DNA of 63,819 nucleotides, the filler included, from Pelomyxa schiedti (taxonomy: Eukaryota > Protista > Evosea): NCBI GenBank assembly GCA_020536535.1. It is 15 parts of 15 records of this genome, joined end to end, with 100 filler letters (N's around TTAATTAATTAA, not from the genome) between each part and the next. Parts side by side here need not be neighbours in the genome. Positions count along the whole stretch, not along the records: positions 13,034 to 14,488 come from JAHLWZ010002494.1; positions 14,589 to 19,612 come from JAHLWZ010001532.1; 13 more parts are not named here. One strand, given 5' to 3'. The notes below the pieces were generated by a model. The model saw nothing but the letters and a program-made list of their open reading frames with translations. It searched no databases and was not told where the DNA came from. The position numbers were made by a program, and so were the translations under genes. Below, piece after piece: positions 1 to 63,819 of the stretch; position 1 is the first letter of the stretch; each line of letters begins with the position of its first letter.

Positions 1-2
1 GA

Positions 3-119
3 AGCACATTGGTGTGTCTGTTGGCCGTTGGCGTGCTGCAAACTGTGTGCACACTGTTTTCCCAGAAAAACGCTCGTTTTTTGATCGTGTGCACACCGAA
101 AAAGTTTGGGCAGTCCCAA
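3..119. mobile_element. Terminus of a collapsed interspersed repeat, copy 1
   Basis: 117 nt identical to 59086-59202. Both copies sit at a sequence start and end sharply at ...GGGCAGTCCCAA. Contains two GTGTGCACAC palindromes and two short hairpins. Confidence 0.65.
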
Positions 120-124
120 ATTAA

Positions 125-987
125 ATTGTGCCCCTGGAGCCCATCCCCAAGCTCAGCCTCAGCAGCGGCGACATCGGCCCGTTCGACGTCCGCGTGCCCG
201 TGGCGGTGCCCCTGTGGGTCGCCGTGCGCCTGCGCCAGGAGCGCCTGTGCGACGTCCACGCGCCCAGCTGGGCCTCGGTCGCCTCGCTCCAGGCGGCCCT
301 CCGCACCGAGCAGCAGCAGGACCTCGCCGACTTCGTGACCCTCCGCGGCGGCGGCGGCGTGGGGGGCCCCGGCGGCGCCTCCTCGCGGCCCCCGCCGGCC
401 TTTGGCATGGAGCTGCCGCGGCACTGGCAGTCTGTGGGCCAGCAGCTGCTGCGGGACTGCCCCGAGGCGTTCACCGCGGCCGAGTCGGGGGCCAGCGCGC
501 ACGAGGTGAGGGTGGCGATGGAGGACCTGAGGAACGCGAGGGACCACAAGCTGAGGGAGGTCGTGGGGGGCCACCTGGACTCGCCGTCGCTCAAGCTCAA
601 CGGCCTGTCACTTGTGGAGATAAACTCGATCAGGGACTATGTCACTACTTGCATGGATCACTTTGCTTCACTGTCTATGATCCCGTATGGGAAGGCTCCT
701 GCGGTGTGCCATTTTCTCTTTTGGCTTTTGTTGGCAACGTTTGTGTCTCAATAAAAACAAGTGCACATGTATTAATGTTGAAAAACCAAAAAACCAAAAA
801 TAAAAAAGAAAGCTACTAGTATTATCCATTTAACAAACAGCAGGCAACACCGGACTTTATCCCGATGCTTCCGGAAAGAGACGAACCCAATCAGCAGGAG
901 ACCGTTACAACTGCTCCTCAATTCCTTCGCACAGTTCGCAAGCGCGTACCACCAAACAACACAAATCCACCTCCCAACAAGTCCTAG
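125..987 (+). CDS. GINS2: GINS complex subunit Psf2, 5'-truncated; exons 125-703 and 841-987
   Basis: IVPLEPIPKLSLSSGDIGPF...VAVPLWVAVRLRQERLC...PSW...EVRVAMEDLRNARDHKLR...KLNGLSLVEIN matches Psf2 ([39 protein letters not shown]). GT-AG intron at 704-840. The first ~15 residues are absent and there is an in-frame TAA at 122. Confidence 0.9.
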
Positions 988-1217
988 ACATTACCGTAAG
1001 GAATAAAACAAATAATGTCAATAGCACTGTGTAACTCTTTTTCCAGCAACGCCTTTTTATTGCCCCCCATAGAACCATCCATATACTTCAGAACCACACC
1101 TCTGGAACCCAGCTCCAAACAAACCAGATAGTCCCGAATCGATCATTCCACGGAACTTAAAAAGCTTCACGAAACATTCTTACTCGAAAAATAAAACTTT
1201 CTCCTTAGACGAATTTC

Positions 1218-1877
1218 ATGTTGCACCAGACTCCTTCCTCCGCCGTCGTGGCTCTCGCCCTCGTCCTCTCCCTCGTGGCTTTGGCCGCCTCCGCCCCCCG
1301 CACCCCGGAGCCCCCGTGCTTCCCCTCCCTGCTGCACATCACCCGCGGCCAAGTCATATGCCACAACTCGACCGGGGGATACTGCGCCGGCGCGGCCACC
1401 GGTGACTTCCTCGCGTGGATGGACTTCTCCAATTCCACGACCGGCGGGGACTCCGACCGGCTGCAGCGGTACCGCGAGGACGCCGTCCTCGACTCTGGGC
1501 TGCTCTACACCCGCGAGTACGTGATAGGCTCCGACCAGTGGGACTACTACCTGGCCACCACGACGGACACCGCGCTGCAGTGCGTCCACGCGCAGGGCGA
1601 GGACGTCATGCCCCGCTGCGTCTTCGCCGACGCCGCGTTCGCGGGCCGGCGCGCGTGGCACGGCGCCACGTGCCTGGCGTGGGACGGCTGGTGGGTCGTC
1701 AGGGGCACCTCCCAGCCTTACACCGCGTTCCTGAACGAGGCTACGTGGCAGATTTATGGGTGGCAGGCCGGCGGGGTCGAGTACATCTACTACGAGTACG
1801 TCGTTTTGGATTCTCTCGACGACGCCGTGTGGGTGAGGCCAGAGTCAATTAAATGCATTCCCATTTTCACTCCATGA
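1218..1877 (+). CDS. Secreted protein, probable ependymin-related (EPDR/LolA-like) fold
   Basis: Hydrophobic signal peptide, then PPCFP...MDFSN...RYRED...C...FAG..WHGATCLAW...DAVWVRPESIKC, a spacing typical of ependymin-related proteins. Intronless and GC-rich. Confidence 0.6.
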   Translation: MLHQTPSSAVVALALVLSLVALAASAPRTPEPPCFPSLLHITRGQVICHNSTGGYCAGAATGDFLAWMDFSNSTTGGDSDRLQRYREDAVLDSGLLYTREYVIGSDQWDYYLATTTDTALQCVHAQGEDVMPRCVFADAAFAGRRAWHGATCLAWDGWWVVRGTSQPYTAFLNEATWQIYGWQAGGVEYIYYEYVVLDSLDDAVWVRPESIKCIPIFTP

Positions 1878-2029
1878 CATTTGGGCATTTGCCAAATTTT
1901 TGTTGAATACCTGAAAGGAATTGTGTTTCATTGAAACTTCTTTTTTTCTTTTGTTGTTGTACTACTGTAAACGCTGCTTGAACATTTACAAGTAATACAC
2001 ATTGCATTGTAAAGAAGTGTGATGCCTTT

Positions 2030-2944
2030 CAACCCCCAAGAGGTAATGGTGGCAGAACGTGGAACGGAACTTTGAATTTCAATAGTTCCAATGTCTTGGC
2101 GTTGGTGTTAACTACGAAGTGGAAATTCGCAAACCATTTCAATGATACTGAACACAATGTGAGAGAGGTTGATTAGAAAATAAAGCTGTACCTAAATCTG
2201 ATTCGAAGGAGTGATATGCTCCGGGTGGTATAAACATTGAAAAGCTTGTTATCTTTGTGTTTGTAACTACATCACTGAATTCTTGTTCAGTACGCTGAGG
2301 CGTGGGTTGCCTATTGATATGTTAATGTTGGTTACTAAAGGTATTTGTACTGATTGTAATGGTTGCTAGATTTGTGAATGGTTGATACTATTTCTTCGGA
2401 AGTAATAAATATGGATATCTATCACAGATTAGTGGTTTTTAGCAAATGAATGATCATTTTCGCTGTACCTGCTGGCAACGATTTTTACAAAGCTCGAAGC
2501 TACACTGCCCGGATAGTGTATCTCCAAGTGTTGGTCCCCCTGACGCTAGACTTATTTGAGAAATGGGAGCTCCACCACTGTTTGCACTCACAATAACTGC
2601 CCCTCAATGAGTATAAAAAGAAACTTATGGTAAGGACACACGAGGTTGATGAAGTTTATGAAGAGCTGGATCTGCTGAACTTGGATTTGTTTCGGTCTCA
2701 AACCTAACTGTAATTATGTAAAACTCACATTTCCAAAAAAAAAAAAAAAAAGGAAGAAACCTTCGTAAACTGTTGCAGACACTTCCGTATCCAGTGACAA
2801 AGGCCATTCTATTCTCTGCGTAACTATGTGTACGTTAGGATCTGTGAGACTTCCCACCGCAATTATTCCCATTAAAAAAGGTACCAGAAGATGGCGAAGC
2901 AACAGTGAGTGGTTGTTGTGAGGTGACTAGATGATGTGTTCCAT
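2030..2944 (-). CDS. Hypothetical intron-containing gene, possible signal peptide
   Basis: Hydrophobic segment LLVPFLMGIIAVGS followed by several plausible GT-AG introns. No recognisable domain; boundaries approximate. Confidence 0.3.
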
Positions 2945-3343
2945 CAAAATATAAACTGGCTGACAACACAGCAAAATATGAATATCTGAATTATTCAGTT
3001 ACGATCTTAAGCATATGACACGACTTCTACTAGAATAAGACAAGTGGATAGAATTTGCCTCACGGAAGTGCCCCGAAACGTTGGAGGAATCATGTGTGGT
3101 AAGCGAAGATTTACTCTGTCTGTTGCGGTTGAAAAGGGGATGGAGTGGGTGTTCTTTTACATGTCCTCTTATCACACTGCAAACGGGTCTCATCAGAGGA
3201 TGATGACTCAATGTGATCAAGTACAAATACAGACGAAAATGAGACGGAAACATGGAAGGAACTAGGAGAACCATCTTTTAAAAGCAAAAAAAATAAGTGG
3301 GTAAACAGCAACAGGGTGTTATGGTAGGGGAAAAGTCAAAAAA

Positions 3344-3443
3344 NNNNNNNNNNNNNNNNNNNNNNNNNNNNNNNNNNNNNNNNNNNNTTAATTAATTAAN
3401 NNNNNNNNNNNNNNNNNNNNNNNNNNNNNNNNNNNNNNNNNNN
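3344..3443. other. Artificial contig linker N44-TTAATTAATTAA-N44 (first of 14)
   Basis: Identical 100-nt linker with stops in all six frames at 3344, 8940, 10226, 12934, 14489, 19613, 39192, 46491, 48605, 53930, 55135, 57703, 58986 and 62282. Sequence on either side is not biologically adjacent. Confidence 0.98.
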
Positions 3444-3735
3444 CATTTTTAGCCCAAGCCTGGAAGTCATGAAGCGTTGTACCGAGTTGTTTAGGCAGAG
3501 ATACCTGGTTCCGGAGTTGCTTTTCTGGTTTTGTAATGTTGAAGAAGGATGTCAGTGGATCAAAAACACCTTTTACACTACAGGCTCCCCCTTTTTTTAT
3601 GGCTTGTCAAGAGTGCACCAAAGATACATTTACTCAGTTAAAACATTCAAATGGCTTTTGCAAAACTTCCACTTAAGCAAGGGCCAAAACAACCGTTTGC
3701 TATCACTGTTGCTCGTTCAGAATGGTTCATACTAA
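3444..3735 (+). pseudogene. Truncated fragment of the ankyrin-like helical-repeat family
   Basis: IYSVKTFKWLLQNFHLSKGQNNRLL aligns with FGSTKAVKWLITQFNLEREHITAKNNSIL of 59202-61292 but stops early. Confidence 0.45.
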
Positions 3736-6700
3736 TTCCATGTGACACGGAAGGTGTCCGTGATTGCTTCCTCCCATTTCATTTTAGGTGATGCGAGGTT
3801 TCAAATTTTAACGACTGATCGGCTCTTAAAGCAAAAAAAATGACGAAATACGTGTCGCGTTGCTCTTGTCCCCGTCAGACCAGACGTAACGTTCGAAATT
3901 TCGTCTCGTTGGAACAATCAATCAACATCACAGGCAACCAAGTTGAAACAAACAGATCTTTTTTTGGCGTTAATGCACAAAGTTACAAGCCTACGAAGGT
4001 TGCTTCGTGGATTGTTCCACTGCGTTACCACCGCCACCGCAATCCCACGCAATTTGGACGGTGAGAGCATAATACTGCTGTCACTTGTTATTTCCACCGG
4101 CACAGTCGTTCCCGGGTGGCGTTGCCCCATGCCCGGGACCCCGGCCGGTGGTGCCCCAACGCACTGCGGCTTGCTTCACGCGAGTTGCCGTCGACGGGAC
4201 CCTCTGTCCTGCACACTGCCCAATCCTCCCTTCCGCTGCTGCTTCCCGCCCTTGCTGTGGTTTTTATTTTTGGGTAAAAATCGTGATTGTAAGTTTTATT
4301 TTTTGGAGCCAAATAATGGCCAAGAGTTATTGAGCCACTGTGTGAATGCCAAAGATGTGGTCTTACATCAGGACAATGCAATATTCGTTGCAGACATTAC
4401 TTGGGCCTTCTCGGCATTTTCTGTACAAAGTACCGATGTTAAGAAGTAAAAAATAATTTCTATTTTGTACTTATGGTTTAAGTTTGATGGGGTGCATGCT
4501 GTTTCGGAGTCGGGTCTGGGTGGGGATACAGGTACCATAATGTGTGTGTTGATGCAAAAACTGGAAATTAGCAACAAAACAGGGCATGGAACCAAAAAAC
4601 TTGGCAACACTCTACTAGGATAATGAGAGCGTGGTGATAAACAAGGAGAGGAACCAGGGCCGTTTGGGGTGTGTGTTGAGATCCCCACAGGGGTGGTTCT
4701 ACCAGTCGACACGTCAATATGGGACCGCGTCGTGGTCGTAGCCGACGGTGCTGGAAAATGAAAACCGAACCAACCCATAATCGCGGCGTTGCCCTCGCAA
4801 ACGCCGAGTTGAGCTGGCTGCTTCGGGGTTGCTGACGCGCTCGCTGTTGCCGCAGGAAGGAGTGCATTGCGGTGCTCAGGGGACTGTGTGTTGGTGTGCA
4901 CCCAATGCAATACAATCCTTTGTCTGTTGTTGTGCGGTGCTTTCATCAGTTTTGTTGGCTCTTGCTCGAGCGGTGTCCCTCATGTCCGGAAAAGTGGTGC
5001 ATTCAACATCATGATTTCACCTGAGCGAGGTGGCAGGTCGAGGGTGACAACAATAGGTTGTTGTTAACACTGCTTGAGGCAAACAAGGAGAGATACACCA
5101 CTTGGTCTCAATAGTTCCATGTGACACTGGATGAGGTCTGTTTTTCCCTCTCCATTTACTCACATGAAAAAAGATTGGGAGAATGACAAAGAACGCACTG
5201 GGCACCAATATCAGGTATTGAAGATGCTGCTGTGTCCGTTTCCTGAGATCGCACCTCGTTTGCGTGCAGCACCTCCGTTCTTTTGTGTTGGGGGGGGGCC
5301 TCACAGACAAAGCGGCATGGGTTCACACTCGATAGGCGTGTGAGGTGGATAAACTCCTGGATGACCGCGAACTCTAAGCCTTGTGACTGAATACCAGCTC
5401 CCGAACAAGCAGTAATTTGCCAATTAAATAGAACCTTGTTCTTCACAGTTTCGAGGTTTTGGTATGGTATTTCATGGTAATGAATATGAGCAGTGCCACT
5501 GGTTGCCTGAGATTTCCCATAGGGTTGTGAGGGTTCGAGGTTGTTTCGCTTCTTGCGTACTTATAACCCGCGGGATAAAAAGAGGTCAACACACAGCCAT
5601 TACTTGAGCAAGTCAGTGGCCAAGTGGTTCTTGCCATAATGCGCAATTTGGAAACTAAAAGGTTCTGTGGAAAATGTGCTTCTGTACTCATCTTCAAGTG
5701 TGTTGCCTGTAAATATGTGTGTGGTAGATTTGATTTGAGGAGGACTGGAAAGGTGGTGAAGCGAGGGGATCAGACAATGACCACCACCCGGAAATGGTAG
5801 GACACACCATCAATTTGGGTATTGTAAGGCCTGGAATATTTCTTGAAGATATTACACCCAAGATGGTACTCCATAAGCACAGTCACACATCCATTGGAAA
5901 GCAGGAAGTTCTCAGTTCATTTCCGCTTAAGATAGCAAAACATTCTTCCAAAATTGACATTTCTTTATCAGTAAAAAAAGAGGAAGTCAACAGGTTCCCC
6001 AGAAAGTTTTGAAGCTGAAAAAGATCCCTCCTATGCATCTTCCAAAATTGTGTGACTGCCCTCTTCATCACTTTTGGTTCTCTCTCAAGTCTCATATGCT
6101 GTGTAGTTGGCATCTTGCTCTACGAGTTGCTATGTCAAATGAATTGACAGAAACAGACCACAGAAGATGGTATTATATCATGCATCAAGTTGAGTGAGGG
6201 AGAAGAAAGGAGCTGCAGGTTTTGCTGATGAAGGATTTAAGTATTTTGTAGAGTCTTTTCTCCAAACAAGGAGTGCCTGTTGTAGTCAAGACACTCAAAC
6301 AATGTTTTTCAGCTCTTAAGAGTTACATTTACAGAACAACCAAAATGTACTGCTGATTGCTTTAAGTTGTCCCTCGTTGGCTCGAGTAATTTTTGTATTC
6401 AGATCATGTTTTCATTGAAGTAGCTTCCAAAGTGTGTTTACTGGTATTTTCCATGGAGAGAAACTTTCATTCACTTACAACGCTGGAGTGGCTGGAAAAG
6501 TGATACCAGAAGGGTATTTCTTGTGATATTTGTTGTATAAATCCTGAAATCCAGGTTGTATTCCATTCTTTGTATATGGAGCAAGACCTCTCCACCTTCA
6601 GAAATTTTATGGCACAGTGTGCCACCTTCTACACATGTGCTTGTCAGTATCACGTGAGAAGTACTGTCACGAGAGAGATTGCTAAAGTTCAAATTGGCCT

Positions 6701-9646
6701 GAATTATTGATCACTTCCAGGATTGGGGAACAAGAGACTGTGGGAGCTCCAATAATTTAAAAAACTACAAAGAGTTCTCGTTGGCATATTCAGGCTCACT
6801 GAAGCTTTGACAGAAATGAAGTCACGAATCCAAGCAATAATTGAACAGTTCGTGATGTTGCAGAGAGCTTCAATATCATAAGACTGGCTGATTTCAGGGA
6901 CAAATGGTTGTTGGGGGTTTTAAACTCGCAAACCAACTGGGTATATATCGACCGACACGGCAGTGTGTCTTTTTGTTGGTGGCTGTTACAGTGGCTCCTT
7001 GGAATTTTCAGGAAAAGAAGACATCTTTCGAATCTATGTTGAAGATACAACAGATTTTATGGTATGAAATCGGTATTCCAGTGGCCACCATAATATTTCA
7101 TGGAAGTTCAAATGTGTGTGAAAGGGCTTATTGTTCAGCACGGTTGCAATGAAAGCCAACCTCAAATAAAAGAAGAAAAAAAACCAAGAGACGGAAAAGC
7201 AACGACTGGCAAGTTGATTTTAACAGCCAACTTCAAGCTCTTGGAAGAAATTTGTTGTCCAATGTGCCTCTTTCCTTCAAGTTTTTATTCTCTGTCTAAA
7301 TCGGCATTGTAATATACAATATATTCTCTGGTTCTTCTTCCATGTGGTTTTGTGGTATGGTTGTCATCTACCAGTGATTTTTTTTTTTTGAAGAAAAGTG
7401 TAGTGCACAGTGGCAGGTCAGAATAGATCACAACACCAGGGGTGAGTGAGACATCTGAACAGCAGGCCGAAATCCAAAAGTTATAGCACCGTGCCGTTTG
7501 AACAGGAATCAAATCAAATCAAGTGACAACTTCCTTCCTCAAAATTATCACCACTGAGCAGAGGGACATCTGCTTCAAGGGGCTCGTGCATTTCTGAAGG
7601 GTGGATAAGCGGTCCGTCCAATCACTTGTCGACTTGATCCAATTTGCATAGGATGATCCCGCCCCATGTCTGCCGTTGGAACGGGAAGTTATGCTAGGTT
7701 CTTGTGGTATTTGTTACTTCTCCTTCTTTGCCTTGAAATCGGCAATCATCTCGTGCAGTGATGGTCCCATTCCTGGGTTGGCTTGTTCCTTTGTATCTCA
7801 CAACCACAGTGACTGATCTTCAGTTGCCTTGAAGGAGCAAAGCCGCATATGTTGATTGGCTCTCACACTTGATTCTTTTGATAAGTTTCCTGTTTGCCCC
7901 CACTGTCTCTGTTGTTCTGTTAGACCATACAGTTTGTTTCCATGGGGCACTCCTGAGTGAAACTTTCAAGAATCAGGTTTTCAAAAGAAATGAACTTTTG
8001 AGGTATTTTTTCAGCAAATCTCCCTACGTGCGAGAAGTTGTAGCAGTCATTTATATACCATTCTGCAGTTTGGCTGACCTCTTTGCTGAAGTAGTAGTTG
8101 ATGAACGAGTGGCAAACGCTGAGCAAGCCTCAGAACAGACAGTAAAGGGCTTTGATTTTTTTCCTTTCTTTATAACTGGTGCTGATATTGAACTCTTATG
8201 GGCTGCGGAGCCGTCAATGAATCATGCTTCTTCATCACTTCGAGTCACCAAGTTGGTGCTATGCACCGCTCCTCACCAAGTGGCAGAAGAGAATAAACTT
8301 CGTGTGCAAGAGCGGCACAGTGGTTCCGCCAAGTTGGGGGGAGAACTGGGTCCAGTTCACCCACTCTGCCAGCTTGAGCGATGAATGAGGAAAAGGACTC
8401 CCTTCAAAAAGAAACCAATGATGCCACTGACATTCTTCCCGCCAATCGAACACGCCATTATTGTGTCGATTTAAGTGCCGGATTCTTCTTCTCCAAAGAC
8501 CTGTACGAATGAGATCAGAGAGAAAAACAGAACAGGAGTTCTTACACATGGAGAAATACTTCCCAAAAGAATTGTGTCACTGAAAATTGATGATGTGTGA
8601 GCACATTGGGTCTTTTGATTCCAAAGGACAGGCTTCTGTGCCAAGTTTAACACCCACAAGAGAATAAGAAAAAAAAAGGGGAACAACTGACCCACCCAAG
8701 CCAAACCAGGGTCTGACTCGTAAGATGTGTGCCACAACAAGTTCCGACGAATAACAAGAAGTCTTGGTGTGACTGCGTTCCTGGTTTTTTGCACTGCTCA
8801 ACTTTCTTCACCGTTGTCTCGTTGTCCCAAAATGAGAGCTGCCTTTGAGTTGGCGGAATAACCTGCTGCCGAGTGAGCCACGTGAAAAAGGCTTAAAAAA
8901 AGGGTGGAACACACTTGTACGCCATCAACAACAACGATGNNNNNNNNNNNNNNNNNNNNNNNNNNNNNNNNNNNNNNNNNNNNTTAATTAATTAANNNNN
9001 NNNNNNNNNNNNNNNNNNNNNNNNNNNNNNNNNNNNNNNGCCACTAAGTTTGTGAAGAACAAAGAAAGAGATAATAATAAATAATCGTGGGTTCTGTTGA
9101 TCTGGTACCACGCAGTGTAGTTCGAGAGGAATGGATCCTCTCGAGGAAGGATTCTGCAATTGGAGGTGCGTTGACCACCACCAGCCTACATGGACCTGTT
9201 AGTGGTCAGAGCGATTAACCACAACTGTGTTGTGGTGGTGAAGTTTGGGGTTGTTGCAGAAACAACACCCAGCTATTGTATTGGCCTGCCGGTTCAAGTG
9301 GGCCACATTTTGTTTTGGCTCGTTTGGTTCGGAACCATTTTTGGGGGTTGACGTTGATATTTATGGGAGGAGCTTTTATTAAGGTGGGAAACCCCCATAA
9401 ATACTGTAGATTTTCTAACTGGCTTTTAGAAAAAGAAAACCATTTAGCCAACAGTTCGGTCTATTGGTGGCCCAGAATCCTGCTTCAGGGTGGTGGGAGG
9501 TTGTACGGTGTTCTGGTTATTCTTAGTGTGCAGGCTGACATTGCTTGAGTAGTGCTCAGAGCTGAGATCTGTTGGGAACTCGTTCTCACGAATACACAGT
9601 TGCAAGGGAACAAAAACAAAAAAAGAGTGCGGAGGCCACGTTGCCA

Positions 9647-9752
9647 AACGGCGACGGCGACGGCTGTGGCTACGGCGACGGCGACGGCTGCGGCTACGGC
9701 TGCGGCGACGGCTGCAGCGACGGCTGCGGCGACGGCTGCGGCGACAGCGACA
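9647..9752. repeat. Imperfect GC-rich 6/12-nt tandem repeat (GACGGC / GGCTGCGGCGAC)
   Basis: acggcgacggcgacggctgtggctacggcgacggcgacggctgcggctacggctgcggcgacggctgc... seen directly. Confidence 0.85.
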
Positions 9753-12700
9753 GGTACAGCTACGTGAGAGCAGCAACCCCCAACACAATTTGTTATGCCC
9801 ATCTACAATGACACTATGCAACAATGTGTGCTTGGCCTGTGTGTCAACTCTACACAACTCAGTCATGTAGTAAGTGATCAAGTGGGAACTTTGCCCACAA
9901 AGACCAGGCCCCTTTGGATTACTGGTGCTGGTACCAGACCGCAGGTCTGCCTTCCTCTTCCACTTGATTTTACAGCTGTAGAGTATATTCGTCGGTTCAA
10001 TGCACAACAACAGGGTTGACAGGAACACTCTGTTTTGTTGTTGCCAGCCTTGCAGTAGCTGACTTTCACATCCAGCCCTGGAACCAACAAGTAGGCATGG
10101 TCTCGTGCCTTCAATTTGTTCCTTGTTCTCACCAGTCTCATAGTGTTCTCTTCACCACACATGAGAGGCAATATGGCACCTTTGTCTTTGTGGCTATTCC
10201 ACTCTACTGCAGGTCCTGGTGGAGANNNNNNNNNNNNNNNNNNNNNNNNNNNNNNNNNNNNNNNNNNNNTTAATTAATTAANNNNNNNNNNNNNNNNNNN
10301 NNNNNNNNNNNNNNNNNNNNNNNNNGTTTATAAAGGATTCCAAAGTCAAGGGAAAGGTCTTGGGTATCTCGATGATCTTTCTGTGAACTTGATTTCCGAA
10401 CTTGGTAAGTGATGACTCAGCCTCTGAGTGTCCAGTCTCGAGTCTCGCGAGTGTGCCTTGTGCACAGTTTGCCTGTGTGTTCGCAGAATCACACAACATA
10501 CTTCTCAAAAAGTGTGCTGTTCCATGGGACCTGATTGTAGCATACCTCAAGTTTGTTCCTCCCAAGTTTAGCTTTCATGACTGACATACCTTTCAGCTGG
10601 ATTTGTGCTCAGGATGGGAAAGTAGCAACCTCAAAGGCATGGGAGAGTCTTGAGGCTCTTGAATCTCAGGTCAGTGGGGGCACATCCCTGCAAAAGGGGC
10701 TGAAGACCTTGCACACTGCTTCAATGAGAGGCAGAACTTTTGATTCATCTCTGACTGCACCATCATATGCATCATAGCAGACAATACCTAGTTGCCAATG
10801 TGTGGGTAGGCCAAGCACGCCAGCGCACACATCACCATCATGAAGTCCAGCAGCCAAAAAGGAAACCTGCTCTCCTTTGTGGTCTCTTCCTTGCTTTTTG
10901 GATAATTTTTAGAACAACCTGCGTTTTTCTCTGGAGGAATGTTGGCATCATGACCCACTCAGAATCTCACCACCTCAAAAAAGCCAAGTGAAGAGTTGCC
11001 ATTGTTCAATTCTATTGTCATCTCAGCTTTGAGAAGAACTTCCACCTCTTTCCAAGTAAACATATTGCAAGTGGATCTGCTGAGAATGGGACATTACTTG
11101 AAGAGTGCCACCAATGCTGAGGTTGTATGTCAATATTAATGTGTGTGCTCTGGCTCTCTCAGACAACATCAGCTATTTGGGAGTTGAACCTCCTTGGCTG
11201 GAGGTACCTGCGACAAACATTGATTCACAAGGTATGATAACTGGAAGTTGTTCCACTGTGGAAAAGGCATTCAGTAACACAGCACTTGGTTCAGACTGAT
11301 GGGTTCCATTTCTACAATTGTAGAGCATGAAAGAAACACTATTGCTAAAAATCATGAACAGAGGCTCAACAGACATTGGAACAGTTTCAACATCAGCAGC
11401 TTTTGACTGCAGTCATACAGTACCCAAGCTTGACCTACGCACACCCTGAGGAGGAAGCTACATTTTCTCAAACTTCAGTAACCCAGATTGAGGATGTTAC
11501 TGATGCGGAAACTGAAAAAGCTGGCTCTGAGCCACCTGCTTCCAGTCTCCCAATTCCTCAAGTACGATTACTTCTTACTGGCACCCCAGCCCTTGTCCCA
11601 ACTCCCACAACCTCTCAAGCTGATTGGCCTTCATCCCACTCAAGTGTCCCACAAGAGATATTAGCAACTGCAACTCTGGTACCTCCTGAGAGCACTCCAA
11701 CAAGTACTTCAGCATTCATGACAGAAACACCACATGAACCCATGGATGAAGAGTGGAGAGGCAGACCAAGATTGCTCCCCCAGAGCACCTAAGCATTCTT
11801 GTGACTTGTCTGGTGGGCAAGAAGCAAGTGACAGTGAATCAGACTCTCCCACCCAAGTGGCAGCCCATAAGGGATCTAAAGCTCCACAGGAAAAGCATGG
11901 TGGAAAAGGAAAACAACCACTGCCAAAGAGGGGTTGCCAAAGTACCAGTCCCAGTCCTGCCCCCCAAAGCAAAGGAAAAGCCACCAAAAAAGGAAAAAAA
12001 CACTGATTCTTTTATTTTGAAAAGCCTGACTAGCAGGCAAAAGCCTGCTTGTGGTGGCATTGCCTTAAATGCAGAAAAGGGCAGAGACAGTCGACACATT
12101 TACCTGTCATGGTTTAATGTGGTGATCAGACAAAGAGAGAGGGGGATTTACCTTGGTGATGACAGGCTTTCATCAGCAGCTGGCAAGTTGCTACACCTGG
12201 TCTCAAGTGTGAGAAATCGAAAAAGAAAAACAGAGAAGTACCTGGTTCAAGTCTGTCTTGGTGCGGCAGTCAATTACATTCACAGAATAATAATAATAAT
12301 AAAAGCAGGGAAAATGCCAAAGCCACACGCAATTCAGATACACTTTATCAATATCAAATAAAACTAGAAAACTGTGCATATAAACAAGAAAAGTAACACA
12401 ACACAGTGCAAGAAAATCAACATAAAATAAAAAAATTAAAAACAAGCACATTGGGGAAAAAAAACCGATACCGACGACTGAACGACCTGTGTCCCCAAAA
12501 GGCGACGTTCTGTCACACCACCATCCACACCCGGCCCACATTGCAGACCAACGGCAACGCGTCAACACCGTCTCCGTGAATTTTACTCTTTTAGCGACGA
12601 ACTCTTACACTAACGCTGGGTGATTGTCATCACGCTCAACAGGAGGGGGAACGTGTGTACTTCCACAAAGTACACGAACTCGGCCTTGCTCGCGAGGCTC

Positions 12701-13033
12701 TGAAGTCTGGTGGACTTTAGCGGGATTGGAGAGACTGAGGACTGAGCCAAATCTGGACTATTACCAGAATGAGACAGCGAAGGTAATGATCAGCGCACAG
12801 CGCAGCTGGGCACACAAATACAGCAACAACAACGTGGCAGGCGGTTTTGATCACATGCACACTTGTCCGAGAATCCATTTGAACATCGCAGCCTTTTAAC
12901 CCAATCGCACAACCGCTCTGCGAGATTTTACACNNNNNNNNNNNNNNNNNNNNNNNNNNNNNNNNNNNNNNNNNNNNTTAATTAATTAANNNNNNNNNNN
13001 NNNNNNNNNNNNNNNNNNNNNNNNNNNNNNNNN

Positions 13034-14175
<1,142 letters not shown>

Positions 14176-15190
14176 GGGCGTGGCTGTGTGTGTTCCCGCT
14201 GCGATCTGTTGGCCTGGGTGTATTGCTATCAAAAAAGCAGATTACCATCAAAAGATCTACAAACACAAATAGAGCCCTCAACAGGGATTCTTCGATAGCA
14301 CTCCCGCGTACCTCGTGTGTCCTCAAACCGGTTTTTTTTTAATCTCTCTGGCTGTGGAGAAATTCCTGTGGTGTCAGACGTCAAGCAGGCGGAACTTATC
14401 AGAGAATCTGATTCGAGCAAGGGACAGAGCGGAAACAACATCCCACAATACAATGGTATCTGTGGTGCCAGTCACTTCCGGTTCCTCGNNNNNNNNNNNN
14501 NNNNNNNNNNNNNNNNNNNNNNNNNNNNNNNNTTAATTAATTAANNNNNNNNNNNNNNNNNNNNNNNNNNNNNNNNNNNNNNNNNNNNCTCCAACAGCAA
14601 CCCCGTGACAGATCAGTGTCCTCCCCCAACCTCACCTCCCTTTGACACCAACCAATGTAAACAAAAAAAAGATTCTGTGCCATAAAACATCTGCCCACTG
14701 ACAGCTTCTTGATTTCGTCGGGCCTCTTCCTTCAGCGTCATCATCGTCACCATCATCGCTTCAACGTCGACGGCCAACACGCGCCAGCAAAGTCGTGAGC
14801 GTCTAGCCGACGGCGTCGGGTTCGAGGCCACATACGATGACCGACCAGGTCCTCGCACTTGTGATTGGGAAGCACCCTCGTTGGCGCCGGCTGCCCGCTG
14901 ATGTGTGTGTCTGCCGAACTCAGTTATGGGACCATGGTTGTGGCGGCGGATATGGCAGCATCTGGTTCCCCCGTGGTCACCCTTCAACTGTGAAAAGAAA
15001 ACAACAATACAGCAACAACGATAAACAGGGCTCAGATATCCCACACTTTCCAGGGACAATTACCAGTCACCACACAACAGGTAATTTTAGTTACCCTTGT
15101 GTGGGCTTTTTTGTAATTTTTTACCCGAAGTCCTTGCAATCTACAACACAGTGCAACAACACAGTGCAACAACCAACGACAATTTGCAAT

Positions 15191-16492
15191 ATGCAAGAAA
15201 ATAACACCATTCCCCAACAGCAGCCTACACTAATAACGAGGACCCAGATCCGCATCACCTGCCAGGACCAGTTCGCGGCGCTCCTCGCGTCGTCGCACCC
15301 CCGGTGCGGCGCTGCCAGCCCCGCCCGGCACCTCGCGGCCGTCTCCCCGCTCATGCGCCACCTGTGGGCCGCCGCAGTCGTCGCCCCGGCCCGCTGGTTC
15401 GTCCTGGCACCCGTCCGTTTCTCCGAGGCGTCTTGGTGCGTCGCGCTCGCCGTGTCCCCCGCGACCCTCGGCGTGCTCCGCGGCCCACAGGCGACGCCGT
15501 CCCACCCGCTGTCGATGTGGCTGGGGCCCAGGGCGTGCCTGGCGCTCGAGAGGGGGGCCGGGCCCGAGGTGCAGTCGATGGCGCTGGTGCCCGCACCCCG
15601 CCTGGCTGTCCCGGGAATGCCACAGAGATCTGCTGTGCCAGACCCACAAGGGAAGTGGGTGCGTTTCCCTCGGGGGGACGACAATTTCGTGCCACCAGGT
15701 GGACGTGGTGTGAGGTACACAATGTTGTTGGATGCAAATTACAAGTGGGTGGTGGACTGCTTTGGGTACCTGGGGACTCTTTCCATCACGAAACTGCTGC
15801 ATCATGATGCACCAGGTGGGACGTCAGCCGAAGGGGGAGTTGGTGTGGTGGCTGGAACAACTGTTGCTGTTCAGTTGCCGACTTGGTTTCCAGGGCTTGG
15901 CAGGGCGGTGCTCAACAAGGTGGACCCTGATGAGGCATTGTTGCAGAGTTACTCGAATGGCGACTGTACTGCCTACTTCATCCTCGTGGATGTGCCACTT
16001 TCGCACAGCACCCAGATCCTCCAAGTTCTCAGTGTCACCAAGTTGAACTTTCCAGAGGGACTGAACTCTGTGTGTGCTCCACTGATTCTGAGGAAAAGCA
16101 ATGGTGATCCTGTGTTTGTAATTCCCACCAAGAGAAATGAAATCAATCTCGTCGAAGCTTCCACAGGAGTCAAATCTCTCCTTTCCTCAGACTGCTTTTG
16201 GCCGTGCCTCTCACAAGTGAGTGCCTCTGTCTTCTGCACATGGCACGGCAGCACCAAGTCCTGCACCATGTGGGACTGCAACAACAGTGCTCAACCTCTG
16301 TGGACCGTGAGAAGTACCTCCGAGGGGCTTTGCCTGAAGCACGTTGTTGGGGGCTCTGGGTTCTTGTTTGCAGTTGGTGACGATAAGATAGAGGTGATGG
16401 ACGCACTCTCTGGTTCTGTTCTCCTGTCAATTGAACCCTCATTCGGCACACACATGATCCATCCAGGTAGTTCTCTGTTGTGGGGAGAATAA
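15191..16492 (+). CDS. Lineage-expanded intronless DQF-family protein A (putative adaptor plus beta-rich domain)
   Basis: DQFAALLASSHPRCGAASPARHL...AVSPATLG...ANYKWVV...EVMDALSGSVLLSI. Start ATG inferred; the ORF is open from 14837. Confidence 0.75.
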   Translation: MQENNTIPQQQPTLITRTQIRITCQDQFAALLASSHPRCGAASPARHLAAVSPLMRHLWAAAVVAPARWFVLAPVRFSEASWCVALAVSPATLGVLRGPQATPSHPLSMWLGPRACLALERGAGPEVQSMALVPAPRLAVPGMPQRSAVPDPQGKWVRFPRGDDNFVPPGGRGVRYTMLLDANYKWVVDCFGYLGTLSITKLLHHDAPGGTSAEGGVGVVAGTTVAVQLPTWFPGLGRAVLNKVDPDEALLQSYSNGDCTAYFILVDVPLSHSTQILQVLSVTKLNFPEGLNSVCAPLILRKSNGDPVFVIPTKRNEINLVEASTGVKSLLSSDCFWPCLSQVSASVFCTWHGSTKSCTMWDCNNSAQPLWTVRSTSEGLCLKHVVGGSGFLFAVGDDKIEVMDALSGSVLLSIEPSFGTHMIHPGSSLLWGE

Positions 16493-16642
16493 AGAGAGTT
16501 CTTTGGGAGTCCCACGGAGAAACTTGATTACCAGTAATAAATAGTTGTCTAAATTGGCACAAGATTGCCGTAACAACGGTGCCAGAAATCAAAATTTATG
16601 TTTTGTGCCGCGGGGCGGTTGCCGCGGCGCCGCGGGGGCAGG

Positions 16643-16822
16643 GGTGAGGAGGAGCAAGCGGTACTCTCCCATTTGCTTTTTGTTGTCTTCTTCGCCACAA
16701 CTGTTCTGTTTGCTTTGTTTATTATTTTATTTATCGGAGTGGTGTTTTTGATTTTATTATTAAAATACAAATTAAATTTGATTTATTTTAAATAATTATA
16801 ATGTATTAACCATTATTATTAA
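16643..16822. repeat. Intergenic module, copy 1
   Basis: 180 nt matching 19434-19612 with one substitution and one 1-nt indel. A further shared 24-mer lies at 16598 and 19271. Confidence 0.9.
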
Positions 16823-17362
16823 AATATATATAATAATAAATTAAATTTAATGGTTATATATGCGTATTAATTACGCCTCCAGTTCTTTTTTCCATTCGAC
16901 CTGTATTAGAAGTCTCCGCACAACACCAGTTTTTACGCCGCTTTCAACCAGTATGTGGCTTCTTCTTTCTTCGTTTTCTCACGTAGGATAACTTAGGTGC
17001 CGGACGTGGTGTCTGTCATCCCAGCTGGCTAGGTAACTTCCTTCTGTATTTTATTATACTGGCGCGGTGGTATGTATCTTTTTTTTTTACAGCTGCGCCA
17101 GCTGCCGAGATGGCAACCGCCAACGCTCATCCCTCCCCCCTCGTCACCCCACTCAACGTACTAGGTACCAGAATGGGCACCAGGCCGAATTCACTCACCT
17201 CACACCTCTATGTACAAGCCTGAAGTCGAAATCGACTTACAAAAACGAGAAGGGCGGCTGTTTTGGTGTTTGGTCGTTGCGCCTTGTGACTTCGAAGTCA
17301 CTGCCTATTCCCGTAACAGCGGCCCAAAATTCTTCTCTCAAATGATAAGGCGGGCGTTTAGC

Positions 17363-19096
17363 ATGTCGGTGTTCCGTTTTAATGTGATGCCAGTCAGTGC
17401 CGCAGACCAATTCGTCGCACTGGCATGTGCATTTCTTCCCACTAACAACCACCTTTCTTCTTCTTTTTCACCAACCGCATCCACAGCCAGAACAACAACA
17501 GCAACAGCAACAGCAACAGCATCCGGAACAACAGCGACAACAGCAACAGCAACAGCAACACCAGATAAACCAAGGGGCATCCTGGGACGAGTTGCGGCCT
17601 TGTGCTCTCATTCTGGTGGTGGTAGCGGCTCTACTACATCTAGTGTCACTACAACAACAAGTGCAAGTGCAAGTGTCGGCGGCTCAGTTTCTAAATCGTC
17701 ATCAGCATCATGTTCTAATAATAAGAGTTGTGCGGGGTTATGCTGCATTGGAATGTTGCCACAATGGGTTGCGGTGGAGTGCATTGGAAAGAGGTGGGTG
17801 CTGGCCACTGAGAGGGTGGCGGTTGCTACATTCCCACTTGATCCTGCAAATACATTGCAGGACATTAATATTATCTTCAGCCTGTCACACACACTGGGCC
17901 TTGTGCAACAGCCCACTTCTGTGCGGCACCCGGGGTGTTACGGTGAGTGCATCGGGTGGGTAAGGCCAGACAGGGTAGTGATGTGCAGTGATTATCACAG
18001 TCCCCTGTACACGGTCTCCATTGAGGACCCCTTCTCTCACCCAGTTCAAGAGCTGATGACAAGGTGCAAGAAAGTGCCACTGGGAGTGTGCAACAGGAGG
18101 TGGATTGTGATGTCACCTTCAGGGCATTCCCGCACTTTGCTCAGAGTTTGGAGGGTTCTGGATGGTGGTAGGGGCTCAGCGTCACCTGAGTGCGTGGCTG
18201 TGCAGTGTGAGGCCCTGACTGGGCTGAAGTCAATGAAGTTCTTCAGCTCCATAAGTGAGTACGATTATGAGTCTGACACTCTGGAAGTTATTGTGAGGAG
18301 GGATGAAGGTTCAAATGTGTTCCTTTGCGTGATGCACCTGGAATTGAATTCCGCTGTGACAGGAAAGCTTGAGCCAACTGTGATCACAGAGTGCAATCTG
18401 TCAAGGGCAGGGGTCACTCCTGACCATCTGTTCCTCAGCCCACTCTTTGACAGAGCAGAAGGGAAGTATTACATCCCATTCAAAGATGGAGAAGCCCAGA
18501 AGCTGTTGGACATGAGCAACGGGAAGATTGCCACATTCCTGCCAGACAGCAGGGGACTGCAGGTGAAGGCAGTTGATGAGTCTCACTTGATCAGAATTGA
18601 TTCTGAGCGCACCTGGGTTTATTCCTTGTCATCACTCTGGAAAGCTACTGCCAATCCTGATCCATCCATTTCGGCACTGGAACAGGTTCCCAGCAAGAAG
18701 GAGGGTTTTCTCAAACAGCACAAGGAGCCAAAGAAGAGGTTCAACAACGTACATAACGTTGTTAAACCGTGTATAACACACCCACACCCACCTCGAGCCC
18801 AATCAGTTGTTGCCGGGTGTGGCCTCTTGGTATTCAGTTCTATTACCGTACCACCACCACTGGACACCTACGAGGTGTTGGAACATCCACCCTCACACAC
18901 TCCCTTCCCTCACTCCCGTGAAGCAGGGTTCAACCTACAGTACAGCAGCACAGAACCAAGAATGATCACATCAACACATGTATTTGTTGATGCACTGTCA
19001 GGTGCCCCCCTGTTCACCATCAGGTTTCCACTTGGAGTATTCCCACATTCCATTACCCCAGTTCCATTCAAAACCCCTGTGGTACTGTGGGACTGA
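17363..19096 (+). CDS. Lineage-expanded intronless DQF-family protein B
   Basis: ADQFVALACAF...poly-T/S insert...FSLSHTLGLV...CNRRWIV...FVDALSGAPLFTI. Single ORF; start ATG inferred. Confidence 0.75.
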   Translation: MSVFRFNVMPVSAADQFVALACAFLPTNNHLSSSFSPTASTARTTTATATATASGTTATTATATATPDKPRGILGRVAALCSHSGGGSGSTTSSVTTTTSASASVGGSVSKSSSASCSNNKSCAGLCCIGMLPQWVAVECIGKRWVLATERVAVATFPLDPANTLQDINIIFSLSHTLGLVQQPTSVRHPGCYGECIGWVRPDRVVMCSDYHSPLYTVSIEDPFSHPVQELMTRCKKVPLGVCNRRWIVMSPSGHSRTLLRVWRVLDGGRGSASPECVAVQCEALTGLKSMKFFSSISEYDYESDTLEVIVRRDEGSNVFLCVMHLELNSAVTGKLEPTVITECNLSRAGVTPDHLFLSPLFDRAEGKYYIPFKDGEAQKLLDMSNGKIATFLPDSRGLQVKAVDESHLIRIDSERTWVYSLSSLWKATANPDPSISALEQVPSKKEGFLKQHKEPKKRFNNVHNVVKPCITHPHPPRAQSVVAGCGLLVFSSITVPPPLDTYEVLEHPPSHTPFPHSREAGFNLQYSSTEPRMITSTHVFVDALSGAPLFTIRFPLGVFPHSITPVPFKTPVVLWD

Positions 19097-19433
19097 GGGA
19101 AAATTATCGTTGGACAGTGTCTATGTACGTATTTACTCCCTTTGCACTGCCGCTCGTTGGCACGCAAAGAACCCCGAAAAAATACACCGGGGGGCGAGTC
19201 AAATGAGAAAAACAGAATTTTTTAGTGAGCAAGGCAGGGTGAAGCGGCCCGATCTTGCCGGGATTTGTTGATGTTTTGTGCCGCGGGGCGGTTGGCGCGG
19301 CGTGTGTGTTCGTCGAATCGGGTCTCGCCGCGGCTGCGCGGCACTGACATAAATGGGTTTTGGCGATTGTTCAGTGGCTTGTGTCTTTTCATTATCACAC
19401 AAGAAATCGACGAGGGGAGGCCATGCCGCCAGT

Positions 19434-19612
19434 GGTGAGGAGGAGCAAGCGGTACTCTCCCATTTGCTTTTTGTTGTCTTCTTCGCCGCAACTGTTCTGT
19501 TTGCTTGTTTATTATTTTATTTATCGGAGTGGTGTTTTTGATTTTATTATTAAAATACAAATTAAATTTGATTTATTTTAAATAATTATAATGTATTAAC
19601 CATTATTATTAA
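19434..19612. repeat. Intergenic module, copy 2 (contig breaks inside it)
   Basis: Near-identical to 16643-16822. Confidence 0.9.
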
Positions 19613-19712
19613 NNNNNNNNNNNNNNNNNNNNNNNNNNNNNNNNNNNNNNNNNNNNTTAATTAATTAANNNNNNNNNNNNNNNNNNNNNNNNNNNNNNNN
19701 NNNNNNNNNNNN

Positions 19713-20469
19713 GGGAGAGTTAACAGAGACTTACAAAATGGTGTGACACCAAACTGATGGTAAGTGCTGATTTTCCAACGGCACCCGGTCCCAACACCAC
19801 TATTTTGAATACTTGTTGTCCGTTGGCAGTGTCAGGATCTACAGTCGCAGACGCGGTTTTACTCTGTAGCGTGGGGAAAAAAACCAGTCAGTGTGTTGTC
19901 GGGAAACAGTGGCGCGCAAAGGTGACCTTCTTCGGCATTGCTAGTATTATAATTTAAGATCCGCACGTGACGACGTCGGTATGTGCTGCCGGTGTTGATG
20001 TTACTTTTTTTTTTTTTATTATCTTAGGTTTGAACGCCGTTCAAACTCGGCCTTTTTTTGGAATTGAGTTTCACGCTAATCATACCCGAGTCAAAGCACA
20101 CTTCGCCGAACAAGGAAGCCACAGCAGAAACTAAAAAAGCCAGGAAAGCACCTTCGTGATAAGTTGATAAGGACTGTTGCAGTCCAACAACAAGCACCAC
20201 GTCATGATTCGCGGGGGCTGGGGGTGACCGCTCCCATAATTCGGCGTTGGGTGGAGTGTTACTACATTGCGCTGAAGGATGACGAATGGCTGTGGTTGTT
20301 GGTGTTGGCGTTGATGTGGAGGGTCACGAACACGTCCTTCGCACGTGATATGGTGAAGTCATCGGGGTTCGAGTCCAGGTACTCGTCCATGGCTGCGGCC
20401 ACGTCGTGCGCAAGTGTCGGGGTGATTGCGGATTGTGGGTGCAATTGCGACGTCTGGAATTGTGATTGA
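19713..20469. repeat. Variant copy of 35258-36029 (Ras 5' exons plus adenylate cyclase C-terminus); probable alternative haplotype
   Basis: Colinear match with scattered SNPs and 10-nt and 6-nt indels. Both copies end at the same base before a gap. Confidence 0.85.
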
Positions 20470-20569
20470 NNNNNNNNNNNNNNNNNNNNNNNNNNNNNNN
20501 NNNNNNNNNNNNNNNNNNNNNNNNNNNNNNNNNNNNNNNNNNNNNNNNNNNNNNNNNNNNNNNNNNNNN
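20470..20569. other. 100-N scaffold gap (first of 6)
   Basis: Pure 100-N gaps at 20470, 32006, 36030, 43700, 45845 and 56040. Four have ~120-nt duplicated flanks (e.g. 43580-43699 = 43800-43919), consistent with assembler k-mer overlaps. Confidence 0.95.
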
Positions 20570-20875
20570 CACCCAATAACACACACCACCCAGATCATGG
20601 GAATGGCCCAATTGGGCACTCAGTGCGAAGACAACATCGACCTCACAGGTTGGCACATGATTCTGAACCACTACGGTCCCACAATTGACGCCGCTCTGAT
20701 TCGCAAGCACTTGATGCCACTCGTGTCTCGTTCACCACACGTTGCAATCCACACCATCAACTCCTTTGGACTCACGTTCGACGAGTTCCGTGATTACGTA
20801 ACAACACGATTGGCCAGCAACGAACCCTTTGAACCCACAGTAACGGCTTGGCTTGGTTTTTCTGAAGAAGAGTGA
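20570..20875 (+). CDS. C-terminal fragment of an ankyrin-like helical-repeat family protein
   Basis: WHMILNHYGPTIDAALIRKHLMPLVSRSPHVAIHTINSFGLTFDEF parallels LMMLLEVFPGITATNIKEKLLALVCQSPVAVQFTLRHFPEVTIEDI at the end of 59202-61292. Confidence 0.55.
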   Translation, partial: HPITHTTQIMGMAQLGTQCEDNIDLTGWHMILNHYGPTIDAALIRKHLMPLVSRSPHVAIHTINSFGLTFDEFRDYVTTRLASNEPFEPTVTAWLGFSEEE

Positions 20876-20924
20876 AAGCAAAAAGGAAAAAAACCAACCT
20901 CTGTTCTTTTTCTTTTCTTTTCTA

Positions 20925-23196
20925 TCAGTGGCCTTTGGGCTTGAAGGGCCTCTTGTGTCTGCGGTTCTTCTGGAGTTTCTGCTGCCTTTCGGCTTCGCGC
21001 TGTTCTTCTTTGGCTCTGGCTTTGGCTTTCTTTGCGGATATTGGTGTCGAAGGGAGCGGGGGGAGTGTCTGCGGCCCCGCGGGTTGCGTTTGCTGAGTTG
21101 TGCGTCCAAACATGTTGTTGAACAGGTTGGGATTCTCCCAGCACTCGGGCCGGACCACCGGCGCCATGAAATTGGCCAACCGCGTGTGAATGTCGTATCT
21201 TATTATTGGTGTTATTTGGTTTCCTATGCAATTTGGGATGTAACCTTATTCTTCGGTGTATGGCACTGAGTTCAAGTTTCTTTTCCCGTTGTTTATCTTG
21301 AACCAAGCGTAACATATCCAGACCTGCCTTGGACATAAATGGAAAGAATGATTCTTAGGATTGGTCATTACCTTCTTCCGGCAGTGAAGAATTGTCACTT
21401 AGGTCATGGAACAGGAATGGATACCAGTCATTATCATCAAACATCTCCGGTTCGAATTTATCTTTTCCTACTGGGGCTTCCTGAAGTTATATTAATTGAT
21501 TTGGACAGGAACAAGTAACAATCCACACCACAACGAGTTGCCCTGGCTGTAAAGGACCTTTCTCTACTTTTGGAGCTTTAGGCGCGCCTATGGCACGTGC
21601 ACGGGTGCGATTGACTTGCGTGCGTTTCAACAGGCCAGTTTTGTTCTCACATACGGATTTGATGTGCTCAACTAGCCCCTGTGGTCAGGTAAGAGGAATA
21701 CAGGATCTTTTTTTCCTTTTTCTACCAAATTAATAGCAGTAAACTGTTTTGACACATCTGCAACTTTGGTTCTAGCCTCCCATTTTCCAATGACAGCCCA
21801 CTTCCATTCATCAAACCTTTTTGTGAGTCAAGGTCAATATACTTTATTTGATTTGGAGTTACGCTTTTTGTCGAGATTCCATATCTGCCCACAACTCATC
21901 CAAAGAGGTAGTGGCAGCCCGTTTTCTTACTACTAATCCGTCGCCTACACTCCTTAATGGAAATAAATTGAGCAGAAAGAATACCTGTGCGCATGTCTGG
22001 AATTCGCGAATACAGACTCTAAGTATATTATTTAAGAGGAACAAATAATAATATAATATATAATATAATATATTATTATATAATTATATATATAATATAT
22101 AATAATAAGAAAACCTCAGAAATATCATTTAGATTGTCCAACAAGGATGAGACAGAAGAAATGGCAGACTCATAGCCACTGGAATTGATTTGCCGAAATC
22201 GTGGTTGTTGTTCTGGCTGACGTATGTCAGCGCGGAGTGAAACAACTGGTGTTATACCAAAGGAAGGCTATTTGCCATAATTACAAGAGGTTGAAGTCTA
22301 ATTCGTAAATCTAGAAACTTGTCCCACAGTTGCTGCAACAGATTAGCAATTTCTTAGTTTCTTATAATTGGACATACTCTCTGATGTTTGACATGTTGTC
22401 CTCGCTCCATTTCTGCGTCAAAAGATTGTTGATGAAGAAGGGTGAGCCTGAACTTGCAATGAGTAAACGGAGAGGGAAAGTGTGGTGCATACCCGCCATC
22501 AGGTTGTGGAGTTAAGTCAACAGGAATCTCCTCGGTTTCTGGGGTTTCTTCGTCGGAATTGTCGGAATTGTCTGAACTCTCTGAACTCTGAGCTTCGTCC
22601 TTCTCGCTACGCTGAGGTTTTCCCTTTGACAAGAACTTCACCACGTCAGAGATGTACTTATTCTCCTCCTTTTCGTTATCACTTTCTTCTTCCTCTCCGT
22701 CACTGCCTTCTTCGTCGTCATCGTCAGCGCCTTCGTTGTCATCAACCACGATAGTGGCCTCCTCCTCACTTGAGGAATCCCCTGCTGCCACATCCCCAAC
22801 GCCCCCAAGCCCATCCAAGAAGGCTTCTTTGGAGGACACCACTTTCCCTCTCAGACCTGGATCCATTGTGGGTTCTGCAGCTGCCCTTCTCAGTTTCGCC
22901 GCTGGACTCCGGTGCGATTCCACAACTTCCTTGGCTGAATCCCGCATGACCTTCATGATGTCGTTTCCGTCGTCGTCCTCCACATCTAAAAAATGTGCGG
23001 TTCGTTACATTCAAAACTCAACAAAAGTGGAATAGCAACAACCTCCAGAGTCGTGCAAAGACTTGGCGGTGATTTCTTCGGCAGCCCTTCTCAACGCGTT
23101 AACAGGCACGTCATCGCCACCCCTCGCTCCTGGTCCGGTACTGGTTCCCCTTTGTTTTCTCCTATCGGCACCGCTCGTTCTCGCGCGTGCCTTCAT
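20925..23196 (-). CDS. AATF: AATF/Bfr2 SSU-processome factor, multi-exon
   Basis: Acidic N-terminal region; RGQHVKHQR/LWDKFLDLRIRLQPLVIMANSLP (AATF KGRAVKNQIALWD..RIKLQ..NQLP); EMFDDNDWY; RYDIHTRLANFMAP...LFNNMFG (TRAUB domain). Confidence 0.88.
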
Positions 23197-23380
23197 TTCC
23201 GTACGTACTGAATATAAATTGTGATTATTCGAGATCTTGGAAAAAACAAACACCGGAGTTTGCCCCGCTCACCTGTCATCCGACAAACAAACACGGTTCC
23301 TTTGACACCACTGCCCTGCCAATCTGCCAAAAGAGCTGAAGAACGAATGAAGCTTCAGTGGAACTCAGAAAACAAAAAAA

Positions 23381-26300
23381 ATGGATGCCGACATCGCGGC
23401 ACCGGCACCAGACGACGTCGTCAAAAAACAACCAACAAACAGACAACAACAAGCAACCATTCCAACAACACAACAACCAAGTACTCTACAACGACAAAAC
23501 AAAACGATTGTCGCCAACGCAATTTTCTCCACCGCTACCCCGAATTTGCTTGTTGCAAACACAACACTCAACAGGGTACACGACGACAATGTGCCTATGA
23601 TCGACAAACGCTCGTTCCCGAGGGCTGACCAGCACTTCATACCTGGGGCTGCACCTCAGCTAGTACACAGAAAGCACAGTATATCCGCGGACCCTGTTTT
23701 GAAGGCAAACGCGCTCGGAATTGACCCCTTCACTATGGCAAATGCACCCTTTCCTGGTGGGCCCCCTGATTTTTCGCAGGTTAACTTTTTAGCCTCTGGT
23801 GGTGGCCATTTTCCTCCACCGGCCCCGCCTTCTTTGTCGTTCTTCCCTGCAAGCTCCCCCCTACCTCCGCCAACTCCCAGCAGTACTACTAGTGCCGCCA
23901 CCGCCCTTGCTTCGGCCGCAGCAGCTGCCGCCGCCCAATCGAGTTTTATGTATCCTTCTGTTGGATTTCCTTCCTACAACTTCCAGTCATTTACTGGACC
24001 TCCTGCACCACTAATGTCACCCGCATTCCCTGGCCAGTTTGACCAATTTGTATTTTTCCAGCCACCACAGCCAACTCCAGTATCGCAGCCACCCCCACAA
24101 CCACTACAAGCTCCCACACAAACAACAAGTCGCCTATCCCATCACCACACTCAAGTGACAAGTCCCATCCCACAACCTCCTCCAAGGCACCCAACTGTGA
24201 CCAAGCAAATCGTGCAAAAGGTGGCTCCTCCACCATCAGTTTCAGTGAACCCCCCAAGGATCCTCAACACCCAAGTCAGCAGTAATAAACCTGGAATAAA
24301 AATTGCCACGCACATTGGAGTCCATTCTGTCACACCAGCACCCCCACCTCTTCCAACCGAAGCCCCTCCAGCACTCCCACCTCTTCCAACCGCTCCCCCA
24401 CCACCACCTCTGCCATCTTCGTCCAAATTACCTTACAAAGAAGAAAGGAAGGTATGGGCTCCCAAATTTAATTTTAAATTGTGACTGTGTCAGGTTCGAT
24501 CGCCATCTCGATCTCCAACAAGAAATACTCCAAAATCTTTGTCTAGGGTATCATCAAATCCCTCAACATCTGCAAGTAATACTCAGCTCTCCTTCTCACA
24601 CTCGCCATCCCCTCGGCGAAAGCGAAAGCGGTCTTTCTCTCGCTCACCTTCAAGATCTACCTCCAGATCACCTTTCTCGCGCCCCACTGCTTCTATTTAT
24701 TCTAGATCGCGATCCAGGCAACGATCACACTCGCAATCACATTCTCGATCTCGTTCGTACTCACGAAGGCCACTGTCTCCTTTACGGGGGAAATCTCCAT
24801 TACGTTCCCCAATTCCAGACTCCAGGCGGTCACCATCTTATTCACCGCCTCCTTCGCATACACCACCTGAGAGTATTCCGGAAACTTCTGGTGGTTTCAC
24901 ACAAAAGACAGAAGAGTCTTTGTAAGTCTTCAATTCAAATAATTCTAATCAAAGTAACTTGAAAATTAGGACAAAACGAGATCACTCTCGGTCTCTGTCC
25001 CCACCTTCCCCAAAAAGACCAAGGTTTTCTAAATCTTGTTGTTTTGCTTTTAAATTCACACTTCCTAGGAAATCTTCACCAAATTCCAAACTGCAGTCTC
25101 CTGACAAGTAAAATTTTTCTGTGGTTATGTGCTCTAACTCCAGGCAGGTCTCCGGCACACTCTCCTGTTGCACGAGGTAGATCACGATCTGGTAGTTTTT
25201 CACCCAAGAGGGAATCAACAGGAACACACCCGATTCACTCAAGATCTTCATCAAGGTTTTTTCGCCCTGATACCACAGGTTTAATTTATCTGCAGGAAGA
25301 GATCAATCCCTAGTGAGCGTTCATTGTCACCACGCTACCACTCTCATTCTCGGTCACCCTCCCGTTCTCGTTTCCGCTCTCCTCGCCGGCGTTCTCATTC
25401 TGGGTCTATTTCCCGGCGTTCCTACTCGCGTTCCCGTTCCCACTCACGATCGGTTTCCCACCGACCTCGATCAGGGTCTCGTTCTCGCTCCCACACTCCT
25501 TCGCCATATGGAAACTGGCGAATGTGGTACAGAAGATATCCTAGGAATTACTACCGTAAGTATGCTCATATTTCATTTCCTCTCAGATCAAGCAGGAAGT
25601 AATTACTGTGGGTACCACTATAACTACAACTACGGTTATTACTACGATCCCGACCGGCCAAATATGGCCGACATTTCTCCAGCTTATTATTATAACTGGT
25701 TTACTTTAACCACCCCTAGCTTCTACCAACAACACTTCCAGGAGGTCTGCTCACACCCAATACATTCAACAAACACCAACTACTTCTACCAACAATCAAA
25801 ACCGAATGTTATCCTATAAGCAGTTCATTACAAGCCTCGATAACAGTATCACACCAGACGTCGCCAGAGCTAAATATGAAGAATATCAGGTATATTAACG
25901 CTTCTGGCGCCAAATTGATGAAAACAAAGGAAAAATATCTTGGCACTCTGGCAGTTGCATTTTTTACTACGCACTGTGATGAAGACTGGTTCAGAGAAAT
26001 TTATCACCCAACAGCTATTGCCCAGAAACTGCAACACAGATCAGGTTGGTGAATTACTTCCAGGATCATTATTATTAACCTGGGTGCCAACTTAGAACAA
26101 GCCCGCAAACGACATGAGAAATTCCTTCAAGTAGCAGAGTCTGGTTCCCTTGACTCCTTCAAACCAAGGAAGGAAAAGACTGTGTGTGAAGATAAGCAAG
26201 CTGAGAATAGCACAGAGGAAACGTATGTAGTACAGATGTTATTTTTTTCTAACTCTTATAGTTCCTTTCACTGTATTCTCTTAGAGAATGTTCCCTACAG

Positions 26301-27825
26301 CTGCTCTCACTCATTTTTTTCGGATCTTGTTAAAGATCTTGGTGGCTTTCTCTCTGTTGTGATAAATCCTCCACCTTCCATACTCCAAACAAAATCCTCC
26401 ACTGCAAAGAACACGATTTCATTGGTTGCTTGCAATGGAGGAATGATCGGTGGAGGAGCCGGAGCTTTGGTCCCTCCTCACCAAAATGTGTTACTGCTTT
26501 TCAACAGTGTTAAGAATGCTGCCCGGGGGCTTGATTACATCTCTGGGAAGAAGGTCAGCTATTCTTTTTATTGTTATTACTTACATCTGCAGATTGCGGA
26601 ACTTCACTCTGTAAAAATGAAATTGATTGCCACCCAATGCCAGGAGAGATATGTTGGTGGTGTATTGTCCACTGCTGAACGCATTGTTGAAGACCTACGA
26701 CATGCAGAAAAGCTTTTTCATCATTTTTGTATCCGTGCTGGCGTAAAGGGCGACGATGTACACAATAAACAACTTACAGAGCTGCCTATCTGGTCCAGCT
26801 CAAGTGTACTGTTAAGAAAGCTTGAATGATTTCTAATATTCAGTAGGAGTTGCAACGGCTTGAAATGCTTATTCTGTATCTCAGGGAAGTCCACAATTAC
26901 TGCTATTATTGTGCAAGTGAATACAATAACAGTGAAGAAATGAAGGTTTTGTGTGGTGTGACTCACTGTTGTAGTCAAGAAGCCACTGCACATCCATGCA
27001 CCCAAGGTTGCACATGTTTCTACTTTGTTCCTTTCCTTATTACGCTCAGTGGATGCGGAGCTGCTCGATGCAAAAATAAATGCTCAGCTTAAGATTGATA
27101 CCAAGAGCATGACTTTGAAAGGCATACTTGATCAGTTCAGTACATTTTTTTTTGGTTCCCCTTTTTATTCATATCCCACAGAGAAAAAGAGAAATTTGAT
27201 GCGAAAGTGGTTGTAAAGCTTGAAGACCCCAAAGTGAGATGCGGATTATGCAACAAGCTGTTCAAGTCTGCCGATTTCTTACTCAAGCACATATCCTTCA
27301 GACACGGAGAGGACTTCATGAAGTCCGTGAAAAAGGTGGGAAAGAGTACTTTTTCTGCGCCGCAACTTAAAACCCAAAGATTCTCGAAGAGCAATTCCAG
27401 AAGAATTACTTAGCAGATACCAACAAGCCCCTTTATACCCATGATCAAGACAAACCCTACACAGTAAGCGGCCACTTTCCGGGTACAATCACGCCACTCA
27501 CCCTCCCCACAACCAGGCACAACCCAGCGTCGCTCCACTGCACACGCCGCGGTCCGCGGCCGTAGTATCAGAAGCGCCGTTTGATATTGCCGATACAAGT
27601 AATGTCAGCGGCGAGGCAACCCAGTCACCAAGCAAGGTTAGCAGCACATCCTCTTCCATAACCAAATCCCGTGACTCTGAAGGTACATGTCCCCAGCCGT
27701 GACTGCAATAAACAATAAACAACGCTAAAACACAAACAAACAAACAAACAGACAAACAAACAGACCCGCGGTCAATGGAGCTGCTTGACTATGGGGACCT
27801 CGATTCACCCCCAACTATTCCCTAG
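23381..27825 (+). CDS. SRRT: SERRATE/Ars2 RNA-processing factor with Pro-rich and RS-rich N-terminus, multi-exon
   Basis: SYKQFITSLDNSITPDVARAKYEEY...FFTTHCDEDWFREIYHP; LILYLREVHNYCYYCASEY; C2H2 finger KVRCGLCNKLFKSADFLLKHISFRH; C-terminal LLDYGDLDSP. Start inferred. Confidence 0.88.
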
Positions 27826-28139
27826 TCTCTCAATTCTGCCTGCACCAGCACCGAAACTGTTGCCAAACTAAAAGAACAAATTGTTTTGGACCATTTTATG
27901 GCTTTGTAAAAAAACTTAGACAAAAATGGGTGATAAATGACAAGGTTGTTTGTTCAAATTTCCGACGCTGCACAGGAAAGTCCCAAACACTTTTTGGGAC
28001 GTGCCCGAGCGGAACAGAAACCAGAGAAGAGACATGTCACCCTGCACCCAGGCGCAATGAGCATAATAGTTGGGTTCGCGTATCCATCAACTCTAACTCC
28101 CCCTGAGTCCATGGTGGGTTCCAGAAATCGCCTTCGAGG

Positions 28140-29339
28140 ATGTTTGATGAGCCAGAGGGGTTCTTTGCGCCGGACAAGAAACCCATAACCCAGTACTACA
28201 CACGCAGGGCCCTGCGTGGTGGTTGTTGTTGTGATGGCGCCACGGAAGCTGCTGTGGCTGATCCCAACAACAACAACGTCCGCACTTTGCCCATCCGCCT
28301 CGTTTCTGATCATCCTGTATGTACAGTATGCCCTGCTTCGTTTTTTTTGTTGTTTATAGTATTTTAATTATAAATTTTTGTTGTTGACGTTGGTTTTTAT
28401 TATTATTATTCTCTAGTTGTATGGGCACCTTCTTTGGAACGCAGGGATTTCGGTGAGTGGGCACATTTTTGGTTTTTTTTTTTTTTTTTTCGTTGCGACC
28501 CTGAACCACAACATAATTAATACTGGGTACATAGCTTTCAGATTTTCTTGAAAGTGACCCGGCAATTATTCGTGCAAAGAGGTTTCTTTTTTAAAATCCG
28601 CTTACTCCCTCGTTTATTTTCGCAACAGTGTCCTTGAGCTAGGAGCTGGTGGGGGCCTCCCTTCTATAATTTGTGCACTCGAAGGGGCAAAGCGAGTTAT
28701 TATTCCTGCAGTTCGAAAACACGCATGTAACTTTTCCGTAGGTTGTTATCACTGACTATCCTGATGAACCACTCTTGGAAAACATCCGCTACAACGTGAA
28801 TGAGAACATACCCGCCACTTTCAAGGCAGCATGTTCGGTAGAGGTTGTTTCAGCTCAAAAAGGCTGGAACCTAACGTTCTCACAGGTCATGGGGCATCTT
28901 TGGGGAAAAGCCCCTGAATCCCTTCTGGGACCAGGTGGAGAAAAATTTGATGTCATTTTACTCTCCGACCTTATCTTCAATCACTCCTGCCATGTGAGCA
29001 TGCTCGAAACTTGCGTAGCATGTTTAAAACCTCAAACCGGCAAGGTATGCCCTTTCCTCCCACACAGTAGGTAACCAAACATGCCAACCAAAGATTATTG
29101 TGACATACTCACACCATGTGCCCCGCAATGCTGATAAGGACCTCATGTTCTTTACACTAGCCAAGAATCCCCCATTCAACTTCATGTGCGAGCACCTCTG
29201 GGATCGTGTAATGCAACCGTGTGATTCCTTCACTCACAACATGATTCCCTATAACATTTTCCAAAGAATGTTCCCAGAGGACAGCGGGCCGGTTGAAGTG
29301 AGGTCACAAGTTCACTGCTACTTACTAACACTCCCCTAA
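28140..29339 (+). CDS. EFM7: Protein N-terminal/lysine methyltransferase EFM7 (NNT1), multi-exon
   Basis: MFDEPEGFF...IRLVSDHPLYGHLLWNAG...VLELGAGGGLPS...VVITDYPD...GHLWG...FDVILLSDLIFNH...YSHHVP...MFPEDSG..VRSQVHCY. Confidence 0.9.
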
Positions 29340-29561
29340 ACTCCACTCCTTTTCACTGATACTCCAAGTCTTCTGATGATAAGGAAGACAATTTTCTTCG
29401 TAGAGGGGAAAATAAACAGGAATTGTAGCAAAAATAATGATGTTTTGTGGATTCATTTTACAAAGTGTTGTGTTGTGCCTTGCTGTCTGTGTGTTGGTTT
29501 GTTTGTGTTTGGGCAAGGCTACAACTATACTAGAAGAAAGTAATGTGAGGCGAGGAACACA

Positions 29562-30429
29562 TTACATTACGCCGCTATCGGCAACAGCAATGAGTTTGCG
29601 GCACAGGTTGCTGAAGAGGTTCTGAACGTTCTCGCCTGACTTGGCGGAAACCTCGGTGAACAGAGGGCGCTCACCGCCTCCTTGTTCTATTTGCCTGAGG
29701 TACTCCTCGGCCATTTGGACGGTGATGACACGCTGGTCAGTCAAGTCAATCTTGTTGGCCGCAAGGCTGATGACAATGTGAGGTGGTGCGCGGACCTTCA
29801 GCTCGTCGACCCAACGCTTCATCATATCAAATGACTCCTTGTTGGTGATATCGTACACTGGAAAAAAGTAAGTTTTTGTGTAGTTGTTAGGTTGTGGATA
29901 CCAATGATGGCTGCAGAGGCACCCCTATAGTACATTGGAGTAAGGGAGCGATAGCGCTCTGTTTTCAGTTAGAGAAACGCATACGTAATTTATGTTTCTT
30001 ACCTTGTCCGGCGGTATCCCAAATCTCAAGTTTTACATCGCGGCCGTCAACGTTCATTTTGTGAACTTGGAAGGCGGCGCTAAGATAATGTCATTAAATA
30101 GATAACAGTAAGTTTCACTCGTACCCAATTGTAGTGTCGTGCTTCTCGGTGAATTGGTTGCGGGTTATCCTTGAAACGAGAGATGTCTTTCCTGTGCTCA
30201 TATCGCCCAAAAGAACCAATTTGACACCGCTCTCAAGAGGAGGAGGTTTCCTGCCCTTGTTGTTATCGACAACGACTGTAGTTAGGTTAGCATAGTTCCG
30301 GCTACGGTAAAACACCACAAACACACACAGATCCACCCACGTGGGTGGGAAAGTAACACAAATGCTGACATACGTACCGTGTTTGTTTCCCTTGCCGGCG
30401 CTAGCGTCGTGAGATCCCCCGCAACCCAT
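29562..30429 (-). CDS. Rab5-family GTPase, N-myristoylated/palmitoylated type (ARA6/Rab5B-like), 4 introns
   Basis: MGCGGS...VKLVLLGDMSTGKTS...TTIGAAF...[24 protein letters not shown]...NKID...EVSAKSG...ADSGVM*. No C-terminal Cys. Confidence 0.92.
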
Positions 30430-30739
30430 CTTCACGTTGTTTTGAGTTTTTTTTTGTTGTTTTGTTTCTTGGTTCGGAGAGAGACTGCGGTTGAGCAACA
30501 TCAACCCGTTTTCACTGATCACGCCGAAGATCTGAAGCCCCGCAGTTGCAATTGATAACCAAGATGGAACTCTCAGCAACACGCCCTCTGTGCTGGATCC
30601 CACTGTGCCGTCCTCAACATTCTCCAATTTGCACTGATCTCTCAGTCTAGGTCGGAAGTTCTATGACAGCGAAATCATTTCCTCAGAAATAAATCGTAGC
30701 ATCGATTGGGAAGAGGAAGGGCACCATACATACATAGGG

Positions 30740-31911
30740 ATGGGGTGCGGAGAATCGACAAACAAAGATCCAGCACCGGGTCCAACACGTACACATACTA
30801 CCTTTTATTTAGTGGATCTCTTGTGGTTGTGTTGAGGTTGTTAATGTGGGGCTTTTTTCAGTTTTTTTTTTTGTATCCCATTGACCGTGGTATTGTCTTT
30901 CTTTTGAGGGCATTTCTCTCTTTTTACCTTTTTAAAAGCACGGCCAAGACCGCCACCGTCACTGTCGCGTGGTGTTAAAATGGTGTTGGTTGGCGACTCG
31001 TTTACGGGTAAGACATCCCTTGTTGCACGGCTTATGCACGGCCAATTCATGGACACGCCAGCTACTGTCGAGTACGTAATCTACCACGTACATTTTTATC
31101 CTCACTCAATTGCACCTACATAGCTTAGGTTTATTTTACAATCTTACAATCATTCACTAATATTAACATAGGGCAGCGTTTCAAGTGCACAAACTTCGAG
31201 TAGACGACCATGATATCAAACTCGAGGTACCCTCCACACCACCAAAAACACTTCTCACAAACAGCATCATCGCAGATATGGGATACTGCAGGGCAAGGTT
31301 TCTTTCAACCCTCAATCATTATATTCAATCGAAATGATTTCAATAATGAAATAATAACCAAACTACAGAACGGTTTCGGGCTTTGACCCCAATGTATTAC
31401 CGAGGTATAGGAGGTTCTTTTTGAGAGGTGACTAACTTAAAAAGGTGCATGTGCTGCACTCATTGGTATTTCCTATTAAATATGTTTCCATTTTGTGACA
31501 ATTCTTCTTTCACACCGCAGTATATGATATAACTAATGCGGTATGGTTTTATCCTCCTCGTTTTTGGTTTTCTCATTAAATCCAAATTAGGATTCGTTCG
31601 AAGCCATGAAAAGATGGATAACCGAACTCAAACAGAATGCTCCCGGCAACATCATACTTGGAATAGCTGCAAACAAGCTTGACCTCGCCGATAGCGCCCG
31701 TATGGTTCCAACGTCAGTAGTGGAGGACTATGTACAGGCGCAGAACAAGAATGATGCCACAGTCGGGGGACCACACCACCACTTCTTCTTTGTGGAATGC
31801 AGTGCTCGAACCGGCCAGAACGTTGACAAACTGTTTATTGAGCTATGCAAGAGGCTTATAATTATCTCGGATAAGTCCGGTGCCATCGTTGGAGCCAGCG
31901 GTACTTCATGA
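30740..31911 (+). CDS. Second Rab5-family GTPase, N-acylated type, 7 introns
   Basis: MGCGES...VKMVLVGDSFTGKTS...ATVEAAF...[24 protein letters not shown]...NKLD...ECSARTG...GASGTS*. No C-terminal Cys. Confidence 0.92.
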
Positions 31912-32454
31912 AGAGTCATTGGAATTCAAATGGCCAACACACGAAAGCAAGCTTTGTACAGTTAACACAAACACCCACATTGTCATTTAAATCTTCCACC
32001 CTCCCNNNNNNNNNNNNNNNNNNNNNNNNNNNNNNNNNNNNNNNNNNNNNNNNNNNNNNNNNNNNNNNNNNNNNNNNNNNNNNNNNNNNNNNNNNNNNNN
32101 NNNNNATCGTTGGAGCCAGCGGTACTTCATGAAGAGTCATTGGAATTCAAATGGCCAACACACGAAAGCAAGCTTTGTACAGTTAACACAAACACCCACA
32201 TTGTCATTTAAATCTTCCACCCTCCCAAACAAACCAACTACTACACAAGCAAACAACAATCCACCCCACACAATAATACCAGTTCGAGATTGCAACTGAT
32301 CCCTTTGTGTTTGTCACTAGTACAGTCCTTTTTTTTTTTCCTTTGTACGCTCTTCAAAGATTCATCACCCTGTTTCGGTTCATACCCCGAAAAGTCGCCA
32401 TCACAAGCTTCTTTTCTCCTTCAAACAAAACAAAGAAGAACAAAAAACAAGGAG

Positions 32455-34255
32455 ATGGTTAAAACCGTGTTGGTCATTGAGTGCACATCGTGCGTGAATG
32501 TTATAATAACATTACTATCCGCGTCTTTTTTTTATTTTTTTTATTTTTTGGGCTTTTTGGGTTTTTGAGCAAATTACTCTGTTTGACTTGTCCCCTCCAT
32601 CAACAACACACAGGCACTTCAACTGGTACAATATATTTGCAGGGGCCACATTGGCCAATGGAGAGCCTGTCAATGTGGAACAAACATCATACCAGGACAT
32701 GTCCCTAGTGTCATACACCAACGGCGGTGTGGTTGTTCACCTATCAAAGGTTTGTTTCTTATGTATTGCGTAAAATAATAAAAAGGAGGTTTTAAGTTTA
32801 AAATAAAAATAAAGTGGAGGCCCCGATGGAACAACTCATGTAACAAATGTAGGCCAGGTCACCTCTACCTGGGACCCGTCAGAATGAGAATAGAAGCGTG
32901 AAGATTGATTTCGTACTACTGAGGAGCGTTTCTTGGAGTAAAAACTCTTGTGACAAAAGCGAATTCCTCACAAATACTTCCTATTAGGTATTGGAAACAT
33001 GGATAGCAGGAATCTTCTCTATGGGCTACTGCACAGGTAAAAGAAATATATAATCAGTTATCACTATGTGCTTACTGGTACAGCAATATACCGGCTATGA
33101 ACAGCCTGCAAGCTGCGGTTATGTGCCTTGAAAGACCTGTCGTATGGGGAGCACTGAAAGGAATCCAACAAAAACTTGGTGCTGCCAACTTCCCACTCGT
33201 TGACCAAGCCTATTATCCAGCTCAAAATGTGATGGTAGTCCCACCTGACTACCCGTTCGTGGCAAAGGTTCTCTTTATTCCCTTCTTGTGTGCCACTTCA
33301 CTTATATTGTACTAAGGTTGGCCATGCACATGCTGGTTATGGCAAAGTCCGCATTAATGACGAAACTCAGTTCAACGACTTTAAGTCGCACTTGGCATTG
33401 CACACGGACTATGCCACTTGTGAACCTTTCATTGAATGGGACTATGACATGCGCATTCAAGTACTTGCAAGAACTCAAAGAGCAAAAGCTTCTAACACAG
33501 AAATAGAAAATTGGACCCTACTACCGAGCATTCAAGAGAGTCAGTCCAAATTGGAAAGGGAACACAGGAAATTCTAGCATTGGTATCTAAATGTAATTTA
33601 TTTCTTATGTGTGACCCCATGCAGTTTCCGATGCAGATATGGAACCTCGCTATAAACTATGGGCAGATGAGTGTTCCAAACTCTTTGGTGGCTTGGATGT
33701 AACTTCCCACACTAATTTTTAAAAAGAAGAAACCCTATCTAAACAAACAACACCAAGACATTCAACAGACAATCACTAACATTTCTTCTTTTTTTCTATT
33801 TCTAGATACTCGGACTGGACCTCCTGCACAGCAAAACGGACGACAAGGAATACATCCTAGAGCTCAATGACACAGCCATAGGCTTAGTCCACGTCCACGA
33901 GGACGAGGACATGCGCATCATGAAGGACCTAGTTCTAGTCAAGATGAATGCCATATGGGCCCCAACACCATCCACTCCCCCTCCTCCTGCATCAGCTTCT
34001 TCTTCATCATCATCATCAAGCACTAGTACAAGTGCGGCTAGTACAACGGAGAGTACTACTGCTTCTGGTACTAGTACTAGTGCTAGTACTTCTGCAAGTG
34101 CAAGTAGTACATCACCTTGTGCTAATCCTGAGGAGCAGATAGAGCTGTTGAAGGGGCAACTGGCTGCTGTGAAGAGGGAGAAGCAGGAACTGGAGGCTAG
34201 GGTGGCTGAGTTGACTGCTACTCCGGCTAAGAAGAAGGGGTTCTTGGGGTTTTAA
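32455..34255 (+). CDS. Synapsin-like ATP-grasp protein with Ser/Thr linker and C-terminal coiled coil, multi-exon
   Basis: Colinear with the synapsin C domain: VLVIE...VEQ...DFVLLR...NIPAMNSL...KLGAANFPLVDQAYYP...KVGHAHAGYGKV...YATCEPFIEWDYDMRIQKIG...NWKGNTG...LFGGLDI...EDEDMRIMKDLVLVKM. Confidence 0.9.
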
Positions 34256-34352
34256 TAAGGAGACCGAATTGTTTATCGTCATATGAGGATTGAATAGAAA
34301 AAGAAGTAAAAGAAACGGAACAGCGGAATGGGGCTTATTTAATACCATAAAT

Positions 34353-35483
34353 TTACAACATGCAACATTTTCCTTTGGAGGCAGGCTTTGTGATAGGCAC
34401 TAACACCCGTATTTGTTTCACTGGAGCTATGTGAGTTGAAGAAGGAAAGGGGAAGGGAGGGAACCGATTTCGTAGTACGCGTTCTCGACATTGACTCGGC
34501 TCAATGCTGAGGCTAAGAACGGAACAAGTGAGCGAGGTTGCGTTGCGAAGGGTATTTTACATACTTTCCATAAACTTACAGTTCCACTCTTGGGCTCTCT
34601 GTTCACCCATGGCAACTGGGACTTGCCGGTCATTAATCAAGTCACACTTATTCCCTTGGAGAGTAAGGTGAATTGTGGGTTCAAAGGAAACAAAAGATAC
34701 CAGCAAGGACTATTGGGAGTTGCTCTGAGTAATCTTTGTCCTTTACTTTATACAAACGCATTCGTAGCAAGGGCAAATCCTCAAATGACTCCCGGGAATT
34801 AATTGCATATCTACTTCACATGAGGGGGAGGACGAAATGAAAGGACATACACAAAAAGGAATCCATTTCCGAGGGTCAGATACTGATCCCTCATAGCTGT
34901 AGTACGATTAATTTAGTTTAATAGAGGAAAAGGAAGTCATACCAGAGTATCTACGGAGGAAAAAAACGAAAGGAAAAAACGAGTTAAACAACAGCAAATA
35001 TATAACAATGTACTTACTCATCTTGTCCGGCTGCAAAGAATATTAGTATGCTACGCTTATTTAGAACGGTTTTAGTACAGAGCCACATACCAGTATCCAG
35101 AATGTCCAGAACTGCCACTTTACCATCAATCTCTGCTTGGGTTCTGTAACACTCAGTAAATTTTTGTTAAAAACCGCAGTCATAATAATACCTGTAGGAA
35201 TCTTCGATCGTAGGGTCGTACACCGAAACCTTTGGCGGTTAACGGAGTTTTCACGTGGGGAGAGTTAACAGAGACTTACAAAATGGTGTGACACCAAACT
35301 GATGGTAAGTGCTGATTTTCCAACGGCACCCGGTCCCAACACCACTATTTTGAATACTTGTTGTCCGTTGGCAGTGTCGGGATCTACAGTCGCAGACGCG
35401 GTTTTACTCTGTAGCGTGGGAAAAAAAACCAGTCAGTGTGTTGTCGGGAAACAGTGGCGCTCAAAGGTGACCTTCTTCGGCAT
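34353..35483 (-). CDS. Ras-family small GTPase with CaaX (CCML), about 10 introns including 8-nt and 13-nt microexons
   Basis: KIVVLGPGAVGKSALT...YDPTIEDSYR...LDILDTAGQDEYSAMRDQY...GNKCDL...FMETSA...KGKCCML*. Confidence 0.95.
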
Positions 35484-35821
35484 TGCTAGTAGTATAATTT
35501 AAGATCCGCACGTGACGACGTCGGTATGTGCTGCCGGTGTTGATGTTACTTTTTTTTTTTAATTATCTTAGGTTTGAACGCCGTTCAAACTCGGCCTTTT
35601 TTTGGAATTGAGTTTCACGCTAATCATACCATCACGAACCCGAGTCAAAGCACACTTCGCCGAACAAGGAAGCCACAGCAGAAACGAAGAAAGCCAGGAA
35701 AGCACCTTCGTGATAAGTTGATAAGGACTGTTGCAGTCCAACAACAAGCATCACGTCATGATTCGCGGGGGCTGGGGGTGACCGCTCCCATAATTCGGCG
35801 TTGGGTGGGGATGGAGTGTTA

Positions 35822-38800
35822 CTACATTGCGCTGAAGGATGACGAATGGCTGTGGTTGTTGGTGTTGGCGTTGATGTGGAGGGTCACGAACACGTCCTTC
35901 GCACGTGGTATGGTGAAGTCATCGGGGTTCGAGTCCAGGTACTCGTCCATGGCTGCGGCCACGTCGTGCGCAAGTGTCGGGGTGATTGCGGATTGTGGGT
36001 GCAATTGCGACGTCTGGAATTGTGATTGANNNNNNNNNNNNNNNNNNNNNNNNNNNNNNNNNNNNNNNNNNNNNNNNNNNNNNNNNNNNNNNNNNNNNNN
36101 NNNNNNNNNNNNNNNNNNNNNNNNNNNNNTATGGTGAAGTCATCGGGGTTCGAGTCCAGGTACTCGTCCATGGCTGCGGCCACGTCGTGCGCAAGTGTCG
36201 GGGTGATTGCGGATTGTGGGTGCAATTGCGACGTCTGGAATTGTGATTGAGACTGAGACTGTGATGATGAAGATAAGGACGAGTGGCGGAATAGCATCGA
36301 GTCAATGGTGGAATAGTCCAATAGCATTTTCTTGGTTTCAGGGAGTAGGCTGTGTGTGAGTTAGATTATAAAATAGAAATAAGAATAATGACCATTATAA
36401 TACTGTATTGAATGTACCATTGTTACAACAAGTTAGTTTAGTATTAATTAATCACTTATAATGTAGGTAAGTGGGGTCTTTACTCTTTGGTGAAACCCAG
36501 GAATTCATGAACGAGAACGGGCTCTTTGAATCCGCGCACCTTTTTAGATAGGTGAGGAGAGAGGAATTATGTGGGATGCAAACTTGTATGTGGCCTAATG
36601 CCCGCCATGAAAACATGGAAGAACCTTTGGAAGCGGCATGTCTAATGCTATCTGATACGAGAACTGAAGTTCCCAACTCTTTGCTCAGAGGCTCTAGCCT
36701 GCTTGCCAAATTGACGGTATTTCCTTTTTTTTCATTTAGCGAATCATCTTTTGAAAATAAAATGAAACCTAATACAGTATAGTTGAGCCTTTGACTCGAC
36801 CTACAACAGAATAAAAACTCACAATACTTGAAATAGAGAGTGATAGTACCCAACGTTTCCGGCTCTCACTTCTCCGGAATGTAGCTAGATTTGTATCAGC
36901 ATAGAGGTAAAAGAAAAGGAGTTCAAACAGTACCCCAATGCGAATACGCATTGTTGGAAGCGTTTTCGCTCTGAAAATCAAGTTCAACCTTGACAAATCG
37001 GACAATATTTCAGCCGCAGCTTTGCATGCGTTTATTTCCGAGTTGTTATCAACAACAGGGCACCCCCACAACGCCTAAGAACGGAGGTAAGAAGTGCACA
37101 AAAGGGAGGGATAATGTTTGTTACCATAATGGCATCTCCGATATACTGAGATCATTGAGTGAGGGGATAGCAAGAAAAAGGTGAAACAAACTTTATCAAT
37201 GCAGCCGTTGTTCTTCGTTATTATCGTGGAAAATGATTCAAACATCGTTCCGAGCACTTCAATTATGGATTGAGCACCAAATTGTTCCATATTCCGGGTC
37301 TATGAACTATTAATATCTCACTCATTAAGAAGCCCTGGGAACATACAAAATCAACCACATCAAGAAACATCACCGTGCAATGCATTGAAGTGACTCCTAC
37401 TACAGGCTTCATGTGGTTTTTGCATAGGTATCTATACTTTCATTTTAACATCTTCTTCAAGATACAGCAAACGGACCTCACTACTTGCGTAGGAACATAT
37501 CTAACATAGAGGAATGAATACTGATAAGGAGGAGGAGTTGTATACATACTGGCTGAATGACTCCAATGCCGATTGCATTATTGTTACCTCTGAATTCAAC
37601 TGTATGTCAAAAGTCAGTGATACACTCCGAAGAAAAGGGAGGATTGCTGTACAGAATCTATTTCCTTCAACATGCTTCGTTGCAGGTCGGTATTGCTCTC
37701 ACTCCTACGGTAGTTTGGAAGATAAAAAGAACTAAGAAAGAAACTACTTCAGTAACCTCGTCAATTGGCCACTGGAAACTCTTTGCAGCTTCCTTATAAC
37801 ATCATCAAGTGCCTTGGCCAGCACTACTGATAACGTAACACTGATAACTACAGAGAGAACTCCGATGATCACTTCACAGCCGAATACGATCCAAAGTGAA
37901 CTGTAAGCATGGTCCACAGCTTTATTTTCCTCTGTCCTTATTTCGTCCATAAAATCCTTCCTTTGATGTGACTGAAATCACAGTGACGCGAAAAATACCC
38001 TCTCTGGAGTTACTAGAAAAGACCACCACAATAAGCCCCCAGTTGCTCGAATGGCGACGACATCAACGTAACACAGACCCTTGTCATTGATGACTGTAAA
38101 GTGGCTTTCTTCATTCCTCCCGTTTGTTAAGTTCAACCACTGCATTACCCTAAGTGAATGTAAAAGGAACTTGTACTAACCTTCTGTGAAGCTTCTCTGA
38201 TTGTTTCATTGGAGCAGCTTGGAGCGTATACGAATCCATCCTTAGTGGTGGAAATGGGTACACCGGCAGTACCAGCAATTATCTTCAGGTCACCATTTTC
38301 CGCCAAGAATGCCAGGCCGTTGGCAGTAAGGTTGAACTGCGAGAAGAAAACTTGGAGGAAAGCCATGGTATAGGTAACTTGGATCACCACGGGCACGGAA
38401 AATTGAGGCCGGACCGTATATCCCACAACGGTTCCCTCATCTGCATTTGCAGACATGTAGACTGCGGTCCATGTGCCATTCCAAGCTGTAACTCCAGTTT
38501 TCCTGTTGGATCAAGGTTACCGAGACATATGAAGGGTACAGTCATACCACCAATCCCTCAAGGTGAGATTGTAGTGTATAAGGTCCCCACCTCTCCTGCT
38601 ATTATCACTATACCAGAAGAATGTTACGTTCGAGTCTATTTCACTGTCATGGTGACCCCAGTAAGTCTGCAGGTTACAATACAAATGATCTCCTTCTGAG
38701 TTCTGCCATCCGGCCAGCTTATTTGGGAAAGCTTAGATACATGAAGAAAAGTGGAATTGAATAGTACCACGTTGCTAACTGATTTTTGTTGCTGTGCCAG

Positions 38801-39191
38801 CCCACGGAAAATGAGCCGAAAGGCACTGTGGTCAGTATGCACTGGGACAAGGGAGGTATATGCTGATTCTGGAACTGCTGTTTTTACAACATCCGCAATG
38901 GAAGGTGGGATTTCCATCTGAGACGAGATACTACTGACACTCTGTTGCACAAGTAAATGCCTATATACATTCATCTCCTGATTGTACAATAAGGGTGCTG
39001 TAGAAGTCCGAAATGAGGAAAAACCGTTGTCAAGCAAGAAGTACAGGTGTTTGTAAGAGATTGCAGGGAAGTAACCCACAATGTACTCATGGGAGCCAAG
39101 CATGCAACTACTATAGTTGTAACAACAGAAACGGCCGCTGCCGGAACAACAAGTTTCAACGAGCAAGCTATCCTATTTTTCCTTTGGTGAG
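35822..39191 (-). CDS. Membrane class III adenylate cyclase (TM, Cache-like sensor, TM, HAMP-like, cyclase); 5'-truncated and spanning a gap
   Basis: CTVMFLDVVDF...IDKYIGDAIMALWG...MRIRIG...RLNYTVLGNTVNLASRLE. Both metal-binding Asp and the transition-state Asn/Arg are present; Lys plus Thr indicate ATP specificity. TM helix SLWIVFGCEVIIGVLSVVISVTLSVVL. Confidence 0.88.
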
Positions 39192-39291
39192 NNNNNNNNN
39201 NNNNNNNNNNNNNNNNNNNNNNNNNNNNNNNNNNNTTAATTAATTAANNNNNNNNNNNNNNNNNNNNNNNNNNNNNNNNNNNNNNNNNNNN

Positions 39292-40056
39292 GAGGACGTG
39301 GAGAGTATGCCTGACCCCGAAATCGCCAGCGACGCGGCGAGGGTGTTTGTTGCTGCCAAGAGGGAAGGGGGCCACATTCCAGTCCCTGGGTTCCGTATGT
39401 GGCTAGCTCTATCTGCATTGTGTTGCTTCAGTTTTGCACTGGAATGAATTTAATTAAATTCGCGTAGCGTATACGTGTGGATATGGCCGGGGGATCAAGA
39501 TAACAGAGAGGTTCCATGGGAAGTTCCTTGGCTGGTGCCTGTTATCGTTCCGCTTTACTCCTGCGAGAGAGACCGATATCCAACACTTCATATCATCCTT
39601 TCTCCAAATATGGATTTCATCCCAACGCTATGATCTTCGGCTATGCACGGTAGCTTCTACAAATTCTCGTTGCACACTGCCTAACAAAATAAAATATACA
39701 CACATACAAACCGCATAAAGGGATGGCGCTGGCAAGAGATTAACGTGAAGCACATTGTTCTTTCCAGTGAGGGCTTTGTGAAAGGAATCAGCCTAGACCA
39801 CGAGTCCATTGGGGAGGACCCAGACATGGAGATAGTGTGCAGCCCTGAAAACCACCGGCGCCTCGACAGGTGCCTATCTCGCAGAATCCCAGGCTTCGAG
39901 TCTCGGCTCATCAGTAACCTCCGGGACATTCCTGGCCATGGTGGTGTTTCCAGGCTGTCACTGCATCATCAGAGGATAACAAACCTCAACCAAATGTTGC
40001 ACACCGCAGCCCCTGCCCCATCCCCGTCAACGGGATCAGCTTCGTCGGCCTCATAA
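39292..40056 (+). CDS. Hypothetical protein, C-terminal exons
   Basis: Open frame 39745-40056 preceded by plausible GT-AG introns. No recognisable domain. Confidence 0.35.
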
Positions 40057-40184
40057 TTGTGGGACCCCCTTTTGTGTTGTGTAGTCAACGGGGCGGTGTA
40101 AGAGACTGAGAAATTGAATCAGGAATTTTCACTCAATTCGTTTTAGGAGAAAGGCGCAACGTTGTGTTAAAAAAATAACAAGGC

Positions 40185-42834
<2,650 letters not shown>

Positions 42835-42914
42835 TCTAACACCACGTTTCCTATTATTTGTAAATGTCCAAAAAAAAGTGAAAAAGGAAAACAAATTTGT
42901 TATCTTTCTTCACA

Positions 42915-44163
42915 TCAGTTGGTTTTGTTGTGTAGTTCTGGAATGTCTTTTATGTCCTTTGTGAGAATGTAGCAGTGTGGTGGTTCGATCCTGTTGGGCA
43001 TAGGTAAATAGAGTATGAATAATCTAATAATTCCATAGAATATGAATAATTATTGCAGGTAAGGTAGGAGCGACCGGTTTTAGGGTTTGAAAGTAGGAAA
43101 GGGAATTATTATTAAACAGATGGAAGGGGCCAAACTTTTTGTAATAGTTCTCCAGCATTGGCCCTCGTTTAAAGCCGAGTCTCTCGTAGAAGGCGATTGC
43201 GCGAACGTTGCTAGATTGAACGTGCAAATAAAGCTGTGCAACACCGTCCACACAGCTAGTGAGCATGTATTGCAACAATTTTGTTCCTTAAGGGGTGCAT
43301 GTGAGTGAAAGGCCTTATCACAAAGTTACAGACCTATTTTTAAACGGGAATAGGCTTCTAGCACTCCAAGCGTCATAATGTACAACTTGGAATATGTTGT
43401 GCCGGGAATAGGTTCCAGCCGGCAGCATATTGATCCGGCTATTACATCCTCTCCATAGTACGCTGGTATTTTTCTCAATTAGAAGACGAATGGAGTTGGA
43501 GTGATAACAGGATAAAGTATATAGTATTCCTTCCAAAACACAAAAAAGTCTTTAAGAAGGAAAGGAAACAACCTAGCCTATTGAACTTTGAGGGATTTAG
43601 CAATAAATCAGAGTAGAACTTGTCGTTGTAGGTAACAGGCAACGTAGCCAAATTGATTACTCTAACTTGTTCAATGTTCTTGGGTGTAACCTAAAATAAN
43701 NNNNNNNNNNNNNNNNNNNNNNNNNNNNNNNNNNNNNNNNNNNNNNNNNNNNNNNNNNNNNNNNNNNNNNNNNNNNNNNNNNNNNNNNNNNNNNNNNNNT
43801 ATTGAACTTTGAGGGATTTAGCAATAAATCAGAGTAGAACTTGTCGTTGTAGGTAACAGGCAACGTAGCCAAATTGATTACTCTAACTTGTTCAATGTTC
43901 TTGGGTGTAACCTAAAATAAATAAAAAAATTAATGATAATGTTATTTCACGACCCACTATGGGCAAGCCAACCACAACCACAACCAACGTTGCACGAATA
44001 ATAGCACCACACCCACCTCAACCAAAGTTATGGGAAGTTCCAGTCTCTTTGGTGGAGCCGCAGGCGTCGGTGCCGACGCCGACGCCGACGCCGACACAGA
44101 CACTGCCGGTGGCGCCGAGGGCGTAGTAGTGCTAGCGGACGCGGGTGCGGCGTCAGACGACAT
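42915..44163 (-). CDS. NAA50: N-alpha-acetyltransferase 50 (NatE), multi-exon, spans a gap
   Basis: VTPKNIEQVRVINLATLPVTYNDKFY...GSICCRLE...KLYIMTLGVLEAYSRLKIG...LYLHVQSSN..AIAFYERLGF...NYYKKIEPPHCYIL. Confidence 0.93.
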
Positions 44164-44361
44164 GATGGGACGGACCGCGGCGAACAACAAAATCAAATTC
44201 TGTGCACTGGACAAGTTTTGATGATGCGCATTTATTACTAGTATTACTTGCTACTGTTCTTTACCATCGTCGCGGCCGGCTGTTGTTTGCTAGCGGAGGT
44301 AGTGGTGGCTGTTGTTGAGCAGAGTTTTTTTGGTGGAAGATGAGCTTTGTGGTGGTGTGTG

Positions 44362-45552
44362 TCACGAGACTCGCAGAACTTCGTAGTACCTCTCGGGATT
44401 TGAAATCTTGAAGATCAGGAAGCCAGACACAGAATCAAAGACTTCAATGTAATCTTGGTCGGATAAGCCAAGTAGTGGTGCCCTGACCACAATCTCCTGC
44501 CCAGCCTCAAGTACGCCACAGGCCTTGGGAGTCTTGGCACTGTGAGTGTAGCACACCCTTGTTGGTTCCACAATACTGCGAACCTCCCTCATTGCAAAAC
44601 CACTTAGAAAACCGAATTTGTCCAGAAGAAAGTATGGGCCGCCAATGAAGCTCAACTGGAAGCACCCACTGAAGTTGAATGTCTCTCCAGTGGTGAGGCA
44701 CACAATGGAACCCTCGGTTATGTCAGTTATCATGTACATCATTCCATTCCAGCACATGGGATTCTGGAGGTTGTGGTAAGGACCAAACTCTCTCGTCACC
44801 ACAATCCTTTTCTGCTCCCAAGTGGCCTCCATTCCAATCACCTGGATTATCCCATCCCTTTTGCTGACTACCAGTGAATCAGCAGCATTCCGCGCAAACT
44901 TCATTCTTGCCACTTCACGTGGGAATGGGATTGCCTCGTCCACCTTTGGCACCACCCCTGCCTCGACCTGGTCGAAATTCCACAGTTCCATCTGGTACCC
45001 AACTTGCCTCACATAGCTCACAACGGCCAGCCACCTCCTGCTGTTGGCCACAAACCGGGCACCACAACCGCACAGTGCGTTGACACCACTCTGCCAGCCC
45101 CGTGCGATTTCAACAACGCACAGCGACTCACCCGCGCGATTCCCCTGCCCACGCAGGGCCATGAGAGCAAACCTCTGCTGGCCAGCGGAAAGTGGCCCGA
45201 CCCACCCCTGGAACTTCCCGTAGCACCCGCGCGCCACAACGGCCGGGCGGTCCACAAGCCCCAGGGTCGGCGACACGGAGAAAGCCACTGTGACGCATTT
45301 GGGCTTGAATCTGATCCCGAGGTCGAGGACCACGTGCAGCGAAGCGTGCACGACCCAGTCTCGGCCCAGTTGGGACACCTGGTAGGGCGTGAGGGCCCGC
45401 AGGGCGCTGCGGGCGCCGCAGCGTCCCACAACGGCGCCGGTGGCCAGGGCCACGAACTGGTCCCGCGCGTCAGTGCCGCAGTGGACGTCGAGTTCGCCTC
45501 CCTGCGACGGAGGAGACGAGGAACGCGTGGTTGTTCCGACGTTGGAACCCAT
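44362..45552 (-). CDS. Lineage-expanded intronless DQF-family protein C
   Basis: ARDQFVALATGAVVGRCGARSALRAL...RDWV...FSVSPTLGLV...ANSRRWLAV...EVFDSVSGFLIFKI. Confidence 0.78.
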   Translation of the reverse strand: MGSNVGTTTRSSSPPSQGGELDVHCGTDARDQFVALATGAVVGRCGARSALRALTPYQVSQLGRDWVVHASLHVVLDLGIRFKPKCVTVAFSVSPTLGLVDRPAVVARGCYGKFQGWVGPLSAGQQRFALMALRGQGNRAGESLCVVEIARGWQSGVNALCGCGARFVANSRRWLAVVSYVRQVGYQMELWNFDQVEAGVVPKVDEAIPFPREVARMKFARNAADSLVVSKRDGIIQVIGMEATWEQKRIVVTREFGPYHNLQNPMCWNGMMYMITDITEGSIVCLTTGETFNFSGCFQLSFIGGPYFLLDKFGFLSGFAMREVRSIVEPTRVCYTHSAKTPKACGVLEAGQEIVVRAPLLGLSDQDYIEVFDSVSGFLIFKISNPERYYEVLRVS

Positions 45553-45944
45553 CACGTAGATGTGATGCCCGAAACTGTTGTCTCCTCTGTCTAAGTCGGC
45601 AGGGCACCTAAGTCCTCAGTGTTGAAGGAACCCTTCTCTCCGCTCATCTAAGTCTTGCCGCCCCGCATCAAAATCAAAGAACCGAAACTCGTTCGATTGA
45701 TGCAGCCTACAAGCAGCACCACAACAACAACAACTCGCGGTCGTGGTACCGCCGCCGCCGCCACCAGCACTACTACCAGTACTACTAGTCGATTGATGAG
45801 CGAGGCCAACACGCGCACGTGGGTTGTGACGGGAGCCAGTGGGTNNNNNNNNNNNNNNNNNNNNNNNNNNNNNNNNNNNNNNNNNNNNNNNNNNNNNNNN
45901 NNNNNNNNNNNNNNNNNNNNNNNNNNNNNNNNNNNNNNNNNNNN

Positions 45945-46202
45945 GGCGACACGGAGAAAGCCACTGTGACGCATTTGGGCTTGAATCTGATCCCGAGGTC
46001 GAGGACCACGTGCAGCGAAGCGTGCACGACCCAGTCTCGGCCCAGTTGGGACACCTGGTAGGGCGCCGCAGCGTCCCACAACGGCGCCGGTGGCCAGAGC
46101 CACGAACTGGTCCCGCGCGTCAGTGCCGCAGTGGACGTCGAGTTCGCCTCTCTGCGACGGAGGAGACGAGGAACGAGTGGTTGTTCCGACGTTGGAACCC
46201 AT
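45945..46202 (-). pseudogene. Frameshifted second copy or allele of DQF protein C
   Basis: 45945-46490 repeats ~45266-45844 but lacks 26 nt between two GGGCG microhomologies, which shifts the frame. Confidence 0.75.
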
Positions 46203-46833
46203 CACGTAGATGTGATGCCCGAAACTGTTGTCTCCTCTAAGTCTAAGTCGGCAGGGCACCTAAGTCCTCAGTGTTGAAGGAACCCTTCTCTCCGCTCATC
46301 TAAGTCTTGTCGCCCCGCATCAAGATCAAAGAACCGAAACTCGTTCGATTGATGCAGCCTACAAGCAGCACAACAACAACTCGCGGTCGTGGTACCGCCG
46401 CCGCCGCCACCAGCACTACTACCAGTACTACTAGTCGATTGATGAGCGAGGCCAACACGCGCACGTGGGTTGTGACGGGAGCCAGTGGGTNNNNNNNNNN
46501 NNNNNNNNNNNNNNNNNNNNNNNNNNNNNNNNNNTTAATTAATTAANNNNNNNNNNNNNNNNNNNNNNNNNNNNNNNNNNNNNNNNNNNNCGAGTGCACC
46601 AAGTTGGCCGCGCGTGGTGATGGTTGCTCTGATGTCGGCGCTGTGCGTTCCGTCACTGAGGGTCCACGTTGCCATCAGGGTTATTCAAGTGACTTGGTGG
46701 TGCTTGTTTAAAAAGAAAACAAGTTGTAACTTGTTGGGACTTGACAACGAAATTTCAAACGGTACTTGCCAAGTACATACTTGAAAGAACAACCGTTGCC
46801 ATCTCATTTTCTCGGAAAGTGATCAAAAAAAGC

Positions 46834-47876
46834 ATGAACGACGGTACAGTAACGACAACAACCACGACGCGCGGCCAACTCGGTGCGCTCGCAGCGGGTG
46901 CGGCGATCGAGTGGTGCTGCGGCGACAGCCCACTGCAGCGAGTTATGGGACGCGGCCACGCCGCCTCGCTCGTCCGCCTGCTGTGGTCCGACTGGGTCCG
47001 CCCCACCCTCCGGTTCTTTGTCTTCCATGTCGTTGGCTCCCCCTCTGCCCGGCCCACTGCGTTCGCGGCGCTGGTCGGGCCAGGACACTGTGGACTTCTC
47101 CTTCGTTGCCTCCCCGCTGCTGCTGAGCGTGTTCCGTGGCCCAGCGCCTGTGCCCGCGGTGCTCCTCGTCCCAGGAGGGGGGCGGGCCAAGTGGGTGCGC
47201 GGTGACTGCCTCGCCGAGGCGCTGCCGTGGGAACCGCACGGGACCGGCTGCCGCGTCGTGCTGAGCGCCGTGGACATGAGCACTGGCGTCGGTGTGGAAG
47301 CCGCGAGGAGCCCCCCTGGAATAACTGTGCGAGTGAATGGCAGGCCAACAGCAAGTGGGTCGCCATGGGGTCGTGGTGGCCATTGCGGGATGGTGGCCCA
47401 GTTGTGCTGACTGTTGCACCCATTATCTGTAATCATTATTATGGTGGTGGTGTGACAAGAAGTACATTGGCGGCAACATGGCTCAGCAGAGTGTTGTTGT
47501 TGAAATTCCAGGTGTGGAGACATTCCGCTGTGACGGCACCTCTCAAACTGTTTATGGACAAGTGTGTCGAATCTGAGGTTGTTGTTGTGATAGCGGATCT
47601 GTTCTCCCCTGAGAACAAAACAGTCATCTTTGTCGTTGACACGGAGAAGACCTTCAAAAACAAAAGCCTGGTTCTGTTGAGCACAACGAGCTGTGAATTT
47701 AGTGGGGTAAAAGTGTGAGGAGGTTCATGGCAGAATCTGGATTCCTCTTCCAAGTGTCTGCCAACAGTGTTGTAGTGATTGAGCCAACAACAGGGTTTGT
47801 TCTCCTCACCTTCAATTTTTCTGGTAGTTTCTCTTCAGTCACCCTCGTCACACCTTCCTCTGGTTTCTTGCATTGA
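46834..47876 (+). pseudogene. DQF-family pseudogene D
   Basis: Family motifs are split over different frames: RGQLGALAAG...LWSDWV / FSFVASPLLLSV / ANSKWVAM...VVDTEKTF / VVIEPTTGFVLLTF. At least three frame changes with no introns to explain them. Confidence 0.75.
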
Positions 47877-48349
47877 ACTGCAGAGAGAGGATCTATTCCT
47901 GTGGGTCCACTGAATACTTGGAATTCACAGGAAGAACCTGGGCTTATAAGCAACGCACACTTTCACCACACCTCCACCAGATCAACTAAAATAAATAAAC
48001 ACTTTGTTTCCTCTTTATCTCGCTTCCGTACAAACACGTCTGTCACTCCCTGTCAGTACACTCACAACTGAGTGGCTCCAACGGCATTCAATGAAACGGA
48101 TTGTTGTGAAATAGCCATACACGAAATCGCCGCGGTTGTCACTCAGATCCGCCGAGCACTACGTCCGCAGAGCAGTGACAAAATATGAGGTGATTTCCGC
48201 GAACTTGATTTCTTAGAGGTCCGGTCCGAGTCCTGACTCAGCAGGTCGGTCTCTCAGTCTCCGCGTTCGTGCTCGTGCTCGCAGAGAGTTTGCTTGTGTA
48301 TTCTACTGAATCACACAGTCCTAAGAACGATCAGAAACCACGAAACCTG

Positions 48350-48604
48350 ATGATGAACAACAACGGTACAGTACCACCAAGCAGCAACAGCATAGTGTCA
48401 TTAGACTCCTCCACGATGAGTGGCGTTTCCGTCACCGCAATGACCACCACGACGCGCGACCAACTCGGCGCGCTCGCGGCGGGAGCGACGATCGAGCGGT
48501 GCGGCGGCGGCAGCGCGATGCAGAGAGTTATGGGACGCGGCCACGCCGCCTCGCTCGTCCGCCTGCTGTGGTCCGACTGGGTCCGCCCCACCCTCCGGTT
48601 CTTC
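48350..48604 (+). CDS. DQF-family protein E, 5' part (tandem paralogue of D)
   Basis: TTRDQLGALAAGATIERCGGGSAMQRVMGRGHAASLVRLLWSDWVRPTLRFF. Nucleotide match to ~46860-47020; truncated by the linker. Confidence 0.7.
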
Positions 48605-48704
48605 NNNNNNNNNNNNNNNNNNNNNNNNNNNNNNNNNNNNNNNNNNNNTTAATTAATTAANNNNNNNNNNNNNNNNNNNNNNNNNNNNNNNNNNNNNNNN
48701 NNNN

Positions 48705-50637
48705 CAGAGTGACCTTGTGCTAGTGATGCACGTTCCAAGGCATCTCACAATATTTGGGTGCCTCAAACTCGACGAAATCTAGTGTGGGGGTTGTTGTTAG
48801 CAAGTTGTTGTCAACCCAGGAGCATCAGTGACACAGCTCTCTCGCACACACCAGAGCTTCCTGCTGAAACCTGGTGATGTTGAACTCGGATTTTATGCTT
48901 TCGTGAAGTGATTTCACTGCCACCAATGTTGTTGTCGTTGCTTCTGACGTTGATGAGGAGGAAGATGTTGTGAAGGAAGGTGCACTTGAAAACAGTTCCA
49001 TACGATCCAACTCCAAGTGTGGAAACAACTTTCAAGTCTTTCTCTTGTATTGTCATGGTTGATTTGATTCTAACTTGTATAGACACAACTCTGTTTGTAC
49101 TGCTGCCTTGTTGAATTTCTTCCAAGGTTCTAGATGGATCAAACAACAGTTCCTCTGAGTGGTTATCAGAACCAACAATGAAAATGATTTGTTCAGTCGG
49201 TTCAACTACAAACTTCCTTGAGATGAGGATTTTCACAACCTGTAGATTGATACCAATGAGAAACGTTACAATAAACGACGAGAAATGGGGATTCAAGAGA
49301 GGAATGAAAATACCATTTGAAGTGGGCAGAATCCACACACAGTTTCATCAAAAGAGGCAAGGTCCTCAAACACAATCCTGATTTGCGAGTGTTTGCAGTT
49401 GTTGTTGTTGTCAGGGAGAATGTTGCACCATGTGCCTTCTCCTTGTTCAACATGTGACATCACATGAGTCATGCCTGCAGTGGCAGTTAGTGTATGCAAG
49501 GTTGGTTGAGAAAGGGGGGTGTTGTGACGCACAAACAGTGTTGGAAATCATGACATCTTTGTTGATCAGATGCTCTTTTGTCACAAAAGATCTTCAGGTT
49601 CTTGGCACTTTCTTCCTCAAGTGTGGTGATCAGTTCCATCAGCTCTTGTTTTTTTTTTTTTTTTGGAAGGAAAAAGGTTAGTGGCGAAAAAGGAAAAGAA
49701 AGGAGGTTAAAACCCTTATTCTTTGCAGTCGAGTCCACAAATCTTTGGTTGAGCTGTCTCTCATCATGGAGAAGCTTAAGGTTCTTTGCATTTTCTTCCT
49801 CCAATTGTGTGATTCGGGCATTCAGTTCTGTGATTTCTTCGCAGTGTCAGGTGCACAAGGTTAAATTTGATATTTGAAAGGTTGGGTTACTCTGATGCCG
49901 TTTTCCAGTGATTTCGCGGTTTCTTCCTCGTTTCTTGGTGGTGTTTGGGGGGTTTTCTGCAGGTTTTGTTGCTATGGGTGATACATGTTGTTGTGGTGGT
50001 AAGGTGGCCTTTGAGGATTGTACAATTCCCGCGTTGTGATCCTCCAAAAGGTTGCAGATATCAGTGCAGTTCCTTCTTTTTGCCACATCAAGTGGAGTTT
50101 CACCTTTGGTGTTCATGCGGTTTGTGTCAATTCCATTGACTTGGAGAAGAACCTTCACCCCTTCCAGGAATCCCTCATCGCAAGCCACGTGCAGTGCCGT
50201 TCGACCGAGACACTGGTCCCCCGTCGGTGGCACCAAGTTGACGTCCACGCCCGGACACCCAAGCAGCGCCACCACCACGCCAATGTCGCTCCTCGTGCAT
50301 GCGATGAGAAGTGGGCACCCCTTGTTGACATCCACATCGGACCTTGCCACCAGCATCCTCACCCCACTGCCTCCTTGCCCTGGGCAGCAGCGTGGCACAG
50401 TGGCGTTCGACCAGAACCGTCGGCAGTGTTTGGGTCGATTGGGGGGTCACGCGATGCACCCACATCGAGTAGCTGCCTCGCGAGCGACGCATGCCCGTAT
50501 TTGCACGCAACATGAAGCATTGTCTCGCCAAAACCACTGATGGGGGTGTTAATGTCCCAAGTGGTTAAAGGCAACTGGGGCATAGCACCGCGTATGCACG
50601 CAACCCACATGGCCTCGTACTGATCCTGCATCGCCAT
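48705..50637 (-). pseudogene. Ankyrin-repeat, coiled-coil, tyrosine-kinase-like kinase pseudogene
   Basis: Ankyrin repeats GETMLHVAC/GRTPLCHAA/GRTALHVAC/GETPLDVA; kinase LGVGSYGTVFKC...VAVKSL...LRHPNIVRCLG. Frameshifts near 50360 (extra GG) and 48980, plus internal stops. Confidence 0.78.
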
Positions 50638-51217
50638 CACTTATTGTTTCAAGTTCCTGTACGGAATCATCCAAGTTGGAGAATATCAAATTTCCGATAA
50701 GAGCTGTTTTTGGCTCTAATTCACAAAGTTACGAGGGTTACGAACCTGAAGGGAGGAGGTAGTATTCACTGGTGCCTCACATGACGGAATAAAATAATCA
50801 ACAGACCGGAACGCAGTAGATTTCGTTACTAGAAACGTCCGACAGCACCACTCACTGGGTTTTATCACCAACGTGTAGGGGGGGAGGCTGTCGAATTTTT
50901 TCTAAGCTAAAACCTCGCGGTCTGGTATTGAAAAAATTGAATTAACCTTGGGAATTCTCAAGGGTACAATTTCCATACTGACGAGGGATGATACCTCCGT
51001 TTTCCGACTCCTTTTGTTGGGCACACTCGGTTGCGGTCCGGAACAATGTGAGCTCGCTCAAGAAAGTAGATATTCTCCAGAATCCCTCTACAGCTCTTGA
51101 GGGATATAACACTACGAACGAAGATCGAGCACCACAGTTGTGGCACTGCCGTCTCTGATTAGATCATGATGAGTTTGGTAGAATCGAAGCAAGTTGGGTT
51201 TGAAAAAAACTCTGAGA

Positions 51218-52614
51218 ATGTCATCAACAACAGCGGCAGCGGGCGGAACACAAGACCAGCCACAACAACATAATCAAAGTCTGCAAGGAACGAGATGGAG
51301 AAACAAAGAGGATCCGAACAAAAGTGGTGTTGTCTGTTTGCAGTTCTGGGACACGACTGCTCAGTTTCGATTTTGTGCTTCCACTCTGGGGTGTGCAAGT
51401 GAAAAACGTGCATCTAAAAAAGACTCTGTTGTTGCGTGCAACTTCTCGGTGTGTTGTTTATTTTCATTTTCACTTATCCATTGTTTCTTTTTGTTTATGA
51501 AACCCCTGGCACTTCCCATCTTGTTTGTATTACAAATTTCTATAAAATATCTTATTTGCTGTCAGGTTGATGACAGCGTTTCACCAAGGAGAATTCATTT
51601 CAACTCGGTATTTTTTCATGGAATAGGAATATTCCAGTTTGAGGGTGACAAAATTTTGAGACTCCACATGCGCGATTTGAGTCACCCTGAAGAGGACTGT
51701 CCTGATGACTTTCAAGTGCACCCTGACAAGCACCACTTGCTTTTGGAATTGAATCCCGAGGCGAGCTATCACGCATTTCTTATTACCATTTGTTAATTGA
51801 GGCAGATGTCGCTGGATGGTACCTGGGATAGCACTGACGGTCGACCCGCGAGCCTTATATTTGCAGGGAATACACTTACAGTGAAGCCAGGGGGCCCGGG
51901 CCCTGTTGAAGCATCTGCTCCACTGGAGTTCATGGTTTGTTGTTCTGTTTTCAGTTCGCTTCGAGTATTGCTTGGCCGTTGACATTTCACACGCACATAC
52001 AGGTTGACAGCACCACCGTGCCAATGCAAATTACGCTTGTCACACCTGAGGGAGAAGCTCCTGGAATCTTCGAGCTCTTGGATTCAGACACCCTCAGAAT
52101 GTGTCTTGCCCGTCCTGGGGAAGAGGCTCCAACACAGTTCCTTGAGGGCAACGGTGTCAACTTATTAACAGCTCACAAAAGACAGAATGACGTAGACCAA
52201 ACCTAAACTCACTGATTACCAATAACCGAGAATCCACAGCGTGAATTACTTGGTGAATGGTATGACGCTGAAGACAAAGTCACAATGACCTTTGACCCCA
52301 CAAGTATCACAATAGTATTACCTGGGGGTCCCCCCGAGTCCTTTGACTATAAGGTAGAAACAAACAAAAAAAGAAAAACCAACTGGGCAAAAAAACTAAT
52401 GCCAAACCACAAAAAGACTGATGAAACAACCACTCCCAAACGCTTCACCTTTGCCCTGACTCATATTTGCATTTATGAGATTCTGGAGAACAACTCCCTG
52501 AGGATCTGCTCACCTTGTTTTGATAATCCAGATGCACCCACTGTTTTCAGTACTGTGGCTCACAAGACCATTCTGCGTACTCTGATAAGACATCCCAAAG
52601 TCTCTCTGGGATGA
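51218..52614 (+). CDS. Protein of three tandem TIGR03067-like (Planctomycetes, lipocalin-like) domains, 5 introns
   Basis: Three repeats: LQGTRW..VDDSVSPRRI..GIFQFEGDKILRL..PDDF; LDGTW..VDSTTVPMQI..GIFELLDSDTLRMCLARPGEEAPTQF; LLGEW..TDETTTPKRF..CIYEILENNSLRIC..APTVF. Introns at 51449-51565, 51761-51805, 51935-52002, 52192-52239, 52354-52416. Confidence 0.75.
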
Positions 52615-52679
52615 TGATCCCCAAAATGTGTGAACAGAGAAGAAACTTATCACGGATATAATTAATTATAATAATAATT

Positions 52680-53929
52680 TTAGTGGTAATATTTTTTGAA
52701 TTTGAACAGCTTCAATGGCAGGGTGATCACCCCAAGGCGAAATCCAGTTACTCCGTCATGCAGTGAGAACTCAATTATTTCCGTGGTGTCACTTTCATGG
52801 TGCCGATTTCTTGGTTGATAGGTTGAAAGGGTGACACTGTAGATCATCTCCTGGAGCGCGTCCTTTTCACTGCTGAAGTATGATGTTGAGAGAATGAGGC
52901 CTGAGAGCCTGTGGGGGCATGACCATGTGCATGGAAGGCAAAGTGATGGTTGTGAGAGGTTCCCATTGTGGAAAACCTGGAACTCAGTGGGCTCTGAAGA
53001 ATAGGAATCCGTGGTCCTGACGAACACATGGCTTTTGTTCAGTGTGGTCACCAACTTGCCATCAGGAAACTCCCACGTCGTTTCTGACGACAATGCGTCC
53101 ACAAGTGTGCGACGAGTCACATTCACTGCAGCTTCTTGAAGGACCAGCTCACTCATCAAAATACAAGGGGAACCATCAGGGAGCCACGTCACACTCCGAA
53201 GTATCAGTGTGGAGGCACCAAGAGGTGGATTGCATTCAATCTTTGATTTGACAACAAGCTCCTTGTTGTTGAAGGTGGCTTCCAAGTCAACAAGTGTAAC
53301 AACATCCCTCTGCGTGTGCTCACTGCATCCTCCACCTATTTTGCCATGCAAAATCAGAGTGTCATCGCTGAGAGGCGCTAATTCAACCAGGCTCATTCTG
53401 ATGTCTCTGGTCTTCACAACCACATCATCTCCAACAGGCGCGCCACCCTCCACCTTGTGGATGAACAACGATGGAACTTCCTCTTTAGTATCTCCACACC
53501 CCACAATCCACTTCCTGTTGCACACTATGCTCTTGATTTGTGCCCAGGCTGTCAGGGAGGGCTCAGGCAATTCACACTGATTACAGGCTGTTGTATCCTT
53601 GATGATTTGTTCCACAGTGAAATTTTTGAATGATGTCAGCAGAACCTTGTTGTCCCCAATGCACCCACATAACTTTTGAGAAAGAACATGACTGAAACAA
53701 GAAGTATTCAGCACACCCAGGGTCAGTGACACACTAACAAGCAGGATACAATGTTGGTTCTGACCCTCCCAGGTTGTTCCCTCCACTGGAAGGGTAAAAA
53801 CCGCATCCCACAATGAGTACAGGACCCACTCTTCGGCCCACTGCCTGAACAGCACTGTCGATCGTGCCCACTGCGTCATTGAAAATGGGGGTTTGGTTTT
53901 TGTTGCGCCGATTGAAGGTTCTCCAGAGG
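52680..53929 (-). CDS. Lineage-expanded intronless DQF-family protein F, 5'-truncated
   Basis: WARSTVLFRQWAEEWVL...VSVSLTLGV...CNRKWIV...VTLVDLEATF...LHDGVTGFRLGVI. Confidence 0.75.
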
Positions 53930-54586
53930 NNNNNNNNNNNNNNNNNNNNNNNNNNNNNNNNNNNNNNNNNNNNTTAATTAATTAANNNNNNNNNNNNNNN
54001 NNNNNNNNNNNNNNNNNNNNNNNNNNNNNGTAGTTTGAAAACCCAAATCCACATGCGGAATTTATTTTAACTACTTCTACATATATATAGTTCTACTCGT
54101 GGCCTGCTTATCCCTATGGGTACTCAAATCCAGAAAGATGTTGTAGAGAGTGCGTGCGAGTGTGGTTGTTAACAACCATATACTACTATCTTGTATCACA
54201 TGTGAAATATAAACTATCATACTCCTTTCCAAGGAATGAGTCATCCCCTGCCTGAGACTGAAAAACCTCTGTGAACCAGAAATAAAATAAAAAAACCAAA
54301 CTTGTTGTTTGCCTCGCGTGCTTCTCTACGTCCCTTTTCGGGCTCACTTCGGCACAGTCAATAAACCGTTGATTGAGCGGTGTGCTTTCGCAGTTTGGGC
54401 CCAAGAAAAAGGACACTGTCAACAATCTCTCTTTCCGCGTACGAGACACCAAGAAGAAAGAAAATTCAACCCAGAGGTGATGACCACAAGTGGTACGCGT
54501 ATACCCTGACAATATTAATTGTTGGTACAAGTGTGTTGGTAGCCAGAGAGCTAGTTGAGAGTTAGCCGAGAGATAGCTGAGAGATA

Positions 54587-55134
54587 GTGAGTGTCAGTTC
54601 AGTCATAGCGGTGAATCACATATTGCTCGTTGCTGGTGGGAAGCGGTACTTAGCACATAGATGGGCATCAGGATGGTCTGAAGCCACTACTATTGCACAT
54701 ATTGTGACAGCGTTATCGGGAGATGCTGCATTGTATTTAGGACCGCAGATCATGCAAATGTGTTCTCTGAAGGATGTTGAGCGTGTATTCCTGGAAAATT
54801 ACTTACTTGAGGAAGAGAAGCTTGCTAGACAAAGGCTGTTGAATATGATTCAAGCTTATACGCGCCGCATGAGGTATACCTATGAGCAAGTTTATGGCTC
54901 AGTTCATGATGTCAATGCCATGCGAAACCTCATTGAAACCATGATTAGTCATTTGCTGCGTATCCTTAGGCTCTTCTGCTGAAATTGGACCGACAACAGG
55001 ATTCTTGGTTGTAGTCACTTCGATCTACAACCAAGAATCCTGTTGTTGGACCAATTTCAGGAGAAGAGCCTAAGGATATGCAGCAAATGATCCAAACAGC
55101 GGTAAAAGAGGCCTTCAAACCTTTCTTAGCAGGC
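54587..55134 (+). mobile_element. Degenerate LTR-retrotransposon gag (capsid-like) remnant
   Basis: GWSEATTIAHIVTALSGDAALY...SLKDVERVFLENY...LLNMIQ follows the retrotransposon gag pattern (W..L.G.A..F..L..Q). A weak PBS-like TGGTAGCCAGAGAGC lies at 54537. Confidence 0.55.
54949..55090. repeat. Long inverted repeat: 66-bp arms, 10-nt loop
   Basis: 54949-55014 is the reverse complement of 55025-55090 with 4 differences, two of which are G-U compatible on the + transcript. Confidence 0.95.
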
Positions 55135-55234
55135 NNNNNNNNNNNNNNNNNNNNNNNNNNNNNNNNNNNNNNNNNNNNTTAATTAATTAANNNNNNNNNN
55201 NNNNNNNNNNNNNNNNNNNNNNNNNNNNNNNNNN

Positions 55235-55561
55235 GTCACTTGGCCAGAGAACCCAGTCCTCAGCCCATGCCCTGAACAACGCAGTCGATTGTATCCATTC
55301 TATCATTGATTGTGGAACAACACAAGGCAACTGTTGCTGTGTTGTTTTTAACGATTTTGCGGGTCGTAATGTGCCCAGTGGTGGTGGTGATGGTGATGGT
55401 GGTCGCGGTGGCGATGGAGCGCGACGACAACAACCACCCACTCTTTTTTGAGTGGTTGTAGGGCAACAAAGAATGGCCATTACTTGTGACTTGGCTGTAG
55501 TTGTTGCCTTCGTTGTTTGTGCTGCTTGTTGATGTGAACACGACGATTCGTTGGAGCCCAT
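55235..55561 (-). CDS. DQF-family protein G, 5' part
   Basis: AKSQVMAILCC...SMIEWIQSTALFRAWAEDWVLW matches SMTQWARSTVLFRQWAEEWVLY of protein F. Confidence 0.65.
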
Positions 55562-55686
55562 TTGTTGTATCAGATCCAGAGATTGAGTGATGAACGAATT
55601 CCTTGGGTGAGGAACTGCACCAAAAGAGAACAAAGAGGCACAAAGTATTTATTCACTAGAGACTCAAGAAGCATCACAAAATGGAT

Positions 55687-57702
55687 TCAAAGTAAAAGTT
55701 GTTGCTTTTGGTGGATGGGGCTGCGGCACTGAGGGCACTTCCTTATGACTGAGGCACACTGTTGTACTTCATTAGAGTTTGGGAGGCATTAAGAGTGGCC
55801 TGAATACCTGAGAGCACAGAACAATGTGGCCGCAAGGTAGGAATTGAACATTGGGTTGCCTCTCATCGCACTCAATGCACAAGTTGTTGTTGCTAACGCT
55901 AACATTCAGTGGTGACTGCTGTTTGGGCATTGTTGTTGAGAAACAGGGAGAAGCTGTGCTCCCAGGAAGTGTTGTGACGACTGAAGAGGACGAAGTGGAG
56001 ACCTTGAATGCCATCAGAGCCATGACGGCCTGCTGGGCCNNNNNNNNNNNNNNNNNNNNNNNNNNNNNNNNNNNNNNNNNNNNNNNNNNNNNNNNNNNNN
56101 NNNNNNNNNNNNNNNNNNNNNNNNNNNNNNNNNNNNNNNCTGTTTGGGCATTGTTGTTGAGAAACAGGGAGAAGCTGTGCTCCCAGGAAGTGTTGTGACG
56201 ACTGAAGAGGACGAAGTGGAGACCTTGAATGCCATCAGAGCCATGACGGCCTGCTGGGCCTCAGGGAGCAAAGAACAGAGCTGAGACCGCACTCCAGGCA
56301 AGGCCATGAACTTCTCATCACCCTCCAGCCCACGCCTCAACATCCACTTGGATTGGTGCTCTGCAATCAGCCCTGAACACACTTCCTGCATTTCCTCAAT
56401 TTCCTTGTTGAGGTTGTGACTGAGAGTAACTTGCTCAGAGAGCTCCTTGGACAGCATGGTGTATGTGTCTGCAAGCTTTGTGCACCCATCAAACCGGCAC
56501 CCTTGAAGCTGTGTGAGTGTCTCTGAGAGTGAGGCCAATGACTGAAACAGTGGTTCCCCAGCAGAAGCCATACTGACGTTTTCCAGAATCTGTTTCGGTA
56601 AAACTTGGCTGCCCAGTTTCCTCAATGTTACATTGAAGTCCTGTTCTTTTATGTGTTAGGTGTGTGAACCCCAGGTTTTCTTTGTCTAACCTTGGAGTGG
56701 CACAGGGTTGTTTTCCAATGAATCCACAGTCTTGTCTCCCAAAAGTTTCTTGGTCAACTCAGAGATGTTATTTGAGCACTGCTGAATCTCTGCCTCACTG
56801 TTTTGAACTGTAAATTTCTGTCCCAGTACCTGTTTGCAGGCATCCTCAGATTCCACAAGTTGCCTTCCCAGTGTCTCTTGCATGGAAACAAGATCTCTGA
56901 GGTGTGATGCCTGTTCCTCATTGTGTTTCGTGGCTGCCTGAAGGCTCTTGTTCAATTTAACTGCCGACTCCTTGAGCAAGATGATCTCTGGCACGGCTCT
57001 CTTCAGTTGAGAGCACAATTGCGTGGCCAGTTTGAAAGCATTCGTCACTTCTGGCAGGGTTCCAACTCCAGGTGTAAACTTCACAGATTGATCTCGTTCC
57101 TTTAAACTTGGTTTAGGACTGGGATGAAGCATAGGGGCACGCACACCTCCCACTCCTTCTTGGCTTCTGCTATTTTCTGTTTCCAGCTTTCTTCTAGCTC
57201 AATTTTTTCAGTAACATAGTTCCTTCTGAGTGTCTGTTCGAAATAAGAACAAAAAGAGAGAAGAGAAAGCAAAGTGGGGCACACTTCAGTCAGTTGGTTG
57301 AGCTGGTCAAGGTGTTTCAGCTTGTTCATTTCTGTTATTTCCTTGTTTTAAACCCCATCAGAACACACACAGTATTTAATGAGCTCACCACAACACAAAA
57401 CAACACTCACACACCTCCCACTCCTGCTTGGCTGCTGCCATCTCCTTTTTCAATCTTGAAATCTCCAAGTCATTTTTCTTTCATGATCTGAAAACCCCTG
57501 AAATCAGAAACAAGAATAAAGAAAAGTGAGTGGACAACAAGGATACCTCAATCTGATGCTGTTCTGGAAAAGATGACCCCATTTGATGTTGGAAAATTCC
57601 AGAACCTGTTCTTCCATTGAATACATTGTTGTTGAGAACACCCCTCAATGGAACATTCCCAGTTGTGGAGAGTGTCATAATACCCTCCCCAACGACCTGC
57701 AA
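55687..57702 (-). CDS. Coiled-coil protein with C-terminal C3HC4 RING finger (putative E3 ligase); 5'-truncated and spanning a gap
   Basis: LCIECDERQPNVQFLPCGHIVLCSQ|CASVIRKCPQCRSPI. Long heptad regions and GT-AG introns. Confidence 0.8.
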
Positions 57703-57802
57703 NNNNNNNNNNNNNNNNNNNNNNNNNNNNNNNNNNNNNNNNNNNNTTAATTAATTAANNNNNNNNNNNNNNNNNNNNNNNNNNNNNNNNNNNNNNNNNN
57801 NN

Positions 57803-58985
57803 TGTGCTTATACACCCCCAAAAAAGGGTACTGTTGGAGTGGGGAGAAACCAGTTCACAGTGTGGCGAAAAGTGGAGTGAAGTGGTGGGAAGAGGTGAAA
57901 GTGGAGAGACAGAACCCCCCAGAGCTTGTTTTTCTCACTGTGGGGCAATTAGTGAATGTGTGGGGTGTTGTGTCTCCACAATATGTTGTCAGAATCTTTC
58001 AAAATCAAAAGAGAGACAGCAACAACCACTTGATTCCAGACAGCTGGGGTAATTTTCGCATCACACTCATCAAGGCAAGTGCAGCAAAGAAGCTGCCACA
58101 TAAAGCTCTTACACTAAGAGATGTTGGGAAGACTACATCTGTTGCAGCAACAGACATTGAAGAAATTCATGAAGACATCAATCCTGTCTTGAAAAAGAGT
58201 GTTCTCACACTCTTGTTAGAAGCTCTCACCCGTGTCCATAAAATTCCCTCAGAGTCCACTTCCTTAAGTGATAAGGAATCACCAGAATCACCTTCCTCTG
58301 TGGACCTTCCTTTGCTTCAGCAATACAATGCATACCGTAAATCCCCTCCAAAGTCTTTGACTACAGCACAATTCACTTTGACTGAGTTGAAAGTAAAGTT
58401 TGTATGTAATTTTTACATGTTTACATTGCTTAGGAACAACGAAAACAACTGAAGACCTTTCATGATGAACAGATCAAATTACACAAGAAGATATGTGAGA
58501 CTACACAACAAGAATGCTCTCTTCAACACACACAAGAGATGCGTCTGCTTGAAGAAAATGTGAAGCTGCTAAAGACTCACAATGAAGACTTGAAGAAGGA
58601 GCTTAGTGACTTGAAAAAGGAGCTCACTGCTCAACGTGAAAGGTATGAGGAACAACTTGCTCACAAGGACAAAGAGCATGCACTTGAAACTGAAACCCTC
58701 AAGCAACGCATAGAACAACTTCACCAGACTCTCACTCAAACTTATCAAAGTATGCTTGAGAAATATTGCCTTAAAAAAACATAAAAATTTCTTGTGCTTT
58801 TTTAGATTCTGAGACATCTTGGCAGCAGAGAATAAGAGAGAGAGAAATGGCTGAAATTCAGAAGAGTACATTTGTCAAACTGCAGATGAATTTGTCAAAT
58901 CCAGAATGGGTCTGTCTGTGCAAATTACTAAAACTTAAGCAGAGAAAAAAGGCAATGTTGACATGTCTGCATGAGCACAGTGATT
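57803..58985 (+). CDS. Hypothetical coiled-coil protein, internal fragment
   Basis: Long open exons joined by short GT-AG introns; heptads LLEENVKLLKTHNEDLKKELSDLKKEL. Confidence 0.55.
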
Positions 58986-59085
58986 NNNNNNNNNNNNNNN
59001 NNNNNNNNNNNNNNNNNNNNNNNNNNNNNTTAATTAATTAANNNNNNNNNNNNNNNNNNNNNNNNNNNNNNNNNNNNNNNNNNNN

Positions 59086-59202
59086 AGCACATTGGTGTGT
59101 CTGTTGGCCGTTGGCGTGCTGCAAACTGTGTGCACACTGTTTTCCCAGAAAAACGCTCGTTTTTTGATCGTGTGCACACCGAAAAAGTTTGGGCAGTCCC
59201 AA
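59086..59202. mobile_element. Terminus of a collapsed interspersed repeat, copy 2
   Basis: Identical to 3-119. Confidence 0.65.
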
Positions 59203-61292
59203 TGATGTTCCCGCTTCGCAGGGCGGCGCGCCGGGCCCTGGTCGCGCACTGCCACAAGTGGCACATGGCACTGAGGGCAGCAGCCGAGGCCGGGAGCGCG
59301 TCGTGCGTGGACTGGCTGCTCGCCGCAAGGAGGACGGCTGCGCAGACGGAGGAGGAAGATGAGGCGGGAGCGGGCGGTGAGGACGAGGGCGGCGGGGAAG
59401 CCGGCGTTGAACGGCGGCTCGTGTCGCAACAGGGGAAGAAGCGGGTGGTGATGGTTAGGAGGAGGAGCAGCAGGAGGAACAACAAGGAGTTCATGTGCGT
59501 GCTTGGGGGCTTGTGTGTCGGTGGGCACTTGGGAATGGCCCAGAGGCTCGTTGCTGGTGGCTGGCCTGGTCTCACATGGCTGGAGTCTCATCAGGCCCTC
59601 GTTGGGGGAGGAGGAGTAGAACCCAGCAGGGGGGTGGTGGTGAAGAGCCGTGGTGATTGCGGGAATCAGGAGCTTGTTGAATACGTGAGGGCATCTAAAA
59701 TCCTGGCAAGAGTGTGCAAGAGGGGATGGGGTGATGTGGCCAAGTGGATGGCCCAGAGGTTCGAGATCAGGGAACCGTGGGAGTTCGCCAAGCCAGTTGG
59801 TGCGGCACTGGGAGGGGCTCACCTGGAGTTGGCTCAGTGGATGGCAGGCACATTCAACCTGCTGGAAAGTTTCGGAGGATATCCCATGGACATGGAATTC
59901 CACACCAAGGCATGCAAGAGCGAGAGCCTGGAGGTTGTCAAGTGGTGCTTCGAAAGGTTTCCGAAAATGACGAATGTGAGTGCCATCATGGCCACCTTCC
60001 TTGCTTGCCTTGGGGGGAAAAGAAGCAGCAACTGTGTGGAGATATGCAAATACGTGAGGGAGCGCCTTGAGTTTCCTTCTGATTGTGATTGGTTCCACAA
60101 GCTTTCCAGAATCAGGAGGCTTGACGTCCTGAAGTGGGTGGTGTCTGAATTCAATGTTGCTCCCTCAACTTATGATGTTGGGGTGTACTGCCAAAGGAGA
60201 AATGCACTCGAGTTTCTCAAGTTCCTGCTTGTGGACGGTTTTGACGGGCAGCCTATCATGACAGCAACACCAGAGCTATTTATCGCAGCCTGCAAGGGCA
60301 GAAAGGGAAGCACCAGCATGCAGGTGGTGAAGTGGTTGTCAACGAGAGTGGGTACGCTACTTTCACCAGAGATTGACCTATCGTTCATCAATGCGTTGGC
60401 CAACGACAACACCTCGATTGCTAGGTGGCTGGAAGATTCCCACCACATCTTGGCGCGGCATGCAGGATACGCAAAGGCAGCGAGTCTCGTTTGCAGGGTG
60501 TGCAGAGGAATGCCTACATTCGGCAGAGAATCAGTGGGAATCGAGTGGCTCCTGGATCACCTGGATATCCACTCTGCCACTCCCCGACAGATAACACGGC
60601 TTCTTCTGGACTGCATGGAAGACAACGAGGAGAATTTCAAGTCGTTGCCAGCCGTAATCTTCCTGCTTGAGAAGTTCCAGTCCATTATCCCCGAACTAAA
60701 CAAGTTGGAACTCGTCTCCTCTGTCCTGCGACATAGCCTTTACCAAGACGATCCTGAACAAGTCCAAAGGATCGCTACCACATGTATGGGTGGAATAATC
60801 AGGAGGAGCAACAAGTCAGTAATTGCCAGGTGCCTTGTTGACACCTATTCCTTTGGCTCCACCAAAGCAGTCAAGTGGCTGATCACGCAGTTCAATCTCG
60901 AGCGTGAGCACATCACAGCCAAAAACAACAGTATCCTGGCGACACTTACGTCGACGGCGCATCACGGATGCTGCGCAGAGTGGCTCATCAACAAGTTCCA
61001 CATCACACTTGATGAGCTGCCCGGTGTGACTAACGTCTTTCAGGATGGCCTGCCCACATTGATGATGCTGTTGGAGGTGTTCCCAGGCATCACGGCCACC
61101 AACATCAAGGAGAAGCTCCTTGCACTTGTGTGCCAGTCGCCAGTCGCCGTGCAGTTCACACTGAGGCACTTCCCTGAAGTGACAATCGAGGACATCGCTG
61201 GATGGACCTCCGCCCATTGTGGTGCTGCTTTCTCATCCACACGGTGCTGGCTCATCGACACATACCACATCAACAGCTACAGCTACAGCTGA
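59202..61292 (+). CDS. Intronless ankyrin-like helical-repeat protein of an expanded family, probably 5'-incomplete
   Basis: Repeated AC/AL-x-x-G-[HN]-L-x-[VMLA]-x-[KQ]-W-[LM] units (CVGGHLGMAQRL, ALGGAHLELAQWM, ACKSESLEVVKWC, ALANDNTSIARWL). The first 35 codons of the ORF-track call come from the repeat. Confidence 0.75.
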   Translation: MMFPLRRAARRALVAHCHKWHMALRAAAEAGSASCVDWLLAARRTAAQTEEEDEAGAGGEDEGGGEAGVERRLVSQQGKKRVVMVRRRSSRRNNKEFMCVLGGLCVGGHLGMAQRLVAGGWPGLTWLESHQALVGGGGVEPSRGVVVKSRGDCGNQELVEYVRASKILARVCKRGWGDVAKWMAQRFEIREPWEFAKPVGAALGGAHLELAQWMAGTFNLLESFGGYPMDMEFHTKACKSESLEVVKWCFERFPKMTNVSAIMATFLACLGGKRSSNCVEICKYVRERLEFPSDCDWFHKLSRIRRLDVLKWVVSEFNVAPSTYDVGVYCQRRNALEFLKFLLVDGFDGQPIMTATPELFIAACKGRKGSTSMQVVKWLSTRVGTLLSPEIDLSFINALANDNTSIARWLEDSHHILARHAGYAKAASLVCRVCRGMPTFGRESVGIEWLLDHLDIHSATPRQITRLLLDCMEDNEENFKSLPAVIFLLEKFQSIIPELNKLELVSSVLRHSLYQDDPEQVQRIATTCMGGIIRRSNKSVIARCLVDTYSFGSTKAVKWLITQFNLEREHITAKNNSILATLTSTAHHGCCAEWLINKFHITLDELPGVTNVFQDGLPTLMMLLEVFPGITATNIKEKLLALVCQSPVAVQFTLRHFPEVTIEDIAGWTSAHCGAAFSSTRCWLIDTYHINSYSYS

Positions 61293-61699
61293 CTGACGCA
61301 CAACAGAGTTTTGTGTTCCGCTCCTTCTGTTATTACCGCGGGTCTTCCGAATAAAGTGCGATAACTTATTAGCAAAACCAGGAATATCTTCAACAACCGG
61401 TTTGTTTTCTTTATTTTATCTCCACAAAGAAAAATTTTTCATTGTCATTTGATGTATTAAGAACAAGCCAAAAGAAGGAGCTTTTTCCTGCGGGAGGGGT
61501 ACCAATGCCGTAGTAGAGCGGAAATCACTGAAACGAGTTTTTCTTGAGTGAATACCTTCCTTGAATTTATAGGAACACTAGGAGGCAAGCAAGTACACCA
61601 GCCACGAATATGATTATGAATAGAATAGAACAGGAGTGAGCTCCAACAAATGTAGTGCTACTCTTCTTCACAATATTGCTATGTTTCTCCAAAGGGGTA

Positions 61700-62281
61700 C
61701 CTTTTTTACCCTGGGCAGTTCTGCATACAGAAGTGAGTGACCCTGGCGCCACATTTCCCTAGGGTGCAAAGGGATTTGCTGCGCCTCAGGCGCAAACACC
61801 TCGCAATGCTTCGTCCTGCCCCCATCCCCTTGTTGTTTTGATTTCGATTTAGTGAGTCAAAATTGTGTTACAAATTGGAATGTATCAAGAGAGCCATCAT
61901 AATCTTTAGGGTATTCCATCCTCGGGGAAAACCTGCTCACGAGTTAGGAACAAGCGTGGAAGGATGCCGTTTCCTTTTTGCATCAATCTTGAAACAGGAG
62001 GATGTATTCTCAATGTCAATGAACAAGGCTAGAGCGGAAGTCACTGAACGCGAGTTTTATAGTAGGACTCTTTGATTGTGTCTTGAATTCATAGAACATG
62101 AATGCAGTAATCCAGCTCTCGCATCTGTTCCACTCTTCATAATATTGGCTCCCCAAGTTCCCTTTTTAACCCTGGGCAGTTCTGCATACAGAAGTGAGTG
62201 ACCCTGGCGCCACATTTCCCTAGAGTGCAAAGAGATCTGCTACGCCTCAGGCGCAAACACCTCGCAATGCTTCGTCCTGCC
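61700..62281. repeat. Direct repeat pair 61700-61820 / 62161-62281 within a degenerate ~460-520-nt tandem duplication
   Basis: 121 nt with about 5 substitutions. Patchy similarity extends upstream (agagcggaa.tcactgaa at ~61515 and ~62031). Confidence 0.85.
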
Positions 62282-62381
62282 NNNNNNNNNNNNNNNNNNN
62301 NNNNNNNNNNNNNNNNNNNNNNNNNTTAATTAATTAANNNNNNNNNNNNNNNNNNNNNNNNNNNNNNNNNNNNNNNNNNNN

Positions 62382-62846
62382 CTGAAGCTCTTGACTGTGG
62401 ACCTAGCAAAGAGCTTCTCAAGGGGATCCTTGGTCACCGTGACGGAGGCTTCGCACTGTGGATACTGGCATCCCTTCCTGTTCATGGATGACCTGGGCCA
62501 CAACCAAGCCGCTATGCAACCTGTGTTTGGAGCAGATGAGAGTGAGGTAGCAGTGAACCTCACAACGGGTCAGAGGACAAAGCTGTGCAATTCCACGTCC
62601 ATTTCCAAGGTGAACAACCAACTTGTAAAGCTGGACACCACCACATTCAACGTGTTCACAGGCCAAGCTTGCTCACTGATACCAAGTGGTTGGATGCCTC
62701 AGACCATCGCGGACCGCGGCCTGGTCCTGGCGTCAGCATCATCAGGCACATCGTTTTACCGAGCTGTGATTGACACACAGACTGGGTCCACACTGTGCCG
62801 TGTGTTAGGTCCTAGACCTGGTGATCTGGGAATCTCATTCCTCTGA
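62382..62846 (+). CDS. DQF-family protein H, C-terminal part
   Basis: LLTVDLAKSFSRGSLVTV...VNLTTG...GLVLA...AVIDTQTGSTLCRV matches the VD-L-x-x-[TS]-F and D-x-x-[ST]-G family motifs. Confidence 0.6.
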   Translation: MKLLTVDLAKSFSRGSLVTVTEASHCGYWHPFLFMDDLGHNQAAMQPVFGADESEVAVNLTTGQRTKLCNSTSISKVNNQLVKLDTTTFNVFTGQACSLIPSGWMPQTIADRGLVLASASSGTSFYRAVIDTQTGSTLCRVLGPRPGDLGISFL

Positions 62847-63347
62847 TAAAGGAAGGAATCACTCGCTTCTCTGAGGGCAATGTGTTACACTGAATTAAAA
62901 TCTTTTCCCAGTTCAAACCATCAAAGAAACACAATGTGCAAGAACTTGGAACAACGTGTGATCGACGCCGAGACACAGTGGGGCAGTGTGAATGAGAGAA
63001 ATCTTTGAGAGAGTAAACCAAACAGGTGTTATTATCTCCAATATCTCAATTCCAACAAACACACTTTTCCAACACCACAGTCGCCGTTTACAAACAGCTT
63101 GAGTGATCGCCTCGTGTCGTTTCGCCACGTGGATCCTTGTTTGATGTTTGATGAAACTCCGAACCCCGGACATCATCAAACACAAAGACTGGAGGTTAGT
63201 CAAAGTGGCCCAAATGGTCAGAAAGTAGCACATTGGGTCATTTCCTGAAGGTGGTTCAGACAATCTTGAAAACGACGTGGTTCAGTGGACAATCACATCT
63301 CTGGAAATTCCCAGAAGAGGTTGGGACAAACCAACACTGCCAGAAAG

Positions 63348-63725
63348 ATGTCTTCGCCGACCGATGGAAAAGCAGAAATAAAAGCGATGCTGGACGTCAA
63401 AACACAATGCATCGTTGTTGGTTCTGACGAGTGTGTGAACACGTTGTTTGGGGCCCTGGCAACGTTGGGAACAGTCACCATCTCTTCGGACTCTCGAGTG
63501 ATCACCGTCACGCGACGTGCATTGGATGGTGCCGATGAGGAGGAGGAGCCAAAGGCCTTACCTTACAACCACCAGGCTTTCAAGGAGTGCACTGCACTGC
63601 GGGTGGTGGACAAGGTCAAGGACGAGCAAAAGCAGCTTGAAGCTAAGATTTTCGGTGTGTCGATTGAGGATGAGTGTGTATTTTACCGTCGCAACAAGGG
63701 CGATGTCAACATTAGTGCTGCGTGA
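63348..63725 (+). CDS. Small hypothetical protein (125 aa)
   Basis: ATG-initiated ORF with coding-like codon usage. No recognisable domain. Confidence 0.45.
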   Translation: MSSPTDGKAEIKAMLDVKTQCIVVGSDECVNTLFGALATLGTVTISSDSRVITVTRRALDGADEEEEPKALPYNHQAFKECTALRVVDKVKDEQKQLEAKIFGVSIEDECVFYRRNKGDVNISAA

Positions 63726-63819
63726 GTTATTCCCTCTCTCGTGCCAACAGACAAATTAATTGCTTTTTTAATTAATTTGGTCCAAACCAGGGCTCTGAGG
63801 AGAAAACGTATATTTCTTT

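Follow-up and report, generated by a model that had tools for sequence, protein, structure and literature searches.

The closest described systems are the SCF ligase substrate receptors of the F-box/WD40 (FBXW) type and the lineage-specific F-box expansions in plants and nematodes. They share with the proteins described here a short N-terminal module of three helices ahead of a β-propeller, and the expansions are likewise large, fast-evolving and tandemly arranged, include pseudogenes and combine a conserved head with a variable body. The F-box consensus ends with C-K-R-W, and the BC-box or SOCS-box, which binds Elongin C, has the helical consensus [APST]-L-x-x-x-C-x-x-x-[AILV]. Seven-bladed non-WD propellers are found in YncE, the heavy chains of methylamine and aromatic amine dehydrogenases and NirF, which are bacterial periplasmic proteins or enzymes. 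In the carotenoid cleavage oxygenases (VP14, ACO, RPE65), N-terminal helices lie on a propeller. The blades of YVTN-type bacterial propellers contain a motif similar to the D-A-x-T-G hairpin described below.

The anaerobic amoeba Pelomyxa schiedti hosts several prokaryotic endosymbionts, and to our knowledge almost nothing is known about how it recognizes or controls them. We analyzed one piece of a window (the whole stretch of P. schiedti DNA under study, 63,819 nucleotides with filler) and assign two genes to a large, undescribed family that undergoes duplication, whose proteins consist of a helical head joined to a propeller body, and which is restricted to P. schiedti as far as databases reach (probability about 0.8).

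The two tandem ORFs and their family

ORF prediction found two long intact ORFs in tandem on the + strand of this piece (14837-16492 and 17210-19096; Table 1). Their ATGs at 15192 and 17364 agree with two (15191 and 17363) of the about nine loci for which the earlier note had claimed an ordered set of motifs. Alignments confirmed the set for these two loci: both ORFs contain DQF-x-AL, then an RCG or LP...IGKRWV segment, followed in order by [FV]S[VL]S-x-TLG, N-x-[RK]W-[IV]V, VD-L-E and a terminal D-A-x-[ST]-G hairpin. The description of the loci as barely alignable between the motifs is correct, since pairwise BLASTP of ORF1 and ORF2 gave no significant similarity. The profiles of the two ORFs do align (hhalign probability 94%, E 1.3e-7, 273 columns), the A1 and A2 HMMs both match the middle unit of a bridging protein, P0007 (E 2e-15 and 2e-32), and cross-hits of both HMMs land on common proteins; the two loci are thus united by HMMs.

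ORF1 most likely extends from 15192 to 16492. Its start Met, which corresponds to the ATG at 15192, is conserved in the paralogues (MQE-N-), and similarity of the region to paralogous contigs begins only at 15157-15217. The open stretch upstream, in which a relic DQVLAL..HPR motif had been proposed, is absent from the paralogous contigs and failed against the N-module HMM (Table 1); it is probably 5′ UTR or intergenic DNA rather than a family motif. The start of ORF2 probably lies downstream of 17210, because 17210-17240 belongs to the repeat R, and the ATG at 17343, 17364 or 17387 is probably the real one; the coding extent is given as about 17364-19096. ORF2 is 33-38% identical to Pelo_10611, Pelo_18706 and Pelo_2384.

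A profile search of 1.84 billion representatives detected 91 clusters at E ≤ 1e-3, 38 of them at E ≤ 1e-30, and a second profile picked up additional members. The 95 family proteins retrieved hold 96 N-modules. All of the 30 clusters looked up, as well as every named word-search match, were hypothetical proteins of P. schiedti. The earlier suggestion of an expanded family in birth-and-death turnover is supported: the family is large and lineage-restricted, multiplies by duplication and includes dead copies. Pfam and profile searches did not connect it by sequence to lectin or enzyme families.

Table 1 Features of the analyzed piece (positions along the whole window)
Feature	Position	Strand	Basis
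Upstream open extension of ORF1, with DQVLAL..HPR	14837..15191	+	N-module HMM -2.5 bits, E 43
ORF1, probable CDS, 433 aa, ORF1/Pelo_14907 subfamily	15192..16492	+	ORF call; 97% identity to P0004 (Pelo_14907)
ORF1 N-module, motifs QDQFAALL and PRCG-x-x-SP	15245..15409	+	AF2; N-module alignment A6; HMM 56.6 bits (ORF1 itself part of the HMM alignment)
ORF1 seven-bladed β-propeller	15392..16435	+	AF2 pTM 0.69; VIA-align; Foldseek
GC-rich (67-71%) P/A/G-rich insertion in ORF1	15506..15721	+	Composition; pLDDT <50 at aa 88-159
ORF1 C-terminal hairpin, I-E-V-M-D-A-L-S-G..., last blade strands	16388..16432	+	Strands aa 382-386, 392-396 (AF2)
Repeat R copy 1, interspersed, non-coding, AT-rich core	16595..17240	+	Enters first codons of long ORF2
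ORF2, longest ORF, 628 aa	17210..19096	+	ORF call; repeat R overlap at 5′ end
ORF2 N-module helix 1, DQFVALACAF	17399..17428	+	AF2 helix aa 7-16, pLDDT 78-84
T/A/S-rich low-complexity insertion splitting ORF2 N-module	17450..17722	+	Repeat families D1 and D3; pLDDT <50 at aa 24-114
ORF2 N-module helices 2-3, LPQWVAVECIGKRW	17744..17800	+	AF2 helices aa 122-125, 128-140; HMM i-E 3.5e-4
ORF2 seven-bladed β-propeller	17804..19084	+	AF2 pTM 0.71; 202 residues at pLDDT ≥90
ORF2 terminal V-D-A-L-S-G hairpin, within propeller	18968-19027	+	
Repeat R copy 2, ended by contig end	19183..19612	+	

Helical head and propeller body

The AF2 models of both ORFs, whose confidence is moderate (mean pLDDT 68-72), share one plan: three short N-terminal helices and, directly after them, an all-β seven-bladed propeller. 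The N-module consensus comprises about 45 residues with a predicted order of helix, RCG loop, short helix and helix. The helices of ORF1 are predicted at aa 6-17, 28-31 and 34-45 (numbered in the protein counted from 15245). Helix 1 of ORF2 was matched at i-E 7e-4 by an N-module HMM built without ORF2, and IGKRWV in its helix 2-3 region is invariant in alignment A1. The insertion that splits the ORF2 module is partly encoded by an imperfect ACA/GCA trinucleotide repeat, and a comparable insertion occupies the equivalent place in the related locus L003 (19957-21579). The insertion in ORF1 is predicted to be disordered and, compared with the other members in alignment A5, is subfamily-specific. 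Mean pairwise identity is 36% in the N-module and 19.5% in the propeller, which together with the models bears out the proposed conserved short helical head and variable body.

Compared with solved seven-bladed propellers, the ORF1 model gave VIA-align Z scores of 14-17 (250-300 residues aligned, rmsd 4-5) and the ORF2 model Z scores of 10-11 (260-294 residues aligned; Z about 11 over residues 142-568). The 50 Foldseek matches listed for each model were all propeller proteins. The β-propeller-like domain of the earlier note was thus recovered for both ORFs by AF2, VIA-align and Foldseek alike; this orphan family is real, and its fold is a known one. Neither the two ORFs nor 54 members matched a Pfam WD40 repeat profile. 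Alignment A5 has invariant or nearly invariant S, G, W, R, T, L, D and D columns, and none of His; D386 of the ORF1 C-terminal hairpin is among the nearly invariant residues.

YncE, the amine dehydrogenase heavy chains and NirF are among the best structural matches of ORF2 (Z 10-11, 277-293 residues), and their blade hairpin D-x-x-T-G is similar to that of the Pelomyxa proteins. They exhibit no sequence similarity to the latter, however, and, unlike them, the two Pelomyxa proteins carry an extra conserved helical head and have no signal peptide-like N-terminus. Over its full length and together with its N-terminal helices, ORF1 was best matched in VIA-align by carotenoid cleavage oxygenases (Z 16-17, about 295 aligned residues, rmsd 4.2-4.5), but their Z was only 1-2 above that of a long list of unrelated propellers. 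Membership in this enzyme family was rejected: its four iron-binding His residues have no counterpart, and A5 contains no invariant His.

Possible roles of the N-terminal module

The earlier note had proposed an F-box- or BC-box-like N-terminus. A BC-box was not supported, since the consensus I-V-G-R-C-G-x-x-S has Ser at +4 and both AF2 models place the conserved Cys not in a BC-box helix but in the loop that connects helix 1 to helix 2. Nor was an F-box identified. Pfam F-box families (PF00646, PF12937 and relatives) gave no match at E ≤ 1e-3 in 54 full-length members, none at E ≤ 1 in the two ORFs and none at E ≤ 10 in 27 isolated N-modules, and the N-module profile retrieved no F-box protein from the PDB sequences (best match REDD1, E 0.28).

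The N-module may still be a highly diverged F-box or another Skp1- or Elongin C-binding box. The family would in that case represent SCF-type substrate receptors that have multiplied much as FBXA has in nematodes and the F-box in plants, and that are possibly directed against microbes or used for endosymbiont management; we regard this as doubtful. A three-helix module of about 45 aa right before the propeller has the canonical position and size of an F-box (a likeness of AF2 topology only), its hydrophobic pattern ends with [GK]R-x-W-V, which loosely resembles the end of the F-box consensus, the head is conserved and the body variable, and Cdc4/Skp1 and FBXW8 occur among the Foldseek propeller matches, alongside hundreds of other propellers. 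Against this stand the negative profile searches, a dN/dS (0.35-0.55, see below) that does not exceed 1, a module about 10 residues longer than an F-box from the first helix to the Trp, and the disordered insert of about 90 aa that separates helix 1 from helices 2-3 in the ORF2 subfamily. In contrast to the FBXW receptors, WD40 and Kelch repeat signatures are missing as well, the module is sometimes split, and the family is confined to one amoeba species. Alternatively, the helices could be only an integral cap that closes the propeller. The family would then comprise soluble proteins that bind ligands in the manner of lectins, scaffolds or enzymes and have neither a ubiquitin link nor modular adaptor logic, an explanation that we consider tentative. 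Helix 1 of ORF2 reaches a pLDDT of about 80 despite the 90-residue disordered linker, which suggests docking on the folded body, and the fair confidence with which the N-module is modelled suggests packing against the rest of the protein. The carotenoid oxygenases, with their N-terminal helices on the propeller, align from residue 1; together with the amine dehydrogenase heavy chains they form the full-length structural matches that include these helices. The lectin propellers PVL, PLL and CV39L are among the matches too, and the D-A-x-T-G hairpin resembles the YVTN-type blade motif, with YncE, MADH and NirF high in Foldseek. However, conservation of the head is about double that of the propeller, beyond the need of a mere cap, A5 lacks invariant His or acidic catalytic residues, and no lectin or enzyme family is linked by sequence.

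Within the orphan propeller family, the most likely mode of working would be that the conserved head serves as a common handle, which docks every paralogue on one shared partner or keeps the propeller closed, and that the variable propeller provides a ligand-binding surface. This would turn the family into a repertoire of binding proteins or adaptors, with a putative adaptor or immune role. The ubiquitin-adaptor version, in which Skp1 or another adaptor of cullin-RING ligases would be this partner, is possible at best. It is still less probable that the RCG three-helix head is a new docking box, unrelated to F-box, BC-box and BTB, which joins more than 100 hypervariable propellers to one shared machine (a ubiquitin ligase or another effector) and thereby forms a private Pelomyxa recognition repertoire, perhaps one that surveys or manages bacterial and archaeal endosymbionts. 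With its conserved head and variable propeller, this intronless family, which is private to P. schiedti and numbers more than 100 copies, has the architecture of the expandable recognition repertoires of other eukaryotes. Should a common partner bind the head, the latter would represent a new adaptor box and a tractable entry into amoeba-symbiont biology.

Duplication, decay and constraint

The family ORFs are uninterrupted, whereas the neighbouring gene models have span/coding ratios of 1.2-2.5 and the P. schiedti genome contains 7.43 introns per gene (PMC8887013). This confirms the claim of intronless genes amid intron-rich neighbours. The tandem, frameshifted and degenerate copies that had been noted were likewise seen in arrays on related contigs: a copy in L001 (2782-3419(-)) is internally deleted and frameshifted and one in L002 (2818-3852) is missing about 150 aa. 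The two copies of this piece are both intact. The proposed retroposition was not supported. The comparison of duplicates showed that 2.6 kb at 91% identity covers ORF1, the spacer and the start of ORF2, and the unit shared with contig JAHLWZ010000969 takes in the intergenic DNA together with the beginning of the gene that follows, which indicates segmental or tandem duplication at the DNA level. In this way the family grows from an intronless gene, and it loses copies through deletion and frameshift. Coding identity of the duplicates is about 97% and that of the spacer 86%, and dN/dS of recent duplicates is 0.35-0.55 (0.355 for ORF1 and the L001 copy, and 0.55). At the whole-gene level, diversifying selection is not indicated by these values, which are below 1, and the surviving copies are under purifying-to-relaxed constraint. 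It could be that the two copies of the piece and L001 are not paralogues but diverged haplotypes from a single locus.

It is in our view very unlikely that a mobile element or a retroposition burst left these genes behind as cargo or relics, and that element-mediated spread explains their lack of introns and the flanking repeat R. The members have no introns in an intron-rich genome, and this interspersed repeat of about 0.9 kb, which matched nothing in Rfam and no tRNA, flanks both genes of the piece and the L001 copy and occurs also at contig ends. Reverse transcriptase, integrase and transposase, on the other hand, were found in none of 54 full proteins, and no poly(A) tails follow the ORFs. 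Duplicates bring along intergenic DNA and the starts of neighbouring genes, and the coding sequence is constrained. Repeat R also adjoins genes unrelated to the family, namely that of a kinase in L001 and another one in L002, and the arrays of L003 and L004 have no copies of it around them.

Public annotation mis-models many members, tandem copies being fused together or with neighbouring genes, and domain-architecture statistics for the P. schiedti genome are therefore affected.

Relatedness and predicted fold of the family

In Pfam, ORF1 and ORF2 gave sub-threshold noise only, and no significant match between the two was obtained by BLASTP. When the profile of four ORF2-subfamily sequences (A1) was compared with that of the ORF1 subfamily (A2), hhalign gave a probability of 94% (E 1.3e-7, 273 columns). 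Judged by their profiles, the two tandem genes are remotely related. The middle unit of P0007, one of the retrieved family proteins, was matched by both HMMs (A1 at 2e-15, A2 at 2e-32) and has A1-type units on both sides, which is a mixed tandem order as for ORF1 and ORF2. The ordered motifs described in the earlier note were found in an alignment of 34 sequences as A-R-[DS]-Q-F-x-A-L, R-C-G-x-x-S-P, I-G-R-x-W-V and V-S-x-T-L-G, followed by G-W, N-x-[RK]-W-x-V, V-D-L-E and the terminal D-A-x-[ST]-G.

The word-based search matched hypothetical proteins of the archamoeba P. schiedti only. The closest relative of ORF1 was Pelo_14907 (P0004, 97% identity), with P0005 and P0006 as truncated relatives, and ORF2 was 33-38% identical to Pelo_10611, Pelo_18706 and Pelo_2384. 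All 16 distinct named matches came from P. schiedti and included members which the A1 profile missed. An hmmsearch of 1.84 billion cluster representatives with A1 retrieved 91 proteins at E<=1e-3 (38 at E<=1e-30), and P. schiedti was the source of all 30 of these clusters that were checked for organism, the choice being weighted towards the weakest matches. The N-module, i.e. the helical head of about 45 aa, was found 96 times in 95 retrieved proteins, and many gene models comprise two to four units. In the literature consulted on the P. schiedti genome, the family is not mentioned. It is new as a sequence family; its fold is very common and its evolutionary pattern is familiar.

The AF2 models of ORF2 (depth 38 sequences, pTM 0.71, mean pLDDT 72) and ORF1 (depth 34 sequences, pTM 0.69, mean pLDDT 68), both of moderate confidence, predict three N-terminal helices, a disordered segment and an otherwise all-beta structure. 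The beta part of ORF2 was aligned with solved seven-bladed propellers over 260-294 residues at Z 10-11 (amine dehydrogenase heavy chains, PVL lectin, NirF), and that of ORF1 over 250-300 residues at Z 14-17 (carotenoid oxygenases, integrin alpha, many WD40 proteins). Among the Foldseek matches listed for both models, there were propeller proteins only. Searching the ESM Atlas by shape returned nothing more specific than generic propellers with TM below 0.5, while the search by features gave no match above 0.9 for the whole ORF2 (DCAF17 at 0.88 is a weak lead only) and no usable match for the ORF1 N-module. Since no family stands out among many near-tied propellers, the prediction amounts to a seven-bladed propeller of generic type. 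The models and structure searches of ORF1 and ORF2 support the architecture suggested earlier, a helical head joined to a variable propeller.

An HMM built without ORF2 detected its helix 1 (i-E 7e-4) and helices 2-3 (i-E 3.5e-4) separately, the N-module being split by a T/A/S-rich insert which is partly an imperfect ACA/GCA microsatellite. In another ORF2-type member, helix 1 is separated from helix 2 at the same site by an A/P/S-rich insert.

Positions of family genes, their predicted elements, degenerate copies, repeat R and fused gene models (L001, contig JAHLWZ010000969; L002 and L003, other P. schiedti contigs)
Feature	Sequence	Position	Strand	Remark
Long ORF1	window	14837-16492	+	551 aa
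Long ORF2	window	17210-19096	+	628 aa
Helices, ORF1 (AF2)	protein	aa 6-17, 28-31, 34-45		N-terminal
Disordered segment, ORF1 (AF2)	protein	aa 88-159		
Helices, ORF2 (AF2)	protein	aa 7-16, 122-125, 128-140		N-terminal
Disordered segment, ORF2 (AF2)	protein	aa 24-114		
N-module insert, ORF2	window	17450-17722		~97 aa
ORF2-type member	L003	19957-21579		insert at about 20160-20400
Duplicated segment	window	15217-17816		91% nucleotide identity to L001 over 2.6 kb
Duplicated segment	L001	10282-12796		
Degenerate copy	L001	2782-3419	-	dead
Degenerate copy	L002	2818-3852		dead; in-frame loss of ~150 aa
Degenerate copy	L002	3965-5046	-	
Repeat R	window	16595-17240, 19183-19612		
Repeat R	L001	8479-9350, 11624-12237		
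Repeat R	L001	9880-10177	-	
Repeat R	L002	1-658	-	
Fused gene models	L003	10001-14138, 18706-24036		
Fused gene models	protein	P0007, P0008, P0014, P0050, P0061		

Gene boundaries, duplication and decay

Two long plus-strand ORFs lie within 14589-19612, each followed by a copy of repeat R, and the contig end falls inside the second copy. The 14837-15191 extension of ORF1 is probably not coding, because the Met conserved among the paralogues (M-Q-E-x-N) corresponds to the ATG at 15192 and the similarity to paralogous contigs starts only at 15157-15217. The motif at 14837, previously taken for a relic of the family, scored -2.5 bits (E 43) with the N-module HMM and was rejected; apart from this relic, the original observation proved to be real for the piece at 14589-19612, the other loci of the earlier note lying outside it. 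The opening codons of the long ORF2 (17210-17240) are located inside repeat R, and the ATG at 17343, 17364 or 17387 is more likely to be its true start. The first third of ORF1 (15189-15788) has a GC content of 67-71%, against about 51% in the remainder of the gene. The P/A/G-rich insertion in this stretch is subfamily-specific and predicted to be disordered, and most of the stretch is missing from the paralogue in L002.

The family members are uninterrupted ORFs, the span/coding ratio of neighbouring gene models is 1.2-2.5, and the mean for the P. schiedti genome is 7.43 introns per gene (PMC8887013). Besides the pair ORF1 and ORF2, arrays were found in L003 (three consecutive copies and a fourth one apart), in L004, a further P. 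schiedti contig (two copies), and in L001 (four copies, on both strands). The dead copy in L001 retains helix 1 followed by a stop, with the C-terminal half in another frame; it is internally deleted and frameshifted just past the PRC of the N-module. One of the degenerate copies is interrupted by an assembly gap. Arrays, dead copies and uninterrupted ORFs thus bear out the proposal of an intronless family which both expands and decays.

The duplicate shared with L001 comprises ORF1, the spacer and the first part of ORF2, where contig L001 ends, and the sequences upstream of 15217 are unrelated. The ORF1-ORF2 locus may have arisen by segmental duplication, or it and the L001 locus may be diverged haplotypes (or nucleus-specific alleles, the assembly being from a single cell). 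No poly(A) tract was found after ORF1 and ORF2. The retroposition put forward in the earlier note is not supported for these copies, since a duplicate which carries the spacer and the start of the next gene without poly(A) points to duplication at the DNA level.

The dN/dS ratios calculated by the Nei-Gojobori method were 0.355 for ORF1 and its L001 copy (dS 0.043), 0.12, based on few changes, for the N-terminal part of ORF2 and its L001 copy (dS 0.028) and 0.55 for P0003 and its L004 duplicate (dS 0.105). These recent pairs gave no gene-wide signal of diversifying selection. With identity of about 97% in coding DNA versus 86% in the spacer, these genes are constrained, more loosely than typical housekeeping genes. 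Mean pairwise identity over the broad alignment was 36% for the N-module and 19.5% for the propeller, so that conservation of the head is about twice as high.

Nature of the head and possible function

In the mechanism favoured here, the conserved head would serve as a common handle and the variable propeller as the binding part, and the proteins may have an adaptor or immune function. A ubiquitin-ligase version of this arrangement is possible at best. The predicted topology of the head, three helices within about 45 aa directly before the propeller, is compatible with an F-box; the F-box Pfam models matched none of 27 isolated N-modules even at E 10 and none of 54 full-length family proteins at 1e-3. 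The BC-box is a poor fit, because the conserved Cys sits in the loop between helix 1 and helix 2, with Ser at +4. The F-box/BC-box label attached to the head previously thus found no support in Pfam, in the PDB search with the N-module profile or in the position of this Cys. The ubiquitin-related fusions (MINDY, DUSP, TRAF) present in gene models are not evidence for a ubiquitin link either: with MINDY, two separate ORFs were merged, and the remaining fused domains form a haphazard mix. That the head only caps a binding protein structurally is about as likely as the ubiquitin-ligase version, and a mobile-element origin of the family has small odds.

When searched against all PDB sequences, the N-module profile had REDD1 as its best match (E 0.28), and the whole-family profile gave BTB (E 0.11); both were taken as noise.

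Public gene models and repeat R

In the annotation of GCA_020536535.1, family copies lying in tandem are joined to form one model of 1000-1300 aa. The model at 18706-24036 of L003 is a family copy merged with the adjoining MINDY gene; this fusion, the only one checked, is an annotation merger, because the family unit forms an entire ORF that ends in a stop codon of its own. The other domains fused to family units (TBC/TLD, PIG-F, GNAT, RRM, BSD, CENP-C) are unrelated to each other. These fusions are probably also mergers, and models with TBC/TLD, PIG-F or TRAF probably represent spurious domain architectures of the same origin.

Repeat R is an interspersed non-coding element about 0.9 kb long. 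Its 5' part is rich in GC, and its core, with a small palindrome, is very rich in AT. R adjoins the family genes here and also unrelated genes, and often lies at contig ends. Scanning the piece, R included, against Rfam and for tRNAs gave no match, so that R cannot be recognised as an RNA gene or as a SINE derived from a tRNA. Part of R is used as coding sequence in the public model P0004 (aa 2-58).

What the first reader, a model, noticed from the sequence alone, without database searches (positions are those of the whole stretch)
51218..52614. Triple TIGR03067-like domain gene with the same intron position in every repeat: bacterial domain domesticated, then triplicated
Seen: three divergent ~100-aa repeats with L-x-G-x-W, [VT]D-x-[ST]-x-x-P-x-x-[IF], [GC]I[FY]-x-x-x-x-x-x-LR and P-x-x-F motifs. 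A phase-0 intron falls immediately before the [VT]D motif in all three (51449-51565, 51935-52002, 52354-52416), and phase-0 introns also separate the repeats (51761-51805, 52192-52239). Known: TIGR03067 is an uncharacterised domain found mainly in Planctomycetes. Inference: lateral transfer of one domain, intron gain, then exon-module duplication in the eukaryote. The spliceosomal introns exclude bacterial contamination.
Basis: partly seen in the sequence, partly recalled or inferred. Interest (0 to 1): 0.72.

Follow-up and report, generated by a model that had tools for sequence, protein, structure and literature searches.

The report
Bacterial barrel domain, spliced then triplicated
An anaerobic amoeba expresses a spliced gene made of three copies of an uncharacterised bacterial-type domain whose introns sit at matching positions in each copy, which likely records a bacterial gene that was taken up, gained an intron and was then copied as a cassette.

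Summary
All 5 introns are spliced at the stated sites in RNA contigs; intron 2 is GC-AG. The 351-aa product equals database protein P0001 (source name Pelo_17854, Pelomyxa schiedti) and scores 54.6 bits against TIGR03067 (cutoff 40.15). AlphaFold gives three 8-stranded lipocalin-like barrels. The three mid-repeat introns fall in one alignment column and both between-repeat introns in another (simulated chance of the triple alone 3e-5). Three paralogs with 2, 3 and 4 repeats exist in the same species; paralog DNA seen shares intron sites. No other eukaryotic relative was recognised among the best 150 of 192 hits. Two caveats: tandem TIGR03067 arrays are normal in bacteria (105 of 150 held relatives have 2 or more domains), so repetition alone proves nothing; and trees join repeats 2 and 3 (76-92% bootstrap) but leave fast-evolving repeat 1 unplaced (one clade neither shown nor rejected, p-AU 0.42-0.43). 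Donor unresolved. Function is inferred from fold only: a likely cytosolic binder of small hydrophobic ligands. A clean small case of transfer, intron gain and cassette duplication, not a new system.

The parts
51218..52614 (+). Whole gene, 6 exons, 351 aa, three TIGR03067-type barrel repeats (= P0001)
51218..51448 (+). Exon 1: short leader without signal peptide, plus first half of repeat 1 (strands 1-4)
   Evidence: RNA cover from 51273
51449..51565 (+). Intron B1, GT-AG, 117 nt, phase 0, before the VD motif; same site spliced in a paralog
51566..51760 (+). Exon 2: second half of repeat 1, His/acid-rich, the part best conserved among paralogs
51761..51805 (+). Intron A1, GC-AG, 45 nt, phase 0, between repeats 1 and 2
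51806..51934 (+). Exon 3: first half of repeat 2
51935..52002 (+). Intron B2, GT-AG, 68 nt, phase 0, before VD; also present in paralogs P0002 and P0003
52003..52191 (+). Exon 4: second half of repeat 2; alone matches TIGR03067 (E 5.8e-06, below cutoff)
52192..52239 (+). Intron A2, GT-AG, 48 nt, phase 0, same alignment column as A1
52240..52353 (+). Exon 5: first half of repeat 3
52354..52416 (+). Intron B3, GT-AG, 63 nt, A-rich, phase 0, before TD
52417..52614 (+). Exon 6: second half of repeat 3 and stop codon

Best explanation
This is an expressed, spliced amoeba gene of three TIGR03067-type repeats, predicted to fold as lipocalin-like barrels, that likely arose from one bacterial domain which gained an intron and was then duplicated in tandem. 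Inferred order: (1) transfer of a single barrel domain from a bacterium and loss of its export signal; (2) gain of a phase-0 intron (B) within strand 4; (3) tandem duplication with fusion by splicing across the spacer, creating intron A and giving repeat 1 plus the ancestor of repeats 2 and 3; (4) copying of the two-exon cassette [A, exon, B, exon], giving repeats 2 and 3 with A and B at identical sites; (5) whole-gene duplications to four paralogs, one with a further repeat-2-like copy and one annotated with only two repeats. The likeliest function, inferred from fold alone (about 0.4), is a soluble cytosolic protein that binds small hydrophobic molecules in its barrels, with repeat 1 specialised.
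For: Shown: splicing of all 5 introns. TIGR03067 above cutoff for P0001, P0003 and P0004; P0002 just under at 37.5 bits. All 12 repeats of the four paralogs score against an HMM built only from non-amoeba domains, 16-67 bits. B introns all at column 98 and A introns both at column 10; simulated triple coincidence 3.4e-5, about 2e-3 even with a 10-fold site bias. Paralog DNA/RNA: P0002 shares introns 1-4, P0003 shares B2. Repeat types each group across paralogs. R2+R3 group in 917, 764 and 885 of 1000 bootstrap trees, and an R3 profile ranks four R2 repeats above all bacterial domains scored; this fits the step order and the lack of an A intron before R1. Eight strands per repeat, mean pLDDT 84; best structural matches are lipocalin-like barrels, Z 10.0, rmsd 2.7 over 96 residues. 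No hydrophobic leader or membrane helix in the four paralogs, versus 112 of 145 relatives with one by a crude hydropathy rule; 23 of the other 33 begin inside a domain. Ankyrin, DEAD-box and GNAT neighbours.
Against: All 12 repeats formed one clade in only 0, 24 and 0 of 1000 bootstrap trees, and the 100-row tree separated all three types. R1 is a long branch with unusual composition, and R2/R3 profiles rank it near the bottom. Tandem arrays are common in the bacterial family (105 of 150 held relatives, including 5 near-duplicates, have 2 or more domains), and a 3-domain protein, P0016, aligns colinearly with R1-R2 (hhalign 97%). Taxonomy was seen for few relatives: of 30 clusters looked up, 2 were named Gemmataceae, 1 Pelomyxa, the rest gave no taxon. 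Coverage of other Archamoebae in the libraries is unknown, and 42 of 192 hits were not listed. No ligand or localisation evidence exists.
Confidence: 0.75

Rival explanations
1. A two-domain bacterial gene (R1-like plus R2-like) was transferred; only R3 and the extra P0004 repeat arose by duplication in the eukaryote, and the matching intron in R1 came by independent gain or by a partial conversion between repeats.
For: Bacterial arrays are common; P0016 aligns colinearly with R1-R2 and shares an FFHxxGI-like stretch; R1 never groups firmly with R2/R3; R1 held with P0016 domain 2 is not rejected (p-AU 0.307).
Against: Needs an intron at the same nucleotide by chance, about 0.5-5% per site under the densities used. 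The R1 profile ranks P0016 domain 2 only 72nd of 288, and the tree does not join them. That constraint costs 8.8 log-likelihood units against 1.6 for one amoeba clade.
Confidence: 0.15
2. The family is older in eukaryotes (vertical or ancient transfer) and looks confined to one species only because protists are poorly sampled and the repeats diverge fast.
For: Repeat-to-bacteria identity is at most about 42%, so the event is not recent; library coverage of amoebozoans was not verified; equally diverged eukaryotic copies could fall below the threshold.
Against: The only strong eukaryote-named hits in a full HMMER scan of 1.84 billion representatives and two word-indexed profile searches were from the same species; the nearest Atlas clusters were all bacterial, though below 0.9 and leads only.
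Confidence: 0.08
3. Artefact: symbiont or contaminant DNA, or separate small genes joined by the model.
For: The host lives with prokaryotic endosymbionts (PMC10579272, passages read), and exon 3 starts with ATG just after an in-frame stop inside intron 2.
Against: One RNA contig splices across introns 1-4, including the GC-AG one; the gene lies in one DNA contig (record 17) next to an ankyrin gene; paralogs have the same introns.
Confidence: 0.02

Closest known systems
TIGR03067 (Planc_TIGR03067) domain proteins of bacteria, e.g. Gemmataceae multi-domain proteins P0005 and P0008
   Same: HMM score above cutoff; GxW, [FY]x[VIL]DxxxxPxxI, GI[FY], LR[IL]C and PxxF motifs; tandem arrays
   Different: Eukaryotic, spliced, no signal peptide or membrane helix, not fused to ECF sigma, kinase, protease or DUF1559 domains; R2 and R3 lack the ~10-residue insert after strand 1 that most bacterial copies have; R1 is far diverged and His/acid-rich
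Bacterial lipocalin-like 8-stranded barrels (PDB 4gzv, 4qrl, 5jk2 Tp0751, 8ehc potempin E; Pfam Lipocalin_4)
   Same: Predicted 8-stranded antiparallel barrel, Z 9-10 for repeat 2; repeats 1 and 3 match similar barrels at Z about 8; several relatives pass the Lipocalin_4 cutoff
   Different: 7-16% identity; P0001 hits no Pfam family and no PDB sequence; no long C-terminal helix in the model; these matches have varied functions, so the fold fixes none
Prokaryote-derived genes of Archamoebae (528 LGT candidates in Mastigamoeba balamuthi; PMC8136499, passages read)
   Same: Bacterial-type gene in an anaerobic amoeba, expanded as in-paralogs
   Different: Those are enriched in metabolic categories; this is a non-enzymatic-looking extracytoplasmic domain rebuilt as a repeat protein by cassette duplication

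Membership tests
TIGR03067 domain family | Whole-protein HMM score at or above the curated cutoff of 40.15 bits | tested here: met
   P0001 54.6 bits, E 1.1e-14; P0003 40.9; P0004 79.5; P0002 37.5, below
TIGR03067 domain family | Each of the three repeats is such a domain | tested here: inconclusive
   NCBIfam counts 2 stretches in P0001; against an HMM of 129 non-amoeba domains R1 scores 24, R2 65, R3 37 bits; all fold alike; R1 is the weak one
TIGR03067 domain family | Typical context: bacterial and exported or behind a membrane helix (descriptive, not part of the HMM definition) | tested here: not met
   Spliced eukaryotic gene; no hydrophobic segment in 4 of 4 paralogs
Lipocalin/calycin-like barrels | Eight-stranded antiparallel barrel with N-terminal GxW | tested here: met
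   Predicted model, 8 strands per repeat; structural matches up to Z 10.0; GxW exact in R2 and R3, GxxW in R1
Lipocalin/calycin-like barrels | Sequence match to a Pfam lipocalin family | tested here: not met
   0 Pfam families for P0001 and P0002 at E up to 10
Lipocalin/calycin-like barrels | Binds a hydrophobic ligand in the barrel | not testable with these tools
   No ligand assay; cavity not measured
Prokaryote-to-eukaryote transferred gene | Eukaryotic copies form one clade nested among prokaryotic sequences | tested here: inconclusive
   R2+R3 grouped in 76-92% of bootstrap trees; all 12 repeats in 0-2.4%; p-AU 0.418 and 0.431; trees unrooted
Prokaryote-to-eukaryote transferred gene | Integrated in the host genome (spliceosomal introns, host neighbours, expression) | tested here: met

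The most novel reading that the evidence does not exclude
The first eukaryotic TIGR03067 family: a Planctomycete-type periplasmic barrel captured by an endosymbiont-laden amoeba, turned into a copy-number-variable two-exon cassette (2-4 barrels), with repeat 1 evolved into a new His/acid-rich binding module used in the cytosol to handle bacterial lipids or other symbiont- or food-derived ligands.
Probability: 0.25. Interest if true: 0.65.

Novelty: new variant of a known kind. Interest (0 to 1): 0.42.

Why it matters
It is an unusually legible record of domestication order: all five introns reduce to two ancestral sites, so intron gain can be dated before domain multiplication even though the bacterial family makes its own arrays. 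It also offers soluble, signal-free versions of a domain family with no sequence match in the PDB and no mention in the searched literature, which are convenient for solving the fold and finding a ligand. The process itself (transfer, intron gain, duplication) is well known, and transfer is frequent in Archamoebae, which caps the interest.

Tried and rejected
No whole genome is held, so paralog loci could not be read directly; paralog introns were inferred from contigs laid on this gene, and none of P0004's introns could be seen. DNA scans for relatives found none confirmed: metagenomes 0 of 556 and 0 of 391 pattern matches; prokaryote genomes 0 of 67 and, with P0007, 0 of 17; these need exact short patterns and are weak. 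Foldseek on the whole three-domain model gave nothing at E 0.001 or better. PDB sequence search gave 0. Atlas scores 0.86-0.89 are leads only. The careful 100-row tree did not finish; the quick tree was used. Hits P0102 and P0118 were dropped as repetitive non-members. P0016 as donor of an R1-R2 pair was tested and is neither supported nor rejected. Contig depths were not used to rank expression. Papers: 0 hits for TIGR03067, 0 for IPR017504/CHP03067/Planc_TIGR03067/TIGR03066, 0 for two context searches; two searches listed nothing on this family (listings only). The four locus tags were absent from the 2 supplementary files held for PMC8887013; supplements not held, and those of PMC8136499 (not opened), may list them. 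Earlier scan findings: none in 3 look-ups.

Full report
Gene model. Splicing the five proposed introns out of window 51218-52614 gives an open frame of 351 codons; all exons are multiples of three, four introns are GT-AG and intron 2 is GC-AG. In RNA run X1 one 801-nt contig covers 51273-52318, skipping 117, 45, 68 and 48 bases with no mismatch, and a 229-nt contig skips the 63-base fifth intron. The four runs come from at most two samples of one study and the DNA runs may be the window's own source, so they confirm junctions but are not independent sampling. The translation is identical to P0001, named by its source as hypothetical protein Pelo_17854 of Pelomyxa schiedti. That species has 7.43 introns per gene, 1.59% of them GC-AG (PMC8887013, passages read), so a GC donor is ordinary. 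Nearby ORFs carry ankyrin, DEAD-box helicase and GNAT domains (5 of 9 ORFs scanned had a Pfam hit).

Family. Single exons mostly fail to hit anything; only exon 4 matches TIGR03067 (1 of 8 pieces). The full protein scores 54.6 bits against a cutoff of 40.15 and has no Pfam match. Three paralogs from the same species were found: P0002 (342 aa, 3 repeats), P0003 (242 aa, 2 repeats) and P0004 (518 aa, 4 repeats). A full HMMER scan of 1.84 billion representatives with a three-sequence profile gave 192 hits at E 0.001, of which 150 were listed: 3 paralogs, 2 repetitive non-members and 145 proteins with TIGR03067-like domains. I take those 145 as bacterial from their signal peptides, their fusions (ECF sigma, PknB-type kinase, HtrA-like protease, DUF1559) and their sources; a taxon was seen for only 2 of 29 non-amoeba clusters looked up, both Gemmataceae. 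Bacterial proteins often carry arrays of up to 8 domains: 105 of 150 held relatives, including 5 near-duplicate members, have two or more. The repetition by itself therefore says nothing about where the duplication happened.

Intron positions. In a 100-row domain alignment the three mid-repeat introns all precede column 98, just before the nearly invariant Asp, and both between-repeat introns precede column 10. Dropping five introns at random on three 105-codon repeats gave a triple coincidence in 3.4e-5 of 2 million trials; with a ten-fold site preference the estimate is about 2e-3, before counting the second shared site. Laying contigs at 80% likeness showed paralog sequence: DNA matching P0002 runs through introns 1-4, its RNA is spliced at introns 1, 2 and 4, and P0003 has an intron acceptor before the VD of repeat 2 in DNA while its RNA is spliced there. 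I assigned these pieces to paralogs by translating the short loose ends by eye. No intron of P0004 was visible.

Trees. From 290 non-amoeba domains, 88 were kept after thinning at 45% identity. In the quick 100-row tree the R1, R2 and R3 types each group across paralogs (SH-aLRT 100, 90, 93), the extra P0004 repeat falls with R2, and the three types are not joined. On 30-32 hand-picked bacterial domains, including most of those that had fallen between the amoeba repeats, R2+R3 grouped in 917, 764 and 885 of 1000 bootstrap trees, but all 12 repeats in only 0, 24 and 0. One analysis grouped all 12 with a single bacterial domain at 75/93. AU tests did not reject one clade (p 0.418; p 0.431). R1 sits on a branch of 1.7-1.9 changes per site with odd composition, so its place is unresolved with about 110 columns. 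A three-domain protein, P0016, aligns colinearly with R1-R2, which keeps a two-domain donor possible, but profile ranks and the tree do not favour it. The trees are unrooted and give no donor.

Structure and likely function. AlphaFold with a 41-row alignment gives mean pLDDT 84.2, pTM 0.60 and eight strands per repeat. Intron B lies within strand 4, so single exons are half-barrels and the duplicated unit must be the two-exon cassette. The wide structural search ranks lipocalin-like barrels first (4gzv Z 10.0, rmsd 2.7, 96 residues; 5jk2 Z 9.8; 4qrl Z 9.2), mostly on repeat 2, with repeats 1 and 3 matching similar barrels at Z about 8, near the level common for unrelated models. The four paralogs lack any hydrophobic leader or membrane segment, while 112 of 145 relatives have one by a crude hydropathy rule, so a move from periplasm to cytosol is inferred. 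The second half of R1, although furthest from the bacterial consensus, is the best conserved among P0001, P0002 and P0004 (33 of 63 columns invariant, against 25 of 62 for R2 and 11 of 58 for R3), which suggests a new specialised role. Binding of small hydrophobic ligands is the commonest lipocalin function (own knowledge) and my best guess, about 0.4; a protein-binding role, as for the protease inhibitor and immunity protein among the structural matches, is the alternative.

History. The simplest account is one transferred domain, gain of intron B, tandem duplication with fusion by splicing (making intron A), then copying of the A-exon-B-exon cassette. It explains the shared B site, the shared A site, the absence of an A intron before R1, and the R2+R3 grouping. 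Splicing, family membership, intron homology and paralog structure are shown; transfer direction, step order and function are inferred.

Novelty. No paper in the searched library names the family, and no other eukaryotic member was recognised, with the limits that 42 hits were unlisted and amoebozoan coverage is unknown. Prokaryote-derived genes are abundant in the related Mastigamoeba (528 candidates; PMC8136499, passages read), and intron gain after transfer is reported elsewhere (PMC13591195, listing only). Verdict: real, correctly read, a new eukaryotic variant of a known bacterial domain family; interest 0.42.

Noticed in passing
paralog P0002, region matching window 52240-52313: The database protein lacks about 15 residues at the start of repeat 3, but an RNA piece spliced at intron 4 continues through that stretch (record 9), so the annotation probably removed a false intron.
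   Followed up: partly
window 48814-50640 (-): Ankyrin-repeat gene directly upstream and divergently oriented, followed by coiled-coil-like sequence and a GxGxxG kinase-like start; ankyrin confirmed by Pfam, the kinase piece gave no hit.
   Followed up: partly
window 50690-51035: The intergenic stretch upstream of the gene is a multi-copy element: many DNA contigs lay on it with different flanks and summed depth up to about 5000.
   Followed up: no
window 52680-53927 (-) and 44362-45615 (-): Two intronless ORFs of about 415 aa with no Pfam match; they look like members of lineage-specific expanded families.
   Followed up: partly
window 40179-42834 (+) and 43024-44250 (-): Intron-containing DEAD-box helicase (DDX41/Abstrakt-like by recalled motifs) and a GNAT acetyltransferase (NAA50-like by recall); domains confirmed by Pfam only.
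   Followed up: partly
window 45616-46546, 55772-56260: Duplicated stretches on both sides of N gaps, often with TTAATTAA filler, look like scaffolding artefacts.
   Followed up: no
proteins P0007 and P0086: Lipoprotein-like relatives with the same short barrel form as repeats 2 and 3; members of both clusters lie on contigs of the same length (16367), so they may be neighbours. No genome with a taxon was found.
   Followed up: partly
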